64,000 nt of DNA from the NCBI GenBank assembly GCA_003599195.1, contig QZIZ01000019.1:14188-78187 (forward strand), written 5' to 3'. The notes beneath the pieces are model-generated. The model made no database searches. It had not been told where the DNA came from and was given only the letters and a program-made list of their open reading frames with translations. Origin of the DNA: Deltaproteobacteria bacterium (lineage in GTDB: Bacteria; Desulfobacterota; Desulfobaccia; Desulfobaccales; 0-14-0-80-60-11). This document shows positions 1 through 64,000 of the stretch, piece by piece (the stretch's first letter is position 1; each line of letters begins with the position of its first letter). The translations under genes and the position numbers were made by a program.

Positions 1-531
1 AAGAGCGAAACCGGCATCCACCGCCTGGTGCGCATCTCTCCTTTCGACGCCTCCGGCCGCCGCCACACCTCTTTTGCCGCAGTGCAGGTGCTGCCGGAAG
101 TGGACGACCGCATCGACGTCGACATCCAGGAAAAGGACCTGCGCATCGACACCTTCCGGGCCAGCGGCCCGGGGGGCCAGCACGTGAACAAGACCAGCTC
201 CGCGGTGCGTCTGACCCATATTCCCACGGGCATTGTGGTCTCATCCCAATCCGAGCGTTCCCAGCACCGCAACAAGGAACTGGCCATGAAGGTGCTCCGG
301 GCCCGGCTCTACAACCTGGAACAACGCAAGCGGGAGGAAAAAAAGCAGGAACTCCAGGAGTCCCAGAAAGAGATCGCCTGGGGCAGCCAGATCCGCTCCT
401 ATACCCTGCAGCCCTACCGCCTGGTGAAAGACCACCGCACCAAGCACGAGGCCGGCAACGTGGACGCGGTCCTGGACGGCGACCTGGACGGTTTTGTGGA
501 GGCCTTCCTCCTCAATCCGGAAGGAAATTAA
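1..531 (+). CDS. prfB: Peptide chain release factor 2, C-terminal part (5' end outside window)
   Basis: SPF stop-recognition motif (RISPFD), GGQ motif ([11 protein letters not shown]), WGSQIRSY. Confidence 0.95.
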
Positions 532-602
532 ATATTACTAAGTGGATGATTTCATCGACTGGGGGGAGAGGGGGTTTTTCCTGCACCCGCTAAGGTTATT
601 CC

Positions 603-1226
603 ATGCTCTATAATCGCTGCTCCGAAGTGGATGAGAATTTCTGGCGGGACCTGGCCCAGGCCGATCCGGAGGATATCCTCCAGCGCACTGGAGTTCGCCG
701 CAACCACAATGCCTTGCACATCCCTTATTTCAACCGGGAACTGGTGGTGGATCAGGAACAGCGGCGCATCTTTCTGGCGGACGCGCCCGCGGATGAACCG
801 GGCTTTCGCCGCTGCCTGATCACCCTTCTGTACCTGCTTCTGATAGATAAATCGGCTCTGGGACCGCCCGTCAGCCCCCTGGAATTGCCCGGGGCCACCA
901 TGTTCTTCCAACAGAGCGGGCCTCACGCGATTCCCAGCGCCCCTTTGGAAGAGCGGTTCGGCCGGGACTTACCTGGTTTTCTGGAAGTTGGCCGCCGCCT
1001 CGGGGCCGAGACCCGCGCTGGCGGCGACGCCGCCTTGGCCTTCCGGGTCTTTCCGGGGCTGACCGTGGAAGTGATTCTCTGGCTGGCCGACGATGAATTT
1101 CCGGCCCAGGTGTCTTTCACCGTGCCCGCGCAACTACACCGTTTTTGGCAACACGATGCGGTCTTGGGTCTTCTTGGGGTGGTGGTCAAGGAACTCTTGC
1201 AAGCAGACACGCCCGCGGCCAAGTAG
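603..1226 (+). CDS. DUF3786-like hypothetical protein
   Basis: 207 aa ORF; ELPGATMFF and LWLADDEFPA segments resemble DUF3786. Confidence 0.7.
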   Translation: MLYNRCSEVDENFWRDLAQADPEDILQRTGVRRNHNALHIPYFNRELVVDQEQRRIFLADAPADEPGFRRCLITLLYLLLIDKSALGPPVSPLELPGATMFFQQSGPHAIPSAPLEERFGRDLPGFLEVGRRLGAETRAGGDAALAFRVFPGLTVEVILWLADDEFPAQVSFTVPAQLHRFWQHDAVLGLLGVVVKELLQADTPAAK

Positions 1227-1343
1227 GCGGCAGCAGCATCCAGGCGGGCGGGACGCCCGCCCCACCGGCCCGCGCCCCCTAACCCTTACATTTGATCTCA
1301 GTAAGTCCCTATTGAAATTTATAACGTCATCAATTTTTTTCCC

Positions 1344-1387
1344 TTGACAGGCCTCTTACGTATAATTATATAAATAGATATTGATAT
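1344..1387 (+). promoter_or_regulatory. Sigma70 promoter of the trxB-selenoprotein operon with overlapping palindromic operator (probable ArsR site)
   Basis: TTGACA 1344-1349, 17 nt, TATATA 1367-1372; imperfect palindrome ATATaAATA-GA-TATTgATAT 1368-1387. Confidence 0.6.
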
Positions 1388-1416
1388 ATTAATTTTCTGA
1401 AGACCAGGAGTTTTCC

Positions 1417-2376
1417 GTGTCTGAAAATGTTTTCGATCTAATCATCGTGGGCGCCGGTCCCGGAGGGCTGACCGCCGGGATTTACGCCATGCGCGCGGCG
1501 CTGAAGACCGTCCTCATTGAAAAAGGGATTGCCGGCGGCCAGATCAACCTCACGGAATCGGTGGAGAACTATCCCGGATTCGAGAACATCAGCGGCTTCG
1601 ACCTGTCTCAGAAGTTCATGCAGCACGCCCAATCTTACGGTCTGGAAGTGGTCCAGCAGGAAGTGGCGGCCGTGGAGCCGGGGCTGGAGTTCCATGCCGT
1701 GCGTCTGGCCAACGGCGAGTTGCTCAAGACCCATGCCGTTATTTTGGCTACGGGCGGCAGCCCCAGGAAGCTCGGCGTCCCCGGGGAACTGGAATACTAC
1801 GGCAAGGGAGTCTCTTACTGCGCCACCTGCGACGGCTTTTTCTTCCGGGGTAAAAACGTCATCGTGGTGGGCGGCGGCGACAGCGCCCTGGAAGAGGCCC
1901 TTTATCTCGCCAAAATCACCTGCCGGGTTTACCTGGCCCACCGCCGGGACGCGTTCCGGGGCAGCCGGATTTTGCAGGAACGGGTCCTGGCTGATGAGAA
2001 AATCGAGGTCTTGTGGAACACCGTCGTCACCGAAGTGAAGGCCGATGGCCAGGGCGTCCACGCGGTGGCGCTTAAGGATACAAAGACCGGGGCCGCCCGG
2101 GAACTGGCCGTGGACGGCGTGTTCGTCTTCATCGGCTTCAGTCCCAATAACCGGTTGGTCCCCGCCGGAACCAGGATGGACCATGACGGCTACGTGATGG
2201 CCGACGAGAAGTGCGAGACCAATATCCCGGGAATCTTTGTCATCGGCGACTTGAGGCAAAAATACGCCAAACAGATCGTCACTGCGGCCGCGGACGGCTG
2301 CACCGCGGCCCTGGCCGCGGCTTTATGCGTGGAAATGAAAAAAGCGGGGCAGGCCTGCCCGGCCCACCGGGGATAA
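1417..2376 (+). CDS. trxB: Thioredoxin-disulfide reductase
   Basis: GAGPGG FAD motif, CATCDG active site, GGGDSA NADPH motif; GTG start after AGGAG. Confidence 0.95.
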   Translation: MSENVFDLIIVGAGPGGLTAGIYAMRAALKTVLIEKGIAGGQINLTESVENYPGFENISGFDLSQKFMQHAQSYGLEVVQQEVAAVEPGLEFHAVRLANGELLKTHAVILATGGSPRKLGVPGELEYYGKGVSYCATCDGFFFRGKNVIVVGGGDSALEEALYLAKITCRVYLAHRRDAFRGSRILQERVLADEKIEVLWNTVVTEVKADGQGVHAVALKDTKTGAARELAVDGVFVFIGFSPNNRLVPAGTRMDHDGYVMADEKCETNIPGIFVIGDLRQKYAKQIVTAAADGCTAALAAALCVEMKKAGQACPAHRG

Positions 2377-2442
2377 GACGGGCGGATGAAGACCCCGGCG
2401 CCGGAAAAGACCGCCCATACCACAGAGAACCGCGAGGAAGCA

Positions 2443-2751
2443 ATGCCCCTGGAAGATTATCTGCAGACGGTTGCTTTTGTAGCCAAGAGCATGTCGGATG
2501 AAAACCGGCTGCGGATTCTCTTGTGCGTCAATAACGGCAAGAAATCCGTCAACAGCATTGTGGAAGAACTGAGCCTGTCCCAGCCCCTGGTTTCCCATCA
2601 CCTGAAAGAACTGCGGCGTTCGCTGCTGGTGAAGGTGGAGCGCAGCGGCCCCTTCGTGTACTACGAGATTGCGGACCCCAGAATTCCCAAGATTCTGAAA
2701 GATTTGAAAGACCTGGCCACGGATTTGCTGGCCAGGAGAAAGACTTTTTAA
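2443..2751 (+). CDS. ArsR/SmtB family transcriptional regulator
   Basis: SDENRLRIL...LSQPLVSHHLKELR HTH; GAGGA RBS before ATG 2443 (alternative start 2386). Confidence 0.9.
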   Translation: MPLEDYLQTVAFVAKSMSDENRLRILLCVNNGKKSVNSIVEELSLSQPLVSHHLKELRRSLLVKVERSGPFVYYEIADPRIPKILKDLKDLATDLLARRKTF

Positions 2752-2772
2752 CCGGAGGAGGTGATTCATCAT

Positions 2773-3225
2773 ATGGCGGGAATTACCAAGATACTGGAGG
2801 GCATGGCCCCATCCCAAGCTTTGTCCGAAATCGGCGGGGCGCTGAAAAAAATTCTGCCTCTGGTCACCGAGGAAGATCGGCTGAACTTTGTCGTGCAGTT
2901 GCTCGGCGGCGCCGGCGACGACAAGGTGGCCAGTATGGTGCACCTCTGACTGGCGGAATGCCTGGACGAAGGTGTCGATCCAACGCATATGTGTCAAAAG
3001 CTGGTGGACCGGGTGTCGCAGTCCAAGCAGCTCATGGCCGTGGCCGATCCGGAGTTGCTGGCGCTGTTCGAGGACTGGCTGGATGAGCTGGAGGATGAAG
3101 TGATCGCCCTGGCCCGGGAGAAAGGGGGCCTCACCCCCGAAAACCTGGCCGCTAAATTCGGCCTCTCCCGGCGAGGGGCCACCTTTCTGATTACGAAATT
3201 AAAGAGAGAAGGAAAACTGTCTTAG
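2773..3225 (+). CDS. tsoA: Selenoprotein with LULAEC motif (TsoA-like), Sec at TGA 2947-2949, C-terminal HTH-like segment
   Basis: ORFs 2761-2949 and 2989-3225 are in one frame joined across TGA (H-L-U-L-A-E-C); downstream hairpin; family name recalled from NCBIfam, needs checking. Confidence 0.85.
2958..2988 (+). promoter_or_regulatory. Candidate bacterial SECIS element
   Basis: ATGC-c-TGGA-CGA-[AGGTG]-TCG-a-TCCA-ac-GCAT, loop GG at +22/23 from TGA. Confidence 0.7.
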
Positions 3226-3235
3226 AGGCATTAAG

Positions 3236-4978
3236 ATGATGACGGACAGAAAAAGAACCTTATTATTGGCTTTAATGGCTGCGGTCCTGACCCTGGGCGC
3301 GCTCTGGTATGTCCACCGCCCGGTGGCCGTCCAGGACGCCACCATGGAGGACGTCCGGGTCGAGGCCGCCAGGGGCGGCTATCGCCTGATTAATACCGAG
3401 GACTTGGCAAAGCTTTATCAACAGCCTCCCGCCAACCTGCTCATCGTGGACACCCGCCAGGATTGGGAGTACCGCAGCGGCCATATCAAAGGCGCGGTGG
3501 ATTTCCCCCTGGAACCCGGCTGGTGGTCCCGGTGGCGCTCCCAGGGCCGCCTGAAGGCCTTGCTGGGGCCGGACAAAGACCGGCTGGTAGTCTTTTACTG
3601 AGCGGGCCTGGCCTGAGTCCGCAGCGACTCCGCGGCCCGGGTGGCCGTCGACCTTGGCTATAAAAATGTTTATCGGGACCCCCTGGGTTTCCCGGAATGG
3701 CAGAAAGCCGGCCTGCCCGTGGCCGGCGATCCCTTGGGACTGTGTGATTACGCGCCGGAGGCTTACTCTCCCGGTGTCCTCTCCGGTTGGGCTTTAGTCT
3801 GGACCATGCTGGGCATCTTCTTCGGCGGTATGGCCCTCAACCTTACTCCTTGCGTCTATCCCATCATCCCCATCACCGTTTCGTACTTCGGCGGGCGCAG
3901 CGGCCAGGGCCGGGGACGCCTGGTGATCCACGGCCTCCTGTACGTGGCGGGCCTGGCCGTCACCAACTCCGCGTTGGGGGTAATTGCGGCTTTCACCGGC
4001 GGCCTCATGGGAGCCATACTGCAAAATCCCCTGGTGCTGCTGACGGTGGCCGCAGTCCTGGTCATCTTTGCCACCAGTCTTTTCGGGTTCTGGGAACTGC
4101 GCCTCCCCGGCAGCCTGACCCAGGCCGCGTCCAGGTCCTATGCCGGCTATGGCGGCAGCCTGTTCATGGGTCTGACTTTGGGAGTGGTGGCCGCGCCCTG
4201 CATCGGCCCGTTTGTGTTAGGACTCTTGACCTGGGTGGCCTCCATAGGCTCGCCCTGGCTGGGTTTCCTGGTGTTTTTCACATTGAGCCTGGGACTGGGA
4301 CTGCCCCTGTTTTTCCTGGCCATCTTCTCCGGCAGCCTGGAGAAACTGCCCCGGTCCGGGGAGTGGATGCTTTGGGTGCGGAAACTCATGGGCTGGGTGC
4401 TCATCGGCATGGCCGCCTATTTTCTGCGGCCGCTGCTTTCCGAGACCCTGAGCGTATTCCTGCTGGCCGCGGCGGCCCTGGCCGCGGCGGTGCACCTGGG
4501 ATGGCTGGACCGCACCACCGCGGCTTTCCGGAGTTTCCGGTGGCTCAAGACCGTCACCGCCTTGGCGGGAGTGGTAGCCGCCACCTTTCTGGTGGGGTCC
4601 TGGGCCTTCCGTGGTCCGGGGGTAACCTGGCAGCCTTATTCGGACCAGCTCTTAAGGACGGCGAAACATGAGAAAAAACCGGTAATTATCGACTTTTACG
4701 CCACCTGGTGCAGCCCCTGCCGGGAGCTGGAGGAAATCACCTTCCACCACCCGGAGGTGGTGAAACAGGCTGCCGCGGATTTCCTTGCGGTCAAGGTGGA
4801 CCTGACCCAGAAAGGCAACCCCTTGCACACCCGGCTGTTGGAGCAATACGGGGTCAAAGGAGTGCCCACTGTGGTTTTCCTGGATGGTCAGGGCAATGAA
4901 TGCCGGAACCTGCGCCTGGTGGATTATCTGCCGCCGGAGCAGTTCCTCTCCCGTATGGCCAAGGCCATGAAGAAATAA
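3236..4978 (+). CDS. tsoB: Rhodanese-DsbD(beta)-thioredoxin fusion selenoprotein (TsoB-like), Sec at TGA 3599-3601 and 3614-3616
   Basis: Reads VVFY-U-AGLA-U-VRSDSAARVAVDLGYKNV...GFPEWQKAGLP, completing the rhodanese fold; then LTPCVYP/APCIGP (DsbD transmembrane Cys pair) and WCSPC; 580 aa. Confidence 0.9.
3625..3650 (+). promoter_or_regulatory. Candidate SECIS downstream of the U-x4-U motif
   Basis: GCGGCC-[CGGGT]-GGCCGT stem-loop, loop at about +22 to +26 from the second TGA. Confidence 0.6.
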
Positions 4979-4997
4979 AAGCGGTTGGAGAATTGAT

Positions 4998-5279
4998 ATG
5001 CTTAAAATTAAAGCCTTGATGAACGATCCCTGCGGCCTGACCTGAAAGCGCCTCCACGAGATCATGCCCAGGTTGGGCAAGAAATACGAGTTGGAAGTGG
5101 AGGAGATTTCCCGGTCCAGGGAGGAATACCAGAGCGAAGCCTACCGGGCCGCGGGCCTGCCCCCGGCCCCCGCGGTGCTGGTGGAAGATGAAGTTGCAGG
5201 CCAGGGACCCGGCATTTCCGAAGAAGGCGTGGAAGCGGTGATCCGCCGGCATTTGGGACTGCCGCCCCTGAAGTCCTAA
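4998..5279 (+). CDS. tsoC: Thioredoxin-fold selenoprotein (TsoC-like paralog 1), NDPCGLTU motif, Sec16 at TGA 5043-5045
   Basis: GGAG RBS + ATG 4998, in frame with ORF 5064-5279; hairpin TGCCCA-GGT-TGGGCA 5065-5079; APA cis-Pro-like motif. Confidence 0.85.
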
Positions 5280-5311
5280 AAATCGCACAATCCAAAAATT
5301 GGAGGACAAGA

Positions 5312-5629
5312 ATGCTCAAAGTCAGATGCTTTTACAACGAGCCTAACGGCAAACCCTGAAAGCATTTCCAGGAAATGATGCCCAGGTTGGGCCAAAAATA
5401 TCCCATCGACATCAAAATTACTTCCAAACCCATTGCCGAATACCAAACGGATGAATATTTTGAGTTAGACCTCCCCGCGGCCCCGGCCATCATGGTGGGC
5501 GACGAGATCGTGGTGGAAGGCACGGATGTAGCCGAACTCAAATTGGAAACCGTCATCTGCCGGCATCTGGGGCTGCCCGAGCCGGAGCCGCCCAAGAAAG
5601 GCTTCCTGGGGCGGCTGTTTGGCAAATAG
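5312..5629 (+). CDS. tsoC: Thioredoxin-fold selenoprotein (TsoC-like paralog 2), NEPNGKPU motif, Sec16 at TGA 5357-5359
   Basis: GGAGG RBS + ATG 5312, in frame with ORF 5375-5629; TGA aligned with paralog; hairpin GCCCA-GGT-TGGGC 5380-5392. Confidence 0.88.
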
Positions 5630-5719
5630 ACCCGCAGGGGGTGAAGGCAGATTCGCCCCCCCAGGTTTGGAAAAGATAAGGCGCAGCGTCAGCAACCCGC
5701 TGCCGCCCAAGAGGTAGCC

Positions 5720-6418
5720 ATGCAGACGGAAAGATTCCGGCGGGGGGCCTTGATCAAGGCCGTGATCCTCATTCTGTTCGTGGCCGCCGCGGTGGTGACG
5801 GTCCGCACTCCCGCGGTCAAGGAGGCGCTGACCGCAGAAAAGCTGGGCGCCATGCTGGCGGCCGCGGGCGCCTGGGCCCCTGTGGCCTTTATTGTGTTTT
5901 ACGCCGTAGGGGTCTGCCTGTTCATCCCCGGGACTTTGCTCACCGCGCTGGGGGCCGCCATCTTCGGGGCCTATTGGGGGTTTGTCTACGTCTGGGTGGC
6001 CGCCATGCTGGGGGCCGCAGGGGCCTTTCTCATCGGCAGGTACCTGGGGCGGGAGTTCGCGGCTGCCCTCATCGGCGAGCGGCTGAAGAAGTATGACGAC
6101 GCCATCGAGCGCAACGGCTTCGCCACCGTGCTCTACTTACGGTTGGTTTATTTCCCCTTTACCCCCATGAACTTCGGCATGGGGCTGACCAAAGTGCGCT
6201 TTAAGGATTACCTCTGGGGCACGGGGCTGGGGATCTTGGCGGGCACCTTCATCTTCACCTTCTTTGTGGGCACCGTCAAGGAGGTCTGGGCCAGCGGCCA
6301 ATGGGCCAACCTCCTCACCTGGCAAGTATTTTTTTCCCTGGGACTCTTTGTTTTTTCCCTCTTTATTCCCAAGATCATCGATAAGCTGAAGGTCTGGAAA
6401 GGGATCAAGCCTGTTTAA
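5720..6418 (+). CDS. TVP38/TMEM64 (DedA superfamily) membrane protein
   Basis: PGTLLTALGAAIFG, F-x-IGRYLGR, LRLVYFPF...GLT motifs; hydrophobic. Confidence 0.9.
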   Translation: MQTERFRRGALIKAVILILFVAAAVVTVRTPAVKEALTAEKLGAMLAAAGAWAPVAFIVFYAVGVCLFIPGTLLTALGAAIFGAYWGFVYVWVAAMLGAAGAFLIGRYLGREFAAALIGERLKKYDDAIERNGFATVLYLRLVYFPFTPMNFGMGLTKVRFKDYLWGTGLGILAGTFIFTFFVGTVKEVWASGQWANLLTWQVFFSLGLFVFSLFIPKIIDKLKVWKGIKPV

Positions 6419-7041
6419 ACCTTTTCTCCGGCGATAACCACGAAAACCCCTTGGCCATGGCCGCTCTTCACCGGTTCCGGCGCCGTAATCGCCGCCGGGT
6501 CTTGAAAAATGGTCTGGCAAGTCTGAATGTTCAGATAATTCAGCTCAACCAGCCATTTCAGGACCCGGCCCACCGGCTGGAACCTCGCCTGGCGGTAAAA
6601 TTTACTCTTTTCCCGGTTGGCCTCATATAATTTCCCCAAAGGGCTCTCCGGATCGATCATGCCGATGATCAGCCGTCCTTGGGGTTTAAGGACCCGGGTC
6701 GCCTCTTCAAGAGCGCGGCCAGGGTCTTTCAGGAAGCACAGGACGGTGACCATCAGAATAAAATCAAAAGATTCATCTTTGAAAGGAAGTTCTTCCCCGT
6801 AAGCCTCGTGGACCTCGATCCCCCGTTTTCCGGCGATCTCGGCCATGGCCCGGGCGGGCTCCACCCCCACTTCGATCCCCAGGGCCGCGGCAAACCTGCC
6901 GGTCCCCACCCCGATTTCCAGCCCCCGGCCTGCTTGCGGCATAAAGGCTTTGATGGCCGCCAGTTCGGAGCGGAAGGCGATCTCATGGCGGACAAACCAA
7001 TCATCGTATTCCTGGGCCGCTTCTTCAAAAACATCGGTCAT
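6415..7041 (-). CDS. Class I SAM-dependent methyltransferase
   Basis: GLEIGVGTGRFA motif I, LPFKDESFD, RVLKPQG; start moved to 7041 (GGAGG upstream); 4-nt TTAA convergent overlap with TVP38 gene. Confidence 0.9.
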   Translation of the reverse strand: MTDVFEEAAQEYDDWFVRHEIAFRSELAAIKAFMPQAGRGLEIGVGTGRFAAALGIEVGVEPARAMAEIAGKRGIEVHEAYGEELPFKDESFDFILMVTVLCFLKDPGRALEEATRVLKPQGRLIIGMIDPESPLGKLYEANREKSKFYRQARFQPVGRVLKWLVELNYLNIQTCQTIFQDPAAITAPEPVKSGHGQGVFVVIAGEKV

Positions 7042-7073
7042 CGGAAAAACTCTCTCCTCCCTTATGAGAGCGG

Positions 7074-7580
7074 TTACTGTGACATTATAACTCCGGTAAC
7101 CAGCAATACCGCCAGCCCCAGAACTAAATTTACTTTTACCAGATTTAATGACAACTTTTGCAGCCCGGCGACCCGGGAGGATAAAGCAGGCGTCCCCTCG
7201 GCCTGGGCGGCCAATCTCCCGATTTTGGGAGCCAATAACCATCCCCGGTAAAAATGGATAACCACCATCACGAGTACCAGGAGGTGTTTCACGCCCATTA
7301 CGGGGGTCCAATGATTATAAAATTCCAGGGGATTGGCCATATCTTTGCCGTAATGGCCGAGGATCGGACCGGTGATAATCAATACTACGATACTGGCGTT
7401 AACCATGGGGGTCAAACGCCTGGTTATCTCTTTCATCAGTTTGCCGGTCAAAGGCGGTGATTCCAAAGAGGTCCTGGCCCCGGGCAGTATCACCAAAAGG
7501 ACCATAAAGATGCCGCCGATCCAGACCACGGTGGCCAATAAATGGAGAAAGTGGCTTAAACTCAAAATCAGCAAATTCAT
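7074..7580 (-). CDS. CopD/DUF4149-like four-helix membrane protein
   Basis: SHFLHLLATVVWIGG motif, 4 hydrophobic segments. Confidence 0.75.
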   Translation of the reverse strand: MNLLILSLSHFLHLLATVVWIGGIFMVLLVILPGARTSLESPPLTGKLMKEITRRLTPMVNASIVVLIITGPILGHYGKDMANPLEFYNHWTPVMGVKHLLVLVMVVIHFYRGWLLAPKIGRLAAQAEGTPALSSRVAGLQKLSLNLVKVNLVLGLAVLLVTGVIMSQ

Positions 7581-7628
7581 CGCGGGTCTCCCATACAAGG
7601 CGTCATAAGTAATTGCACATCCTGAATC

Positions 7629-7690
7629 CCTGCGCTCTCTGCTCTCTGCGTTAAAAAGATTCACCGCAGAGACGCAGAGGACGCAGAGAA
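7629..7690. repeat. Inverted CGCAGAGA-type short-repeat element
   Basis: CTCTGCTCTCTGCG ... CGCAGAGACGCAGAGGACGCAGAGA. Confidence 0.7.
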
Positions 7691-7742
7691 TAATTATGTC
7701 ACTCCGGATAAAAAAGATCCCGATTCAATTTCTCGGAACCAC

Positions 7743-7771
7743 CCGGAGGCAGAGGGTTTCCCTGCCTCCGG
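7743..7771. terminator. Strong hairpin downstream of the CGCGC peptide gene
   Basis: CCGGAGGCAG-N9-CTGCCTCCGG; no clear U tract. Confidence 0.5.
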
Positions 7772-7786
7772 CCCTGTTGGTTAAGC

Positions 7787-7900
7787 CTACTTCCCGGCCT
7801 TGGGGTCTTTAACCTCCGGCTTGCCTTTGGCGGCTTCAGCCTCGGGCTTCGCCGGCTTCGCCAAGCCGCAGCCACAACCGCACTTTTTCTGGTCTGCCAT
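7787..7900 (-). CDS. 37-aa Cys-rich peptide MADQKKCGCGCGLAKPAKPEAEAAKGKPEVKDPKAGK (absent from ORF track)
   Basis: Strong SD AAAGGAGGTGA before ATG 7900; TAG 7787-7789; follows the dsrE-like gene. Confidence 0.75.
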   Translation of the reverse strand: MADQKKCGCGCGLAKPAKPEAEAAKGKPEVKDPKAGK

Positions 7901-7940
7901 CTGGATCACCTCCTTTGCTTGTAATTTCGTTTCCGGGCTC

Positions 7941-8315
7941 TCAGAAAGTCATTACCGCGTCAGACTCAACGACCATGCTATTCAGGGTCGGAGCACAGAC
8001 TATTTTGGCCCCCTCTATGAAACCTTTTTCGAGATCGATTCCCAGCATGCGCGCGCTCTCCTCGCATACCAGAAACGAGACGCCCGCCTCCGCAGCCTGC
8101 ACGATCGCATCTTTCAGACATCCGAAAGGCTGCGGCAACGTAATCTTCTCGGCCTGCCCTTTTTGGAGAACCGTCACCCCCTTTATTCCAAAAAAAATGG
8201 AAGCGTCCATATCCATTGCCTTGGCCGTGGCGCCAAGGATAAAAGGAGCGTAGGTGCGCTCCGGGGTTTCCACACCGCTGGTTTGAATGTAGAGGACTTT
8301 CTTTCTTGCACTCAT
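7941..8315 (-). CDS. DsrE/DsrF-like sulfur-relay/peroxiredoxin family protein
   Basis: IFFGIKGVTVL, AGVSFLVCEES, DAVMTF C-terminus. Confidence 0.85.
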   Translation of the reverse strand: MSARKKVLYIQTSGVETPERTYAPFILGATAKAMDMDASIFFGIKGVTVLQKGQAEKITLPQPFGCLKDAIVQAAEAGVSFLVCEESARMLGIDLEKGFIEGAKIVCAPTLNSMVVESDAVMTF

Positions 8316-8371
8316 TTGGATTTAATCTCCTCCCTTCAGTCAGTCTCTGGGTTTGTTTAATTCGCAAGTTT

Positions 8372-8557
8372 TTACTTTCCCTGGAGTTTCCCCAGGTGCT
8401 CCTCCACCCCGGCCAGTTCTTTTTTCAGTTGTTCCCGGTAGTTCTCCAGGCACTCCAGTTCCTCGGGGGCTGAAAAGAACTTGCGGAAAGAAAGGCCGCA
8501 ACCGCAGTCGCACCCGCATACCGGTCCCGGATGCTGCGTTACTCTGGGCGTACACAT
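8372..8557 (-). CDS. Small Cys-rich coiled-coil protein (DUF5320-like)
   Basis: AAAGGAGGTG SD; CGCDCGCG followed by ELECLENYREQLKKELAGVEEHL. Confidence 0.75.
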   Translation of the reverse strand: MCTPRVTQHPGPVCGCDCGCGLSFRKFFSAPEELECLENYREQLKKELAGVEEHLGKLQGK

Positions 8558-8584
8558 ACTGATTCACCTCCTTTCTGGTATGGT

Positions 8585-8605
8585 AATTAATTAATTACTT
8601 AAATA
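8585..8605. promoter_or_regulatory. Probable ArsR operator, copy 2
   Basis: AATTAATTAATTACTTAAATA, 18/21 identical to 9059-9079. Confidence 0.6.
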
Positions 8606-8632
8606 GTAAAGCAAAAAAAATTCCAGATTTTT

Positions 8633-9037
8633 TTATTTGGATTTTTCCTTGATCCGCTGCCGCACCGCGTTCAGCTCCTCCTGGAGGTCCTTCTCATATT
8701 GTTTCAGGGCCTCCACGTCCGAACTCTCGAATTCCTGTTCCCGCCATTTCATGGTGCCCCGGCAGCCGCAACTGCAGACTTCCGTCAACTGGCGCCGGTA
8801 TTTCTCCAGGGCCTCCTCGTTAATGGAGTAGGGAATCCAGTACCCCTGCCTTTCGCTCCGCACCAGCCCGGCCTGCCGCAGGATCTTGAGATGCTGGGAG
8901 GCCGCGGCTGCGGTGATCCCCAACTGCCGGGCGATCTCCTTGGCCCCCAGGGGCCCCTGGGCCTTCATCAGATCAAGTATCCTGACCCGGGTCTCCACGG
9001 CCAGGACCTTGAACATTTCGGAGACTTCCAATTCCAT
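8633..9037 (-). CDS. ArsR family regulator with C-terminal CSCGC and coiled-coil extension
   Basis: FKVLAVETRVRIL...AASQHLKILRQAGLV HTH. Confidence 0.9.
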   Translation of the reverse strand: MELEVSEMFKVLAVETRVRILDLMKAQGPLGAKEIARQLGITAAAASQHLKILRQAGLVRSERQGYWIPYSINEEALEKYRRQLTEVCSCGCRGTMKWREQEFESSDVEALKQYEKDLQEELNAVRQRIKEKSK

Positions 9038-9058
9038 TTGTCGAGGTCCACATTTAGC

Positions 9059-9106
9059 AATTAAGTAGTTGCTTAAATAATTAAGCTTCTAAGGTTCGCT
9101 TGTCAA
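9059..9106 (-). promoter_or_regulatory. arsR promoter with palindromic operator, copy 1
   Basis: TTGACA on minus strand 9106-9101; palindrome TTAAGTA-GT-TGCTTAA 9061-9076. Confidence 0.6.
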
Positions 9107-9153
9107 GGTTTTTTTAGCGATTACCCAAAAAAAATTTTTAAGGGTAAATTCTG

Positions 9154-10368
9154 CTAATGCAGCAATAGAAAAAGAATTGGGGGTACCCGCGTGGGCTTGG
9201 GTTTGACGGGGGTTCTGTCGGCCCGGCCGGTATGCCGGGGGTCGTGGCGAAACATGGGCCAGGGGGTGGCCGCCGGGCCGGGGGAAGCGCTCTCCACGGC
9301 ATGGAGAATGCCATCCTGGGAAGCCACGTAAACCGTGCCGTCGGGGCCGATGACCGGCGAGGATTCGATGGCGTCCGCGACCTCAAAAGCCCATTTCAGG
9401 CTGCCGTCTTCCGGGTTGACCGCATAAAGAAATCCACCACTGCCCCCCACATAGATAATGCCGTCCGCGCCCACGGCCGGCGAGGAATAGATCGGCCCAC
9501 CTTCAGAAAGGGGAACCCCCCAATTCAGGATGCCGTTAGGATAGACCGCCAATAAATAACCCAGGTCTGTGCCCACATAGATGGTCCCGTACGCGTCGAT
9601 GGCCGGCGAGGAGCGGATGGGGAAAAAACTCTCAAAAAGGACCCATTTCCGGCTGCCATCCGGATTGACGGCGTAAAGCTTGGTGTCGCCCGAGCCTAGA
9701 TAGACGGTGCCGTCCGTCCCCACGGCCGGGGAAGAGTCGAGGGGACCCTCGGTGGTGAAGTACCACTTTATGTTGCCGTTCGAATCTATGGCGTATAGCT
9801 TGCCAATGATGGCGGTGGTGGCATCGATGGCGCCCACGTAAACGGTGCCGTCCAGGTCTAGGGCCGGAGAGGAACTCACCCAATTCCCCAGGGCAACGCG
9901 CCACTTCTCATTGCCGTCGGCATCGACCGCGTAGAGGTTGCCGTCATCGGACCCCACGTAGATGGTCCCGCCCGGGCCGATGGCCGGTGAGGACATGATT
10001 GCGGCTCCGGTCTCAAAAGCCCATTTCGGGCTGCCGTCAGCCGGGTTAAGGGCATAGAGCTTCCCGCCAACAGAACCCGCGTAAACGGTCCCATCTTCCC
10101 CCAGGGCCGGGGAAGAGTACATGAACATATCCTCCATGGCGGTATCAAAAACCCACTTCTGAGTGCCGTCCGGATTGACCGCGTGAAAGACCCCGAACAG
10201 GGTTCCGATATACAGCGTGCCGTCCGGGGCCAGGGCGGGGGAGGTGGTGACGATATCGTCGGTGGCATAGGCCCATTTGGCGTCGCCGGGGGCGGCCCGA
10301 GCCGCGCCGGTCAGAGCCAGGGCCAAAACGACGCACTGGAGGGATAAAACAAGGGCTTTCTTCCCCAT
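9154..10368 (-). CDS. Secreted PQQ-like (BamB-type) beta-propeller repeat protein
   Basis: Signal peptide; eight SSPA-x-G-x-DGT-x-YVG...KW type repeats; WPMFRHDPRHTG; hydrophobic C-terminal tail. Confidence 0.9.
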   Translation of the reverse strand: MGKKALVLSLQCVVLALALTGAARAAPGDAKWAYATDDIVTTSPALAPDGTLYIGTLFGVFHAVNPDGTQKWVFDTAMEDMFMYSSPALGEDGTVYAGSVGGKLYALNPADGSPKWAFETGAAIMSSPAIGPGGTIYVGSDDGNLYAVDADGNEKWRVALGNWVSSSPALDLDGTVYVGAIDATTAIIGKLYAIDSNGNIKWYFTTEGPLDSSPAVGTDGTVYLGSGDTKLYAVNPDGSRKWVLFESFFPIRSSPAIDAYGTIYVGTDLGYLLAVYPNGILNWGVPLSEGGPIYSSPAVGADGIIYVGGSGGFLYAVNPEDGSLKWAFEVADAIESSPVIGPDGTVYVASQDGILHAVESASPGPAATPWPMFRHDPRHTGRADRTPVKPKPTRVPPILFLLLH

Positions 10369-10557
10369 GAGCCGCTCCTCTCAAAGGCCTATGAGGACAC
10401 CAGTAAAACGAACCATTACTGCGGCAGGAAGTGGTTAGATGATAACACAAGATCCTGTAAAAATCAATTATTCGGGGTCTGCCGTACCTCCCCCGGAGCC
10501 GTCAAGCCCCGCATGGTGGTGCGAACCATGGGCCAAACCCGCCCGGCCCGGGCGGGA

Positions 10558-11412
10558 TTATTGCTTAGGCGCTCACGCTCCGCCCGGAGCGCACTCCACC
10601 ACTTTAGGCTCCTCCACTTGGACCGCCTGGGTGGCGATCATCGCCTGCGCCCGCGCATCCACCAGTTTTTCCCCGTAAAACATGGCCCCTTCGGTGTAGG
10701 GAGAGGTCTTGAAGCCGGTGTAGGCCCTCAGGCCCGCCCGGTGGAAGCCCGCTTTCAGCAGCAGCGCCAGGAAGTCCCTTCCCGGCAGGGCGCCGCCGAT
10801 TCACTGGTACCAGTTTTCAATCTTCCCCGCCTTATCCGGGGGGAGTTCCGCCACCAGCACCATGTCCGCCAACATGAGGCGGCCCCCGGGCTTCAGCACC
10901 CGGTGGGCCTCTAACAAAGCCTTTTCCTTGTCCAGGGTAAGGTTAAAGACGCCGTTGGAGATGACTGCGTCGAACTCGTTATCCGGGAAAGGCAGGGATT
11001 CGGCCTCCGCCAACTGAAAAGTGACATTTGTTAGGCCCAGGACAGAGAGGTTGGCTTTAGCCTTGTCTATCATGGCCTGGGTCACGTCAACGCCCGCCAC
11101 CCGGCCCTCCGGCCCCGCCATCTTCGCCGCCAGAAGCGAGTCCAGCCCCGCGCCGCAGCCGATGTCCAGGACTGCGTCCCCGGGGTGGATAGGCCCCAGG
11201 CTGAAGGGGTTGCCCACCCCGCAGAAGGAGTCGATAAGGGCGGCCGGAAAATCCCGGAGCAGGTCCAGGGGGTAACCCTGCTGCTTCAGCCCTTCCAGGC
11301 CGGTGGGGTACCTGAAGCATGAAGCCGCGCCCGCGGCCGCCACCTGGGAGTATTTGCTCTTGATGCTCTCCCGGATCAGGGTGATATCTTTTTCGGTCAG
11401 ATTAGATTCCAT
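10558..11412 (-). CDS. ArsM-like SAM methyltransferase selenoprotein; Sec204 at TGA 10803-10801; second TGA 10575-10573 is a stop or a second Sec
   Basis: SFCGVGNP, VLDIGCGAG, ISNGVFNL; read-through gives NWYQ-U-IGGALPGRDFLALLLKAGF, matching ArsM W-x-x-C-I-x-GAL; hairpin GCCGGGAAG-GGA-CTTCCTGGC with loop at +24. Confidence 0.85.
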
Positions 11413-11437
11413 AATATTTACCTAAAGTCGCGCCTTT

Positions 11438-11465
11438 CTTTGCGCCTTGGCGTCTTTGCGTGAGA
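11438..11465. repeat. CTTTGCGC/CTTGGCGT 8-mer repeat element (single arm)
   Basis: CTTTGCGCCTTGGCGTCTTTGCGTGAGA, same family as 25887-26008, 52435 and 53199. Confidence 0.75.
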
Positions 11466-11474
11466 ACTATCTTT

Positions 11475-12041
11475 TCACAGTTCCTTCCCGATGGAGAAGG
11501 CCTTGCCCAGATATTGGCCGATCCCGTGGTAGGTGCGGATTTCCGGGCCGAAGACAATGGGCTTCACCTTCTCGATGTCCGCCATGCCCTTCTCCCCCAG
11601 CACGCTGTCATCGGCCTTGACGTCCAGGACTTCGCCGATGAACTGGGTGTGCAGGCCGATTTCGATGGTGTGGATTACTTTGCATTCCAGGACCAGGGGA
11701 AATTCCTGCACATAGGGCGCGTCCACCAGGCCGCTTTTCACCGGCGTCAGCCCGGCCGCGGTGAACTTGTTCCCGGCCTTGCCGGAGGCGATGCCGCAAT
11801 AATCGGCTTCCTTGACGTAAGCTTCCGGGGGGATGCTGACGGTGAAGGCCTTTTTCAGCATCAGGTTGCCGTAAGTGTAGGTGGCTTTCCGCAGCGAGAC
11901 CCCGACGCAGGGCGGCTGGGAGCAGACGATCCCGGCCCAGGCCGCGGTCATGATATTGGGTGTGCCCGCCGCGTCATAAGTCCCCACCAGCCACACCGGG
12001 GTGGGGAAGGCCAGGGTCTTGGGACCCAGGGATTTTTTCAT
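11475..12041 (-). CDS. Flavoredoxin / flavin reductase family protein
   Basis: PTPVWLVGTYD...NIMTAAW, ADYCGIASG, LECKV, HTQFIGE. Confidence 0.9.
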   Translation of the reverse strand: MKKSLGPKTLAFPTPVWLVGTYDAAGTPNIMTAAWAGIVCSQPPCVGVSLRKATYTYGNLMLKKAFTVSIPPEAYVKEADYCGIASGKAGNKFTAAGLTPVKSGLVDAPYVQEFPLVLECKVIHTIEIGLHTQFIGEVLDVKADDSVLGEKGMADIEKVKPIVFGPEIRTYHGIGQYLGKAFSIGKEL

Positions 12042-12055
12042 GAACAGCTCCTCCT

Positions 12056-12116
12056 TCAGGGGTCAGGGGGTCAGGGGTCAGGGGTCAGTAATCAGTAATC
12101 AGTGGTCAGTGGTCAG
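12056..12116. repeat. Heptamer tandem repeats (TCAGGGG/TCAGTAA/TCAGTGG)
   Basis: Direct reading of about 8 units. Confidence 0.8.
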
Positions 12117-12245
12117 AATAGCAGTTATTTTCCAGATAATCATTTATTACAGGGCCTTTAGATAAAAAGGTAAGGCGGACGAGGGAAAATGCAACCTGGC
12201 GTCTTGAGTATATCTGCGGCGGGGTTTTTGTGCTATTTATAAAAT

Positions 12246-13430
12246 ATGGACCCTGAAATGGATAAGCGTTTACAGCTATTGCAACAATTGGCCTCCCGTC
12301 TGGCGCAGCGCCGGGCGGACCTGGTGGCCGCGGCCGGGGAGGATACCGGCGCGCCCAGCCGCATTGCCGGGATCGAAGTGGACCTGGCCGTGGAGCACCT
12401 CCGAACCATGGAAGTGGAGGTCCCCTATATCCAGGGCAAATCCCCTTACGGCACGGTGGCCGCCATCTTCCCCTACGACGCGGCGCCGGTGATGCTGGCC
12501 CGGGTGGGCGGAGCCGCGATTTTGGGGGGGAACCGCTTCCGGTTCAGTTTTTCCTCCGTCACTCCCTTGACGGCCCGGGTCATCTCCGAGGTGGTGGCCC
12601 CTTTTCCGGAATTTGAGGCGGTGGCGAGCCTGGACAACCGCGCCTTCGGGGAGCAGTGCGTCCGGGACCCATCCGTGCGGGTGCTCTTCATCTCCGGGGG
12701 CGGGGAGGTGGGCCAGGTTTACGCAGGCCAGGCCCAGGCCTTCGACAAGCTCTTTTTCGCGGGTCCCAGCGGCCTGCCCCCGGCCATCCTGTTCAAGGAC
12801 GCGCCCCTGGAGAAGGCCGTGCCTTTTGTGATTAAAAGGGCCTTCATCAACGGCGGGCAGTACTGCACCACCCTGAAGCGGGCTTACATCCACCGGGAAA
12901 TTTTTGCCGCAGCTAAAAAGCTGATCCTGGAACAGATGCAGGAAATCCGGGTGGGTAACCCTCAAGACCCCTTGACCTGGATCGGCCCCATCAAGGTGGC
13001 CCGCACCCGGGCCTTGCTGGAGCGGGCCCTGGCCGCGCTGGGGGAGCCCGAATTCCTGGTCCCCTGCCAACGCAACGGGGAATGGCAGGGTCCCTTCCTG
13101 GTGGAAACTACGGAGCCGCCGGATGTGGAATTATTCGGGCCCTTTCTGGCCCTGGTCCCGGTGGACAGCAATGAGGAAGCCGTCACCCGGGTTTTGGCCA
13201 GCCGCTACCCCTTCCTGGTGAGCTGGTTCGGCACTGCGCCGCCGGGGGCCAAAGAGGCTTTTGTCAAAACCTTCGGCATGGTCTACGACAACCCGGATTT
13301 CCTCTTCACCCCCATGCGCCTCCCCTTCGGCGGCAGAGGGGCCAGCGGCTGGATTCTGGAGAAGACCGGCGGCGAACTGGTGAAAAGGGACGGAGCGTTT
13401 ATCTACAGCGCGGAGTTGGTGCGCGGCTAA
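12246..13430 (+). CDS. Divergent aldehyde dehydrogenase-family protein
   Basis: AFINGGQYCTT catalytic Cys region, ELFGPFL, LPFGGRGASG. Confidence 0.8.
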   Translation: MDPEMDKRLQLLQQLASRLAQRRADLVAAAGEDTGAPSRIAGIEVDLAVEHLRTMEVEVPYIQGKSPYGTVAAIFPYDAAPVMLARVGGAAILGGNRFRFSFSSVTPLTARVISEVVAPFPEFEAVASLDNRAFGEQCVRDPSVRVLFISGGGEVGQVYAGQAQAFDKLFFAGPSGLPPAILFKDAPLEKAVPFVIKRAFINGGQYCTTLKRAYIHREIFAAAKKLILEQMQEIRVGNPQDPLTWIGPIKVARTRALLERALAALGEPEFLVPCQRNGEWQGPFLVETTEPPDVELFGPFLALVPVDSNEEAVTRVLASRYPFLVSWFGTAPPGAKEAFVKTFGMVYDNPDFLFTPMRLPFGGRGASGWILEKTGGELVKRDGAFIYSAELVRG

Positions 13431-13431
13431 G

Positions 13432-13551
13432 GTAGGGTGCGTTTTACGCACCAACAATTCAGATGCAGTGTCGCAGTAAAAGATAATAAACGCTGTCAGA
13501 AACCTTGCGTTCGCCCGGATGCAGATAGGCGAGCACAAGGTTCGCCCCTAC
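13432..13551. repeat. GTAG-type REP doublet
   Basis: GTAGGGTGCG-TTTTA-CGCACC ... GGCGAGCACAAGGTTCGCCCCTAC. Confidence 0.6.
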
Positions 13552-13559
13552 GCAAAATC

Positions 13560-14273
13560 ATGCTTTCCCAAGACTGGCCCCAAACTTATCAAGAAGCGGT
13601 GGCTCTTCAGGAAACCCTGCGCGGACAAGTCCGCCTCATCCCCCTGCCCCGCGCCCCCCGGTTCGTGGCCGGCGCGGACGCCATTGCTGACCGGGCGGAC
13701 CGCCGCATCTTCGGGGGCATCGCGGTTTATTCTTATCCGGAGCTGGAGTTGGTGGAAGAGGCGGGCGCGGCCGGGGTCTGCCCTTTCCCTTACCGCACGG
13801 GGCTTTTAAGCTTCCGGGAGGTCCCCATCCTGGCAGCGGCCTTTGAAAAACTTAAGCAGCGTCCGGACGTGATCCTGGTGGACGGCCAGGGCATCGCCCA
13901 CCCCCGGGGTTTGGGATTGGCCACGCATCTGGGTTTGGCGCTGGAGGTCCCCACCATCGGCGTGGCCAAAAGCCGCCTGGTGGGTGCAGGCGAGGAGCCG
14001 GGAACGGAAAGGGGCGCGGCCAGCCCCCTGATTTGGCAAGGCCAGGCGGTGGGACTGATCCTGCGGACGCAAACCGGGAAAAAGCCCTTCTATCTCTCCC
14101 CCGGGCACCTGATTACCTTGGCGGAAAGCCGGGAGATAGTGATGGGCTGTGTCCAGAGATACCGCAGCCCGGCGCCGCTGCGGCAGGCGGACGGCTTGAG
14201 CCGCCGCCTCAGGTCAGCAGAGTCGGACCCGGAAGAGACCCGGCGCGCAACGACGCCGGATAAGTGGAATTAA
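13560..14273 (+). CDS. nfi: Endonuclease V
   Basis: FPYRTGLLSFRE, VDGQGIAHPR, TIGVAKS, SPGH; start reassigned to 13560. Confidence 0.92.
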   Translation: MLSQDWPQTYQEAVALQETLRGQVRLIPLPRAPRFVAGADAIADRADRRIFGGIAVYSYPELELVEEAGAAGVCPFPYRTGLLSFREVPILAAAFEKLKQRPDVILVDGQGIAHPRGLGLATHLGLALEVPTIGVAKSRLVGAGEEPGTERGAASPLIWQGQAVGLILRTQTGKKPFYLSPGHLITLAESREIVMGCVQRYRSPAPLRQADGLSRRLRSAESDPEETRRATTPDKWN

Positions 14274-14512
14274 AAAGCCGCTCCCGGTACTGCGGGCAGA
14301 TTGGACTAGAACAATTGCGGCAATGCTCTTTTCCCGAATCCCACTCCCGCCACAGGCATTGGCGGCAGGCCCCCGTGATGTTGCTCTTTAAGCAGATGAT
14401 CCCCACATCCCCAAAGTCAACCATTGTTGTTGTACCTAGAAGAAATAATGTCTATGATTAAATAACGGCTATACCACCAATAAACTAAAATCAATTTTCT
14501 GTCAATTTATTT

Positions 14513-14971
14513 TCAGAAAAAATCTGTTTTCTGGAAGACCAGGGGCCTGGCCTCGGGTCGCAGAATTTTGGCCTCCACCACTTCCCCCACGAATAGCGTG
14601 TGATCCCCAGCGGCATGGGTGGATACAAGTTTCATATCCAGATAGGCGTAAGCCTGCCGTAAGATCGGGGCTCCGGTGGCGGCGGTGATCCATTCCAATC
14701 CCGCCAATTTATCCACTTTGCGGCCGCTTTTGTATCCGAACCGTTTCCCCAAGTCCACCTGTTCCGATGTCAAAACATTGACAGCAAAGATACCGCTTTC
14801 TTTGACGAGGTCGTGGGTATATCGGGGCGGGGCGATGGAAACTGTGACCAGGAGGGGGTGCAAAGACACCTGGGAGACCCAGGCCGCAGTCATGCCGTTG
14901 ACTTTTTCCCCCACTCGGGTGGTGACCACGTAGACCCCGTGCACCAGGGCGGCAAAGGCTACGTCCTGCAT
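14513..14971 (-). CDS. Flavin reductase family protein
   Basis: GVYVVTT, NGMTAAWVSQVS, AGDHTLFVGEV. Confidence 0.9.
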   Translation of the reverse strand: MQDVAFAALVHGVYVVTTRVGEKVNGMTAAWVSQVSLHPLLVTVSIAPPRYTHDLVKESGIFAVNVLTSEQVDLGKRFGYKSGRKVDKLAGLEWITAATGAPILRQAYAYLDMKLVSTHAAGDHTLFVGEVVEAKILRPEARPLVFQKTDFF

Positions 14972-15039
14972 ACACCCTCCAAAGAACGGTTTACGGTCTC
15001 CGGTTTTCGATAAAAAAGCCGGAAAGCAGCATGGTTGGG

Positions 15040-15234
15040 TTAACCGGACCGGCCCTCTTGAACATCATTCTCCGGGGGGTAACCGGGGTCGTCCGAGACC
15101 TCCAGCCATTCATCGCATACCCAGAACTGTCCGGCGCCCCGGTCGATGCGGGTGCAGGTGCCCTTGTGCTTGTCGGACCAGAAGCGGCAGGTGCGGCAGA
15201 CCTTCATGGCAGATTTCTTTTTTTTCGGATTCAT
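15040..15234 (-). CDS. Small four-Cys putative metal-binding protein
   Basis: CRTCRFW...C...CDEW; co-oriented with neighbours; start uncertain. Confidence 0.55.
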   Translation of the reverse strand: MNPKKKKSAMKVCRTCRFWSDKHKGTCTRIDRGAGQFWVCDEWLEVSDDPGYPPENDVQEGRSG

Positions 15235-15342
15235 GGAAAGGTAAAGTTTCGGGAGTGATAGTCCCCGCCCGCTTAAGGGCAGGGTGTGCCGGGAGGAGGC
15301 GCATAACCCGCCCCGGCTTGAGTTATCGTAGATTTATCCGCG

Positions 15343-16359
15343 TCAAAGGTCAAGGCGGAAATGGTCGAACCCTTCTCCGGCGATCTCTTTCTCCCCTTCC
15401 GGGGTGGCCAGCCAAACCCCGGTCCCGGGGATAATTTCTCCTAAAGAGAGAGGCCGCGGCAATCCGGCCCGGTCAAAGGCCTGGAAAAGGGCCCCGGTCT
15501 TCTCAGGTGGCGAGGTAAAGAGCAACTGATAATCTTCCCCTCCTTTCAGGGCTAGATCCAGGGGGTCCAGACCCAGCAAAGGGGCCGCAGCCCGCACCCG
15601 GGGCGAGACCGGCGCGCCCGCGGCCGGAATTTTCGCCCCCACGCCGCTGGCCCGGCAGACATGGCCCAGGTCCGTGGCCACGCCGTCGGAAAGATCAATG
15701 AGTGCGCTAGCCAATTTTTCCCCGGCCAGAATCCGGCCCGCCCGGAGTTGGGGCCGAGGGGCCAGGTGGCCTTGGGCCAGGGCCTCTTTAAGCTGCGGCT
15801 CCAGGGTCACACCCCGCTTTAGCATCTCCAGGCCTGCGGCCGCTTCTCCCAAAGGGCCGGTGACGTAGACGCGGTCTCCAACCTGCGCCCCCCGGCGTCG
15901 GAGCATTTCCATCTTGGGGACCCGGCCCAAAAGGGAAATAGTTACCATGACGCCTTTGGGGGAAGCCACGGTATCGCCGCCGATCACGGCCACCCCGTAT
16001 TCCCCGGCGGTCCGGGCCAACCCTTCTCCCAGGGCCAGGGCCCCCGCAGGGTCTTGGCCCTTGGGCCACCCCAGGGAGAGCAGGGCATAAAGGGGCTCTC
16101 CCCCCATGGCCGCGATATCGCTCAGGTTTACCGCCAGGGCCTTGTAACCCAACTGGGATAAAGAGAAATAAGCCAGATCGAAATGCACCCCCTCCAACAG
16201 GGTGTCCACGGTCCACAGGAGGTAGTCGGGTCCGGCCACGGCCAGGGCCGCGCAGTCGTCCCCGATCCCTACGGCCACTGCCGCCGGAGGCGGCCCGAAG
16301 ATGCGGCTTAAGGCATTGATGAGCGCCGGTTCCCCGGTTAAAGGCTTTTCGGGGGGCAT
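15343..16359 (-). CDS. thiL: Thiamine-monophosphate kinase
   Basis: GIGDDCA, VNLSDIAAMGG, IGGDT, DLSDG, GGEDYQL. Confidence 0.95.
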   Translation of the reverse strand: MPPEKPLTGEPALINALSRIFGPPPAAVAVGIGDDCAALAVAGPDYLLWTVDTLLEGVHFDLAYFSLSQLGYKALAVNLSDIAAMGGEPLYALLSLGWPKGQDPAGALALGEGLARTAGEYGVAVIGGDTVASPKGVMVTISLLGRVPKMEMLRRRGAQVGDRVYVTGPLGEAAAGLEMLKRGVTLEPQLKEALAQGHLAPRPQLRAGRILAGEKLASALIDLSDGVATDLGHVCRASGVGAKIPAAGAPVSPRVRAAAPLLGLDPLDLALKGGEDYQLLFTSPPEKTGALFQAFDRAGLPRPLSLGEIIPGTGVWLATPEGEKEIAGEGFDHFRLDL

Positions 16360-16593
16360 GGTGATTCCTTTTGGAATAAAGATTGCAATAGATTATGTCA
16401 GCATCTTCAGGGCCGCAAGCATTTTTTGGATACAAGTTTTATTAAAGAAAAATAGGCACTTCTGCCTATTGTATTTTATTTATTACGATCCATAATTTAG
16501 TCAAAGGAAACGATCCCCGCTTTTTCCATCAGGCCGGGGCAGTCAAGCCGGAAACCCGTTTTATTAACCAGAGTTTTTTTGGGAGGAACAGTC

Positions 16594-16698
16594 ATGGCCA
16601 TGATCGCTTTTTACGCCGGGCTCTTGATTGGCGGAGTCGCAGGAATGGTGGTTCTTTCCCTGTTATCCATGATCCGTCCCCAAGATCGGGCCCAGTAA
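16594..16698 (+). CDS. 34-aa single-TM membrane microprotein MAMIAFYAGLLIGGVAGMVVLSLLSMIRPQDRAQ
   Basis: GGGAGG SD, ATG 16594, TAA 16696; GxxxG-rich hydrophobic helix. Confidence 0.6.
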   Translation: MAMIAFYAGLLIGGVAGMVVLSLLSMIRPQDRAQ

Positions 16699-16773
16699 GG
16701 GGAACTCAAGCCACCTCAGCCCCTGGGGAAAATTTGGCAGGTAAGAGGAAAATAGTTCCCCTCCAGACGATTC

Positions 16774-17430
16774 TTAAGCAAAACCCGGCAAGATCTCCAG
16801 CAGGTCCCGATGATCCTGGAGATGGTATTGGGCTTCCAGCCCCGGGTTTTTGTAGGCTGCAAAAATAACTCCCGCTTGCCTGGAGACCAATAGGTCCACC
16901 GGCGCATCCCCGATGTACACGGCTTCCTCCGGCTCCACCCGGAAATGCTTCAGGATTTTCAGCAGGCATTCCGGGTGGGGCTTCGGTTGGGCCACGTCAT
17001 AACTGCTCACCGTCAGGTCGAAGAGATCTTCCAGCCCCAATTCCTTCAGCACCATGGGCAGGCTTTTGCCCCGGTTGGTGGCGATGGCGGTATGGTATTT
17101 AGGGCGCAAGGCCGCCAGGACCTCCCTGATGTGGGGCTCCAATCTGAGCAAGGACAAAAAGGGCCGGTTGTCTATGTTTAATTGATAGTCCTGGGCCGCC
17201 GCCACCCGGGGAGTGCCCTGGAAGAGAAAATCCACGGCTTCCCTGGCGGTGCAGGACTGGACAAAGTCCAGTTGGCGGGGGGTGATGGGGCCCAGCCCGA
17301 ATTTTTCCAGGAGGTGATTGTAAAACGCGGCATTGGCCCGGCGGGAATCGATCAAAACCCCGTCGCAATCGTAGATGACCACCTTGACGGCCGCCAGGCC
17401 GGCGCCAGTCCGGGGGGCGGAACTAACCAC
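16774..17430 (-). CDS. HAD-superfamily hydrolase (phosphoglycolate phosphatase-like)
   Basis: YDCDGVLIDS, ATNR, KPHPE, YIGDAPVD. Confidence 0.9.
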   Translation of the reverse strand: MVSSAPRTGAGLAAVKVVIYDCDGVLIDSRRANAAFYNHLLEKFGLGPITPRQLDFVQSCTAREAVDFLFQGTPRVAAAQDYQLNIDNRPFLSLLRLEPHIREVLAALRPKYHTAIATNRGKSLPMVLKELGLEDLFDLTVSSYDVAQPKPHPECLLKILKHFRVEPEEAVYIGDAPVDLLVSRQAGVIFAAYKNPGLEAQYHLQDHRDLLEILPGFA

Positions 17431-17484
17431 GAAGCGGCAGGCCTGCCCGGGCCTCTAGGGGCGAAATAGAGGAAAGCAAGGCGC

Positions 17485-18081
17485 TCAGGCCGCCGGCCCT
17501 CCCTCCGGGAGGCTGTTCTTCGGAGGCTGCTCCGGAGGTTTGGGGGCTTCCGCCTTTTTCGCCAAAGTGGCGCCGCAGCCGGGACAGAAGAGCAAATCGG
17601 CGTCCAGTTTCCGGGAGCACTGGGGGCAGGTGATCAGCTTAGGGGGCGGAACCGGTTCCCGGGAACGGTAATGGCTCACCCCCGCCACCCGCTGGTGGCC
17701 GCAGGCGGGGCAGAAGAGATGGTCGGGATCCAGATCCCGGTCGCATTGAGGGCAGACATACCAGATCGGCTCTTCATGATCCTCCAACGGCATCTCTTCT
17801 TCGTGGCGCTGGCCGCAATGGGGGCAAAAGGTGAACCTCTGCTCCATGGTGCGGGAGCAATGGGGGCAGGTGAATAACTCGGGCAGCGGCGGAGGCGTCA
17901 GCGCCGTCAACGGGGGATTCAGGGCCTTTTGGTACTGCTGGGTAAAATCGGTGCTGGCCTGGCGTAGCTTGGCCGTCCACTGGGCGATTTTTTGGGCTAT
18001 CTCCGGCAGTTTCTCCGGCCCGAAGAGGATCAGGGCCAGGACCAGAAGGAGAATCAGTTGCTCAAAAGAAATGCCGATCAC
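17485..18081 (-). CDS. tatB: TatB-like subunit with three C-terminal zinc ribbons
   Basis: GISFEQLILLLVLALILFGPEKLPEIA, then six CPxC motifs. Confidence 0.75.
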   Translation of the reverse strand: MIGISFEQLILLLVLALILFGPEKLPEIAQKIAQWTAKLRQASTDFTQQYQKALNPPLTALTPPPLPELFTCPHCSRTMEQRFTFCPHCGQRHEEEMPLEDHEEPIWYVCPQCDRDLDPDHLFCPACGHQRVAGVSHYRSREPVPPPKLITCPQCSRKLDADLLFCPGCGATLAKKAEAPKPPEQPPKNSLPEGGPAA

Positions 18082-18097
18082 ACGCCACCCGCAGCAA

Positions 18098-18376
18098 TCA
18101 GGCTTTTAAGCTCTGGCCGCAATGGGGACAGAAGGCAATATCCGGGGCGACTTCTTTACTGCACTTGGGGCAGGGTTTGGTCTGGGCGGCAGCGGTCGCG
18201 GCAGGAGAGGCTTTGGCTTCTTCCTTGGGCAGGACCTCGGGTTCATCATGGGCCTTCTTAAAGCTGCGGATGGCCTTGCCGATGCTGTCTCCCAACTCCG
18301 GCAACCGCCGGGGGCCGAAGAGCAGCAAAACGATGACCAGGATGATGATGATGGTTCCCAGATTGTAACCGAACAT
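18098..18376 (-). CDS. tatA: TatA/E subunit with C-terminal zinc ribbon
   Basis: LLLFGPRRLPELGDSIGKAIRSFKKA; CPKC...FCPHCG. Confidence 0.88.
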   Translation of the reverse strand: MFGYNLGTIIIILVIVLLLFGPRRLPELGDSIGKAIRSFKKAHDEPEVLPKEEAKASPAATAAAQTKPCPKCSKEVAPDIAFCPHCGQSLKA

Positions 18377-18452
18377 GGTATGCCTCTTGTATTTTTGTTA
18401 AAATATAACAATATTTACCCAAAAAACAAGGGGCGGTTCAGTGATTCAGTTA

Positions 18453-18523
18453 TCAGTAATCAGTGATCAGTGATCAGTGGTTTCTTTGACCACTGATTAC
18501 TGATTACTGATCACTGATTACTG
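18453..18523. repeat. Inverted heptamer arrays (TCAGTGA)n / (ACTGATY)n
   Basis: Direct reading; can fold into a long hairpin. Confidence 0.8.
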
Positions 18524-18549
18524 GTCTCTGCTAATGGCCACCGACCAAT

Positions 18550-19899
18550 ATGAATAAAACTTCTTCCCTCTTCGCGCCTCCCCAACCTCTGGCAGCCCGC
18601 ATGCGGCCCAAGGTATTGGACGAATTCGCGGGCCAGCAGCACCTGGTGGGGAAAGGAAGGCTGTTGTGGCGGGCGTTGCAGGCCCGGCGGCTTTTTTCCT
18701 CTATGATCTTCTGGGGTCCCCCGGGCTCCGGGAAGACCACCCTGGCCCGGGTCATCGCCCGGGTCCTGGACTGCCAGTTTGCCAGCCTGAGCGCGGTCAT
18801 GTCCGGGGTGGCGGATTTGCGCAAAGTGGTGGATGAGGCCCGGACCTGGCAGGCCCGGGGCCGCCGCACCGTGGTCCTCATCGACGAAATCCACCGCTTC
18901 AACAAGGCCCAGCAGGACGCGCTCCTGCCCCACGTGGAGGAGGGGCTACTGACCCTCATCGGCGCCACCACCGAAAATCCCTATTTTGAGATCATCGGCC
19001 CCTTGTTGTCCCGGGCCCGGATTTTTATCTTCGAACCCCTTGCCGAGGAAGAAATCCTGGTGATCTTACGCCGGGCCCTGGTGGACCGGGATCAGGGACT
19101 GGGGGGCATGCCTTTGGAGGTGACTGAAGAAGCACTGGGGCATTTTGCCCGGATGTCCGCGGGCGACGCCCGCCGGGCCTTGACCGCCCTGGAGTTGGCG
19201 GCCTTGAGCACCGCGGCGGATGAGAAGGGAATCATCCGCGTGGACCTGGCCGCGGCCAGGGAGTGCATGCCCCGGCGGGACCTCCTCTATGACAAGGAGG
19301 GCGACGCCCACTACGACACCGTGAGCGCCTTCATCAAGAGCGTGCGCGGTTCCGACCCGAACGCGGCCCTCTACTGGCTGGCCCGGATGCTGGAGGCCGG
19401 CGAAGACCCCCGGTTCATCATGCGCCGCCTCCTGATCCTGGCCTCGGAGGACATCGGCCTGGCCGACCCCCAGGCCCTGGTCCAGGTGGCTGCGGCCTCC
19501 CAGGCCCTTACCTGGGTGGGCCTGCCGGAGGGCCAATACCATCTGGCCCAGGCCACCCTTTACCTGGCCTTAGCTCCCAAAAGCAATTCCACCATGGCCT
19601 ACTTCCGAGCCCAGGCGCAGCTTAAGGAAAAAGGGGCCACCAAGGTGCCCGCGCCTTTTCAGGACGCCCACCGGGACCGGAAGGGTCTGGGACACGGGCA
19701 GGGCTACCTTTACCCCCATGATTACCCCGGCCATTTCGTGGAGCAGGATTATCTGCCGGAGGAATTGGCCGGGGCCCGCTTCTATGAGCCGGGCACAGAG
19801 GGCGCGGAGCCGGAGTTGGCGGCCCGCTGGCGGGCCTTTAGGGAAAAAGGCGGCAATCCCGGCAGCGGCGGTGAAAACCCGGGGGACGAATCTATTTGA
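18550..19899 (+). CDS. rarA: Replication-associated recombination protein A (MgsA)
   Basis: PLAARMRP, GPPGSGKT, DEIHRFNKAQQD, SAFIKSVRGSD, YPHDYP. Confidence 0.95.
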   Translation: MNKTSSLFAPPQPLAARMRPKVLDEFAGQQHLVGKGRLLWRALQARRLFSSMIFWGPPGSGKTTLARVIARVLDCQFASLSAVMSGVADLRKVVDEARTWQARGRRTVVLIDEIHRFNKAQQDALLPHVEEGLLTLIGATTENPYFEIIGPLLSRARIFIFEPLAEEEILVILRRALVDRDQGLGGMPLEVTEEALGHFARMSAGDARRALTALELAALSTAADEKGIIRVDLAAARECMPRRDLLYDKEGDAHYDTVSAFIKSVRGSDPNAALYWLARMLEAGEDPRFIMRRLLILASEDIGLADPQALVQVAAASQALTWVGLPEGQYHLAQATLYLALAPKSNSTMAYFRAQAQLKEKGATKVPAPFQDAHRDRKGLGHGQGYLYPHDYPGHFVEQDYLPEELAGARFYEPGTEGAEPELAARWRAFREKGGNPGSGGENPGDESI

Positions 19900-20087
19900 T
19901 ACTAATTTCCTGGGAAATATGGTATAAAGAAGAGAGTTAAGGGGCGGCGGCCCCAGGCCACCTGCGCTTTTCCATCCGCCCCAAAAATGCGGGGCAATGC
20001 CTCCCGGTCCCTGGACAAATGCTTCTGAAAGACTTATACTTTTAATGATAAAAGGGGGAGTACCGCTTCATGGAGGAGGTAAAAGCC

Positions 20088-20447
20088 ATGTCGAGGATAC
20101 TCTTTGCAGACAGTGAGCCTCATATCCGGCGGCTCTTCCTGGAGGAGCTCCGGGAGGAGGGCTATGAGGTGGTGGTGGCCGGCAACGGCGCCGGCGTGGT
20201 GCGCCTGATGGAAGCGTTCGAGCCGGACGTGGTCATCATGGAAGTCTTGCTGCCGGATATGTCCGGCGTGGAGACCGGGCGTATCGTCAAGGGTACCCGG
20301 AAGGATACCCGGGTGATCTTCCATTCCCACTGCATCCCGCCCCTGGACCTTGATTCTTTGGGCGCGGATGCGTTTGTGGTCAAGTCCCACGACCTTGGCC
20401 GTTTAAAGGAGGCCGTGCGCCGCCTCTTACCTTCCCAGGCCGCTTAG
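20088..20447 (+). CDS. Single-domain receiver protein, atypical (phospho-Asp replaced by Glu)
   Basis: RILFADSE...PDVVIMEVLLPDMSG...FVVKS; GGAGGAGG SD. Confidence 0.85.
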   Translation: MSRILFADSEPHIRRLFLEELREEGYEVVVAGNGAGVVRLMEAFEPDVVIMEVLLPDMSGVETGRIVKGTRKDTRVIFHSHCIPPLDLDSLGADAFVVKSHDLGRLKEAVRRLLPSQAA

Positions 20448-20477
20448 GGCGGCAGGCGCATTGCGGAGGAACCGGTC

Positions 20478-20777
20478 ATGGCCATCATGGAAATCAGCGT
20501 CACTCCCCTGGGATTAGGCCACCCGAGTGTGGGCGATTATATCGCCGAAGTGGTGAAATATCTGCGCCAGAAAAATATCACCCACCAACTCACCGACATG
20601 GGCACCCTGGTCCACGGAGAGGCCTCCCGCCTCCTCGAGGTGGCCCAGGCCCTGCATGAGCTGCCTTTCGCCAAGGGAGTGAAGCGGGTGGTCACCCACA
20701 TTACCATCGATGACCGCCGTGATAAGGAGGTTCGCCTGGGCGACAAAACCACCTCGGTTCAGGCCCGTCTCGCCTAA
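20478..20777 (+). CDS. MTH1187/DUF77 thiamine-binding family protein
   Basis: EISVTPLG...SV...MGT...HE.PF...RV...IDDRRDK. Confidence 0.9.
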   Translation: MAIMEISVTPLGLGHPSVGDYIAEVVKYLRQKNITHQLTDMGTLVHGEASRLLEVAQALHELPFAKGVKRVVTHITIDDRRDKEVRLGDKTTSVQARLA

Positions 20778-20783
20778 AAAGTT

Positions 20784-21935
20784 ATGGCCAATACCAGTCG
20801 CGATTACTACTCCATCCTGGGGGTGTCCCGGGATGCCACGCCCGAAGAAATCAAGAAGTCATACCGCCAGGTGGCCATGCAGTACCACCCGGATCGCAAT
20901 CCCGGTGACAAGGGAGCGGAAGAGCGGTTCAAGGAGGCCGCGGAGGCCTACGAGGTCCTCCATGACCCCGAAAAGCGCCGCCTCTACGACCGCTACGGCC
21001 ATGAGGGAGTCTCCTCCACCGGTTTCACCGGGTTCCGGGATTTTTCCGATATTTTTCATGCCTTCAGCGATATCTTCGGGGATGTCTTCGGTTTCGGGGG
21101 GCCTGCAGGACCGCAGCCCCAGGCGGGCAACGATCTCCGTTATGATCTCTCACTGGATTTCATGGACGCGGCCCTGGGCACGGAAGTGACCCTGGAAGTG
21201 CCCCGGGTGGCCAACTGCCGCACCTGCGGCGGCAACGGCGCCAAACCCGGAACCAGAAAGATTCCCTGCACCCAGTGCGGCGGCCGGGGGGTAATCTCCC
21301 GGACGCACGGCATCTTTCAGATCACCACCACCTGCCCCCGCTGCCAGGGGTTAAAAGAGTTCATCTCCGAACCCTGCCCCGCGTGCCGGGGTGAAGGCCG
21401 GGTCCGGGAAAAGAAGAAGCTTAAGGTAAAAATCCCCCCGGGCATGGACAGCGGCACTCATCTGGTCATGTCCAGCGAAGGCAACGACGGCGTCTTCGGA
21501 GGGCCCCCGGGGGATCTTTATATCATCCTCCAGGTGAAACCCCATGAACGCTTCCGGCGGGACGGCTATGATTTGCATCTCCAGGTGCCCGTCTCCTTTC
21601 CCCAGGCGGCCTTGGGCGCCCGGATCACCATTCCGCTGCTCTCCGCCTCCCGGGAGATTGTCATCCCTCCCGGGACTCAACCCGGGGAGATTATCCGCCT
21701 GAAGGGGGAAGGGGTCCCTTATCCCAAAGGCTCCCGCCGGGGTGATCTGCTGGTGGAAGTGCGGGTGGCCGTCCCCCGGCAATTGACGCCCAAGCAACAA
21801 GAGTTCTTGCAGGAGTGGCTCAAGGAGGAGGGGGGGGAGCAGGCCGCGGCCGGGGTCAAATCCCAGGCGGCAGCCAACCCCGGAGAAGAAAGTTTTCTCA
21901 AAAAAATTTGGCATACCTGGATAAATCCCAAATAG
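20784..21935 (+). CDS. dnaJ: Chaperone DnaJ
   Basis: HPD J-domain, four CxxCxGxG-like repeats, C-terminal domain. Confidence 0.95.
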   Translation: MANTSRDYYSILGVSRDATPEEIKKSYRQVAMQYHPDRNPGDKGAEERFKEAAEAYEVLHDPEKRRLYDRYGHEGVSSTGFTGFRDFSDIFHAFSDIFGDVFGFGGPAGPQPQAGNDLRYDLSLDFMDAALGTEVTLEVPRVANCRTCGGNGAKPGTRKIPCTQCGGRGVISRTHGIFQITTTCPRCQGLKEFISEPCPACRGEGRVREKKKLKVKIPPGMDSGTHLVMSSEGNDGVFGGPPGDLYIILQVKPHERFRRDGYDLHLQVPVSFPQAALGARITIPLLSASREIVIPPGTQPGEIIRLKGEGVPYPKGSRRGDLLVEVRVAVPRQLTPKQQEFLQEWLKEEGGEQAAAGVKSQAAANPGEESFLKKIWHTWINPK

Positions 21936-22076
21936 AGACCGGGAGAAACGCCAGGAAAACCTGTTAATGACCCCCCTTTTCCGGGGGGATATCCGCCTGC
22001 AACCGCCCACCGGGACGGCAGCTTTTCCGGGAGCCCTCCCCGGGCGGCCGCCCCTGCCGGCACCTGAAAAACCACC

Positions 22077-23084
22077 ATGATCAAGCGCGCCCTGTTCTTC
22101 GGGGGTTATTTTTTATTCTGTCTCGCCTGTTTTCTCCTGGCCTTCGAATTTATTTACCGCTATCAGCTCATCGATTTCTTCCAGCCGGAACTGCGGGCCA
22201 ACAACTCCCCCGGGGATTTGCGGGGCTCAAACCGCATAACTCTCCTGACCATGGGAGATTCCTTCTCCGCCGGGGATAATACCTGGGTGACCTATCTCAG
22301 GGAACAGTTACCCGACTTCAGGATTATCAATGCCGCGGTGTCGGCCACCGGGGTCTTCGAAGCCCAGTACATGGCCCCCCGGCGGTTTCGGGAATTCCGG
22401 CCCCAGGTGTTCATTTACCAGGTCTACGTGGGCAACGACATCCAGGATATCCGCCGGCCCCTGAATTGGCGGACCATGACACCGGTCCGCTATCTTTACG
22501 GCTTTGCCTGCAGCTACCTGGGTTTGCGTTCCCTGACCTTCGCCAATTACCGGCTAGCCCAATTAGTCAGAAGACCGGGGTACGAGAGGGTGCTGCCTCA
22601 GGATGAGCCTTTTTCCCCGGTCACCTATCCCTATAGCGTCATCGTATATACCCGGGCCGAGCCCGGCAATCTGGAAGATACGATCCTGGCCCGGGGCGCA
22701 CGGGGCCGGGACGTGGACACCCTGATTAAAGGCATAAAAACGCTGACGGGCTATGCCCCCCCGGAGTGCCGCAAATACGTGGTGGTGATCCCCGACGCCG
22801 CCCAGGTGAGCGATTTCTATTTGGACCATATGAAGCAATTGGGAGTCCGGGTGAGCCAACCCCAAAAATTCCAGCAGGATGATTATCCCATGCTCCATCG
22901 GTTGCAGGAGGGTTTACGGGACCGGGAAATCATAGTTTTGAACCCCTTGCCCCTGTTCAAGGGGCACGAACGGCAAGGCCGGAGACTTTATTACTCCAAT
23001 GATTCCCACCTGAAGCCCATGGGCCAGGAAATCCTGGGTGAATTCATCCTGGATCGGCTCACCGCCGACGGCCTCGCTTCTTAA
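22077..23084 (+). CDS. Membrane-anchored SGNH/AlgX-like hydrolase or acetyltransferase
   Basis: N-terminal TM, GDSF, GND, DSH motifs. Confidence 0.75.
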   Translation: MIKRALFFGGYFLFCLACFLLAFEFIYRYQLIDFFQPELRANNSPGDLRGSNRITLLTMGDSFSAGDNTWVTYLREQLPDFRIINAAVSATGVFEAQYMAPRRFREFRPQVFIYQVYVGNDIQDIRRPLNWRTMTPVRYLYGFACSYLGLRSLTFANYRLAQLVRRPGYERVLPQDEPFSPVTYPYSVIVYTRAEPGNLEDTILARGARGRDVDTLIKGIKTLTGYAPPECRKYVVVIPDAAQVSDFYLDHMKQLGVRVSQPQKFQQDDYPMLHRLQEGLRDREIIVLNPLPLFKGHERQGRRLYYSNDSHLKPMGQEILGEFILDRLTADGLAS

Positions 23085-23273
23085 AACCGTTTGCCGTTTT
23101 CTGTTTTCCGTTTTCTGTTAATAAATCATTAGATTACCAATAAGTTGCCTTGCAATTCGTTTTCAATCGAGAGGAAAATTGGTATAAGAGGGCTATGGAA
23201 TGTTTAGAAAAATAGATAGGATTGAACCTTGAAAATCTTGGACCCGTAAATTTATGCCATAGTTGAATTCGCC

Positions 23274-24185
23274 ATGCCATCCGACCCGAAAACCGAAAAC
23301 CGCTTCAAATGCGGCCGCGTGGCCCTCATCGGCCTGCCCAACGCGGGGAAGTCCACGCTGCTAAATCGCCTGGTGGGCGAGAAGCTTTCCATCACCTCAC
23401 CCAAACCCCAGACCACCCGCCACCGGCTCTTAGGCATCGTCAACCGCCCCGGGGCCCAGCTTTTATACCTGGACACTCCCGGGGTCCTGGAACCGAAAGG
23501 CCCCTTGAACCTGAGCCTGGTGGAGGCGGCATTAAGCGCACTGGCCGGAGCGGATGTGGTGGTCTGGCTGGTGGAGCCCCGGCCGCCCGATCCCCGGGAC
23601 CGGGTCTTGCTCCCCCACCTGCAGCAGCTCTCCCAACCCCTGGTGGTGGCCATCAATAAGATCGACCTGGTCTCCAAACCGAAACTCCTGCCCCTGATGG
23701 CGGCTTACCATCAGCTCTTTCCTGGAGGACCGGTTATTCCGGTGAGCGCCCTTTTAGGCGAAGGCCTCCCGGAGTTGGAGGGGGAAATTATCAAGTTGCT
23801 GCCGGCAGGTCCCCCCATCTACTCGGAAGACCAGGTCACGGAACAGACGGAACGCTTTCTGGTGGCCGAGCTGATCCGGGAACGGCTTCTGCACCACCTG
23901 GGGGAGGAGATTCCCTATGCGGTGGCCGTGGATATCGAGGAATTCGACGAGTCCCGGCGCCCCGAACTGGTGCGCGTCCGGGCGGTGATTTACGTGGAGC
24001 GGACGTCCCAGAAGGGCATCGTCATCGGCAAGAAAGGGCATCTCTTAAAGACCGTGGGCCAGGAGGCCCGTATCGAGATGGAGGACTTGCTGGGCTGCCG
24101 GGTCTTTTTAGACCTTTGGGTGAAGGTCTGGAAAAATTGGCGCAAGGACCCCCGGGCCTTGCGATTGTTGGGGTATCAGACTTAA
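23274..24185 (+). CDS. era: GTPase Era
   Basis: GLPNAGKST, PQTTR, DTPG, NKID, KH domain SQKGIVIGKKG. Confidence 0.96.
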   Translation: MPSDPKTENRFKCGRVALIGLPNAGKSTLLNRLVGEKLSITSPKPQTTRHRLLGIVNRPGAQLLYLDTPGVLEPKGPLNLSLVEAALSALAGADVVVWLVEPRPPDPRDRVLLPHLQQLSQPLVVAINKIDLVSKPKLLPLMAAYHQLFPGGPVIPVSALLGEGLPELEGEIIKLLPAGPPIYSEDQVTEQTERFLVAELIRERLLHHLGEEIPYAVAVDIEEFDESRRPELVRVRAVIYVERTSQKGIVIGKKGHLLKTVGQEARIEMEDLLGCRVFLDLWVKVWKNWRKDPRALRLLGYQT

Positions 24186-24245
24186 AAAACCTTCATTGAC
24201 AATCACCCCGCAGATGCCAATAATAGGTGCAAGAGGCGCACATCC

Positions 24246-24707
24246 ATGAAACGCGGCCTGGTTCAGATCTTTTCCGGGGTTTTGTTTCTCCTCCTCTTGT
24301 CTCCCGGCTATGCCTCGGCCCAGGGCTGGTTCCTGTGGGGCACGGAAGGCTCCTATATCCACCAGTTGGCGCACCTCCTCTTCTGCGGGGCCATGATTTT
24401 TTTTATCTACGAGATGCGCCAGGAGAAACTGCTGCGTTTCCGGGGCCTGCGTTCCCTGATGTGGGGCTGCGGCATCCTGGCTCTCTGGAATCTGGACGCG
24501 GTGGTGGGCCACACCCTGGAATGGGGCCGAGCCAACCGGGTATTCATAGGCCAGGGCTTTTTTCAGCGCCTGGTCATGGAGGATTGGGAATCCTGGTTTT
24601 ATTACCTTACCAAGATTGATCATTTTGCCTTGCTGATTCCCGCTTTTTATCTTTTTTACCGGGGGCTCAAAACTCTGGCCCTGGAGTCAAAATCCGAATC
24701 GCGATGA
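24246..24707 (+). CDS. Hypothetical membrane protein coupled to histidine kinase
   Basis: Hydrophobic helices with several His; ATGA overlap with next gene; TTGACA-17-AATAAT upstream (24196-24224). Confidence 0.75.
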   Translation: MKRGLVQIFSGVLFLLLLSPGYASAQGWFLWGTEGSYIHQLAHLLFCGAMIFFIYEMRQEKLLRFRGLRSLMWGCGILALWNLDAVVGHTLEWGRANRVFIGQGFFQRLVMEDWESWFYYLTKIDHFALLIPAFYLFYRGLKTLALESKSESR

Positions 24708-25861
24708 CCACCCTCCCTTTCTTTCCCATCTGGTTTTTCCAAGTCCTGGGCACCCTGGCGGTCATTGTCTTCTCCTTTCTTTCTCTAAGAATCACCCGCA
24801 GCCTGATGGCCCGGGAACCGGAAAACGCCTTATGGTTGTTTTTGGACTGGCTCACCCTGGGATTCGTCATTTTTTCCATCTCCCATGCCGTCTCCCACGT
24901 CACCCAAGAGATCATCAATTATTTCGGCGAAACCCCGCCCCTGTGGCGCCTCCGGAGAATCTTCGGGGGTTTTGACAGCATCATCTACGTGATGATCGCC
25001 GCCACCGTCCTTTTTTTTCACCGCATCCAGCGCCTGTACCGCCGCATGGAGGAGGACCACCATCACCTGGAGGAGACCAGCCATGAGATCCTGGCCCTCA
25101 ACCGGGAGATGGAAGCCCTGGTGATGGAGCGCACCATGTCGGAAATGGCCTTAGGGATGGCCCACGGGATCCGCAATCCGCTCCACGTCATCGGCGGCTT
25201 CAGCAATCGCCTCCTTAGGAAGACCGACCCGGACGATCCCACCCGGGCCTGGCTTTCCACCATTGCCGAAGAAGCCCGGCGCATCGAACAGATGGTGGCC
25301 CGCTTCGAATCCCTGGCCCAGAGGAAGGAGTCCTTCTTCAACCAGGAGGACCTCAACGATATCGTGGCGGACACCCTGGAATTGCTGCGGCCGGAGATCA
25401 AAAGCAAAAGTTTGACCCTGATCACCGCCCTCCACCCCCAGCCCCTGGTGGGGCGCCTCAACCGGCACCTGCTGAAAGTGGCCCTGTCCCACTTAGTGCG
25501 CAACGCGGTGGAAGCCACCCGGGCCTTTGGCAAGATCATCGTGCGCACCAAGGTGGAAAAGGATTACGCGGTGCTGACCCTCCAGGACACGGGCCGGGGC
25601 ATGCCCCCGGAGGTGGTGGACAAGGTCTTTGTGCCCTTTTACACCACCAAAATCGGGGGCACCGGCTTAGGCATGGTCTTTGTGAGGCAGATCGTGGATG
25701 AGCATCGAGGGGTCATCACCCTGGACAGCAAGGTGGGCCGGGGGACCACGGTGACCATCCGGCTGCCCCACCGGTTTATGGATAAAGCGGAACTGGAAGG
25801 CGAACCCGGGCCTCCACCCGGTCCCCAGACCCCGCCGGAGCCCGCCGGCGGGCAGGGGTAG
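24704..25861 (+). CDS. Membrane sensor histidine kinase
   Basis: AHGIRNPL H-box, RNAVEA, DTGRGM, PFYTTK, GTGLG. Confidence 0.93.
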   Translation: MTTLPFFPIWFFQVLGTLAVIVFSFLSLRITRSLMAREPENALWLFLDWLTLGFVIFSISHAVSHVTQEIINYFGETPPLWRLRRIFGGFDSIIYVMIAATVLFFHRIQRLYRRMEEDHHHLEETSHEILALNREMEALVMERTMSEMALGMAHGIRNPLHVIGGFSNRLLRKTDPDDPTRAWLSTIAEEARRIEQMVARFESLAQRKESFFNQEDLNDIVADTLELLRPEIKSKSLTLITALHPQPLVGRLNRHLLKVALSHLVRNAVEATRAFGKIIVRTKVEKDYAVLTLQDTGRGMPPEVVDKVFVPFYTTKIGGTGLGMVFVRQIVDEHRGVITLDSKVGRGTTVTIRLPHRFMDKAELEGEPGPPPGPQTPPEPAGGQG

Positions 25862-25886
25862 CGTCCTGGTCATAAAAAAAGATCGA

Positions 25887-26008
25887 TCTCACGCAAAGGC
25901 GCCAAGACGCAAAGAAAGACGCTAGCAAAATATTTAAGGGGCACGGTTCCGCCGTGCCCCTTAATAATTATATCTTGCGCCTTGGCGCCTTTGCGTCTTT
26001 GCGTGAGA
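25887..26008. repeat. Palindromic intergenic element: inverted 8-mer arrays around a 13-bp hairpin (probable bidirectional terminator)
   Basis: TCTCACGCAAAGGCGCCAAGACGCAAAG ... TTAAGGGGCACGG-TTCCG-CCGTGCCCCTTAA ... CTTTGCGTCTTTGCGTGAGA. Confidence 0.8.
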
Positions 26009-26019
26009 TAACTTTTGTC

Positions 26020-26913
26020 TCACTTCTTCCGGCTCTCGGCCCGGGACACCAGCCAGTAAATCGACCCCAGGATCAAAATACCGGCCAGGTACATGAGTTC
26101 CACTTGCAGGGATTCATGGGCCAGGGAGGCTACCAGCACTTTGCGGATGAAGGCCACCAGGGCCACCCCCACAAACAGGGACAATTGAAATTCCCCGCCC
26201 TGGAGCCGGTCGATCTCCGCGTCCAGCAACTCGATCATCAGCCACAGGATCAGCAGGGAACCCAAGGCCGACACCAGCCCCTTTTCCGGGTTGCCCCTGA
26301 AAATCAGGCTGACGTCATGGGCCAGGACCGCCACCACGCCCACGGACAGACTGATGAGGCCCAAAAGCAGCAGCATGTTGAGGCCGAAGGTAAAGCGGTG
26401 GGCGAAGCGGATCAGGGCGTTGTCCAGGCGGTAGGACAGAAAAACCCGGCGCATCTCTTCTTCGTGATAAGTCCGGGCGATCACGTCCAGGTTAAGGTCC
26501 AGGATTTTCTCCATGGCCAACTGGGACGACTCCCGAAGGCGCGGCTCCACCTCGGTCTCGATAATCTTATGCAGCTGGAGCCGCAGGAAGTTCATGCCCA
26601 CATAAACGAAATGGGCCGACAGGCCGATACGCACGTGGGTATGGCCGATGCGCTGCAGGCGCTGGTAGTAGCGGTCGTCAAAGGGCCCCTGGAACAGGGC
26701 CAGCAGCCAGTTGTGGTGCGCGTTGGTGAGCCGGGCCAGCCTGGCTTCATCCTGAAGAAACCGGGCCGCGTCCGGCATTTGTTGAAAAAGGTGGTAGAAG
26801 TCGCTTACCAGGCGGCCGGCGTGAGGCTCCACCAGGGGCAGGAGGCCCCGCAGGATCTCCATTTCCACGTCGGTCAGCCGGTAGTTGTCCTTAATTTCCT
26901 GGAATGTGCGCAT
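26020..26913 (-). CDS. Protoglobin / globin-coupled sensor domain fused to PsiE-like membrane domain
   Basis: FY...L...H..W...RIGHTHVRIGL globin; C-terminal four TM with VALVAFIRKVLV. Confidence 0.85.
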   Translation of the reverse strand: MRTFQEIKDNYRLTDVEMEILRGLLPLVEPHAGRLVSDFYHLFQQMPDAARFLQDEARLARLTNAHHNWLLALFQGPFDDRYYQRLQRIGHTHVRIGLSAHFVYVGMNFLRLQLHKIIETEVEPRLRESSQLAMEKILDLNLDVIARTYHEEEMRRVFLSYRLDNALIRFAHRFTFGLNMLLLLGLISLSVGVVAVLAHDVSLIFRGNPEKGLVSALGSLLILWLMIELLDAEIDRLQGGEFQLSLFVGVALVAFIRKVLVASLAHESLQVELMYLAGILILGSIYWLVSRAESRKK

Positions 26914-26934
26914 GCTTGCGCCTCCGCGAGAAGA

Positions 26935-27212
26935 AGTTCAAGGTTCGAGGTTCAAAGTTCAAGGTTCTTGTGCGCTTTGTGCGCTATTTAAGTTGCCCAC
27001 CCTTCATAATCTTCGGATGAGCCGCAGGCTCATGAGCGGTATAGCACAGGCTTTCCAGCCTGTGCGAATTACTGAAGCGGGCGAGACGCCTGTCCTACCT
27101 ATCCTTTAATTCCTTACGGGTGGGCCGCAGGCTCAGGTTTATCTATCTGAAAACATAAAAATTATCGGAAGTCGAAGCCAAACTTTGAACTTTGAACCTT
27201 GAACTCTGAACT
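26935..27212. repeat. Composite element: inverted (GTTCAAG)n arrays enclosing REP-like hairpins
   Basis: GTTCAAGGTTCGAGGTTCAAAGTTCAAG ... CTTTGAACTTTGAACCTTGAACTCTGAAC; internal ATGAGCC-GCA-GGCTCAT and GCACAGGC-TTTCCA-GCCTGTGC. Confidence 0.7.
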
Positions 27213-27261
27213 TGTGCAGTCAGCAAGCTTTCTCCGCTCACTGCTTATTGCTCACCGTTCA

Positions 27262-27645
27262 CTAGACCTTCCTCAGGGCAATGGCGTCGATCTCAACGGC
27301 CACGCCCCGGGCCAGAGCTGAGACCTGGACGGTTGTCCGGGCCGGCGCCGGGTCCGGAAAAAATTCGGCGTAGGTGCGGTTCATCTCCTTAAAATCCGCC
27401 ATGTCGGCCAGATAGACGGTGGTCTTGATCACGTCCTTGAGGGTGAGGTTGGCTGCGGCCAGGATGGCCTTCAGGTTCTGGATGGTCTGTACGGTTTGGA
27501 CCACGATGTCCCCTTCCACCTTATTGCCGGCGGCGTCCAGGGGAATCTGGCCGGAAACGAAGACGAAGGGGCCTGCGGCCAGGGCCTGGCTGTAAGGACC
27601 CACCGGGGCCGTGACTTGATCCGTGATGATCACTTTTTTTTTCAT
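27262..27645 (-). CDS. ridA: RidA/YjgF family enamine deaminase
   Basis: PVGPYSQA, VSGQIP, KTTVYL, PART, VEIDAIA. Confidence 0.92.
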   Translation of the reverse strand: MKKKVIITDQVTAPVGPYSQALAAGPFVFVSGQIPLDAAGNKVEGDIVVQTVQTIQNLKAILAAANLTLKDVIKTTVYLADMADFKEMNRTYAEFFPDPAPARTTVQVSALARGVAVEIDAIALRKV

Positions 27646-27781
27646 GACGGGTTCTTCCTTATCCATTGAATTTAAGGTTCTACCTCCGGAAATGGGGGCA
27701 GAGAGTGATTAATTGCAAGAAAAACCTTGAAGATTAGCCTGGGGTTTGTTAATTGTTACCAAAAACCCCCGGAGGATGGTA

Positions 27782-28045
27782 ATGGGGCTGTGGATGAAGT
27801 GCCCGAAATGCCAAACGCATAATCCCCTTTCTTTAAAGGTTTGCGACAATTGCGGATCTTTGCTGGATAATCTACCCAAAGAACAACGCATTTATGTGCT
27901 GACGCCCCCGGGCGCGGCGCAACCCGCGCGTCTTCTCAAAGCCACGCCGACTGCGGAATCTCCTCTGCCTGCCGCCGCTCCGGAGGCTCAAGCCGCCCCT
28001 CCCAAGGCCAAGGCTCAGAAAAAACCTCGGAAGAAGAAGAGTTAA
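27782..28045 (+). CDS. Zinc-ribbon protein with Pro/Ala/Lys-rich tail
   Basis: GGAGG SD; CPKC...CDNCG. Confidence 0.65.
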   Translation: MGLWMKCPKCQTHNPLSLKVCDNCGSLLDNLPKEQRIYVLTPPGAAQPARLLKATPTAESPLPAAAPEAQAAPPKAKAQKKPRKKKS

Positions 28046-28887
28046 GCCGGGGCTGCGGCGTGTTCCACAATCCCCAGGATTAATTGCACCAATCGGGGTT
28101 CGGCCCGGGCCACGGTGTCCACGATCTCTTCCAGAGAAGTGGGGGCCATGGCGTCCGGGAGATTAAGATTGCTGAGCACGGAGATGCCTAAGACTTGCAG
28201 ACTGGCGTGCACCGCGCAGATAGCCTCGGGCACGGTGGACATGCCCACCGCGTCCGCGCCGATCAACCGCAGAAAGCGAGTTTCCGCGGGGGTTTCCAAT
28301 TGGGGGCCTTTGACCGCCACGTAAACCCCCTGGCGCAATACCAACCCCCTGCGGCGGGCCACCTCCTCCGCCACCTGCATTAAGCGGCGGTCGTAGACCC
28401 GGCTTAAGTCGGGAAACCGCGGCCCCCAGGCGTCGATATTCTCTCCGGTGAGGGGGCTGTCTCCCAGGAAATTGAGGTGATCCCGGACGAGCATTAATTC
28501 ACCGGCTCTGAAGAAAGGATTGAGGGCCCCCGCGGCATTGGTCAGGATCAGGTTTTTAATGCCCACCGCGGCCATCACCCGCACCGGAAAGGTCACCTGG
28601 CGCAGAGAATACCCCTCATAAGCGTGCAGCCGCCCCTGGCAGAGGAGAACCCGGCTGCCGGCCAGAAGCCCCCAACTCAGGTGTCCCCGGTGGCTGGGAC
28701 TGGTGGCCCGGGGATAGTGGGGCAGCTTCTCGTAAGGGAGACTGCCTTCCTCTTCCAACTGTCCGGCTAAAAGCCCCATGCCGGTTCCCAGGACGATGCC
28801 CCATTCCGGAGCGGTTTGCCAATTCCGGCCCAGGAAGTCGGCGCACTCCTCTACCTGGGCATAATATTGCTGGGCGGTCACCATCAT
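28042..28887 (-). CDS. punA: Purine-nucleoside phosphorylase (trimeric type)
   Basis: IVLGTG, GRLHAYEG, TNAAGAL, GPQLETPAE, VGMSTVPE. Confidence 0.92.
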   Translation of the reverse strand: MMVTAQQYYAQVEECADFLGRNWQTAPEWGIVLGTGMGLLAGQLEEEGSLPYEKLPHYPRATSPSHRGHLSWGLLAGSRVLLCQGRLHAYEGYSLRQVTFPVRVMAAVGIKNLILTNAAGALNPFFRAGELMLVRDHLNFLGDSPLTGENIDAWGPRFPDLSRVYDRRLMQVAEEVARRRGLVLRQGVYVAVKGPQLETPAETRFLRLIGADAVGMSTVPEAICAVHASLQVLGISVLSNLNLPDAMAPTSLEEIVDTVARAEPRLVQLILGIVEHAAAPA

Positions 28888-29042
28888 CCCCCATTCCCGA
28901 AATAATGTTTTTCAAGATATGCTGCTTTCCGCCATTCGTCAATGCCTGGGCCGGAGGAAGGTCCATTTCCCGGTTTATCTCCTTGACAGAAGCAGGGTTC
29001 GGTTTTAAAAATAAGGACACAGCAGAATGGGGATCTTGCGTC

Positions 29043-29465
29043 ATGGCCAGACCGAAAAAATGCCGGTGGGTGAAAATGGAGCCGGGGGTGACCTTTTTCA
29101 AGCCCCAGGGTATCCCCCTCCGGTCCTTGGAGCACAACGTCATCACCATCGATGAAATGGAAGCCATGCGGCTGTCCGACTTTTTGGGATTGAACCAGGA
29201 ACAGGTGGCCAAAGAGATGCAGGTTTCCCGGCCCACGGTGACCCGCATTCTGGCCCGGGCACATAAGGCGGTGGCCGATGCCTTGGCCCACGGCAAGGCC
29301 ATTCGCATTGAGGGGGGAGATTACCGTCTGGCGGAGGAATTCCTGGTCTGCCGTTTCTGCGGCCATCAGGAACCCGCCCCGGCCCAAAAGGGAGGGGAGC
29401 CGCAGACCTGCTCAAAATGCCAGAGTCCCAACTCCGGCCAAATTGCGGCGGATAAAACCCGCTAA
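29043..29465 (+). CDS. DUF134 (UPF0251) HTH protein with C-terminal zinc ribbon
   Basis: MARPKKCRWV, FKPQGIP, EAMRLSD, M.VSRPT, GKAIRIEGG; CRFC...CSKC. Confidence 0.9.
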   Translation: MARPKKCRWVKMEPGVTFFKPQGIPLRSLEHNVITIDEMEAMRLSDFLGLNQEQVAKEMQVSRPTVTRILARAHKAVADALAHGKAIRIEGGDYRLAEEFLVCRFCGHQEPAPAQKGGEPQTCSKCQSPNSGQIAADKTR

Positions 29466-29595
29466 CCAGGACACAATTAATTAGGGGGTCGTGGAGTTAA
29501 CAGTAAATTATCTATAATTACAGATAGTTGTGGTGCGAAAAGCGCACCCTTTTCAAGCCAGCCCATCTTGAAGCCTGGGGGGGAGACTGAAGGGC

Positions 29596-30636
29596 ATGGA
29601 TGCCATAACCTACCGCGAATCCGGGGTTGATATCGATAAGGCCGAGTCCTTTATTCAAAAGATACGCCCCCTGGTCAAATCCACTTTCCGCACCGGCGTT
29701 CTGGGGGAGATCGGCGGCTATGCCGGTCTTTTCCATCTGAACGTCCAGCAATACCGCGATCCCGTATTGGTTTCCGCCACCGACGGGGTGGGCACCAAGA
29801 TCATGGTGGCCGTCCTCATGGACCGGCACCACACCATCGGCATCGATCTGGTGGCCATGTGTGTTAACGACATCATCACCCACGGGGCCGCCCCCTTATT
29901 TTTCCTGGATTATCTGGCCATGGGGAAGCTCTCCCCGCAAACCGGGACCCAGATCATAGAAGGCATCACCAACGGCTGCCTCCAGGCCCGCTGCTCTCTG
30001 ATCGGGGGGGAAACCGCGGAGATGCCGGGCTTATATAAAGAGGGGGATTACGATCTGGCCGGTTTTGTGGTGGGGGTGGTGGACCGGAGCCAGATCATCG
30101 ACGGCTCGGATATCGCCGTGGGCCACCGGCTCATCGGCATCGCCTCCAGCGGCCTGCACTCCAACGGCTTTTCCCTGGTGCGCAAGGTCCTCTTCGAGAA
30201 GCACGGCTATGGGGTGATGGACGAGATCCCGGAGTTGGGCGGCCCCTTGGGGGATGAGCTCCTTAAACCCACCAGGATCTACGTGGAAACGGTGCTCAAT
30301 CTCTTGCGGGATTTCTCCTTAAGCGGCATCGCCCATATCACCGGCGGCGGACTGACCAATAATCTGCCCCGCATCCTGCCCCGCTCCTGCCAGGCGGTGA
30401 TCCACCGCCAGGCCTGGACTCCGCCCCCTATTTTCAAGTTGCTCCAGGATAAGGGCAACATCCCGGAAGAGGAGATGTTCCGCACTTTTAATAACGGCGT
30501 GGGTTTGGTGATGGTGGTGGCCGAAGATCTGGTGGCCGACGTGCTGCTGCGCCTCCAAGGCCTCCAGGAACAGGCCTTTGTCATGGGGGAGATAATGGGC
30601 CGGAAAAATGACGACCCGCCGCTGGTCTACGTTTAA
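29596..30636 (+). CDS. purM: Phosphoribosylformylglycinamidine cyclo-ligase
   Basis: YRESGVDI, TDGVGTK, GGETAEMPG, SSGLHSNGFSL, HITGGG. Confidence 0.97.
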   Translation: MDAITYRESGVDIDKAESFIQKIRPLVKSTFRTGVLGEIGGYAGLFHLNVQQYRDPVLVSATDGVGTKIMVAVLMDRHHTIGIDLVAMCVNDIITHGAAPLFFLDYLAMGKLSPQTGTQIIEGITNGCLQARCSLIGGETAEMPGLYKEGDYDLAGFVVGVVDRSQIIDGSDIAVGHRLIGIASSGLHSNGFSLVRKVLFEKHGYGVMDEIPELGGPLGDELLKPTRIYVETVLNLLRDFSLSGIAHITGGGLTNNLPRILPRSCQAVIHRQAWTPPPIFKLLQDKGNIPEEEMFRTFNNGVGLVMVVAEDLVADVLLRLQGLQEQAFVMGEIMGRKNDDPPLVYV

Positions 30637-30678
30637 AGACGGTTTTTAGTTTTTAGTCTTCGGAAGATAATTAAATGA

Positions 30679-30708
30679 AAGGGGCAACAGGCTACTCTGT
30701 TGCCCCTT
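30679..30708. terminator. Hairpin between convergent genes, bracketed by inverted TTTTAGT arrays
   Basis: AAGGGGCAACAG-GCTACT-CTGTTGCCCCTT. Confidence 0.7.
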
Positions 30709-30764
30709 CCCTTTCCATTCTCCCATGATCTTTTAACTAAAAACTGAAAACTAAAAACCATCTT

Positions 30765-31790
30765 TCAGGTTTTGCCGATAAATTTAATAAAACTCATAAA
30801 GTAATTCAGATCAAAAATGTTCCTCTCCTGGAGAGCGGCCATCTCCTTCAGGGCTTCTTTAGAAGACTTGGGGCGCTTGTGGGAGTTGCCGCCGGTCAAG
30901 GTTTCATAGTGGTCCAGAATCCGCAGGACCCGGGCCCAGGGGTCGATGGCATTGATTTTTAGGCCCCCGGGGTGCCCGGAGCCGTCCCCGTTTTCATGGT
31001 GCTGCAGGGCCATGTATCTCACTTCCCGTCGGATTCCGGGCATGGCCGACAGCATTTTGTAACCCACCGCGGGATGGGAATCCGTGGTCTTGACCGCGGT
31101 CCTGGTGGTATCCTTCTGGACCAACTCGGGCTTTAACTGGATCAGGCCGATGTCATGCAACATGGCTCCCAGGCCGAAGTCCTGGGCTTTTTGGGCGTCC
31201 CAGCCCAGAAAACTGATAAAGGCCAGCCCCAAAAAGCAGACATTGAGGGAGTGGTTGTAGAGGACGTGGTCGTGCCGCCGGATTTCCAGGATGGACCGAT
31301 GGAAGTCTACTCCGCCTTTCATCAAATCGAACATGCCGTCGATCAGACGCAAGGCCCGGAACATCTGGGGGCTGGCGCCGATCTCCTCGGAGCAAAAGAA
31401 ATTGCGCACCGTAATCAGCGTCGTGTCATACAGAAGGGTGACCTTCTCCTCCGGTTTCCAGGTTTCATCCGGCAACACCTTCTCCAGGGAGCGGTCCAGG
31501 TACTCCAGGACCCGGTCCTCATCCTCCTGTTGATAATAAAGCCATTGAATCTCCAAAGATTTCAGTTTCTGAAACCATTCCTCTTTGAAGATCTCGTTTT
31601 TGGGACAGGCCAGGACAAAGCGCGGCTCCGGGTCCTTTTTGGCTTTGACCTTGAGATAGACGTCGAAGGTGACCACATCGCCCGGCGCCAGGTTGCGCAG
31701 CGGCAAAGGGATATACCCTCCCTTTTCTTCGCCGATGGCGGGGGCGACGATTTTACTGGTCTTTAACTCTAAATCCAGAATTTGTTTCAT
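30765..31790 (-). CDS. HD-GYP domain protein (GYP reads GHP)
   Basis: HSLNV, LHDIG, QHHENGDGSGHPGGL. Confidence 0.88.
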   Translation of the reverse strand: MKQILDLELKTSKIVAPAIGEEKGGYIPLPLRNLAPGDVVTFDVYLKVKAKKDPEPRFVLACPKNEIFKEEWFQKLKSLEIQWLYYQQEDEDRVLEYLDRSLEKVLPDETWKPEEKVTLLYDTTLITVRNFFCSEEIGASPQMFRALRLIDGMFDLMKGGVDFHRSILEIRRHDHVLYNHSLNVCFLGLAFISFLGWDAQKAQDFGLGAMLHDIGLIQLKPELVQKDTTRTAVKTTDSHPAVGYKMLSAMPGIRREVRYMALQHHENGDGSGHPGGLKINAIDPWARVLRILDHYETLTGGNSHKRPKSSKEALKEMAALQERNIFDLNYFMSFIKFIGKT

Positions 31791-31898
31791 AGATATGCAA
31801 AGGCGGCGCAAAGATATAGGGACAAGTAAACCTGTCATCCTTATCATCGGAACCCGGACATCATTTATAAAATATTAATTTCTGCAAGCTGACCGCGG

Positions 31899-32486
31899 TC
31901 AGCTATTAATCCGCCGCCAGAGCCGGATGCCGGGGGGCGGAGCAGGCTCCGTCTCCGGGGGGGCTTGCAGGGAAGCAAAGACCGCCTGGGCCAGGGCCCA
32001 ACCCTTGTGCTCCTGGGCCTCCTGCCACTCTCCATAGGTCAGGGCCCCCACCTTACAGGCCTCAACGCATGCGGGTTTCCGGCCCACGGCTTCCCTCTCC
32101 GGACATTGGTCGCACTTCAGGGCGACCGCCCGCTTGTCCGGGGCCAGATAGAGGGGGGCGTAGGTGAGCACCCCGAAGGGGCAAGCCATGGCGCACATGG
32201 CGCAATTGATGCACTTGGCCGGGTCGATGTCCACCGTGGACCGGGGGGTGCGGCTGATGGCCCCAGCAATGCACACCTGCTGGCAGGGGGCGGGCTCGCA
32301 GTGGCGGCACTTGTTGGGAAAGGCCAGGTGCTGCCTGCCCGGATAAATCCTTAGCCTAGGCCGGGGCGTCACTTGCTCCGAAATGGCCCCGGCCAGATTC
32401 TTGGTCCGGGAATGCTCCACCGCACAGGCCAAACGGCACTGCAAACAGCCCACGCAACGCTCGGGGCGGACGATGACGGTTTTCAT
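31899..32486 (-). CDS. 4Fe-4S dicluster electron-transfer protein (CooF-like)
   Basis: CVGCLQCRLAC, CRHCEPAPCQQVC, CINCAMCAMACP, KCDQC...ACVEAC. Confidence 0.9.
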   Translation of the reverse strand: MKTVIVRPERCVGCLQCRLACAVEHSRTKNLAGAISEQVTPRPRLRIYPGRQHLAFPNKCRHCEPAPCQQVCIAGAISRTPRSTVDIDPAKCINCAMCAMACPFGVLTYAPLYLAPDKRAVALKCDQCPEREAVGRKPACVEACKVGALTYGEWQEAQEHKGWALAQAVFASLQAPPETEPAPPPGIRLWRRINS

Positions 32487-32526
32487 AAACTATCCTTTTG
32501 GGGAGATATCCCCGCTAAGATTGCTC

Positions 32527-33732
32527 TCATCCCCACAACCTCCCCGGTGTCACCGGCTCCGCGGCGGGCAACTGTTGGGACATGAGGTGAAAGTAAATCC
32601 CTGCGTCCGCCACTGCGCCCACCAGGGTCAAACCCACCAGGCGGCCCTCCCGGTAGGCCAGGCGGCGGTAATGGCCGCGGCGCCGGTCGAGTTCGCTGAC
32701 TATCTCGACATCCTCGGCCTCCGGCTGCACTAACCCCCCGGTGATGATCTTGAAGCCCCGCAACGAAATGCTGTTTTGGGGCAGCAGGCCGGGGTAGCGC
32801 CGGTTTGCCCCGGCCATGTTGGCCCCGGCGATCTTCCCTTGCTCCACGGCCGCGGGCCAGATGGGGACATAAGCCGGTTGGCCGGTGAGGAGGTTAACTC
32901 CCTGAACACAGTCCCCCGCGGCATAAATCTCCGGCAGCCCGGTATTAAGCCGGGCGTCCACCGGCACGCCGCCGGCCGCGGCCAGGCCGCTGTCCGCCAG
33001 AAATTCCGTATTCGGCGTCACGCCGATGGCGAACAGCACGGCCTGAGCGGGCAGTTCCCGGCCGTCCGCCAGGGCCAGGGCCCGGACCCGGCCCTTGTAC
33101 CCCGCCAAACCAATGGGCTTGGTGTCGCAATAAACTTCAATGCCCCATTCTAATAGGGCGTTACCCAACATCGCCGCGGCCTGAGTATCCACCAGCCGGG
33201 GCAATACCTGGGACTCCAGCTCCGCCAGGGCCACCCGGCAGCCTCGCCGGGCCAGGGCTTCAGCGGCCTTGAGGCCCACCGGCCCGGCTCCTGCAACCAC
33301 CACCTCTGCGCCCTCGGGCAGGGCCGCGTCCAGGCGCCGCCAGTCCGCCAGGGTGCGCAGGGTAAAGACGCCCTCCAGGTCTTCCCCGGGGATGCCCGGC
33401 AGCCGGGGCCGGGCCCCGGAGGCGATGAGCAGCCGGTCGTAGGGACAGGCCCGTCCGGAGCGCAGGCGCACTTCCCGCTCCTCCGGGGCCACCTGGACCA
33501 CCTGCTCCCCCAAGAGGGCTTCAAACCCCCATTCCTGGAAATAATCCGCGGCCTTAAGCCAGATCTTCTCCAGGCTTACCTCGCCGCTCAACAGATAGGT
33601 GAGCAGAGGCCTGCTGTAAGGAGGATGAGGCTCATCGCTGACCACGGTGACGGCGCCCCGGGGGTCCCACTGCCTGATGGTTTCCGCGGCGGCCAGCCCC
33701 GCGGCGCTGGCGCCGATGATTAGATAGCGCAT
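32527..33732 (-). CDS. FAD/NAD(P)-dependent oxidoreductase (NirB N-terminal / CODH-associated type)
   Basis: IIGASAAG, YSRPLL, GAGPVG, YAAGDC. Confidence 0.88.
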   Translation of the reverse strand: MRYLIIGASAAGLAAAETIRQWDPRGAVTVVSDEPHPPYSRPLLTYLLSGEVSLEKIWLKAADYFQEWGFEALLGEQVVQVAPEEREVRLRSGRACPYDRLLIASGARPRLPGIPGEDLEGVFTLRTLADWRRLDAALPEGAEVVVAGAGPVGLKAAEALARRGCRVALAELESQVLPRLVDTQAAAMLGNALLEWGIEVYCDTKPIGLAGYKGRVRALALADGRELPAQAVLFAIGVTPNTEFLADSGLAAAGGVPVDARLNTGLPEIYAAGDCVQGVNLLTGQPAYVPIWPAAVEQGKIAGANMAGANRRYPGLLPQNSISLRGFKIITGGLVQPEAEDVEIVSELDRRRGHYRRLAYREGRLVGLTLVGAVADAGIYFHLMSQQLPAAEPVTPGRLWG

Positions 33733-33785
33733 AATGTTATTTTACCGCGAAGCTGAGGCCCCAGGGAAGAAAAATAGCTGCTTAT

Positions 33786-33888
33786 GGAAGGGCGAAAAGG
33801 GGAAGAGGGAAAAAGGGGAAAGGGGAAAAAATTTATTATGCCTCCAACCCTTCCCTTTTCGCCTTTTAACCTTTTCCCCTTTTCCCCC
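33786..33888. repeat. Inverted purine/pyrimidine 8-mer arrays (AAAGGGGA)n / (TTCCCCTT)n
   Basis: Direct reading, between divergent genes. Confidence 0.7.
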
Positions 33889-34011
33889 AGATATTTCCCA
33901 TCTTGCATAACTTTCACTCCTGTAGTAGTGTCCTCTCCAGCCGGACCCGGCTTCGAAGGGCCAGCTTTCCGGTTCGCATTTCCCCATTTCCGAAGATTGC
34001 GGAGGCAGATG

Positions 34012-34614
34012 ATGAAACCCATATCCCGGGCCTTGATAAGCGTTACCGACAAAGGCGGTTTGCTGGAGTTTGCCCAATTTCTAGCCAAGTATCAGGTGGA
34101 GATCCTGTCCACCGGCGGCACCGCCAAGATGCTCAGGGACGGCGGCGTGAAGGTGGTGGAAGTCTCCGATTACACCGGCTTTCCGGAAATGTTGGACGGC
34201 CGGGTGAAGACCCTGCACCCCAAAATCCACGGGGGCATTCTGGGCCGCCGGGACCTCCCCGCCCACCTGGAACAGATGGCCGCCCAAAAAATCCAACCCA
34301 TCGACCTGGTGGTGGTCAACCTCTATCAGTTCGAAAAAGCGGTGGCCAAGCCCGGCTGCACCCTGGAAGACGCCATTGAAAACATCGATATCGGCGGGCC
34401 CACCCTGCTTCGGGCCGCGGCCAAGAATTACCAGGCGGTCACCGTGGTAGTGGACCCCGGGGATTACCACCGCCTCATGGACGAGATGAAGCTTAATAAG
34501 GGCGCGACCAGCCTGAGCACCCGCTTCAAACTGGCGAAAAAGGTCTTCAAGCTTACCAGCGAGTACGATACCGCCATTTACCATTATCTGGTGGACAAGG
34601 CTCCGGCCTGCTGA
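34012..34614 (+). CDS. purH: Stand-alone IMP cyclohydrolase (PurH N-terminal domain only)
   Basis: [31 protein letters not shown]; ends at about 200 aa. Confidence 0.9.
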
Positions 34615-34979
34615 TGGGTGCGCCTGCCTCGATTACCATGAGCCGGGGCCGGGTCCTGGACCTCACCGGCCCCTATTACTACCAGGACCTGCTCACCGGC
34701 ATCGCCCAGGAGATCCTCGCCGAGCTGGCCGAAATCGAGAAAGTGGACCTCCCCTCCCTGGCGGAGGAGGATTTCGAACAGGTGGTGAGCGTCACCCAGA
34801 TCCGCCTGCTCAACGAACTTTATTACTGCCTGGGGCAACTCCGGGCCGCGGGTGTGGAACTGGAGGTGAAACGGGCCATCCAGGACCTCCGGGATATCTG
34901 GAACCGTTACATCGACCAGACCCAGCGGCCCGCAGCCCTGAAATTTCAGGTGGAGCCGGGAGAAGACCAGGTGCAATGA
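34614..34979 (+). CDS. Hypothetical protein coupled to purH-N
   Basis: TGATG overlap; GC3-rich codon usage. Confidence 0.7.
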   Translation: MGAPASITMSRGRVLDLTGPYYYQDLLTGIAQEILAELAEIEKVDLPSLAEEDFEQVVSVTQIRLLNELYYCLGQLRAAGVELEVKRAIQDLRDIWNRYIDQTQRPAALKFQVEPGEDQVQ

Positions 34980-35086
34980 GAGGGAGAGGAACAATCTTTC
35001 CAGCAGGTGACTGTCTCTGGACGATCAGGACCTCATAAGATTTAACCCTAAACATTCCGCCAATCTTTCTATCAGATAACCTACAT

Positions 35087-35134
35087 AAAATTACCTAACA
35101 TAAATAAAATAACTAGGCAAAAATAGGTAATTTT
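35087..35134. promoter_or_regulatory. Inverted repeat AAAATTACCTA-N26-TAGGTAATTTT
   Basis: Perfect 11-bp arms in AT-rich region upstream of the EPS locus. Confidence 0.5.
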
Positions 35135-35340
35135 ACCAGCTTTTTCCTAACCTAAATTTTCTTAAAATAATACTAAACTGAAATTTTGGCGAGGGCTGGG
35201 AAGTTAAGCCCACCGTTTCCGGATTTTTACGGCAGGTGTGCGGATCGAAGTGGACATGAATTTCTACTGCCTCCTGAGGTTGATTTTCCAAACGTGAAAG
35301 ATCTTTCGATTGAGCGTGATGGCGAAGCGTGGGGAGAATT

Positions 35341-36477
35341 ATGAAAAGTTACTATGGCGATAAAACCGTCTTGATTACCGGATCAGCCGGCACCGTGGGC
35401 ACGGAAATCGTCCGCCAGTTGGTGGCGCTCGCACCCAAGGAACTCCGGATTCTGGATAATAATGAATCCGCTTTGTTTTTTCAGGGCAATGAATACCGGC
35501 ATGCCGGCCGGGTGATCCCTTACCTGGGCGACGTCAGGGACGACCAGAAACTGGCCAACGTCACCAGGGGAGTGGACATTATCTTTCATCTGGCCGCGTT
35601 TAAGCACGTGGGTTTCGCAGAATACAATCCCTTCGAGGCGGTGCAAACCAATATTCTCGGAGTGAAACATGTGGCTCAGGCCGCCCAGATCAATCACGTC
35701 TCCCGGGTGATCTTCGCCAGTTCCGATAAGGCCGTCAACCCCACCAACGTCATGGGCACCTCCAAACTCATGGGGGAGCGCATCTTCACTGCAGCCAACA
35801 TTTTTCACAACAACGGCAGCCAGATATTCTCCAGCGTCCGCTTCGGCAACGTCCTGGGCTCCCGGGGTTCGGTGGTTCCCATTTTTGCCAAACAGATCCT
35901 GTCCGGCGCCACGGTGACCGTCACCGACGCCCGCATGACCAGGTTCGTGATGACCGTGCAGGAGGCCGCCAACCTGCTGCTGGAAGCGCCTTTCATCGCT
36001 TGCGGGGGTGAGGTTTTGGTCACCAAGATGTTGGCCATGCGCATCATCGATCTGGCCCACGCCATGATCGAACTGCTGACCGCCAGAACCGGCATGGACC
36101 CGGGGTCCATTCCCATCAAATTCGTGGGCGCCATGCCCGGCGAGAAGCTCTATGAGGAATTGATGACCGAGGAGGAAGTGGGCCGCACCAAGGAACTCCC
36201 CACGATGTTCGCCATCCTCCCGGCTCTGCGGGGTTATTACCAAAAGATTGAATATAACTATCAAAATTTGCTGCCGGAGGTGGAAAACCGGCGCCCCTAC
36301 ATCTCCAACCTGGAGATTCCCATGACCATTGAGGAGATCAAGGCCTACCTGGAAGACTACGGTATTCTGGATGAATTCCTGCCGCCGGGAAAGCCTTATG
36401 ATCTGCTGTATCCCGCTCCCGACCTGGACCTGGAAACGGCAACGCAGAAATCTCCGCGGCCGGTCAAACTGCAATGA
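35341..36477 (+). CDS. UDP-GlcNAc 4,6-dehydratase-like polysaccharide biosynthesis protein (CapD/PseB family), copy 1
   Basis: TGSAGTVG, AAFKHV, SSDKAVNPTNVMG, RFGNVLGSRGSV, GEKLYEEL. Confidence 0.92.
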   Translation: MKSYYGDKTVLITGSAGTVGTEIVRQLVALAPKELRILDNNESALFFQGNEYRHAGRVIPYLGDVRDDQKLANVTRGVDIIFHLAAFKHVGFAEYNPFEAVQTNILGVKHVAQAAQINHVSRVIFASSDKAVNPTNVMGTSKLMGERIFTAANIFHNNGSQIFSSVRFGNVLGSRGSVVPIFAKQILSGATVTVTDARMTRFVMTVQEAANLLLEAPFIACGGEVLVTKMLAMRIIDLAHAMIELLTARTGMDPGSIPIKFVGAMPGEKLYEELMTEEEVGRTKELPTMFAILPALRGYYQKIEYNYQNLLPEVENRRPYISNLEIPMTIEEIKAYLEDYGILDEFLPPGKPYDLLYPAPDLDLETATQKSPRPVKLQ

Positions 36478-36924
36478 GGATGCTTCTCTGGGATTGAGCC
36501 GAAGGCGCACCCGGGGGTCTTCCCCACCCGGGGGCGGACATATGGGGCCTTGCCGGCAAATTCATCTGTCTACCGCGGCGTAAGCAAAGCGCAGATCTTT
36601 CCCATTCAAAATTTTCTACAAAATTCCCTTAGTTATCCCCAGCAGAGAGCAACAACCGGAAGCCCAGGCAAAGGGAACACTATCCCTTTTGTTTAGCGGG
36701 CTCGTCCCTGGAGGATTAATTGCGGATATATACAACGATTTTTCCATACATTAAATAGGTAATTATGCCTATTGATTATAGGCCAGCTAAAAATCAAACT
36801 ATACTTAGGCTTTTTGGCAACACCTATATTTTGTCGAAGGGGCCGGACCAGCGCAAGTTCATAAAATATTGACCTTCAAACTTCGATAATGCCCCTGGAG
36901 AACAACAAAAAGGAGGAGCGGAAT

Positions 36925-38985
36925 ATGAAACGATTTCATCGACAAGGAAAAATCATCCTTGCCGCGGTCCTGGGGCTGGCCTTGCTCCCCGGACCGGTCT
37001 GGGGACAATCCCTGAAAACCGTCCAGGTGCCGGAACCCCCCACCCTTTCCAGTTTTGTGAGAGATAAAGCCGCGGCCATTCAGTTGGGGAAGGCCCTCTT
37101 CTGGGATATGCAGGTGGGCAGCGACGGGGTCACGGCCTGCGCCAGTTGCCATTTCCACGCCGGGGCTGACAGCCGCACCCGGGCCCAACTCAACCCGGAC
37201 ACCCTGGGAGGGGATGCCACTTTCCAGGCCGGGGGGCGCAACACCAATTTGGGCCGGAGCAAATTCCCCTTTGTCAAGTTTGTCAATCCCGACGATCCCA
37301 GTGCCGGGGTCCTTAGGGATTGGAACGACGTGGTTTCCTCCCAGGGGGTGCGCCTCACCCTGTTCACGGATATCGTGCCCGGCAACGCCGTGGATGCCGG
37401 GGTCTCCCAGCGGGATCCGGTTTTCCGGTTCCAGCGGCGGGTGGAGCCCCGCAATACTCCCACCATGATCAATGCGGTCTTTAACTTCGCCAATTTTTGG
37501 GACGGCCGGGCCAATAACGTCTTCAACGGCGCCAATCCCTTCGGGGCCATGGATACGGACGCGGCCGGAAATCCCAATAAAAGGATCGTGAAAAATGTCG
37601 CCGGAGTCCTGACCCCGGTGCTCATCCGCATCCGCAACGCCAGCCTGGCTTCCCAGGCCACGGGTCCGCCTCTGAGCGACTTCGAGATGTCCTGGAGGGG
37701 CCGCACCTGGCCCAAGGTTGGCAAGAAGATGCTCAGCCTGGCCCCCTTGGCCCAGCAGGTGGTGCATCCCCAGGACAGCGTCCTGGGCCTGCTCGCCAAC
37801 TCCACCCTGGTCAACGGCGTGCCCTCCAATGTTCCCGGGATCAACACCACCTATGAGGCTCTGATCAAGAAAGCCTTTTTCGGTTCGTATTGGGGCAATA
37901 CCACCCAAATAGTGACTTTTAACGCCGAGGGGCTGCCCACGGTCCTGCCCCACCCCGGCAGGCCCTTGACCACTGACGAATACACGCAGATGGAGGCCAA
38001 CTTCAGCCTTTTCTTCGGTCTGGCCGTGCAGCTCTACGAGGCGACCTTGATCGCGGACGACACCCCCTTCGACCGGTTCCAGGATGGTTTTCCCAATTCC
38101 CTTACCCCCGAGCAGGTGTTCGGCATGCAGATTTTCGATTTTGCCCAATGCTCGGTGTGCCATGCAGGCGCAGAAATGACTGCCGCGTCCGTGGCCAATC
38201 TTCTCCTGAACCCAAATCCCCCGCCTCCGGGGCAGATCAATGTGCCCGACCCCACCAAAAATCCCCTGAACGCCATCGAACAGATGCCGTTCACGGTGGG
38301 GGAAGGCCTTTATGACGTGGATTTCGTCCATATCAGCGTGGTGCGCCAGTCCAACGACCCGGGCCGGGGGGGGACCGCGCCCTTTATCAACCCCCGCACC
38401 GCGGCCGAATATCCCCTTTCCTGGTCGGTTCTGGGCCAGTTGAAAAGGGACGGGCTGCTGCCGCCCTCGGTGGCCGCGTTTACCCCCAACCTGCCGGTGG
38501 GCTTCCAGGCGAATTTCACCCGGCCTTTCCCGGACCGGGCGGTCAATAGCGGGGCCATGAAAGTCCCCCAACTGCGCAACATTGACCTGACCGGCCCCTA
38601 TTTCCACAACGGTGGAGCCGCCACCCTGATGCAGGTGGTGGACTTTTATACCCGGGGCGGGAACTTTCGCTTCGGGAATTTTCCCGACATAACTGAAGCA
38701 ATGGACGGCGACGTTCCTGCTGAGGTTGCCCCAGTCGGCTTTTTGATCGGCAATACCGCCGCTCAAAGGGCCCTGGTGGCCTTCCTCCAGGCCCTCACCG
38801 ACCCCCGGGTCAAAGAAGAGCAAGCTCCCTTTGATCATCCTCAACTCTTCGTGCCCCAGGGCATCGATCCCGTCACCAGAATCGAAGTTATTAACGAGAT
38901 TCCGCCGGTGGGCGCGGGCGGCCGCATACCTGCCGGATTGCTGCCCCTGCAGCCCTTCCTGAACGTGAACCAATTCTCGCCGTAA
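36925..38985 (+). CDS. Large secreted di-heme cytochrome c peroxidase/MauG-family protein
   Basis: AGGAGG SD, signal peptide, LGKALFWD, CASCH, RNTPT, FWDGRA, CSVCH, KVPQLRN..LTGPYFHNG. Confidence 0.92.
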   Translation: MKRFHRQGKIILAAVLGLALLPGPVWGQSLKTVQVPEPPTLSSFVRDKAAAIQLGKALFWDMQVGSDGVTACASCHFHAGADSRTRAQLNPDTLGGDATFQAGGRNTNLGRSKFPFVKFVNPDDPSAGVLRDWNDVVSSQGVRLTLFTDIVPGNAVDAGVSQRDPVFRFQRRVEPRNTPTMINAVFNFANFWDGRANNVFNGANPFGAMDTDAAGNPNKRIVKNVAGVLTPVLIRIRNASLASQATGPPLSDFEMSWRGRTWPKVGKKMLSLAPLAQQVVHPQDSVLGLLANSTLVNGVPSNVPGINTTYEALIKKAFFGSYWGNTTQIVTFNAEGLPTVLPHPGRPLTTDEYTQMEANFSLFFGLAVQLYEATLIADDTPFDRFQDGFPNSLTPEQVFGMQIFDFAQCSVCHAGAEMTAASVANLLLNPNPPPPGQINVPDPTKNPLNAIEQMPFTVGEGLYDVDFVHISVVRQSNDPGRGGTAPFINPRTAAEYPLSWSVLGQLKRDGLLPPSVAAFTPNLPVGFQANFTRPFPDRAVNSGAMKVPQLRNIDLTGPYFHNGGAATLMQVVDFYTRGGNFRFGNFPDITEAMDGDVPAEVAPVGFLIGNTAAQRALVAFLQALTDPRVKEEQAPFDHPQLFVPQGIDPVTRIEVINEIPPVGAGGRIPAGLLPLQPFLNVNQFSP

Positions 38986-39013
38986 AGGACGGAGCAGCAC
39001 CACCTGAAGGACA

Positions 39014-39051
39014 AAACGGCCGGGTAATACCCGGCCGTTTCTTTTTCTTTT
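39014..39051 (+). terminator. Rho-independent terminator
   Basis: AAACGGCCGGG-TAATA-CCCGGCCGTTT followed by T-rich tail. Confidence 0.85.
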
Positions 39052-39241
39052 ACCAAGGGGACGATTCGGGGAGAGCCCGGCCCATCCGCACCCCACGGAC
39101 TGGAGCCGGTAGCGGCGGCCCGTAGCAATAATTACCTAGATAAATCTTATTGTAATAGTATTATTTACTAGAGTAGATTATCAAAAGTTAGATACCCTTA
39201 CCGGCCTTTATGCCTATACAAAAATAGGTACAGGGAGCTAC

Positions 39242-39269
39242 TTGACATTTTTTTCTGTGTAAGTATAAT
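39242..39269 (+). promoter_or_regulatory. Consensus sigma70 promoter of the wza-wzc operon
   Basis: TTGACA-16 nt-TATAAT. Confidence 0.75.
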
Positions 39270-39454
39270 TTATTTCAACAATATTTGCCTCTAACGGCAG
39301 ATAATTTTGACATATTCATTAAATCTTAATGACAAATTTTTGAGAGAACTTAACATTAAGAAATAAACAACTTCAGACTCCCCAAAGTCTTATCAAAAAG
39401 GAACAGGGGAATTCGTCTGTCCCTCCCAAAATATTGGCGGATGAGGATTTGCCG

Positions 39455-40510
39455 ATGAATTCAGGAAAATTTTGGATGCTGCTTCTAATTATCTGTTTGG
39501 GGCTGGTGGGCTGCGGCGGCCCTGGAGCTCACCAGATGGCGCCCCAGCAGATCGCGGCCCAGGTGGACTCCAAGAGCAAGCAAAGCCAGCAGCTTCAGGA
39601 GCAGTTGTTGAAACAGATGGCCATGACCGCTGCGATCAGGGATTATCGAGACTATAAAGTGGGCTCGGAGGACATGTTGGCAATCACTTGCCTGGGCACG
39701 GATAAGCTGAATACCGAGGCCCGGGTCAATGGCCAGGGCGAGATCAGCCTGATGCTGGTGGGGCCGGTCAAGGTGGAGGGCTTAACCGCCACTGAGATCG
39801 AGAAGAAGCTGGCCCAGCTCTATCAGGAAGGGGATTACCTGCGAAATCCGCAAATAACGGTGGCCGTCAAGGAATTCCGCCATCAGAAAGTGGCCGTCAC
39901 CGGCGCGGTCAACAAACCGGATACTTACACCCTCATCGGCCCCCGCACCCTGCTGGAGGTGCTGGGGATGGCCGGCGGACTCACGAATAATGCCGGCGAG
40001 GTGGCCCATGTGGTCCGCCCCTACAAAGGCAAGGAGACCTCCAAAGAGGGTATGACCCGGCAGTCTTTCACCCCGGGCACGGAGACCATCATGGTGGATC
40101 TGAACCGGGCTTTGATCAAGGGAGACCCGGGGGTAAATATTGCCATCCGTAGCGGGGATGTGGTCCATGTCCCCTTTGCCCATCTCGCCTATGTCCTGGG
40201 TGCGGTTGCCAGACCCGGGGAGGTCCCCATCAAGAATAATATGACGGTGACCAAGGCCGTGGCCCAGGCCGGGGGCCAGCACATCATCCTCAGCTCCAAC
40301 AACGCCTCCATTTTACGGATGGATGAGAACGGCCAACGCCAGACCATTCCGGTAAACCTTGCCTCCATCACTAAGGGCACTGAACCGGACATCCCCTTGA
40401 AGGAAAATGACATCGTCTTCGTCCAAGAGAGCGGGGCGCGGCGGTTCTTCTTTGATTTCAAATTCTTTATGCCCGGCAATGTCGGCATGGGCATCCCGGG
40501 CCTGATCTAG
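39455..40510 (+). CDS. wza: Polysaccharide export lipoprotein (Wza/OPX, SLBB domains)
   Basis: Lipobox LVGC; DYKVGSED, G.ISL.LVG.V.V.GLT, two SLBB repeats. Confidence 0.88.
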   Translation: MNSGKFWMLLLIICLGLVGCGGPGAHQMAPQQIAAQVDSKSKQSQQLQEQLLKQMAMTAAIRDYRDYKVGSEDMLAITCLGTDKLNTEARVNGQGEISLMLVGPVKVEGLTATEIEKKLAQLYQEGDYLRNPQITVAVKEFRHQKVAVTGAVNKPDTYTLIGPRTLLEVLGMAGGLTNNAGEVAHVVRPYKGKETSKEGMTRQSFTPGTETIMVDLNRALIKGDPGVNIAIRSGDVVHVPFAHLAYVLGAVARPGEVPIKNNMTVTKAVAQAGGQHIILSSNNASILRMDENGQRQTIPVNLASITKGTEPDIPLKENDIVFVQESGARRFFFDFKFFMPGNVGMGIPGLI

Positions 40511-40653
40511 GCGTCAAGCCGACCAAGGTCCTGCGGGCCTACCGCCCCGGGAACCTTGGCGGCGGCGGCGCTAAGATAAGGTTAACGGCCAATAAAAAAG
40601 GACTCTGAGATCAAGGGTCTGAATTTCAGGATCAGTTTTTAAGGATCTATCCT

Positions 40654-42948
40654 ATGCAAAATGAAACCCCGAACTACATGCTTGTACCTTCTTCTCCCTC
40701 CATGCCCCCCGCCCTGGACAGCTATTACAAAGGCGAGACTGAAGAGGTCTCACACCTGCGGGATTACTGGCACATCCTCTTGAAGCGCAAGTGGTGGTTC
40801 CTCGGCGTGTTATTGGGGACGGTGGGCCTGACCTTGTCGGTCAGCGGTTTGATGTCCCCCATTTATAAGGTCACCACCACCATCCAGATCCTCCAGGATA
40901 ATCCTTCGGCCTTGGTGGGCGGACAAAACACCGATCCCCTGGGAGCCTTAACCGGTTCCAGTTCCGTGGATAAATTTTACGAAACCCAGTACAACATCCT
41001 CAAAAGCCCCACCATTGCCAAGGGCCTCATCGACACCCTGAACCTGAAGGAGCATCCATCTTACAAAAAGGTGGAAAGAGACTATCCCAAGGACTCTCCC
41101 GAAGCTATCAAAGACAGATATGCCTGGGCCCTGCTGGATAGTCTGAAAGTGGACCCGGTCAAGAACTCGTTTTTAGTGGATGTCTCCTTTAAGTCCACGG
41201 ACAAGAATATGGCCTGGAAGATCACGGAGGCCATACCCAAAGAATATTTGAAATTGTCCATGAGCACCCGGGAGCAGTCCTATACCACCCTGCGGGAATG
41301 GCTGGATAAGGAGCTGGTCCGTCTGGGCCAGAAGCTGCAAGACTCCGAACGGACTCTGTACGCTCATGGCCAGAAACAGGACTTTCTGTCCATGGAAGAG
41401 CCCGAAGTGAACGTCGTGGTCAAAAAATATGTGGCGGTGAGCCAGGCATTGACCGCGGCCCAGGCCGACAAGGCCAATAAGGAAGCCCAGTATAAACAGA
41501 TCAAGGAACAGGGCGCGGATGCGCCGCTGATCACCAACCATCCCCTGGTTACGGCGTTGCGCCAGTCATTGATCGATCTCGAGGGCCAGGTTTCCGGACA
41601 AAGCAAGATCTTCGGACCTAATTTCCCCGAGCAGGCGTCCATCAGCGCCAGGATGAGGGAAGTGCGCCAGCGTCTCAACCAGGAGGTCAGGCGCCTGGAG
41701 GCCAGCATTAAGGCGGATTATGAAGCCGCTACCAAGTCGGAAGCCTTACTGCAAAAGGAATTCGATCTCCAACGCTCCAAGATGGTGGACCTGCAAAACG
41801 ATCTGGTCCATCATCACGTCTTGAAACGGGACCTGCAGACCAACCAGACCCTTTATGAAGGCCTGCTGGCCCGTATGAAAGAAGCCAGCGTGGCCAGCAC
41901 CATGGTGGCCAGCAACGTGTCGGTCATCACCCCGGCTCTTGATCCTTACGAGCCCTGGTTGCCCAAGTATCTGCTATTCACGGTCCTGGCGGTGGTCCTC
42001 GGCTCCATGTTCGGCATGGGAACCTCCTTCTTCGTCGAATACATGGATGACTCCATCAAGACCATGGAAGAAATGGAGAAGATCTGCCATATCTCCTCCC
42101 TGGGAGTCATTCCCATGATGAAGGAAGATTCCTGGAAATTACCCATGGTCGGCCGGGAATCCCGGATGCTTACCGGCCCCGGCGCCGATACCCAGGGGCC
42201 GGCGGAGGCTCCTTCCCCCGTGGAACTCCTGTCTTACAACAATCCCATGTCCATGCTCGGGGAGGCCATCCAGCACATCCGCACTTCGCTGCTGCTCTCA
42301 ACCTCGGAGGCGCCGCCCAAGGTCATCGTCATCACCAGCGGCAATCCCGGGGAGGGCAAAACCACGGTCTCCGTGAATCTGGCAGCCGCGTTGGCCGGTC
42401 CCGACCGCCGCTGCGTTATTTTGGACTGCGACCTTAGAAAAGCCAGGGTTCATCAGGTCTTCCGGCAGCCCGTGCAACCCGGCCTCACCAATTACCTTAC
42501 CGGCGCCTCGGCCTTGGAAGACGTCCTCCGCACCACCTCGGTGCCCAATCTCTATTTCCTGCCGGCCGGCCCGACGCCGCCCAATCCCAACGAGCTTTTC
42601 AGTTCCTCGGCTTTCACCAACCTCATCAATCACCTCCGGGGCGAATTCGATCACATTATCCTGGATTCGCCTCCCATCATCGGCTTTGCCGACGGGCGGA
42701 CCATTTCCACCATCGCCGATGGAGTGCTGCTGGTGATCAGACACCACTTCACCACCCGGGAAGCCGGGCAACTGGCCATGCAATTGCTGTCCCAGAACAA
42801 TGCCCGTATCCTGGGCGGGATCCTGACCATGACCAAAAAAGAGCGCATGGGATATGGCGGCTACTACGGCTACTTCAAGAATTATCACAAATATTATGGC
42901 GGTTATAATAAGCAGGATACTGGGGAGGGAAAGCAGACTCAACATTAA
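40654..42948 (+). CDS. wzc: Polysaccharide co-polymerase / BY-kinase
   Basis: Two TM helices, coiled coil, GEGKTT, DCDLRK, LDSPP, Tyr-rich tail. Confidence 0.93.
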   Translation: MQNETPNYMLVPSSPSMPPALDSYYKGETEEVSHLRDYWHILLKRKWWFLGVLLGTVGLTLSVSGLMSPIYKVTTTIQILQDNPSALVGGQNTDPLGALTGSSSVDKFYETQYNILKSPTIAKGLIDTLNLKEHPSYKKVERDYPKDSPEAIKDRYAWALLDSLKVDPVKNSFLVDVSFKSTDKNMAWKITEAIPKEYLKLSMSTREQSYTTLREWLDKELVRLGQKLQDSERTLYAHGQKQDFLSMEEPEVNVVVKKYVAVSQALTAAQADKANKEAQYKQIKEQGADAPLITNHPLVTALRQSLIDLEGQVSGQSKIFGPNFPEQASISARMREVRQRLNQEVRRLEASIKADYEAATKSEALLQKEFDLQRSKMVDLQNDLVHHHVLKRDLQTNQTLYEGLLARMKEASVASTMVASNVSVITPALDPYEPWLPKYLLFTVLAVVLGSMFGMGTSFFVEYMDDSIKTMEEMEKICHISSLGVIPMMKEDSWKLPMVGRESRMLTGPGADTQGPAEAPSPVELLSYNNPMSMLGEAIQHIRTSLLLSTSEAPPKVIVITSGNPGEGKTTVSVNLAAALAGPDRRCVILDCDLRKARVHQVFRQPVQPGLTNYLTGASALEDVLRTTSVPNLYFLPAGPTPPNPNELFSSSAFTNLINHLRGEFDHIILDSPPIIGFADGRTISTIADGVLLVIRHHFTTREAGQLAMQLLSQNNARILGGILTMTKKERMGYGGYYGYFKNYHKYYGGYNKQDTGEGKQTQH

Positions 42949-43055
42949 GGCGGCGGCAGGAAAGACGCCTGCCAATCTCTACTGAAACCGGAACTTACTC
43001 AGGGTGGAGCCACAGGGATTGCGGCCTGAGGAATAATGATAAAAGAGAAGAGTCG

Positions 43056-44195
43056 ATGAGTGATTTTTTCCGCGATAAAGTCATCTTGATTACCGGAGCC
43101 GCGGGCACCATAGGGAAGGAAATCGTCCGCCAATTGCTGGCGACGGAAGCCCGGGAAATCCGGTTAATAGATAATAATGAATCGGAATTATTCTACCTGG
43201 GAAATAAATACCGCCATCACGGGCCCGTCACCTTATATCTGGGCGATGTGCGCGACGAAAAGAAACTGCTCAATGTCACCCAAGGGGTGGATCTCATCTT
43301 CCATCTGGCCGCGTTAAAACACGTGGGCCTCTCGGAGTACAATCCTTTCGAAGCGGTGCAAACCAATATCAACGGCGTCAAGCACCTGGTGCAAGCCGCG
43401 ATGTCCAATAATGTCCCCCGGGTGATTTACACCAGCTCCGACAAGGCGGTCAATCCCACCAACGTCATGGGCACCTCCAAGCTCATGGGCGAACGCATCA
43501 TCACCGCCGCCAATATCGTCAATTCCAACGGCAGGCAGATCTTTTCCAGTGTCCGCTTCGGAAATGTTTTAGGCTCCAGGGGCTCAGTGGTGCCGATTTT
43601 CGCACAGCAGATCATCAACGGCAAAAAAATCACCATTACCGACGCCCGCATGACCCGGTTCGTCATGACCATCCAGGAGGCAGCCCAACTGGTCCTGGAG
43701 GCCGCCACGCTGGTCTGCGGGGGGGAGGTCCTGGTTACCAAGATGCCGGTGATGCGCATCGTTGATTTAGCCCGGGCCATGGCCTGCCTGCTGGCTCCTC
43801 AAATCGGCCGCGATCCCGAGAAGATCACCTGCAAATATGTGGGAGCCACTCCCGGCGAAAAGCTGTATGAAGAGCTGATGACCATAGAGGAAGTGGGCCG
43901 CCTGAAAGAGCTGCCCTCCATGTTTGCCATTCTGCCGGGTCTGGAGGCGTTTTACCACAAGATAAGCTACTCCTATCCGGACGAACTGCCGCAAACGAAT
44001 AAGCAGCCCTATATTTCCTCGTTGCAGACTCCCATGTCCGTGGCGGAAATCAAAGACTACCTGAAGCGCTACGGTATCTTGGACGAATTTCTCCCCCCCG
44101 GAGATTCCTGGCATCCAGGTTATGGACCCCTGCCGGTGGAACGGGAGCCCGCCCCCCCTGCAGCCAACAACAACTATAAATACCAAAGCGGGTAA
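43056..44195 (+). CDS. CapD/PseB-family dehydratase, copy 2
   Basis: Same motifs as 35341-36477. Confidence 0.92.
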   Translation: MSDFFRDKVILITGAAGTIGKEIVRQLLATEAREIRLIDNNESELFYLGNKYRHHGPVTLYLGDVRDEKKLLNVTQGVDLIFHLAALKHVGLSEYNPFEAVQTNINGVKHLVQAAMSNNVPRVIYTSSDKAVNPTNVMGTSKLMGERIITAANIVNSNGRQIFSSVRFGNVLGSRGSVVPIFAQQIINGKKITITDARMTRFVMTIQEAAQLVLEAATLVCGGEVLVTKMPVMRIVDLARAMACLLAPQIGRDPEKITCKYVGATPGEKLYEELMTIEEVGRLKELPSMFAILPGLEAFYHKISYSYPDELPQTNKQPYISSLQTPMSVAEIKDYLKRYGILDEFLPPGDSWHPGYGPLPVEREPAPPAANNNYKYQSG

Positions 44196-44204
44196 GAGGT
44201 TCGT

Positions 44205-44816
44205 ATGAGCTTTACCTTATGGTTTACCGGTCTTTCCGCGTCCGGGAAGACCACCCTGTCACGCCGCATCTACTTTGATTTAAAATCCCGGGGCCTCAAA
44301 GTGGAGCTTCTGGATGGGGACTTGGTGCGGGCGGCCCTCAACCAGGATCTGGGGTTCAGCCGGCGGGACCGGGATATACAGGTGCGCCGCCTCGGCTTTA
44401 TTTCCCACCTGTTAAATAAGAATGACGTTATCTCCATCGTGGGGGCGATTTCCCCTTACGCCGGCACCAGGGCCAAAAACCGCCAGCTGATTGAACAATA
44501 TATCGAGATTTTTTGCTCCTGCCCCTTGGAGGTGGTCGAGGGCCGGGACCCGAAAGGGTTATATGCCAAGGCGCGTAGAGGGGAAATCTTGCATTTTACC
44601 GGAATTTCCGATCCTTATGAGGCTCCCGAGGCCCCCGAAATTATTGCCCATACCGACCAGGAAAGTGAGGAGGCAAGCACGGCCAAGATCATAAATTTCT
44701 TGGAAGAATGCGATTATATTCCCCGCAGGGATTGCTGCCCCATTATCGATTACTCCGAGAGCGACGAGCGGCAGTGGCGTCAAAGATTGGCCAACCTGGG
44801 GTTTATCAAGAGTTAG
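44205..44816 (+). CDS. cysC: Adenylyl-sulfate kinase
   Basis: WFTGLSASGKTT, LLDGD, RDPKGLY, FTGISDPYEAP. Confidence 0.95.
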   Translation: MSFTLWFTGLSASGKTTLSRRIYFDLKSRGLKVELLDGDLVRAALNQDLGFSRRDRDIQVRRLGFISHLLNKNDVISIVGAISPYAGTRAKNRQLIEQYIEIFCSCPLEVVEGRDPKGLYAKARRGEILHFTGISDPYEAPEAPEIIAHTDQESEEASTAKIINFLEECDYIPRRDCCPIIDYSESDERQWRQRLANLGFIKS

Positions 44817-44847
44817 CCCGGCGGAAATTCAAAAGGCCTCGAAATTT

Positions 44848-45735
44848 ATGAAAACTGATGATGGTAAATGGTCTCCTGATTTTATCGGCGTCGGCGTGGA
44901 ACGAAGCGCCACCAGCTGGCTTTGGACCTGCCTCGACGAGCATCCCCAGATCTGCATGAGCCATCCGAAAGAGATTCATTATTTCAACAGAAATTATGAC
45001 CAGGGTGAAAAATGGTACCGCCAACATTTTGCGCCCGACGCCCACACCAGGATTTTCGGGGAAATCAACCCGGTTTATATGGATGATCCCCTGGCTTGCG
45101 AACGCATCGCCAGAGACTACCCGAATGCCAAGATATTGGTGATCCTGCGGAATCCTTTTGAAAGAGCCTTGTCGCATTTATCAGTGATCTTGAGAAACGA
45201 GCAGGGAGTCGTCGATAATCAGGATCTCGGTTTAGCCAGGGAAACCGTAGCCCTGGACGATAAATATTTGCGCCGCAGCTTATACTACCGGGGACTGAAG
45301 CCCTATTTGCGCGCCTTTCCCCGGGAGCGGATCATTATTCTGTTTTATGAAGATATGAAATTGGATCCTCAGGCTTTTCTGCATTCATTATTTTTTCAAC
45401 TGGGCGTGGATGCGGATTTCCTGCCGGCGTCCTTAGAAAAAATTATTAACCGGACTTCGAATTACCGCTTTCCTCTAATCTTTTGGGGGCTGGTTAAGCT
45501 GAGACAAATCCTTAAGACCCTGCCCGTCACTGAACGGCTAGTGGAAAGATTTATCAAAAAATCAAATCTCTGGTCCTGGTCTTCAAGGATTTTTGAATCC
45601 GACCACGCCAAAAAAAATGGGTCTAAACTGGAGTTCGAAGAGGTGTTCGGCGCCGAGGGACGGGATATCATCACGGCGGACCTGGAACTCCTGGTCAAGG
45701 ACCTGCACTTAAAAGTCCCGGCCGGCTGGAATTAA
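44848..45735 (+). CDS. PAPS-dependent sulfotransferase
   Basis: PDFIGVGVERSATSWL, KEIHYF, LRNPFERALS. Confidence 0.9.
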   Translation: MKTDDGKWSPDFIGVGVERSATSWLWTCLDEHPQICMSHPKEIHYFNRNYDQGEKWYRQHFAPDAHTRIFGEINPVYMDDPLACERIARDYPNAKILVILRNPFERALSHLSVILRNEQGVVDNQDLGLARETVALDDKYLRRSLYYRGLKPYLRAFPRERIIILFYEDMKLDPQAFLHSLFFQLGVDADFLPASLEKIINRTSNYRFPLIFWGLVKLRQILKTLPVTERLVERFIKKSNLWSWSSRIFESDHAKKNGSKLEFEEVFGAEGRDIITADLELLVKDLHLKVPAGWN

Positions 45736-45751
45736 CCGATGTGATTATGGT

Positions 45752-47080
45752 ATGAATGGGCTCTTATCCTCTTCCATTAAGGCCATCCTGCCTCGTAAGG
45801 GCAACTTCACCGCCAATGTGATGACCCTGGCGGGCGGCAGCACCCTGTCCCACCTGATTCTCATCGCCGCCAGCCCCATTCTCACGAGGTTATATAGTCC
45901 GGCGGACTTCGGACTTTGGGCCCTGTTTATCTCGCTTACCAACATCATGGGAGGCATCGCCGCCTGGCGTTACGAATTTGCCATCATGCTGGCCCAGGAG
46001 GACGGGGACGCGGCCAATATCCTGGGGCTATGCCTGTTGATCCTGGCTTTAATGTGCGGCCTCTTTTACTCAATGGTGGCCCTCTTCGGCAGAACCATCG
46101 CCCATCTGCTTAAGAGCCCGGAGATCTCCATCTGGCTGTGGTTGGCCCCTTTAACCATCCTGCTCACCGGGCTTTTCAATTCGCTCAACTATTGGAGCAC
46201 CAGAAAAAAGAAATTCCAGTCGGTGGCCGTTTCCAAAGTGAGCGCCTCCATGGGCATCGCCGGCACCCAAATAAGCGCCGGGGCCATCCACTCCCCCGTT
46301 CCGGGAGGGCTCATCGCCGGCCAGGTCCTCGGCCAGGCGGTGGGCACCGGGATTTTAGCCCGGCAGGTCTGGAAAGCGGACGGCAGGGCCATCTGCGCCG
46401 CCCTTTCCACCACCGGCATTATCGACCAGGCCCGGCGGCACCACAAATTTCCCCTGCTGTTCATGTGGTCCACCCTGGCCAACAATCTGGCCCGCCAAGT
46501 CCCGGTTTGGTTCATCGCCCTGAGTTTCGGCACCCAGGATACGGGCTTTTTCTCCCTTGCTTACCGCACCATCTTTCTGCCCATAACTCTCATCGCCCAG
46601 GCGGTTTCCCAAGTGTTCTACCAGCGGGCCACGGAACTGAAAAACCTCACGGGCGATTCCTATTCCTTTGCCAAAAGGCTGACCTTGTCCTTGATCCTGA
46701 TTCCTGCCATCCCCTTTATCGCCCTGATGCTCTGGGGGCCGGAGCTCTTTGCCCTGGTGTTTGGCGGGAACTGGGTGACCGCAGGCAGATATGCCGCCAT
46801 TCTCTGCCCCCTGGCCTGGGCCAGTTTTGTGGTGGGACCGCTGACCATGATTAATGCAGTCTACGAATACCAGGAAATGCACCTCTTTTGGCAGCTCGGC
46901 CTGCTCTCCATTGCGTCCATCGTGTTTTATGCAACCATACAATATCAGATGCCCCTGGAACAAATATTGTATTATTATTCCTCTATCGTAGTACTCTGGT
47001 ATCTGGTGAATTTGTTCATACTTCTTCGCATCTCCCAGGGAGAACCTTTGTTTTACCGGCGCCGCCGGACCAAGGCATAA
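45752..47080 (+). CDS. wzx: Oligosaccharide flippase (Wzx)
   Basis: PILTRLYSPADFG, multiple TM helices. Confidence 0.85.
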   Translation: MNGLLSSSIKAILPRKGNFTANVMTLAGGSTLSHLILIAASPILTRLYSPADFGLWALFISLTNIMGGIAAWRYEFAIMLAQEDGDAANILGLCLLILALMCGLFYSMVALFGRTIAHLLKSPEISIWLWLAPLTILLTGLFNSLNYWSTRKKKFQSVAVSKVSASMGIAGTQISAGAIHSPVPGGLIAGQVLGQAVGTGILARQVWKADGRAICAALSTTGIIDQARRHHKFPLLFMWSTLANNLARQVPVWFIALSFGTQDTGFFSLAYRTIFLPITLIAQAVSQVFYQRATELKNLTGDSYSFAKRLTLSLILIPAIPFIALMLWGPELFALVFGGNWVTAGRYAAILCPLAWASFVVGPLTMINAVYEYQEMHLFWQLGLLSIASIVFYATIQYQMPLEQILYYYSSIVVLWYLVNLFILLRISQGEPLFYRRRRTKA

Positions 47081-47104
47081 TAAACAGGATGACGGTTGAT
47101 CCGC

Positions 47105-48433
47105 ATGGCTAAATATCATACCAGCAGAATCTTCTTATTTTACTTCGCTCTCCTTCTTTTCTCCCAGGTTTTATATTCGGAAAAACCCAAAGAGATCGAC
47201 TTTATTCTTTTGTTCCATGTCGGCTCCCTGGCCCTTTTTTTGTATTACGGTTTGTTAAAAACCATGATGCATCCGGATCGATTCGATATAGAACCGATAC
47301 AAGTAATTACCCTGGTCTTCCTTATCTATTTCTACACGGTGGGAGTTTTTCTTTCCAGGTCGAACAATGTGCCCTGGATCGGCGCCATAGAGTTTCCCTA
47401 CCGGATCGCCAACTTGTTTATGATTCTGTTCATTCCGTTGTTCATCCGGAAGGAAGAGGACTTAAGGCGGGTCTTCGTCATGATGCTGGTGATGATGGCC
47501 ACACAGATTCTCTACGATATCTTCCTGGGAGAAGACACCTTATTGGAGAGCCGCCTCTGGGGCAAAGATTTCGCCTCCATTATGTTTCTCGCCAGCCTCC
47601 CCTTCGCGTTCGGGGCGCTGCTCCTTTTTTGGAATTCCAAAACCTGGCGGGGAACCAAACGCCTCCTTCTGCTGGGCCTCAGTTTCCTGGTGATGCTCAA
47701 GGTATTTCTGACCTTTTCCAGGACCGTCTGGCTGGTGATGTTCCCCTTGAACGTCGTAGGATTGGTGTACCTGATCCAATACAAGTCCCGCACCAAGAAA
47801 AAAGTACGGGGGTGGTATAACAAGGTCACCATGCTGATCTGCGCCGTGGTGGTTGCCGGCGCGGTGGGGGCGTTTGGGATAGTGCTGTTTAACCCGCCCA
47901 CTGCGGATTTAATTCTCTCCCGGGCCGACAAAACGGACTCACAGGCCTGGAACCGCACCACCGAAATTCAAATGGCCTATGAGGAATGGCTTAACCGGCC
48001 CATCCTGGGCTCCGGGTTCGCCTACCAGATGCCGATCTTTAAAGGCACCCGTTTCCGGCAACAAGACTGGGTGCATAATTTTATTATGCAATTCCTGGTA
48101 TCAAGCGGCATAATAGGGCTGGCGATGCTTATAACTCTTCTCGGAGCAACGGCTTTGCTGTTGCGGAAATTGTTCAAACGATCGCGCTCCTCGCTTCAGA
48201 ACGCGGTGATGATTTCCTGTATTCTCGCGCTCTTCAACGTGGTGTTGATTGGCATGGTGCAGACGGTGCTCCATAAAGAAGATACCTACTTCATCCTGGC
48301 CATGATTATCTCCTTCATCGTGGCCATTAAGCGATTTCAAGCCGAGGAGAAGCGAGCCTTGCGGCTCCAGGAAGCCCCCATTCACCAGTGGGGCATACCC
48401 GTCAAATTGGGCCAGCCATTGAGGGCAAGGTAG
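47105..48433 (+). CDS. O-antigen ligase/polymerase (Wzy/WaaL family)
   Basis: TFSRT, PILGSG, HNFIMQ; many TM helices. Confidence 0.8.
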   Translation: MAKYHTSRIFLFYFALLLFSQVLYSEKPKEIDFILLFHVGSLALFLYYGLLKTMMHPDRFDIEPIQVITLVFLIYFYTVGVFLSRSNNVPWIGAIEFPYRIANLFMILFIPLFIRKEEDLRRVFVMMLVMMATQILYDIFLGEDTLLESRLWGKDFASIMFLASLPFAFGALLLFWNSKTWRGTKRLLLLGLSFLVMLKVFLTFSRTVWLVMFPLNVVGLVYLIQYKSRTKKKVRGWYNKVTMLICAVVVAGAVGAFGIVLFNPPTADLILSRADKTDSQAWNRTTEIQMAYEEWLNRPILGSGFAYQMPIFKGTRFRQQDWVHNFIMQFLVSSGIIGLAMLITLLGATALLLRKLFKRSRSSLQNAVMISCILALFNVVLIGMVQTVLHKEDTYFILAMIISFIVAIKRFQAEEKRALRLQEAPIHQWGIPVKLGQPLRAR

Positions 48434-48496
48434 GCCGGCCCGCCTTTGGTTCCGCTAAATTCGCACATACCCTCGCTGAGGTTAAGGATAAGTTGA

Positions 48497-49666
48497 ATGA
48501 ACATCCTCCTTCTTACGCATTACGAAACCGTCGGCGGCCGCCGGCAATTGGAAATCAACACCCTGCGCCAGGCGGGGCACTCGGTGCAGGTGGTGGCCTG
48601 GAACAGCAGCGGCAAAGAATACCAGTATGACTTTCCGGTTACCTATATCCACAACCGGAGCCGGGTTTATTTTTCCCAGAGTTTGCTTAAAAAAGGGTTG
48701 TTGGCCACCCTGTGGACCATCGGCGGCCTTTATCCCCGGACCCTGAAGATGATCCTGGCCACTCGCTGGGACGTGTTGCATTGCTGCAATCTGGCGCTGC
48801 TCCCCCTGGCGGTGCTGGGGAAGTGGCTGAAGGGCGGTAAGATTATCTTCGATTCCTATGAAATGCCCATCCTAAAAGTCCCTTTACGCATCAAGAACCG
48901 GGGGCTGGCCGCCATTACCCGCCTGGTCCTGGAAAATACCGAAAGATTCCTGGTTTCCCAGGTGGACGGGGTCCTGACCATCCCTGCCGTGGGCGGCCAC
49001 GAAAAGAAGAAATTTGCCCGGTATTGCAATAACGTCGAGGTCTTGATGAACGTCCCCGACCTGCAGGGCATTGTTTCCCACAAGGACTATCCCCAGCCGC
49101 CCACCGCCATTTTTTTCGGCGGCCTCAACCGGGAAAAAGGACTCTTTGCCATGCTGGAGGCCGCGGCCCTATTGGTCAAACCCTATCCCAATTTTCGCCT
49201 GATCCTCATCGGCTACATGTTCGAGAACCCCGCCGCGGTGCAGGAAACCATAGACCGCCTGGGAATCCGAGACCATGTGGTCCTGCATTCCTGGGTGCCC
49301 ACCGACAAATTGGGGGAATACCTGGCGCACGCCTGGGTCGGCCTCTGGCCCAGCCAGCCCTGCGGCCACTATACCCAGGTGACCACCGGGAACAGCCGGA
49401 AGGGTTTTCAATACATGAAGTACGGGCTTCCCATCGTGGGCACCACCTTTGGCGAAATCGCCACCCATGTGGCCGAGGAGGGCGCCGGCCTCCTGGTGGA
49501 CTGCACCAGGCCGGAAGCCCTGGCCGCGGCTATGGCGGAGATCTTTGAACATCCGGAATTACGCGAGAAAATGTCCGCCAACGGCCTGGCCGCGGTGCGC
49601 ACCAAATATAATTGGGAAAGCGAATCCAAAAAATTATTGAAGGTTTATCGAGCCCTGGAAGGATAA
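48497..49666 (+). CDS. Glycosyltransferase family 4
   Basis: GGLNREKG, YMKYGLPIV, GLLVD...LAAAM. Confidence 0.9.
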   Translation: MNILLLTHYETVGGRRQLEINTLRQAGHSVQVVAWNSSGKEYQYDFPVTYIHNRSRVYFSQSLLKKGLLATLWTIGGLYPRTLKMILATRWDVLHCCNLALLPLAVLGKWLKGGKIIFDSYEMPILKVPLRIKNRGLAAITRLVLENTERFLVSQVDGVLTIPAVGGHEKKKFARYCNNVEVLMNVPDLQGIVSHKDYPQPPTAIFFGGLNREKGLFAMLEAAALLVKPYPNFRLILIGYMFENPAAVQETIDRLGIRDHVVLHSWVPTDKLGEYLAHAWVGLWPSQPCGHYTQVTTGNSRKGFQYMKYGLPIVGTTFGEIATHVAEEGAGLLVDCTRPEALAAAMAEIFEHPELREKMSANGLAAVRTKYNWESESKKLLKVYRALEG

Positions 49667-49669
49667 CCA

Positions 49670-50833
49670 TTGAAAACCAAGACCTTAAAGAGAAAAGATT
49701 TAAACCCGAAGGTGGCGGTATTATTGGGGACCCGCCCCGGACTGATCATGTTCAGTCCGGTAATCCGGGCGCTGATCAAGGGTCGGGTCGACTTTTTCAT
49801 GATCCATTCCGGCCAGCATTATTCCTATAACATGGATGAAATATTATTCGAGGAGTTGGAAATTCCCAAGCCTTCCCATTACTTAACCGGGGTAGCGGAA
49901 AAAAAGCTGCACGGCGCCCAAACCGCGGTGATGCTGGAAGGCATTGAACGGGTATTGATCCAGGAAAGGCCGGCCATCCTCCTGGTGGGCGGGGACACCA
50001 ACACCAACCTGGCCGGCGCGCTCGCGGCCAGAAAGCTCCATATCGCCATCGGCCACATCGAATCCGGGGAAAGAAGCTACGATTGGCGCATCCCCGAAGA
50101 GCATAACCGGCGCATGATCGACCATATCAGCGAGTACCTGTTCGTCACCAACGAAAAAGGGAATAATCAACTATTAAAAGAAAATGTCATGGGAAGGACC
50201 TTTATTGTCGGCAACACTATTGTCGACGCCGCGTTCCAGAATATTGAACTTGCCAAAAAGAAATCGGCGATTCTTGAGAAACACGGATTACAAGAAAAAA
50301 AATACATCGTCTTGACCGCGCATCGGGAAGAAAATGTCGATCACGAAGAAACCCTTGCTAATATTCTCAATGCTTTGGAATTGATGCATCAGCGGACGGG
50401 CCTCCCCATTTTCTTTTCCGCCCACCCCCGGACCTTGAACCGCTTGAAAATCTTCCAGCTGACCGAACGGGCCGGGAGGATTCCGGGCCTGATCATCAGC
50501 GAAGCCCTCGGATATCTCGATTTTCTGCGGCTGTTGTCCGGGGCCCGGCTGGCTTTGACCGATTCGGGAGGAGTGCAGCAGGAGGCCTGCATTTTCCAGG
50601 TCCCTTGTGTGACTTTACGGGAAGTTACCGAATGGACGGAAACCCTGGAAATCGGGGCCAATATCCTGGCAGGCGTGGCGCCGGAGAAAATCGTCGCCGC
50701 CGGCCTGGAGATGCTGCAGAGAGACGGCGGTTGGCCCATACCCTTCGGCGACGGCGCCGCGGCCCAACGGATCGTTGCGGTGGTCAAAGAAGAGCTGGGC
50801 CGGCTTGCGGGGAAACCGGCCTCCGCCGCCTGA
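49670..50833 (+). CDS. wecB: UDP-N-acetylglucosamine 2-epimerase (non-hydrolysing)
   Basis: GTRP, HSGQHY, GDTNT, PEEHNR, TDSGGVQQEA. Confidence 0.92.
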   Translation: MKTKTLKRKDLNPKVAVLLGTRPGLIMFSPVIRALIKGRVDFFMIHSGQHYSYNMDEILFEELEIPKPSHYLTGVAEKKLHGAQTAVMLEGIERVLIQERPAILLVGGDTNTNLAGALAARKLHIAIGHIESGERSYDWRIPEEHNRRMIDHISEYLFVTNEKGNNQLLKENVMGRTFIVGNTIVDAAFQNIELAKKKSAILEKHGLQEKKYIVLTAHREENVDHEETLANILNALELMHQRTGLPIFFSAHPRTLNRLKIFQLTERAGRIPGLIISEALGYLDFLRLLSGARLALTDSGGVQQEACIFQVPCVTLREVTEWTETLEIGANILAGVAPEKIVAAGLEMLQRDGGWPIPFGDGAAAQRIVAVVKEELGRLAGKPASAA

Positions 50834-50856
50834 CTCCCGCCGCTGGTGTGAAACCC

Positions 50857-51639
50857 ATGAACAACGCCTGGAACGAACATTTCCATTACGATTACTTCCG
50901 GGAATTATTAACGGTTGCCAAGGATAAGTTCGTTCTCCATTTACTGAAAGAAGCCCCCTTAGTCCTGGCAGCCGGGGCGGGGCCGGCGCTGCTGCTGCGC
51001 CACGATGTGGATGTTTCCTTGAAGCGGGCTTATGCTATGGCGGAGATTGAACACCGCCTGGGAGTGGCAGCCACCTATATGGTCCTGGCGGATTCGCCCC
51101 TTTACCGCCTCGCCACCCCGGAGTCCCGGGGCATCATCCGCGATCTCCAGGCCATGGGCCATGAAGTGGCCCTGCATTTTGCGGCGCCCGCGGACCCTGG
51201 CGAGGATGAAGGCAGATGGCAGGAGCTGGAGAGCCGGGTCCTGGGGGCCAAGGCCCTGTTGGAAGATATCCTCCAAGCCGAGGTGGCGTCCATTTCCTTT
51301 CACAAGCCCATCACCCGGCTGCTTCGGGGTCCCCTCAAGATTTTCAACCTGGTCAACGCCTATTCCCGGGAATTGATGGACTGGTACCTGTCCGACTCCC
51401 GGGGCCGCTGGCGGGAGGGCGAACCTTTGCCGAAGCTGCGGCAGCCGGCGAAGCCGTTGTTACAACTATTAATCCATCCCATCTGGTGGGGAGAGACGCA
51501 TTTGGGGGCCATGGAAAGGATGGAAGACTTTTTTCATTCCGAATCCCGGGGCTACTCAACGGCCGAACGCAAGATCCTGGGCCGGGAATTGACCGACACC
51601 CTGGGGATTCCCCACGCCGGGCTCACCTCCGGGTGTTGA
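50857..51639 (+). CDS. Polysaccharide deacetylase-like protein
   Basis: LRHDVD, GHEVALH, SFH.P, YLSDS.G.W, LIHP.WW. Confidence 0.75.
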   Translation: MNNAWNEHFHYDYFRELLTVAKDKFVLHLLKEAPLVLAAGAGPALLLRHDVDVSLKRAYAMAEIEHRLGVAATYMVLADSPLYRLATPESRGIIRDLQAMGHEVALHFAAPADPGEDEGRWQELESRVLGAKALLEDILQAEVASISFHKPITRLLRGPLKIFNLVNAYSRELMDWYLSDSRGRWREGEPLPKLRQPAKPLLQLLIHPIWWGETHLGAMERMEDFFHSESRGYSTAERKILGRELTDTLGIPHAGLTSGC

Positions 51640-51658
51640 AAGAGGAACGTAACCGATA

Positions 51659-52432
51659 ATGAAGATCGGCGAATTTGATCGAGATACCGGAGCCTTGCAG
51701 AAACGGCTGGAAGCCCATAGCCGCTTCGGCTCCCGGGACCTGAATACCTGGATCTTTGAGCACCTGGACCTTACCCCCGGACTCTCCATCCTGGACTTGG
51801 GCTGCGGCACCGGCAAGCAGACCCTGCCCCTGGCCCAGGCCGTGGGTCCAAAGGGAAAGGTCTTGGCCGTGGATATTTCTCAAGCAGCCCTGGATGATTT
51901 GCAGCGCCAGGCACGGGAACAGGGATTGGCGGAGCGCATCGCCACCCGCTGCCTGGGTCTGGACGCCATGGAAGGGCAGCTGGAACCCGCCGGCCTGGAC
52001 CGGGTGGTGTCCAGCTATGCCGTATATTACGTGGAGGACCCCCGCCGCCTGTTCAGGGCGCTGCACCAGGCCCTGAAGGACGGGGGCATTTTCTTCGCCT
52101 GCGGCCCGGCTCTGGACAACAACGCCGATTTTCTCTCTTTTTACTACAACCTGGTAAAGCAGTCTCCGCCCCCCCTTAACAAAACCGGGGAGTTCATGGA
52201 GAAGACCGCGCCGGGGCTGCTCCGGGAAATCTTCGGCGGTGTGGACATCTTTCGGTTTGAGAATCCCATGCGCTTCGACTCCGCGGACGCCCTGCTGGCG
52301 TACTGGAGTTCCCACAATCTCTATGACCGGCAGGTGGAGGCCGCATTCCGGGACGCGGCCGGGCGGCACTTCCGTGGGCATCCGGAATTTGTCATCACCA
52401 AAAGGGCCGTGGGGCTGCGGGCAAAAAAATAG
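51659..52432 (+). CDS. Class I SAM-dependent methyltransferase
   Basis: ILDLGCGTG, AVDIS. Confidence 0.88.
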   Translation: MKIGEFDRDTGALQKRLEAHSRFGSRDLNTWIFEHLDLTPGLSILDLGCGTGKQTLPLAQAVGPKGKVLAVDISQAALDDLQRQAREQGLAERIATRCLGLDAMEGQLEPAGLDRVVSSYAVYYVEDPRRLFRALHQALKDGGIFFACGPALDNNADFLSFYYNLVKQSPPPLNKTGEFMEKTAPGLLREIFGGVDIFRFENPMRFDSADALLAYWSSHNLYDRQVEAAFRDAAGRHFRGHPEFVITKRAVGLRAKK

Positions 52433-52434
52433 GC

Positions 52435-52473
52435 CTCACGCAAAGACGCAAAGACGCAAAGTAAGACGCAAAA
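52435..52473 (+). repeat. Left 8-mer array (ACGCAAAG)n
   Basis: CTCACGCAAAGACGCAAAGACGCAAAGTAAGACGC. Confidence 0.75.
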
Positions 52474-52522
52474 AAATAAAAATTAACCGAGGTTGTTATT
52501 AAACCTTTGCCGGGGAGCTTCG

Positions 52523-53143
52523 ATGCAAGAGGGATTATTTGAGGCGGGAGAAGACTGCCGGATTCAGACCGGCTGCATTGTGGGCCTGAAGTACCGGGAC
52601 GATTGCCGGCCGGCCGTTCTGGGCAAAGGAGCCCGCATCCGGGCCGGGACCATCATTTATGCCGACGTGGTCATCGGTGACGATTTCCAGACTGGCCATC
52701 ACGTCATGATCCGGGAAAAAACCGCGATCGGCCATCACGTGGTGGTGGGCACCAACACGGTGATCGACGGCCAGGTGAGCATCGGGGATTTTGTCAAAAT
52801 CGAATCCAACTGCTACATCCCCACCAACGTGACCGTGGGCAGCCGCATCTTTCTGGGGCCCAACGTCACCTTGACCAACGACCGCTACCCCTTGAAGATG
52901 CGGGATCAATACCGTCCGGAGGGGCCGGTTCTGGAAGACGGGGTCACCCTGGGCGCGGGGGTGATCGTCTGCCCGGGGGTGCGCATCGGTGAGGGTTCTT
53001 TCGTGGCCGCAGGTGCGGTGGTCACCAAGGACGTGCCGCCCCGGACCATGGTCAAGGGGGTGCCGGGCCGGTTCAGCCCGCTGCCGGAAAAATTGCGGGA
53101 GCTGAATATCGCCCTGTCGTGGATGAAGTACCTTAAAGCCTGA
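52523..53143 (+). CDS. Hexapeptide-repeat (left-handed beta-helix) N-acetyltransferase, WbpD-like
   Basis: Hexapeptide repeats, LTNDRYP, AGAVVTKDVP...GVPG. Confidence 0.9.
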   Translation: MQEGLFEAGEDCRIQTGCIVGLKYRDDCRPAVLGKGARIRAGTIIYADVVIGDDFQTGHHVMIREKTAIGHHVVVGTNTVIDGQVSIGDFVKIESNCYIPTNVTVGSRIFLGPNVTLTNDRYPLKMRDQYRPEGPVLEDGVTLGAGVIVCPGVRIGEGSFVAAGAVVTKDVPPRTMVKGVPGRFSPLPEKLRELNIALSWMKYLKA

Positions 53144-53198
53144 GAAGAAGGAGCCGCCGCTTCCATTTGCGTCCTTATCATGAGTCACCACCCCTTAT

Positions 53199-53241
53199 CT
53201 TGCGCCTTTGCGCCTTTGCGCCTTGGCGTCTTGGCGTGAGA
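53199..53241 (-). repeat. Right 8-mer array (CTTTGCGC)n, inverted relative to 52435
   Basis: CTTGCGCCTTTGCGCCTTTGCGCCTTGGCGTCTTGGCGTGAGA. Confidence 0.75.
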
Positions 53242-53267
53242 ATATCTTTTCCATAAGGAATCTAACA

Positions 53268-53819
53268 TTGAATTTCGCTGACTACCCCCCGGAAGTGATA
53301 GAACGAGCCAAAGGCATCCGCCTGCTGATCCTGGACGTGGACGGGGTGCTCACCAACGGCAGCCTCTATTTCGGGCCGCAGGGCGAGGCCCTGAAGGTTT
53401 TTCACGTGCGGGACGGCCACGGCCTCAAGATGCTGCAAAAGGCCGGCATCGAAGTGGCCTTTCTCTCCGGCCGGCGTTCGGACGCGGCCTATCACCGGGC
53501 CCAGGAGTTGGGGGTCAGCCGCTTTCACGAGGGGTTGCGGGATAAAGTGGCGGTCATGGAGGAAATCATGGCCTCCATGGGGATTGAGGCCGGGGCGGTG
53601 GCCGCGGTGGGGGACGACCTGGTGGACCTGCCCCACCTGCGCCGGTCGGGGCTGGCGGTGGCCGTGGCCGACGCGGCGCCGGAAGTGAAGGACGCGGCCC
53701 ATTGGGTCACTGCTTTGCCCGGCGGCAGAGGCGCGGTCAGGGAGGTCTGCGATTTGCTGCTCAAGGCCCAGGGGAAGTGGGAGGGGGTTGTGAGGCCTTG
53801 GTTTGGCAGTTTGGAATAG
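53268..53819 (+). CDS. kdsC: KDO 8-phosphate phosphatase
   Basis: LDVDGVLTNG, F.VRDG.G, GDDLVD, GGRGAVRE; TTG start after AAGGA. Confidence 0.92.
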   Translation: MNFADYPPEVIERAKGIRLLILDVDGVLTNGSLYFGPQGEALKVFHVRDGHGLKMLQKAGIEVAFLSGRRSDAAYHRAQELGVSRFHEGLRDKVAVMEEIMASMGIEAGAVAAVGDDLVDLPHLRRSGLAVAVADAAPEVKDAAHWVTALPGGRGAVREVCDLLLKAQGKWEGVVRPWFGSLE

Positions 53820-53878
53820 TAACATATTAATTAATAGGGCTTATAACCTGCTTCATTCATTTTAAATGATGTTAATTT

Positions 53879-54577
53879 ATGAAATTATACAAATATAGAC
53901 CAATAAATGAATATGTCGAACCTATTCTTACAAGCAATAAAATATGGTTTCCAAAGAGAAAAACATTAAATGATCCAGAAGATTTATTGATAGAGATTGA
54001 AAATGATATAACAGTAGAAACTTATAGAGAGTTTTTAATTAACAAATCGCTGGAAGCTCAGCGACCTAAAAAATTCCTAAGAGCTAATTTTAAACAAGCC
54101 TTTGATCGGAACGGATTGACACATGCCGCCAAACGAAAGATAAACTTGGCATTAAAAAAAATGCAGGCAAATTTTGATAGGTTAGGGATTTTATCCTTAT
54201 CGGAAAATGCTGACGACGAAATCTTATGGGATGAATATGCTGAAAAAAAGAAAGGGGTATGTTTAGAATTCGAACTACCTCATAGTGAATATTTATTAAA
54301 AGTATTATACGTAGAAACACGTCCTAAATTAAAACTAAGTGAATTATTATTCGACAATGATTCCGAAAAAATGCTTATAGAAGTTCTAAGGACAAAGACG
54401 ATGAAATGGAGCCACGAAAATGAATGGAGATATTTTATAAAACAAGGGAATGTGGAATTCTCTTTTATGGGTAGCATCACAGGAATAAGATTCGGAATAA
54501 TGACAGAATTAAAAAATAAGCAAAAGATTATTACGTTAATTGATTCATGCGAAAGCAAAATCAAAATATATGGTTAG
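53879..54577 (+). CDS. DUF2971-like protein, AT-rich foreign gene
   Basis: LYKYR, LNDP, LWDEYA...GVCLEF, TKTMKWSHENEWR. Confidence 0.8.
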   Translation: MKLYKYRPINEYVEPILTSNKIWFPKRKTLNDPEDLLIEIENDITVETYREFLINKSLEAQRPKKFLRANFKQAFDRNGLTHAAKRKINLALKKMQANFDRLGILSLSENADDEILWDEYAEKKKGVCLEFELPHSEYLLKVLYVETRPKLKLSELLFDNDSEKMLIEVLRTKTMKWSHENEWRYFIKQGNVEFSFMGSITGIRFGIMTELKNKQKIITLIDSCESKIKIYG

Positions 54578-54622
54578 GGTTTTTATCCAGAAATCTGAAA
54601 TTTAAGAACGATTTTTCTTCTG

Positions 54623-54750
54623 GTTCCCAAGCACAGCTTGGGAACGAGCAGGGAAAATCGAGATTCGCAACGAAGCTGCGCTCCGTTTAGAATGACAGAC
54701 TCTCATTTCCCGGTTTTTGCTGCAAGCTGGCCGCTGCAAGCTGACAGCTA
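54623..54750. repeat. Cluster of REP-like remnants
   Basis: GTTCCCAAGC-ACA-GCTTGGGAAC palindrome; GCTCCGTTTAGAATGACA matches the arm inside the 62914 MITE; GCTGCAAGCTG twice. Confidence 0.6.
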
Positions 54751-54833
54751 TTTCCCCGAAGTCTGAGTTTTGGTCACGGCCAACTTTCTTCCTTTTCGCT
54801 CCCTCCGTCTCCCCCCTTTGCGCCAGATAAGCC

Positions 54834-54861
54834 TTTACACTTTTTTTCAGGGTTATATAAT
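54834..54861 (+). promoter_or_regulatory. Sigma70 promoter upstream of lptC
   Basis: TTTACA-16 nt-TATAAT. Confidence 0.55.
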
Positions 54862-54888
54862 TCTCTCAGCAAATATCGGCTAATTGGC

Positions 54889-55485
54889 ATGGAAAATTTT
54901 CCTCACAAGCCCCCGAAGGGGTGGCGGCGGTTTTGGGGCTGGAAAGGGCTGGCGGGCCTGATCCTGCTGGCGGGCTTAGGCTGGGGCCTGTATGAATGGA
55001 GCAGCCCGGCGCCGCCGCCCCCGCCGCCCCCGGCGCCTTTGGAGACCAAGGCCCGCATGGAGAGCCTGGCCTTAAGCGAAATCCAGGAGGGCAACAAGCG
55101 CTGGACCCTGGAGGCCCAATCCGCGGATTTTTCCAAGGAGAAGCTGGAGGTCAAGATCACCGGGGTCAAGGTGGAATTTTTCGGGGGGCCGGATGAGGTC
55201 ATCAGAGTAAAGGCCCAGGAAGGTCTGATTAACACCAAGACCCGGGTCCTGACTCTCAAGGGCCAGGTGGAAATGGTAAGCGGTAATTTGCGCATCACCA
55301 CCGACCGGGTGATCTACCAACCCGGGGAGCGGCTGCTGTCGGCCCCGGAGGAAGTCACCCTGGAGGAGCCCCGCCTGAAGGTCCAGGGCCGGGATTTGCA
55401 GGTGAAACTGGCGGAGAAAAAGCTGGTCCTGGCCCAACATCGCCTCACCCAGGTCAACGTCCCGAATTTGGAGCTGAAACCGTGA
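54889..55485 (+). CDS. lptC: LPS export protein LptC
   Basis: N-terminal TM, W.L.A..A, beta-jellyroll pattern; synteny. Confidence 0.85.
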   Translation: MENFPHKPPKGWRRFWGWKGLAGLILLAGLGWGLYEWSSPAPPPPPPPAPLETKARMESLALSEIQEGNKRWTLEAQSADFSKEKLEVKITGVKVEFFGGPDEVIRVKAQEGLINTKTRVLTLKGQVEMVSGNLRITTDRVIYQPGERLLSAPEEVTLEEPRLKVQGRDLQVKLAEKKLVLAQHRLTQVNVPNLELKP

Positions 55486-56123
55486 AACCAAAGATCTCCC
55501 GGTGTATCACCGCCGGTGTTCTCTGTCTGCTGTTGGCGCTCTTGGTCTGGAGCCTGCCGGAAACCGGACAGGCCCAGGGGAAGAAAGGGGTCCAGAAGGA
55601 CATCCCCCTGCACATCACCGCGGCCCGCCTGGAAGCGGACCAGAAGGAGCGGGTCATCACCTTCAGCGGCCAGGTGAAGGCCGCGTACGGCGACAACCTG
55701 TTATATTGCGAGCAATTAAGGGTCTATTACGAGCCGCCAAAATCCGGGCCGAAGCCCGCCGCGGCTCCTCCCCAAGAAAAGAAAGACGCTTCGCCCCTGG
55801 GGGAGTTGGGCGGGGAGAAGATCGACCGCATCGTGGCCGCGGGGGGAGTGCGGTTCGTCCAGGGGGACAAGGTGGCCACCGGCAAGGAAGCCACCTATTA
55901 CCGGAGCCGGGAAGAGCTGGTGCTGGCGGGCAATCCCCAGGTATGGAGCGCGGAAAATACCCTGAAGGGCGAGCGCATCGTCTTTAATTTGCGCACCAAC
56001 CGGGTGACGGTGGAGAGTTCCCCCAAAAAACGGGTGGAAGCCCACCTTTATCCCTCCGGCAAAGGGCTGCCCGAGGCCGCCAAAGGCCTGCCCCTGGGGC
56101 CGGAAGGCCGGAAACAACGGTAA
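55482..56123 (+). CDS. lptA: LPS transport periplasmic protein LptA
   Basis: Signal peptide, P..ITAARLE, A.GGV, L.GNP, GERI. Confidence 0.88.
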   Translation: MKPKISRCITAGVLCLLLALLVWSLPETGQAQGKKGVQKDIPLHITAARLEADQKERVITFSGQVKAAYGDNLLYCEQLRVYYEPPKSGPKPAAAPPQEKKDASPLGELGGEKIDRIVAAGGVRFVQGDKVATGKEATYYRSREELVLAGNPQVWSAENTLKGERIVFNLRTNRVTVESSPKKRVEAHLYPSGKGLPEAAKGLPLGPEGRKQR

Positions 56124-56854
56124 TGCAACAGATGCACCGCCTGACCCTCAGCCATCTGGTAAAAAGTTACGACGGCCGCACCGTCGTGGACGACGTCAAT
56201 CTGGAGGTGCACAGCGGCGAGGTGGTGGGCCTGCTGGGTCCCAACGGCGCGGGCAAGACCACCACTTTCTTCATGGTCCTGGGGCTGCTCCATCCCGACC
56301 GGGGCCAGATCTTTCTGGACGGGGAGGACATCTCCACCCTGCCCATCTTTCAACGGGCCAGGCTGGGCGTGCAGTACCTGCCCCAGGAGCCTTCGGTGTT
56401 CCGCAAGCTCACGGTGGCGGAAAACGTCCTGGCCATTCTGGAGACCCTGGAGCCGGACCCCCAGGCGCGCCAGGAACGGCTGCAGCAATTGCTGGCGGAA
56501 CTGCGCATTACGCATCTGGCCCACCAGAAGGCCTCCGCCCTTTCCGGAGGGGAGCGGCGCCGGGTGGAGATTACCCGGGCCCTGGTCACTTCGCCCCATT
56601 TCATCATCCTGGATGAGCCTTTTGCCGGCATCGACCCCCTGGCGGTCACCGATATCCAGAATATCATCCGCCAGTTGAAGGACAGGCAATTGGGGGTCCT
56701 CATCTCCGACCATAACGTGCGGGAGGCCCTGGGGGTCTGCGACCGGGCTTATATCCTCAATGAGGGAGTGGTCCTGGAGGAAGGGACCCCGGAGGTTTTG
56801 GTGGCCAGCGAAGTAGCTAAAAGGATTTACTTGGGGGAAACCTTTAAGTTATAA
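56123..56854 (+). CDS. lptB: LPS export ABC ATPase
   Basis: GPNGAGKTT, YLPQEPSVFRKL, LSGGERRR, DEPFAGIDP. Confidence 0.96.
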   Translation: MQQMHRLTLSHLVKSYDGRTVVDDVNLEVHSGEVVGLLGPNGAGKTTTFFMVLGLLHPDRGQIFLDGEDISTLPIFQRARLGVQYLPQEPSVFRKLTVAENVLAILETLEPDPQARQERLQQLLAELRITHLAHQKASALSGGERRRVEITRALVTSPHFIILDEPFAGIDPLAVTDIQNIIRQLKDRQLGVLISDHNVREALGVCDRAYILNEGVVLEEGTPEVLVASEVAKRIYLGETFKL

Positions 56855-56918
56855 TGAATTCAGAAGCGGTGGCAGACCGGCGCCGATTTCCAGGAAATTA
56901 ATCGTAAAGTTAAGAAAT

Positions 56919-58406
56919 ATGGCCCTAGAGATTCGACAGAACCTGAAGCTTACCCAGACGCTCATCATGACCCAGAAGTTGCAGCAGGCCATCAAGCTGC
57001 TGCAGCTCTCCCGGCTGGAGCTCCTGGGGGAGATTCATCAAGTCCTGGAGACCAACCCGGTTCTGGAGGAGTCTCAGATCGAAGATAAAGGGGAGATGGG
57101 TCCGGAGGCGGAGAGCCTCTCCTTGTCCAAGGACGGTGAGCCCCTGGAGAGCGAGGCCAGTAACGGCACCGAGGCCAAATCAGCGGCCGAGGAATGGGAC
57201 TGGGACGGCTATTTGCAGGACCGGCTGATGCCTACCCCCACTGCCGGGGAATTCGAGGAGCGGGAAGCGGCTCCCTTTGAGAACCTGAACGCCCAGAAAA
57301 CCACCCTGAAATCCCACCTCATCTGGCAGCTGCGCATGGCCGAGTTGGACGAGGAAGCCGAGGCTATCGGCGCCATGATCATCGGCAATCTGGACCGGAA
57401 CGGCTATCTGCGGGCCACCGTCGAGGAAATCGCCGGAGAGATGAATGTCACCCCGGAACGGGTGGGGGAAGTTCTGGCGGTTATCCAGAGCCTGGATCCG
57501 CCGGGGGTGGCGGCCAGGGACCTCAAGGAATGCCTCCTTCTGCAACTCAAAGCCTCCGGCCAGCAAGACCCCGTGGTCACCGCCGTCGTCGAGCATCATC
57601 TCCATAACCTGGGGAACAAGAATTACCAGGCCATTGCCCGGGACTTGAAGGTGTCCATGGAGAAGATCTTCCAGACCAGCGAGATCATCTTCAAGCTGGA
57701 CCCCAAACCGGGCCGGGAGTTCGACTCCGAAGACGCGGACTATATCAATCCGGACGTCCACGTGCAAAAAGTGGGCAATGAATATATCATCAGCCTGAAT
57801 GAAGACGGCCTGCCCAAGCTCAAGGTGAACACCTTTTACCTGGAGGCCCTGCGCAACCCCGAGAGTCTGCCGGATAACGTCAAGAGCTACATCCAAAAAC
57901 ATCTGGACAACGCCCTGTGGTTTATCCGCAGTATTCATCAGCGCCAGAAGACTCTGTACAAGGTGACCGAAAGCATTATCCGGTTTCAGAAGGATTTTCT
58001 GGACCAGGGCCTGGCCCATCTGAGGCCTCTGACTCTGCGCCAGGTCGCGGAAGACGTGCAGATGCACGAATCCACCATCAGCCGGGTCACCACCAACAAA
58101 TATATTCACACCCCCCAGGGCGTGTTCGACCTGAAATATTTTTTTAACAGCGGCATCAATCAGATCCTGGGAGACCAGATCGCTTCGGAAAGTGTGAAGG
58201 AGAAGATCCGTCAGCTCGTGCAGGGCGAAAACCCCGAAAACCCGCTGAGCGACCAGGAGATTGCCGACCTGCTGCGGCGGGACAACGTGATCATCGCCCG
58301 GAGAACGGTGGCCAAATACCGGGGTATGCTGGGAGTGCTCCCATCCAGCAAGCGCAAGCGGCCCGGATACCGGCGCAAGAACCTGCCAGAGACTTCTCCC
58401 TCTTGA
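56919..58406 (+). CDS. rpoN: RNA polymerase sigma-54 factor
   Basis: LQQAIKLLQL, HESTISR, RpoN box ARRTVAKYR. Confidence 0.97.
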   Translation: MALEIRQNLKLTQTLIMTQKLQQAIKLLQLSRLELLGEIHQVLETNPVLEESQIEDKGEMGPEAESLSLSKDGEPLESEASNGTEAKSAAEEWDWDGYLQDRLMPTPTAGEFEEREAAPFENLNAQKTTLKSHLIWQLRMAELDEEAEAIGAMIIGNLDRNGYLRATVEEIAGEMNVTPERVGEVLAVIQSLDPPGVAARDLKECLLLQLKASGQQDPVVTAVVEHHLHNLGNKNYQAIARDLKVSMEKIFQTSEIIFKLDPKPGREFDSEDADYINPDVHVQKVGNEYIISLNEDGLPKLKVNTFYLEALRNPESLPDNVKSYIQKHLDNALWFIRSIHQRQKTLYKVTESIIRFQKDFLDQGLAHLRPLTLRQVAEDVQMHESTISRVTTNKYIHTPQGVFDLKYFFNSGINQILGDQIASESVKEKIRQLVQGENPENPLSDQEIADLLRRDNVIIARRTVAKYRGMLGVLPSSKRKRPGYRRKNLPETSPS

Positions 58407-58446
58407 TCTCCCATTATCCCTCAGGATCTACCTTTAGGAGGATAAC

Positions 58447-58968
58447 ATGCAGATTTCCGTAACTTTCAGACAACTCGAGCCTTCCGAGGCTTTGAAAAAC
58501 TATGTGACCGACCGCCTCAATAAATTCAAGCGCTATCTCGATGGCCCCGTGGAGGCCCACGTGGTACTGGGATTGGAGAAATTCCGCCATCTGGCCGACG
58601 TGACCATTGACAGCAACGGCCGGATTATCAAAGGCCGGGAAGAGAATGCCGACATGTACGCGGCCATCGATCTGGTGATGGATAAGATCGATATGCAGCT
58701 TAAAAAGCTACGGGAAAGGATGCGGGAGAAAGGCGACCGCAGCCGGCCCGCGGCCCCCGTGACGGCTGCGGAAGAGGGACCGGCTACGCCCGCGGTCAAG
58801 CGGAAAAGGGTGGAAGTGCCGGCCCTGGAACTTGCCGACGCCGTGGAAATGATGCAGCGCGGCAATGATAACCTCCTGGTCTTCACCAATGTGGCCAATG
58901 GGGCTTTAGGCATCCTCCATCGGCGGCAGGACGGGCAATTTGTGCTGGTGGAGCCGGACCTGAGTTAA
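58447..58968 (+). CDS. hpf: Ribosome hibernation promoting factor (long HPF/RaiA)
   Basis: MQISVTFRQ...DMYAAID; synteny. Confidence 0.92.
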   Translation: MQISVTFRQLEPSEALKNYVTDRLNKFKRYLDGPVEAHVVLGLEKFRHLADVTIDSNGRIIKGREENADMYAAIDLVMDKIDMQLKKLRERMREKGDRSRPAAPVTAAEEGPATPAVKRKRVEVPALELADAVEMMQRGNDNLLVFTNVANGALGILHRRQDGQFVLVEPDLS

Positions 58969-58983
58969 ATGACCTCAAATTCC

Positions 58984-59445
58984 ATGAAAATCATCGATCT
59001 TCTGGACCCCAAGCGCGTTGTGCCAAGCATGCAGGCTGCCAATAAACGGGGGGTATTGGAGGAAATGGCCGCGGTCCTGGTGAGCGGCCATCAAGAGGTA
59101 ACCCAAGCGAACGTGGTGGAGGTATTGCTGGACCGGGAGCGCCTGGGGTCCACGGGGATCGGCGACAATATCGCCATCCCCCACGGCAAGGTCCCCCAGC
59201 TTTCCAGGATGCTGCTGGCCTTCGGCCGCAGTGTTAAAGGTGTCGACTTCGACTCCATGGACGGCAAACCCTCCCATCTCTTTTTTGTGCTGCTGGCCCC
59301 GGTGAACTCCACAGGACTGCATCTCAAGGCCCTGGCCAAGATCTCCCGGATGCTCATGAGCCAGGTTTTCCGGGACAGCCTGATGAAGTCCGGGGGGCCG
59401 GAAGATATTTTAAGGCTGATTTCGGAAAAGGACGCCGAATTCTGA
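58984..59445 (+). CDS. ptsN: PTS EIIA(Ntr)
   Basis: RERLGSTGIG...AIPH, FDSMDGKP. Confidence 0.92.
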   Translation: MKIIDLLDPKRVVPSMQAANKRGVLEEMAAVLVSGHQEVTQANVVEVLLDRERLGSTGIGDNIAIPHGKVPQLSRMLLAFGRSVKGVDFDSMDGKPSHLFFVLLAPVNSTGLHLKALAKISRMLMSQVFRDSLMKSGGPEDILRLISEKDAEF

Positions 59446-59513
59446 GTTAAACGCGAACTAACAGCCATGGCCCTTTGGCGGGATCACCCCAGCCGCATGA
59501 TAAATTCTCAGCA

Positions 59514-60437
59514 ATGAGTCCGGATTCTGTGGTAAATCAAGCGCCTTCCTCCTCCTTGCCTGAATCCCTGCCTGTCCTGATCATTACCGGGGTTTCCGGT
59601 TCCGGGAAAAGCACGGTGCTCAAGGCCTTGGAGGACATCGGCTATTTCTGCGTGGACAACCTGCCCCTGCGCCTGCTGCCGCCGTTTTTGCGGGAGCAGT
59701 CCAAATCGTACCGGGAGGGCCGTAAAATCGCCCTGGTGATGGACGTCCGCACCGAGGGGTTCCTGCAGAATTACGCCCGGGTCTTTCGCCGCTTGAAGAA
59801 GCAGGGCTACCAGTTGCATCTGATTTTCCTGGAAGCCGACGAAGGGACCTTGATCCGGCGTTTCAGCCAGACCCGGCGGCAACACCCCCTGGCGGACCGG
59901 GAAAGCATCTCCCACGCCTTGCAGGAGGAACGCCGTTCCCTGGCGGGGCTCAGGCGTCTGGCCCACCGCATCATCGACAGTTCCTTCTACAGCCCCCATC
60001 AACTCCGGGAGATGATCCAGGTGGAATATTCGGAGTTGCCATCCCGGCAACGCCTGGCCCTGCACCTGATCTCGTTTTCCTATAAAAACGGGATTCCCCC
60101 GGAGGCCGACTTGGTGCTGGACGTCCGGTTTCTTCCCAATCCCTTTTTTGTGGAAGAATTAAAACCCTTCACCGGCAACGACCCCCGGGTCCGGGACTAT
60201 GTGCTGGGACAGGAGGAAACCCAGGTTTTCCTGAGGCATCTATTCGAATTTCTCGATTACCTGCTGCCTCAGTTTATTCAAGAAGGCAAAACCCATCTCA
60301 CTCTGGCCATCGGCTGCACCGGGGGGCAACACCGGTCTGTGGTCATCGCCAACGTCCTGGCGGGACACCTGACCCAAGGAAATTTACCCTTTACCCTCCA
60401 TCATCGAGAGGTGACGCCTAAGGAGAGCTATTCATGA
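59514..60437 (+). CDS. rapZ: RNase adapter RapZ
   Basis: GVSGSGKS, VDNLP, DVRFLPNP, GCTGGQHRSV. Confidence 0.95.
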   Translation: MSPDSVVNQAPSSSLPESLPVLIITGVSGSGKSTVLKALEDIGYFCVDNLPLRLLPPFLREQSKSYREGRKIALVMDVRTEGFLQNYARVFRRLKKQGYQLHLIFLEADEGTLIRRFSQTRRQHPLADRESISHALQEERRSLAGLRRLAHRIIDSSFYSPHQLREMIQVEYSELPSRQRLALHLISFSYKNGIPPEADLVLDVRFLPNPFFVEELKPFTGNDPRVRDYVLGQEETQVFLRHLFEFLDYLLPQFIQEGKTHLTLAIGCTGGQHRSVVIANVLAGHLTQGNLPFTLHHREVTPKESYS

Positions 60438-60835
60438 TCGGTATTTTACTCGTTACCCACAAGGAACTGGCCGAAGCCCTGATGTCGGTCTGCAATCTGA
60501 TCCTGGGCCGCCAGGACGCGGTTCAGGCCATTTCGCTGGATCCCCATGCCTCTCCGGAGGAGTGCCGGCAAAAGATCCAAAAGGGTTTGGCCAAGGTGAA
60601 CAACGGTAACGGCGTAATCATCCTCACGGATATGCTGGGAGGCACCCCCTCCAACCTCACCCTCACCTTTTTGCAGGAAGGCAAAGTGGAGGTGGTCACC
60701 GGCGTTAATCTCCCCATGCTGATGAAGCTGTCCCAACTCCGCGAGGAAAAAGACCTGGCCCAGGTGGCCCTGACCTTGAAGCAATACGGCCAGAAGGGCA
60801 TTACGGTGGCCAGCGAGGTTCTCCGCCATAAATGA
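60434..60835 (+). CDS. PTS mannose/fructose-type EIIA
   Basis: IGILLVTH, TDMLGGTPSN, TGVNLPML. Confidence 0.92.
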   Translation: MIGILLVTHKELAEALMSVCNLILGRQDAVQAISLDPHASPEECRQKIQKGLAKVNNGNGVIILTDMLGGTPSNLTLTFLQEGKVEVVTGVNLPMLMKLSQLREEKDLAQVALTLKQYGQKGITVASEVLRHK

Positions 60836-61313
60836 CCCGGAACCGCTGATCCGCCCTGCCGGTCTGACGGACCTCAACGGCATCTGGGCCATTGAGAAGT
60901 TATCCTTTCCCTCCCCCTGGCCCCGGTTCTCTTTTCTGGCGGAACTGGGGCACTCCCTGAGCCACACCCTGGTGGCCGCCCCCCCGCGGCCGCGGCCCCG
61001 GCAGATCTGGGGCTACCTCGTTTTCTGGGTGGTGGCCGACGAAATGCACATCCTTAATCTGGCCGTCCACCCCCAACAACGCCGCCGGGGCCTGGCCCGC
61101 CGCCTCCTGAGCGAGGGGATGGGCCACGCCCGGAGCTTGGGCGCGCGGGTAGCCTGGCTGGAAGTGCGGCCTTCCAACGATCCGGCCCGGGCGCTGTACC
61201 ATTCCTTCGGCTTCCAGGAAGTGGGCCGCCGCCCCCGTTATTACGACGATACCCAGGAAGACGCCCTGCTGTTGGCTTATTATTGGGAGGAAGAGAGAGA
61301 TAGTGATCAGTGA
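60828..61313 (+). CDS. rimI: Ribosomal-protein-alanine N-acetyltransferase; start anomalous
   Basis: Frame open from 60774: IRPAGLTDL..I..IE..SFP.PW, E.HILNLAVHP..RRRG, LEVR.SN, YY...EDA; no in-frame ATG/GTG/TTG before 60972. Confidence 0.88.
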   Translation: MNDPEPLIRPAGLTDLNGIWAIEKLSFPSPWPRFSFLAELGHSLSHTLVAAPPRPRPRQIWGYLVFWVVADEMHILNLAVHPQQRRRGLARRLLSEGMGHARSLGARVAWLEVRPSNDPARALYHSFGFQEVGRRPRYYDDTQEDALLLAYYWEEERDSDQ

Positions 61314-61366
61314 TCAGTGATCAGTGAAAAACCCACTGATTACCGACCACTGATCACTGATCACTG
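61302..61366. repeat. Inverted heptamer arrays (TCAGTGA)n / (TCACTGA)n between convergent genes
   Basis: Same family as 18453-18523. Confidence 0.8.
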
Positions 61367-61370
61367 GAAC

Positions 61371-62615
61371 TCACGGCGCGGCGCATTGGCGCGGGGGTGC
61401 GGGGTGCTCCTTCAGGAAATTCTGCACCAGCTCTTCCGGGCTGCTGTTGGGCAGGCCCGGAAAGACCTCGATGCCTTTATGCTGGATCAGGCCCTGGGCT
61501 TTCTCCCCCAGGCCCGCGGCGATGAGGTGGGTGACCCCCAGGTCCTCCAGGATTTCGGGGATGCCTCCGGGCTCATGCGCAGGGGTGGCGATGGTCTCCT
61601 GATCGACGATGGCCCCGTCTTTGACGGTCAGCAAGGCAAAATGTTGGGCCTGGTTGAACTTGGCGGCCAACTTGCCGTCCTCCAGGGGCAGGGCGAACTT
61701 CCAGACCCCCGGCTCCCGCCGGGACGCGGTGGGGGAGAGGACCTCCGTCAGGTAATCGACAATGGGGTGCAGAGCCTGGAAGAAGGGGCTTTCGGCTTCC
61801 GGCAGTTGGATGAGTTCGCCTTGGTCCGCGGCCTCCACCACCTTGGGGTCGAAGGGCAGCGCGCCCAGGAAGGGCACCTTGGCGGCCTGCGCGGTCTTTC
61901 CGGCGCCGCCGCTTTTGAACAAAGGCACCGCTTCGCCGCAGTGGGGGCAGCGGTAGCCGCTCATGTTTTCCACCAGCCCCAGCATATCCATGTTGATCTT
62001 CTGGCAGAAATTGATGGATTTGCGCACGTCCGCCAGGGAGATTTCCTGGGGGGTGGTGACGATCAAGGCGTGGGCCTCGGGGATGGTTTGGGCCACGCTC
62101 ATGGGTTCGTCGCCGGTGCCGGGAGGCGCGTCGATCACCAGGTAATCGAGAGGCCCCCAGACCACCTCGGTCAAGAACTGGCGGATAAGCTGGTGTTTCA
62201 GGGGCCCCCGCCAGATCACCGCCATTTCCCGGTTTTTCATCAGCATCTCGATGGACACCACCCGCAGGTTGTCGAAGAGGTCCGGGGGCAGTTGAAACTG
62301 GGCGTGCATCAGGTCCAGGGGGTCTTTCAGGCCCAGCATCCTGAGCACGTTGGGGCCGTGGAGGTCCACGTCCATCAGGCCCACCCGGTAACCCCGGCGG
62401 GCCAGGGCCAGGGCCAGGCTTACGGCCACGCTGCTTTTGCCCACGCCGCCTTTGCCGCTCATCACCAGGATTTTGTGGCGGATCTGCTTCAGGGTGCGGT
62501 TGAGTTCTTTATCATCGGATTCTCCGGGGTGCTGCTGCCCGGGGGCGCAGCCGGAACAGGACTTGGGGTCGGCGCCGCAGCTCTTGGGATCGGCGCCGGA
62601 AGGACAGTCGGTCAT
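61371..62615 (-). CDS. Mrp/NBP35 (ApbC) Fe-S carrier ATPase fused to NifB/NifX-like domain
   Basis: SGKGGVGKS, DVDLHGP, DAPPGTGDE, ENMS...CPHC; C-terminal FeMo-cofactor-binding-like domain. Confidence 0.92.
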   Translation of the reverse strand: MTDCPSGADPKSCGADPKSCSGCAPGQQHPGESDDKELNRTLKQIRHKILVMSGKGGVGKSSVAVSLALALARRGYRVGLMDVDLHGPNVLRMLGLKDPLDLMHAQFQLPPDLFDNLRVVSIEMLMKNREMAVIWRGPLKHQLIRQFLTEVVWGPLDYLVIDAPPGTGDEPMSVAQTIPEAHALIVTTPQEISLADVRKSINFCQKINMDMLGLVENMSGYRCPHCGEAVPLFKSGGAGKTAQAAKVPFLGALPFDPKVVEAADQGELIQLPEAESPFFQALHPIVDYLTEVLSPTASRREPGVWKFALPLEDGKLAAKFNQAQHFALLTVKDGAIVDQETIATPAHEPGGIPEILEDLGVTHLIAAGLGEKAQGLIQHKGIEVFPGLPNSSPEELVQNFLKEHPAPPRQCAAP

Positions 62616-62913
62616 AACTTAATATCTCCTCGAAAAAATAATCGTTTGGAAACCTGGAAAGATTAATGAACCAATGATCATTAAACCCTATCTATATATT
62701 TAATACCTAAAAATTAATTCCCGCAAGGGTTTTGGGAAAAACCTGAGGCGGGGGAGGCGGGAATGGGCATGGACGTTGGGGGAGCGGCCTGAACCGGCGT
62801 TAATCGGCGATAACATATCTATCCGCCGATTGACGGCCCGCCTACGAAAAATGTCGTTTGATTGAGAGTTGGCATTAATCGATTTGAACCGACTGCAATT
62901 ATTACCCTAACCC

Positions 62914-63113
62914 CAATGCTGTTCACTTTAGCAACTTTTGGAGGCAATGGCATTGTCCATCATACGTTTTTGTCATTCTGAACGGAGCGAAGCGGAGTGA
63001 AGAATCTCTGTTTTCACGCGAAGTTAGAGATTCTTCGGTCGCCTACGGCTCCCTCAGAATGACAAGAAAAAAAGAATATCGCCTTACCTCAGGGGCTTAA
63101 GTGAACAGCATTG
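62914..63113. mobile_element. 200-bp MITE
   Basis: Perfect 15-bp TIR CAATGCTGTTCACTT / AAGTGAACAGCATTG, ACCC directly on both flanks, internal TGTCATTCTGA...TCAGAATGACA palindrome, no ORF. Confidence 0.75.
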
Positions 63114-63137
63114 ACCCAGATCCCTGACCCCTGATCC

Positions 63138-64000
63138 CTAACTAGGCCGCCGGTAGCGGATGTCGAACTCGAAATTGGGGAAGCGCCGGGGCAGGCGCAT
63201 GAGGTTGAAAACCATGACGCCCACGGCCATCCGGTCCCACCAGGAAGACATGGGCCAGCCCAGGTGGACGAGCACCTTCCGGTCCGGGAACTCGTACTCC
63301 ACCACCTTCAACAGGCTGACAATGCGTTGGTAGAGGCTGATTTTGGTGAGAGGAAAACGGAAGTGGTTGGCCGCGGTCTTGGGGGGGATGCCCGCCCGGG
63401 GAGAGTAGAAGGTGATATAGGCCTCATTTCTCCGGTCTGCAGTCAGACCCGGCTCTTCGGAGCGCCGGAAAAAGAGGTGAATCTCCGGGGCCTCGCTTTC
63501 CGCCAGATATAGGATCATCTCCATTTCCGAGTCCGCCTGGGCGATCTGTTTCAGCTCCGGGGCCCGCTTTCTGGCCACCAGGAATCCCAGCAGCAGCAGC
63601 AGGGCGGTAACTGTGCCCCAAAGCATGGTGGCGTAATGTTTTTCATAAGCCAGGAAGATAAAGGAACTGGCGAGAATGATCCACAAAACCAGGGTCCCCA
63701 GGCGGCTGGTGTAATATTTGACGTCCTTGGTACCCACGAAATAGCGGTAGATGATGAGAGCGCCGGTGTTGATGGCGAAACTGGCCACAATCCCCAGGGC
63801 GTACATATCCGCCAGCAGGGATTGGCTGCCTGCGGTGAGAAGGATGATGCCGGAGAAAAAGGTGGCGTTCAGGATGTGGATGCGATAGAGGGACTGGCGG
63901 CGGTTGGTGGCGATAAGCCAGAAGAAGCCGTAGCGGTGGGCCACCCGCTCCATCAGTTCGCTGGAGGCCACGAACGCGGTGTTGATGGCCATGGCCAGGG
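63138..64000 (-). CDS. APC-family permease, C-terminal part (5' end outside window)
   Basis: AINTAFVAS, LADMYALG, several TM helices plus soluble C-terminal domain. Confidence 0.75.
   Translation of the reverse strand, partial: LAMAINTAFVASSELMERVAHRYGFFWLIATNRRQSLYRIHILNATFFSGIILLTAGSQSLLADMYALGIVASFAINTGALIIYRYFVGTKDVKYYTSRLGTLVLWIILASSFIFLAYEKHYATMLWGTVTALLLLLGFLVARKRAPELKQIAQADSEMEMILYLAESEAPEIHLFFRRSEEPGLTADRRNEAYITFYSPRAGIPPKTAANHFRFPLTKISLYQRIVSLLKVVEYEFPDRKVLVHLGWPMSSWWDRMAVGVMVFNLMRLPRRFPNFEFDIRYRRPS

Follow-up and report, generated by a model that had tools for sequence, protein, structure and literature searches.

A predicted methyltransferase/UXPK-star double selenoprotein of the ArsM lineage in a Desulfobaccales bacterium, with a SECIS-like hairpin downstream of each UGA codon

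The closest described system is the NCBIfam family NF047649, named "methyltransferase/UXPK-star double selenoprotein." In Table 1 of a 2026 review (PMC13188914), the family is listed with two selenocysteine (Sec) residues and graded "predicted with high confidence," and the review attributes it to Haft and Tolstoy (2025, mSystems 10:e0141724). The same review gives a single-Sec arsenite methyltransferase as "experimentally verified" (Fomenko et al., 2007, Science 315:387). Proteins of this latter type (NF008823/PRK11873) have an ArsM-like core with one Sec at the equivalent UxxG position and no C-terminal Sec tail. In sister fusion families, a common methyltransferase core with the motifs FCGVGNP, ISNGV, and WxxU-IGGA is separated from the Sec tail by an additional domain. 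Full-text literature searches on UXPK/UXX-star selenoproteins returned only PMC13188914 and one database paper that cites it. The gene architecture described here is thus not new in kind, being covered by a curated HMM and listed in the review.

The locus examined lies in a 64,000-nucleotide stretch of a Desulfobaccales contig (QZIZ01000019.1), referred to as the window. An earlier note on this DNA had proposed an ArsM-like methyltransferase with two Sec residues and had suggested a comparison with described double-Sec methyltransferase HMMs. The comparison gave a direct match. The read-through product scored 530.5 bits against NF047649 (cut-off, 460) over positions 1 to 283 of 283, and a six-frame genome search scored 519.1 bits with two TGA codons inside the match. 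The UXPK-star tail model, NF047647, scored 49.3 bits (cut-off, 35), with 43.6 bits and one TGA in the genome search. The predicted protein shares with the family a Sec in a UxxG motif and a Sec near the C terminus before P-K; it has 284 residues, compared to 283 model positions, and the named relatives of the family are Desulfobaccales MAGs. It differs in its tail, which reads U-A-P-K-Q-stop, one residue beyond U-x-P-K-stop. By profile match, the protein is therefore a member of NF047649, whose architecture was already known from the HMM and the review. None of the arsenite methyltransferase models reached its cut-off (NF008823, 198 versus 263 bits; NF040538, 98.8 versus 500; NF038099, 78 versus 400), and the protein also fell below the cut-offs of two sister fusion-family models (349.9 and 312.2 bits versus 510 and 575). 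AhpD fusions among the relatives (L021, L025, and L027) likewise have G-G-x-U-(P/R)-R-stop at their C termini, with a hairpin after it.

The features of the locus are collected in Table 1. The layout claimed previously is present on the minus strand: an ATG start at 11412, a TGA at codon 204, a continuation of 75 sense codons, and a second TGA at codon 280, with C-A-P-G-G-A before it and A-P-K-Q plus TAA (10560..10558) after it. Under translation table 11, the open reading frame in the window ends at the first TGA and encodes 203 amino acids; among the best 120 database relatives listed, 118 are 199 to 233 amino acids long.

Table 1. Features of the double selenoprotein locus (positions in the window)
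Feature	Position	Strand	Description
Predicted double selenoprotein CDS	10558..11412	-	284 residues plus TAA; TGA translated as Sec at codons 204 and 280
UGA codon 204 (predicted Sec)	10801..10803	-	W-Y-Q-U-I-G-G-A-L; ArsM alignment; TGA in 31/31 orthologs
UGA codon 280 (predicted Sec)	10573..10575	-	C-A-P-G-G-A-U-A-P-K-Q; TGA in 31/31 orthologs; NF047647 match
Tail codons	10558..10572	-	A-P-K-Q plus TAA; one residue beyond usual U-x-P-K-stop
SECIS-like hairpin 1, within CDS	10766..10786	-	9-bp stem GCCGGGAAG / CTTCCTGGC, loop GGA
SECIS-like hairpin 2, entirely 3' UTR	10538..10556	-	8-bp G+C stem CCCGCCCG / CGGGCGGG, loop GGC
Flavoredoxin-like gene, directly upstream	11475..12041	-	PF01613, 122.7 bits; PDB 2d5m flavoredoxin, E 4.3e-76 over residues 1-187
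ArsR/SmtB-family metalloregulator, downstream	8633..9037	-	NF033788, 85.3 bits (cut-off, 55)

Both UGA codons were compared across 31 distinct ortholog sequences from different assemblies. At the second site, where TAA or TAG in homologs would have pointed to termination, no ortholog carried either codon, while the stop that follows the tail varied (TAA in 19, TAG in 7, and TGA in 5) and fell three or four codons past the second TGA. A search of 41 genomes for relatives gave 13 matches over the family cut-off, each with exactly two TGA codons inside. In the alignment of the 31 sequences, the stretch past codon 204 (IGGAxPGxDFLxL...YTGFKxSPYTEGALFYGEK) belongs to the best-conserved regions, and the similarity beyond position 10801, on which the earlier note had made the first Sec depend, is strong across the set. 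Two full-length homologs (P0016 and P0021) have Cys at position 204. These comparisons suggest that the gene is intact and that both in-frame "stop" codons most likely encode Sec. Of the host machinery, SelB (363 bits) and SelD were both found above their cut-offs in the assembly, and the selD gene carries an in-frame TGA of its own. Neither SelA nor tRNA-Sec was found in this assembly (best tRNA-Sec score, 42.9 bits versus a gathering score of 47; aragorn called 44 tRNAs, none of them Sec), but the assembly is 81% complete, so these absences are not decisive; SelA is present in all eight other genomes of the genus.

Bacterial SECIS elements are recognized as a stem-loop shortly 3' of the UGA, with a G opening the apical loop and a conserved distance between the two. 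The two hairpins that had been proposed, with similar stems and spacing, were both confirmed in the sequence. Since Sec280 is followed by just four codons and the stop, the whole of the second hairpin falls in the 3' UTR, beginning 1 nt past the stop. The hairpin 1 loop starts at nt 27 from the T of TGA204 (26 to 27 across orthologs). The hairpin 2 loop starts at nt 28 from the T of TGA280, compared to 21 to 28 across orthologs with an uninterrupted stem and 21 to 25 in most of them; the one-residue-longer tail here places the hairpin three nucleotides further from the UGA. Folded as a single sequence, hairpin 1 gave a z score of −1.95 (6 of 200 shuffles were as good) and the 66-nt hairpin 2 region gave −0.14 (86 of 200). 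Such single-sequence folding energies are weak evidence, and the significance comes from the ortholog comparison. An uninterrupted hairpin 1 stem of 6 to 10 bp was present in all 31 orthologs, with a GGA or GGC loop in 27; 96.1% of its cells were paired, compared to 33 to 59% when the partner strand was slid, and none of 500 shuffles reached the observed values. Changes on both sides occurred in three of its nine pairs, including a covariation of the second base of an R/K codon with the synonymous third base of an Asp codon (G-C, 11; A-U, 6; C-G, 1). For hairpin 2, an uninterrupted stem of 6 to 9 bp was found in 28 of the 31 orthologs, the other three having interrupted stems, and 25 of the 28 have a loop that begins with G. 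Its cells were 91.2% paired (40 to 57% slid; 0 of 500 shuffles), and compensatory changes were seen in six of seven pairs. Both hairpins thus show the stem-loop, the G-first loop, and the conserved UGA distance of bacterial SECIS elements, and each would serve its own UGA. An Rfam scan of positions 10400 to 11500 with E values up to 1 returned no relevant family and nothing at the gathering score.

The earlier note had allowed that the second hairpin might instead be a terminator. On the gene strand, it is not called terminator-like; the tail that follows it is TTTGGCCC, without a T-tract, and a reading of the 9-nt tails found at least five T residues within 8 nt of the hairpin in only one of the 28 orthologs with an uninterrupted stem. 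On these grounds, the idea that it is an intrinsic terminator acting on the gene strand was rejected. The hairpin also shows the covariation of a structured RNA. When read from the other strand, the stem was called terminator-like. Hairpin 2 may also have a secondary role in the stability of the mRNA 3' end.

Next, the predicted active site was compared to that of canonical ArsM/AS3MT proteins. The closest PDB sequence matches were ArsM chains (best E value, 1.3e-26; 5evj and 4fr0 at 1e-26 to 2e-20), and Foldseek returned only ArsM/AS3MT among the matches listed (ranks 1 to 13; E value, 2e-17; TM score, about 0.6). The protein shares with canonical members (4fr0, 4fsd, 6cx6, 5evj, and 8xt7) the fold, the SAM-binding motif, and the ECLxGAL metalloid-binding position. 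In phmmer alignments to solved chains (5evj and 5eg5/4fr0), Sec204 falls on the Cys of ECL(A/G)GAL and Gly154 on the Cys of ISNCV, as had been proposed for TGA204 and for ISNGV. The GCGNP Cys position is Val66, and an invariant Cys64 lies two residues earlier. The three conserved cysteines of the ArsM metalloid site are numbered Cys72, Cys174, and Cys224, with Cys72 and Cys224 following PDB titles 5eg5 and 5jx7. The protein therefore lacks the three-cysteine metalloid site, having Gly in place of the ISNCV Cys and Val in place of the GCGNP Cys, whereas the ECLxGAL position, occupied by Sec204, is kept in kind. It is also some 100 residues shorter than canonical members and, where they have a C-terminal domain, ends in a disordered Sec tail. 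Gly occupies the ISNxV site in all 49 motif-search loci, about 13 of which lack a Sec tail altogether. Because these tail-less clade members have Gly there too, the arm is not the general substitute for the ISNCV Cys, and its role as a plain replacement was rejected. Also rejected was a CxC motif as a stand-in for the arm in tail-less Cys homologs, since WCQC occurs in P0016 only and P0021 has WFQC.

The C-terminal tail was examined in the same alignment. Pro282 is at least 90% conserved, its codon varies synonymously (CCT, CCC, or CCG), and the x-P-K/R plus stop stays in frame. An extra tail residue occurs in 2 of the 30 other orthologs (UPRQ in L055 and UAPKK in L066), and Cys274 is missing in 4 of the 31. 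Among 401 sampled genomes of the phylum, the tail domain NF047647 was found above its cut-off in five, each time with one TGA; a Cys version of the tail was not found in these genomes, the sole stop-free match scoring 22.6 bits, below the cut-off, within a 444-residue frame. An AlphaFold2 model (mean pLDDT, 83) placed a helix at residues 253 to 265, and nearly all of residues 267 to 284 had pLDDT values below 50 (segments 267 to 273, 275 to 279, and 281 to 284). The model thus suggests that Sec280 is carried on a flexible or disordered C-terminal arm, usually together with Cys274. Mammalian thioredoxin reductase carries a flexible C-terminal Gly-Cys-Sec-Gly arm with a Cys nearby, and the corresponding SECIS is located in the 3' UTR. 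The predicted protein resembles it in having a Sec a few residues from the C terminus, a flexible arm, a nearby Cys, and a SECIS-like hairpin in the 3' UTR; however, the fold of thioredoxin reductase is unrelated and its SECIS system is eukaryotic, and the likeness serves as a working analogy only.

Directly upstream on the same strand, a flavoredoxin gene was found in 24 of the 31 orthologous loci, and three of the seven misses have less than 400 nt of upstream flank. Gene order is the sole basis of this candidate link to the methyltransferase. An ArsR/SmtB gene lies directly downstream of the ortholog in four other loci (L008, L010, L012, and L018). Other neighbors encode a DsrE-like protein, a CopD-like membrane protein, and another methyltransferase. 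The genome also carries two canonical ArsM paralogs of the all-Cys type.

Taken together, the family HMM, the orthologs, and the hairpin covariation support the reading of the earlier note, and we propose that the gene encodes an NF047649-type, SAM-dependent methyltransferase of the ArsM lineage, 284 residues long, in which both UGA codons specify Sec and the substrate would be a soft metalloid or chalcogen; the probability of this reading is put at roughly 0.9. From the anatomy of the gene and the comparison, the SelB/tRNA-Sec system would decode both UGA codons, each directed by its own hairpin at a fixed downstream distance, the first within the CDS and the second in the 3' UTR. As(III) would be the first candidate substrate, although arsenite is not assured, since two of the three canonical cysteine positions are lost. 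Sec204 and Cys64 would serve as ligands for the substrate, and the Sec280 arm, usually with Cys274, would swing into the site, where it would either supply a further ligand or hand-off point or take part in resolution and redox relay, with the conserved upstream flavoredoxin as a candidate electron donor. A stricter version of this scheme seems unlikely to us as it stands: in each methylation cycle, the mobile Cys274-x5-Sec280 selenol arm would pair with Sec204 (or Cys64) in a selenenylsulfide or diselenide, which the flavoredoxin would then reduce.

Three other explanations were weighed. Decay or misassembly, leaving either a methyltransferase pseudogene interrupted by two nonsense mutations or a pair of separate open reading frames, would agree with gene callers ending at the first TGA and with the lengths of 118 of the best 120 relatives listed (199 to 233 residues), but it is hardly credible given that 31 distinct orthologs, taken from different assemblies, share both TGA codons at the same alignment columns, that conservation is strong on either side of codon 204, that homologs have Cys at that position, and that all 13 above-cut-off relatives from the 41 genomes contain exactly two TGA codons. 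If only the first UGA were Sec, the second would be a real stop, the protein would end at C-A-P-G-G-A with 279 residues, A-P-K-Q-stop would be left untranslated, and the hairpin would be an mRNA-stabilizing structure or a terminator. The four codons past the second UGA give only a short frame-conservation signal, hairpin 2, folded as a single sequence, does not outperform shuffles (z = −0.14), and its stem is terminator-like on the opposite strand; in addition, the next stop, 12 nt on, is also TGA in 5 of the 31 orthologs, and UGA therefore does terminate in the same context. We nevertheless consider a stop at codon 280 improbable, because TGA is found at this codon in all 31 orthologs whereas TAA, TAG, and TGA all occur at the next stop, the x-P-K/R plus stop stays in frame with a conserved, synonymously varying Pro282, the hairpin keeps its UGA distance (loop start, nt 21 to 28) and its G-first loop with a run of at least five T residues in only 1 of 28 uninterrupted cases, and the curated tail model matches above its cut-off.

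A closer contender, possible if doubtful, is a true double selenoprotein that acts on something other than arsenic, methylating selenide, sulfide, tellurite, or a protein or cofactor thiol or selenol, with the ArsM likeness reflecting fold ancestry. The scores below the cut-offs of all arsenite methyltransferase models, the changes at two of the three canonical Cys positions, the two canonical ArsM paralogs already in the genome, and neighbors of DsrE-like, methyltransferase, and CopD-like type rather than ars genes all point this way. Against it, the nearest solved relatives by sequence and by fold are all ArsM/AS3MT among the matches listed, the metalloid-binding position is kept and apparently upgraded to Sec, an ArsR/SmtB regulator recurs beside the gene, and sister families carry arsenite methyltransferase fusion names.

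The double-Sec methyltransferase reading has several consequences. For annotation, the locus is a clear case of a selenoprotein shortened by standard gene calling. In the five orthologs that end in UGA, the Sec-UGA and the stop-UGA are 12 nt apart and would have to be told apart by hairpin spacing alone. The predicted pairing joins a Sec at an ArsM-like metalloid site to a second Sec on a disordered arm, with a SECIS-like hairpin wholly in the 3' UTR and a flavoredoxin link. If the flavoredoxin-arm relay were true, the ArsM-like core, despite the loss of two canonical cysteine positions, would turn over without glutathione or thioredoxin, and metalloid or chalcogen methylation would have a dedicated relay from flavoprotein to Sec arm to Sec active site, analogous to the arm of thioredoxin reductase. 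Should arsenic or some other metalloid prove to be the substrate in anaerobic Desulfobaccales, the finding would bear on which organisms methylate metalloids in anoxic sediments and groundwater and on the reason for which selenium is used there.

Read through both in-frame TGA codons, the ArsM-like methyltransferase gene product starts M-E-S-N-L-T... and runs to W-Y-Q before codon 204; 75 sense codons, ending in C-A-P-G-G-A, separate this TGA from the one at codon 280. The table-11 ORF listing of the window showed the 203-residue front part alone. Checked against the sequence, the coordinates, codon counts, both hairpins, and hairpin distances of the earlier note were all correct.

Coordinates of the double-selenoprotein gene, its neighbors, and related genes on other contigs of the same assembly (G000)
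Feature	Position	Strand	Remarks
Flavoredoxin-like gene	11475..12041	minus	directly upstream; PF01613; PDB 2d5m, E 4.3e-76
Double-selenoprotein gene	ATG at 11412 to TAA 10560..10558	minus	read-through translation, 284 residues
First in-frame TGA, codon 204	10803..10801	minus	then I-G-G-A-L-P-G-R-D-F...
Second in-frame TGA, codon 280	10575..10573	minus	then A-P-K-Q and TAA (10560..10558)
Secreted PQQ-like beta-propeller gene	9154-10368	minus	downstream, between selenoprotein and ArsR genes
61-aa ORF	8372-8557	minus	between ArsR-family and DsrE-like genes
DsrE/DsrF-like gene	7941-8315	minus	PF02635, 61.6 bits
CopD-like/DUF4149 membrane protein gene	7074-7664	minus	downstream cluster
Second methyltransferase gene	6415-7311	minus	downstream cluster
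ArsM paralog	G000:C87:13272-13931	minus	canonical all-Cys
ArsM paralog	G000:C7:24938-25495	plus	canonical all-Cys
SelD gene	G000:C48:14800-15714	minus	one in-frame TGA

Comparison with described double-selenocysteine (Sec, U) methyltransferase models, suggested in the earlier note, gave a full-length match of the read-through protein to NCBIfam NF047649, "methyltransferase/UXPK-star double selenoprotein" (530.5 bits; model positions 1 to 283 of 283; curated cutoff, 460 bits). The tail model NF047647 matched residues 251 to 283 with 49.3 bits (cutoff, 35). Scores fell below the cutoffs for the sister models ArsM/AhpD (349.9 versus 510 bits) and ArsM/DUF2284 (312.2 versus 575 bits), as well as for the plain arsenite methyltransferase model NF008823 (198 versus 263 bits), and Pfam returned generic methyltransferase domains, with nothing more specific. 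Table 1 of a 2026 review (PMC13188914) describes the NF047649 family as "predicted with high confidence," with two Sec residues and the motif UxxG; the family is credited there to Haft and Tolstoy (2025), and a single-Sec arsenite methyltransferase is given as experimentally verified, with Fomenko et al. (2007). The gene product is a typical member of this double-Sec family, for which a curated model and an entry in a published catalog already exist; the gene is therefore not novel in kind.

The two TGA positions were compared across 31 distinct orthologs, comprising loci from a search of relatives and named Desulfobaccales metagenome-assembled genomes. As the earlier note had it, Sec204 occupies a conserved ArsM cysteine position, aligning with the Cys of ECL(A/G)GAL in ArsM chains; two full-length homologs, P0016 and P0021 (268 aa), have Cys there. 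Similarity continues beyond position 10801, and the stretch after codon 204 is among the most conserved of the family. Hairpin 1, the stem-loop that follows inside the coding sequence, had an uninterrupted stem of 6 to 10 bp in 31/31 orthologs, with the loop starting at nucleotide 26 or 27 from the T of the TGA. In an alignment of all 20 loci from the relatives search, 96.1% of cells were paired, versus 33 to 59% with the 3' partner slid, and three of nine pairs had changes on both sides. The clearest covariation was at the closing pair (G-C, 11; A-U, 6; C-G, 1; unpaired, 2), where base 2 of an Arg/Lys/Thr codon covaries with base 3 of the next Asp/Glu codon.

Since only four codons follow the second TGA, the case for Sec280 rests on comparison. 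All 31 orthologs have TGA at this site, with no TAA or TAG, and in the relatives search each of the 13 genomes (of 41) with an above-cutoff NF047649 match had exactly two TGAs inside it. Pro282 is conserved at 90% or above. The stop after x-P-K/R is TAA in 19 orthologs, TAG in 7, and TGA in 5 (L008, L012, L026, L062, and L073); in these five loci it lies 9 to 12 nucleotides after the Sec TGA and abuts the hairpin, so that one codon would be read as Sec and the same codon then as stop, presumably told apart by hairpin distance. The tail here, U-A-P-K-Q-stop rather than the usual U-x-P-K-stop, has an extra residue, as in two other orthologs (UPRQ and UAPKK), so that hairpin 2, the stem-loop in the 3' untranslated region (UTR), lies three nucleotides farther from its UGA than it does in the majority of orthologs. 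At locus L043, a Tyr codon stands where a stop is expected after U-K-P-K, and the frame extends 20 codons to another TGA; the protein may truly be longer there, or the assembly may differ from the genome at this point. When a phylum-wide sample of 401 genomes was searched with the tail model, no Cys version of the tail was found; just five genomes scored above the cutoff, all within the family-level group of the window.

The earlier note had allowed that hairpin 2 might be a terminator; on the strand of the gene it is not terminator-like. Folding of this one sequence was no better than that of shuffles (z = −0.14). Among the orthologs, 28/31 had an uninterrupted stem of 6 to 9 bp (loop start at nucleotides 21 to 28; G first in the loop in 25/28), and the remaining three had interrupted stems. 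Stem sequences vary at constant position (CCGCTTC/GAAGCGG, CCCGCCCG/CGGGCGGG, and CCCGTCC/GGACGGG). With 18 of the 20 relatives-search loci aligned (L022 and L024, which have no tail, were dropped), RNAalifold gave seven pairs, six with compensatory changes, and 91.2% of cells were paired, versus 40 to 57% when slid. For both hairpins the observed values were reached by 0/500 shuffles, a control that kinship of the sequences alone can outdo with structure absent. Ortholog comparison and hairpin covariation support reading both TGAs as Sec codons; the finding is real, and the interpretation given in the earlier note is supported for both sites.

The closest solved relatives in a sequence search of the PDB were ArsM chains (5evj, E 1.3e-26; 5eg5, 4kw7, and 4fr0, approximately 2e-20). 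An AlphaFold2 model from the 31 orthologs (mean pLDDT, 83; pTM, 0.83) matched ArsM or AS3MT structures throughout among the Foldseek matches listed through rank 13 (4fr0, E 2e-17). Cys64, Gly154, Sec204, and Sec280 are invariant in the ortholog alignment, Cys274 is present in 27/31, and Cys32 is variable. Val66 aligns with the Cys of the ArsM G-C-G-N-P motif, two residues after Cys64. ISNGV does replace ISNCV, with Gly154 aligned to its Cys. The idea that the Sec arm substitutes for this lost Cys was weakened: Gly occurs there in 49/49 motif-matched loci, approximately 13 of which lack the Sec tail. After a helix at residues 253 to 265, nearly all of residues 267 to 284 had pLDDT values below 50 (segments 267-273, 275-279, and 281-284), which fits a flexible arm. 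The comparisons show an ArsM-lineage fold, two invariant Sec-codon sites that are each followed by a conserved hairpin, and a Sec-capable lineage.

The assembly (81% complete; 179 contigs) contains SelB (363 bits; cutoff, 242) and SelD (373 bits); the in-frame TGA of the SelD gene indicates that SelD is itself a selenoprotein here. SelA was not found in this assembly, nor was tRNA-Sec (best Rfam score, 42.9; gathering score, 47); aragorn listed 44 tRNAs, with none for Sec and none for several other amino acids. SelA was present in 22/25 genomes of relatives, including 8/8 others of the genus, so incompleteness best explains the missing SelA and tRNA-Sec.

The flavoredoxin-like gene is directly upstream in 24/31 orthologous loci, and three of the seven misses have less than 400 nucleotides of upstream flank. 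The PQQ-like gene is absent from the 30 other loci within their flanks. An ArsR/SmtB regulator gene follows on the same strand, directly downstream of the ortholog in four other loci, and forms one minus-strand cluster with the DsrE/DsrF-like, CopD-like, and second methyltransferase genes. The 61-aa ORF, with a Cys-rich N terminus (C-G-C-D-C-G-C-G), a helical-looking C terminus, and no Pfam match, may encode a small metal-binding protein.

We propose that both UGAs are recoded in a SelB-dependent manner, the second via a SECIS in the 3' UTR. A soft metalloid or chalcogen would be methylated while bound at Sec204 and Cys64, and the Cys274-x5-Sec280 arm could swing into the site, where it would serve either as a further ligand or in a resolving/redox role. 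Gene order alone makes the flavoredoxin a candidate reductant of this arm. The two canonical ArsM paralogs have the motifs GCGNP/ISNCV/DCLAGA in one and YGCGSP/LSNCV/ECLGGA in the other; the longer has a Cys-rich ...G-G-C-S-C end. With both present in the genome, the double-Sec gene is an additional, rewired ArsM and not the sole one of the organism.
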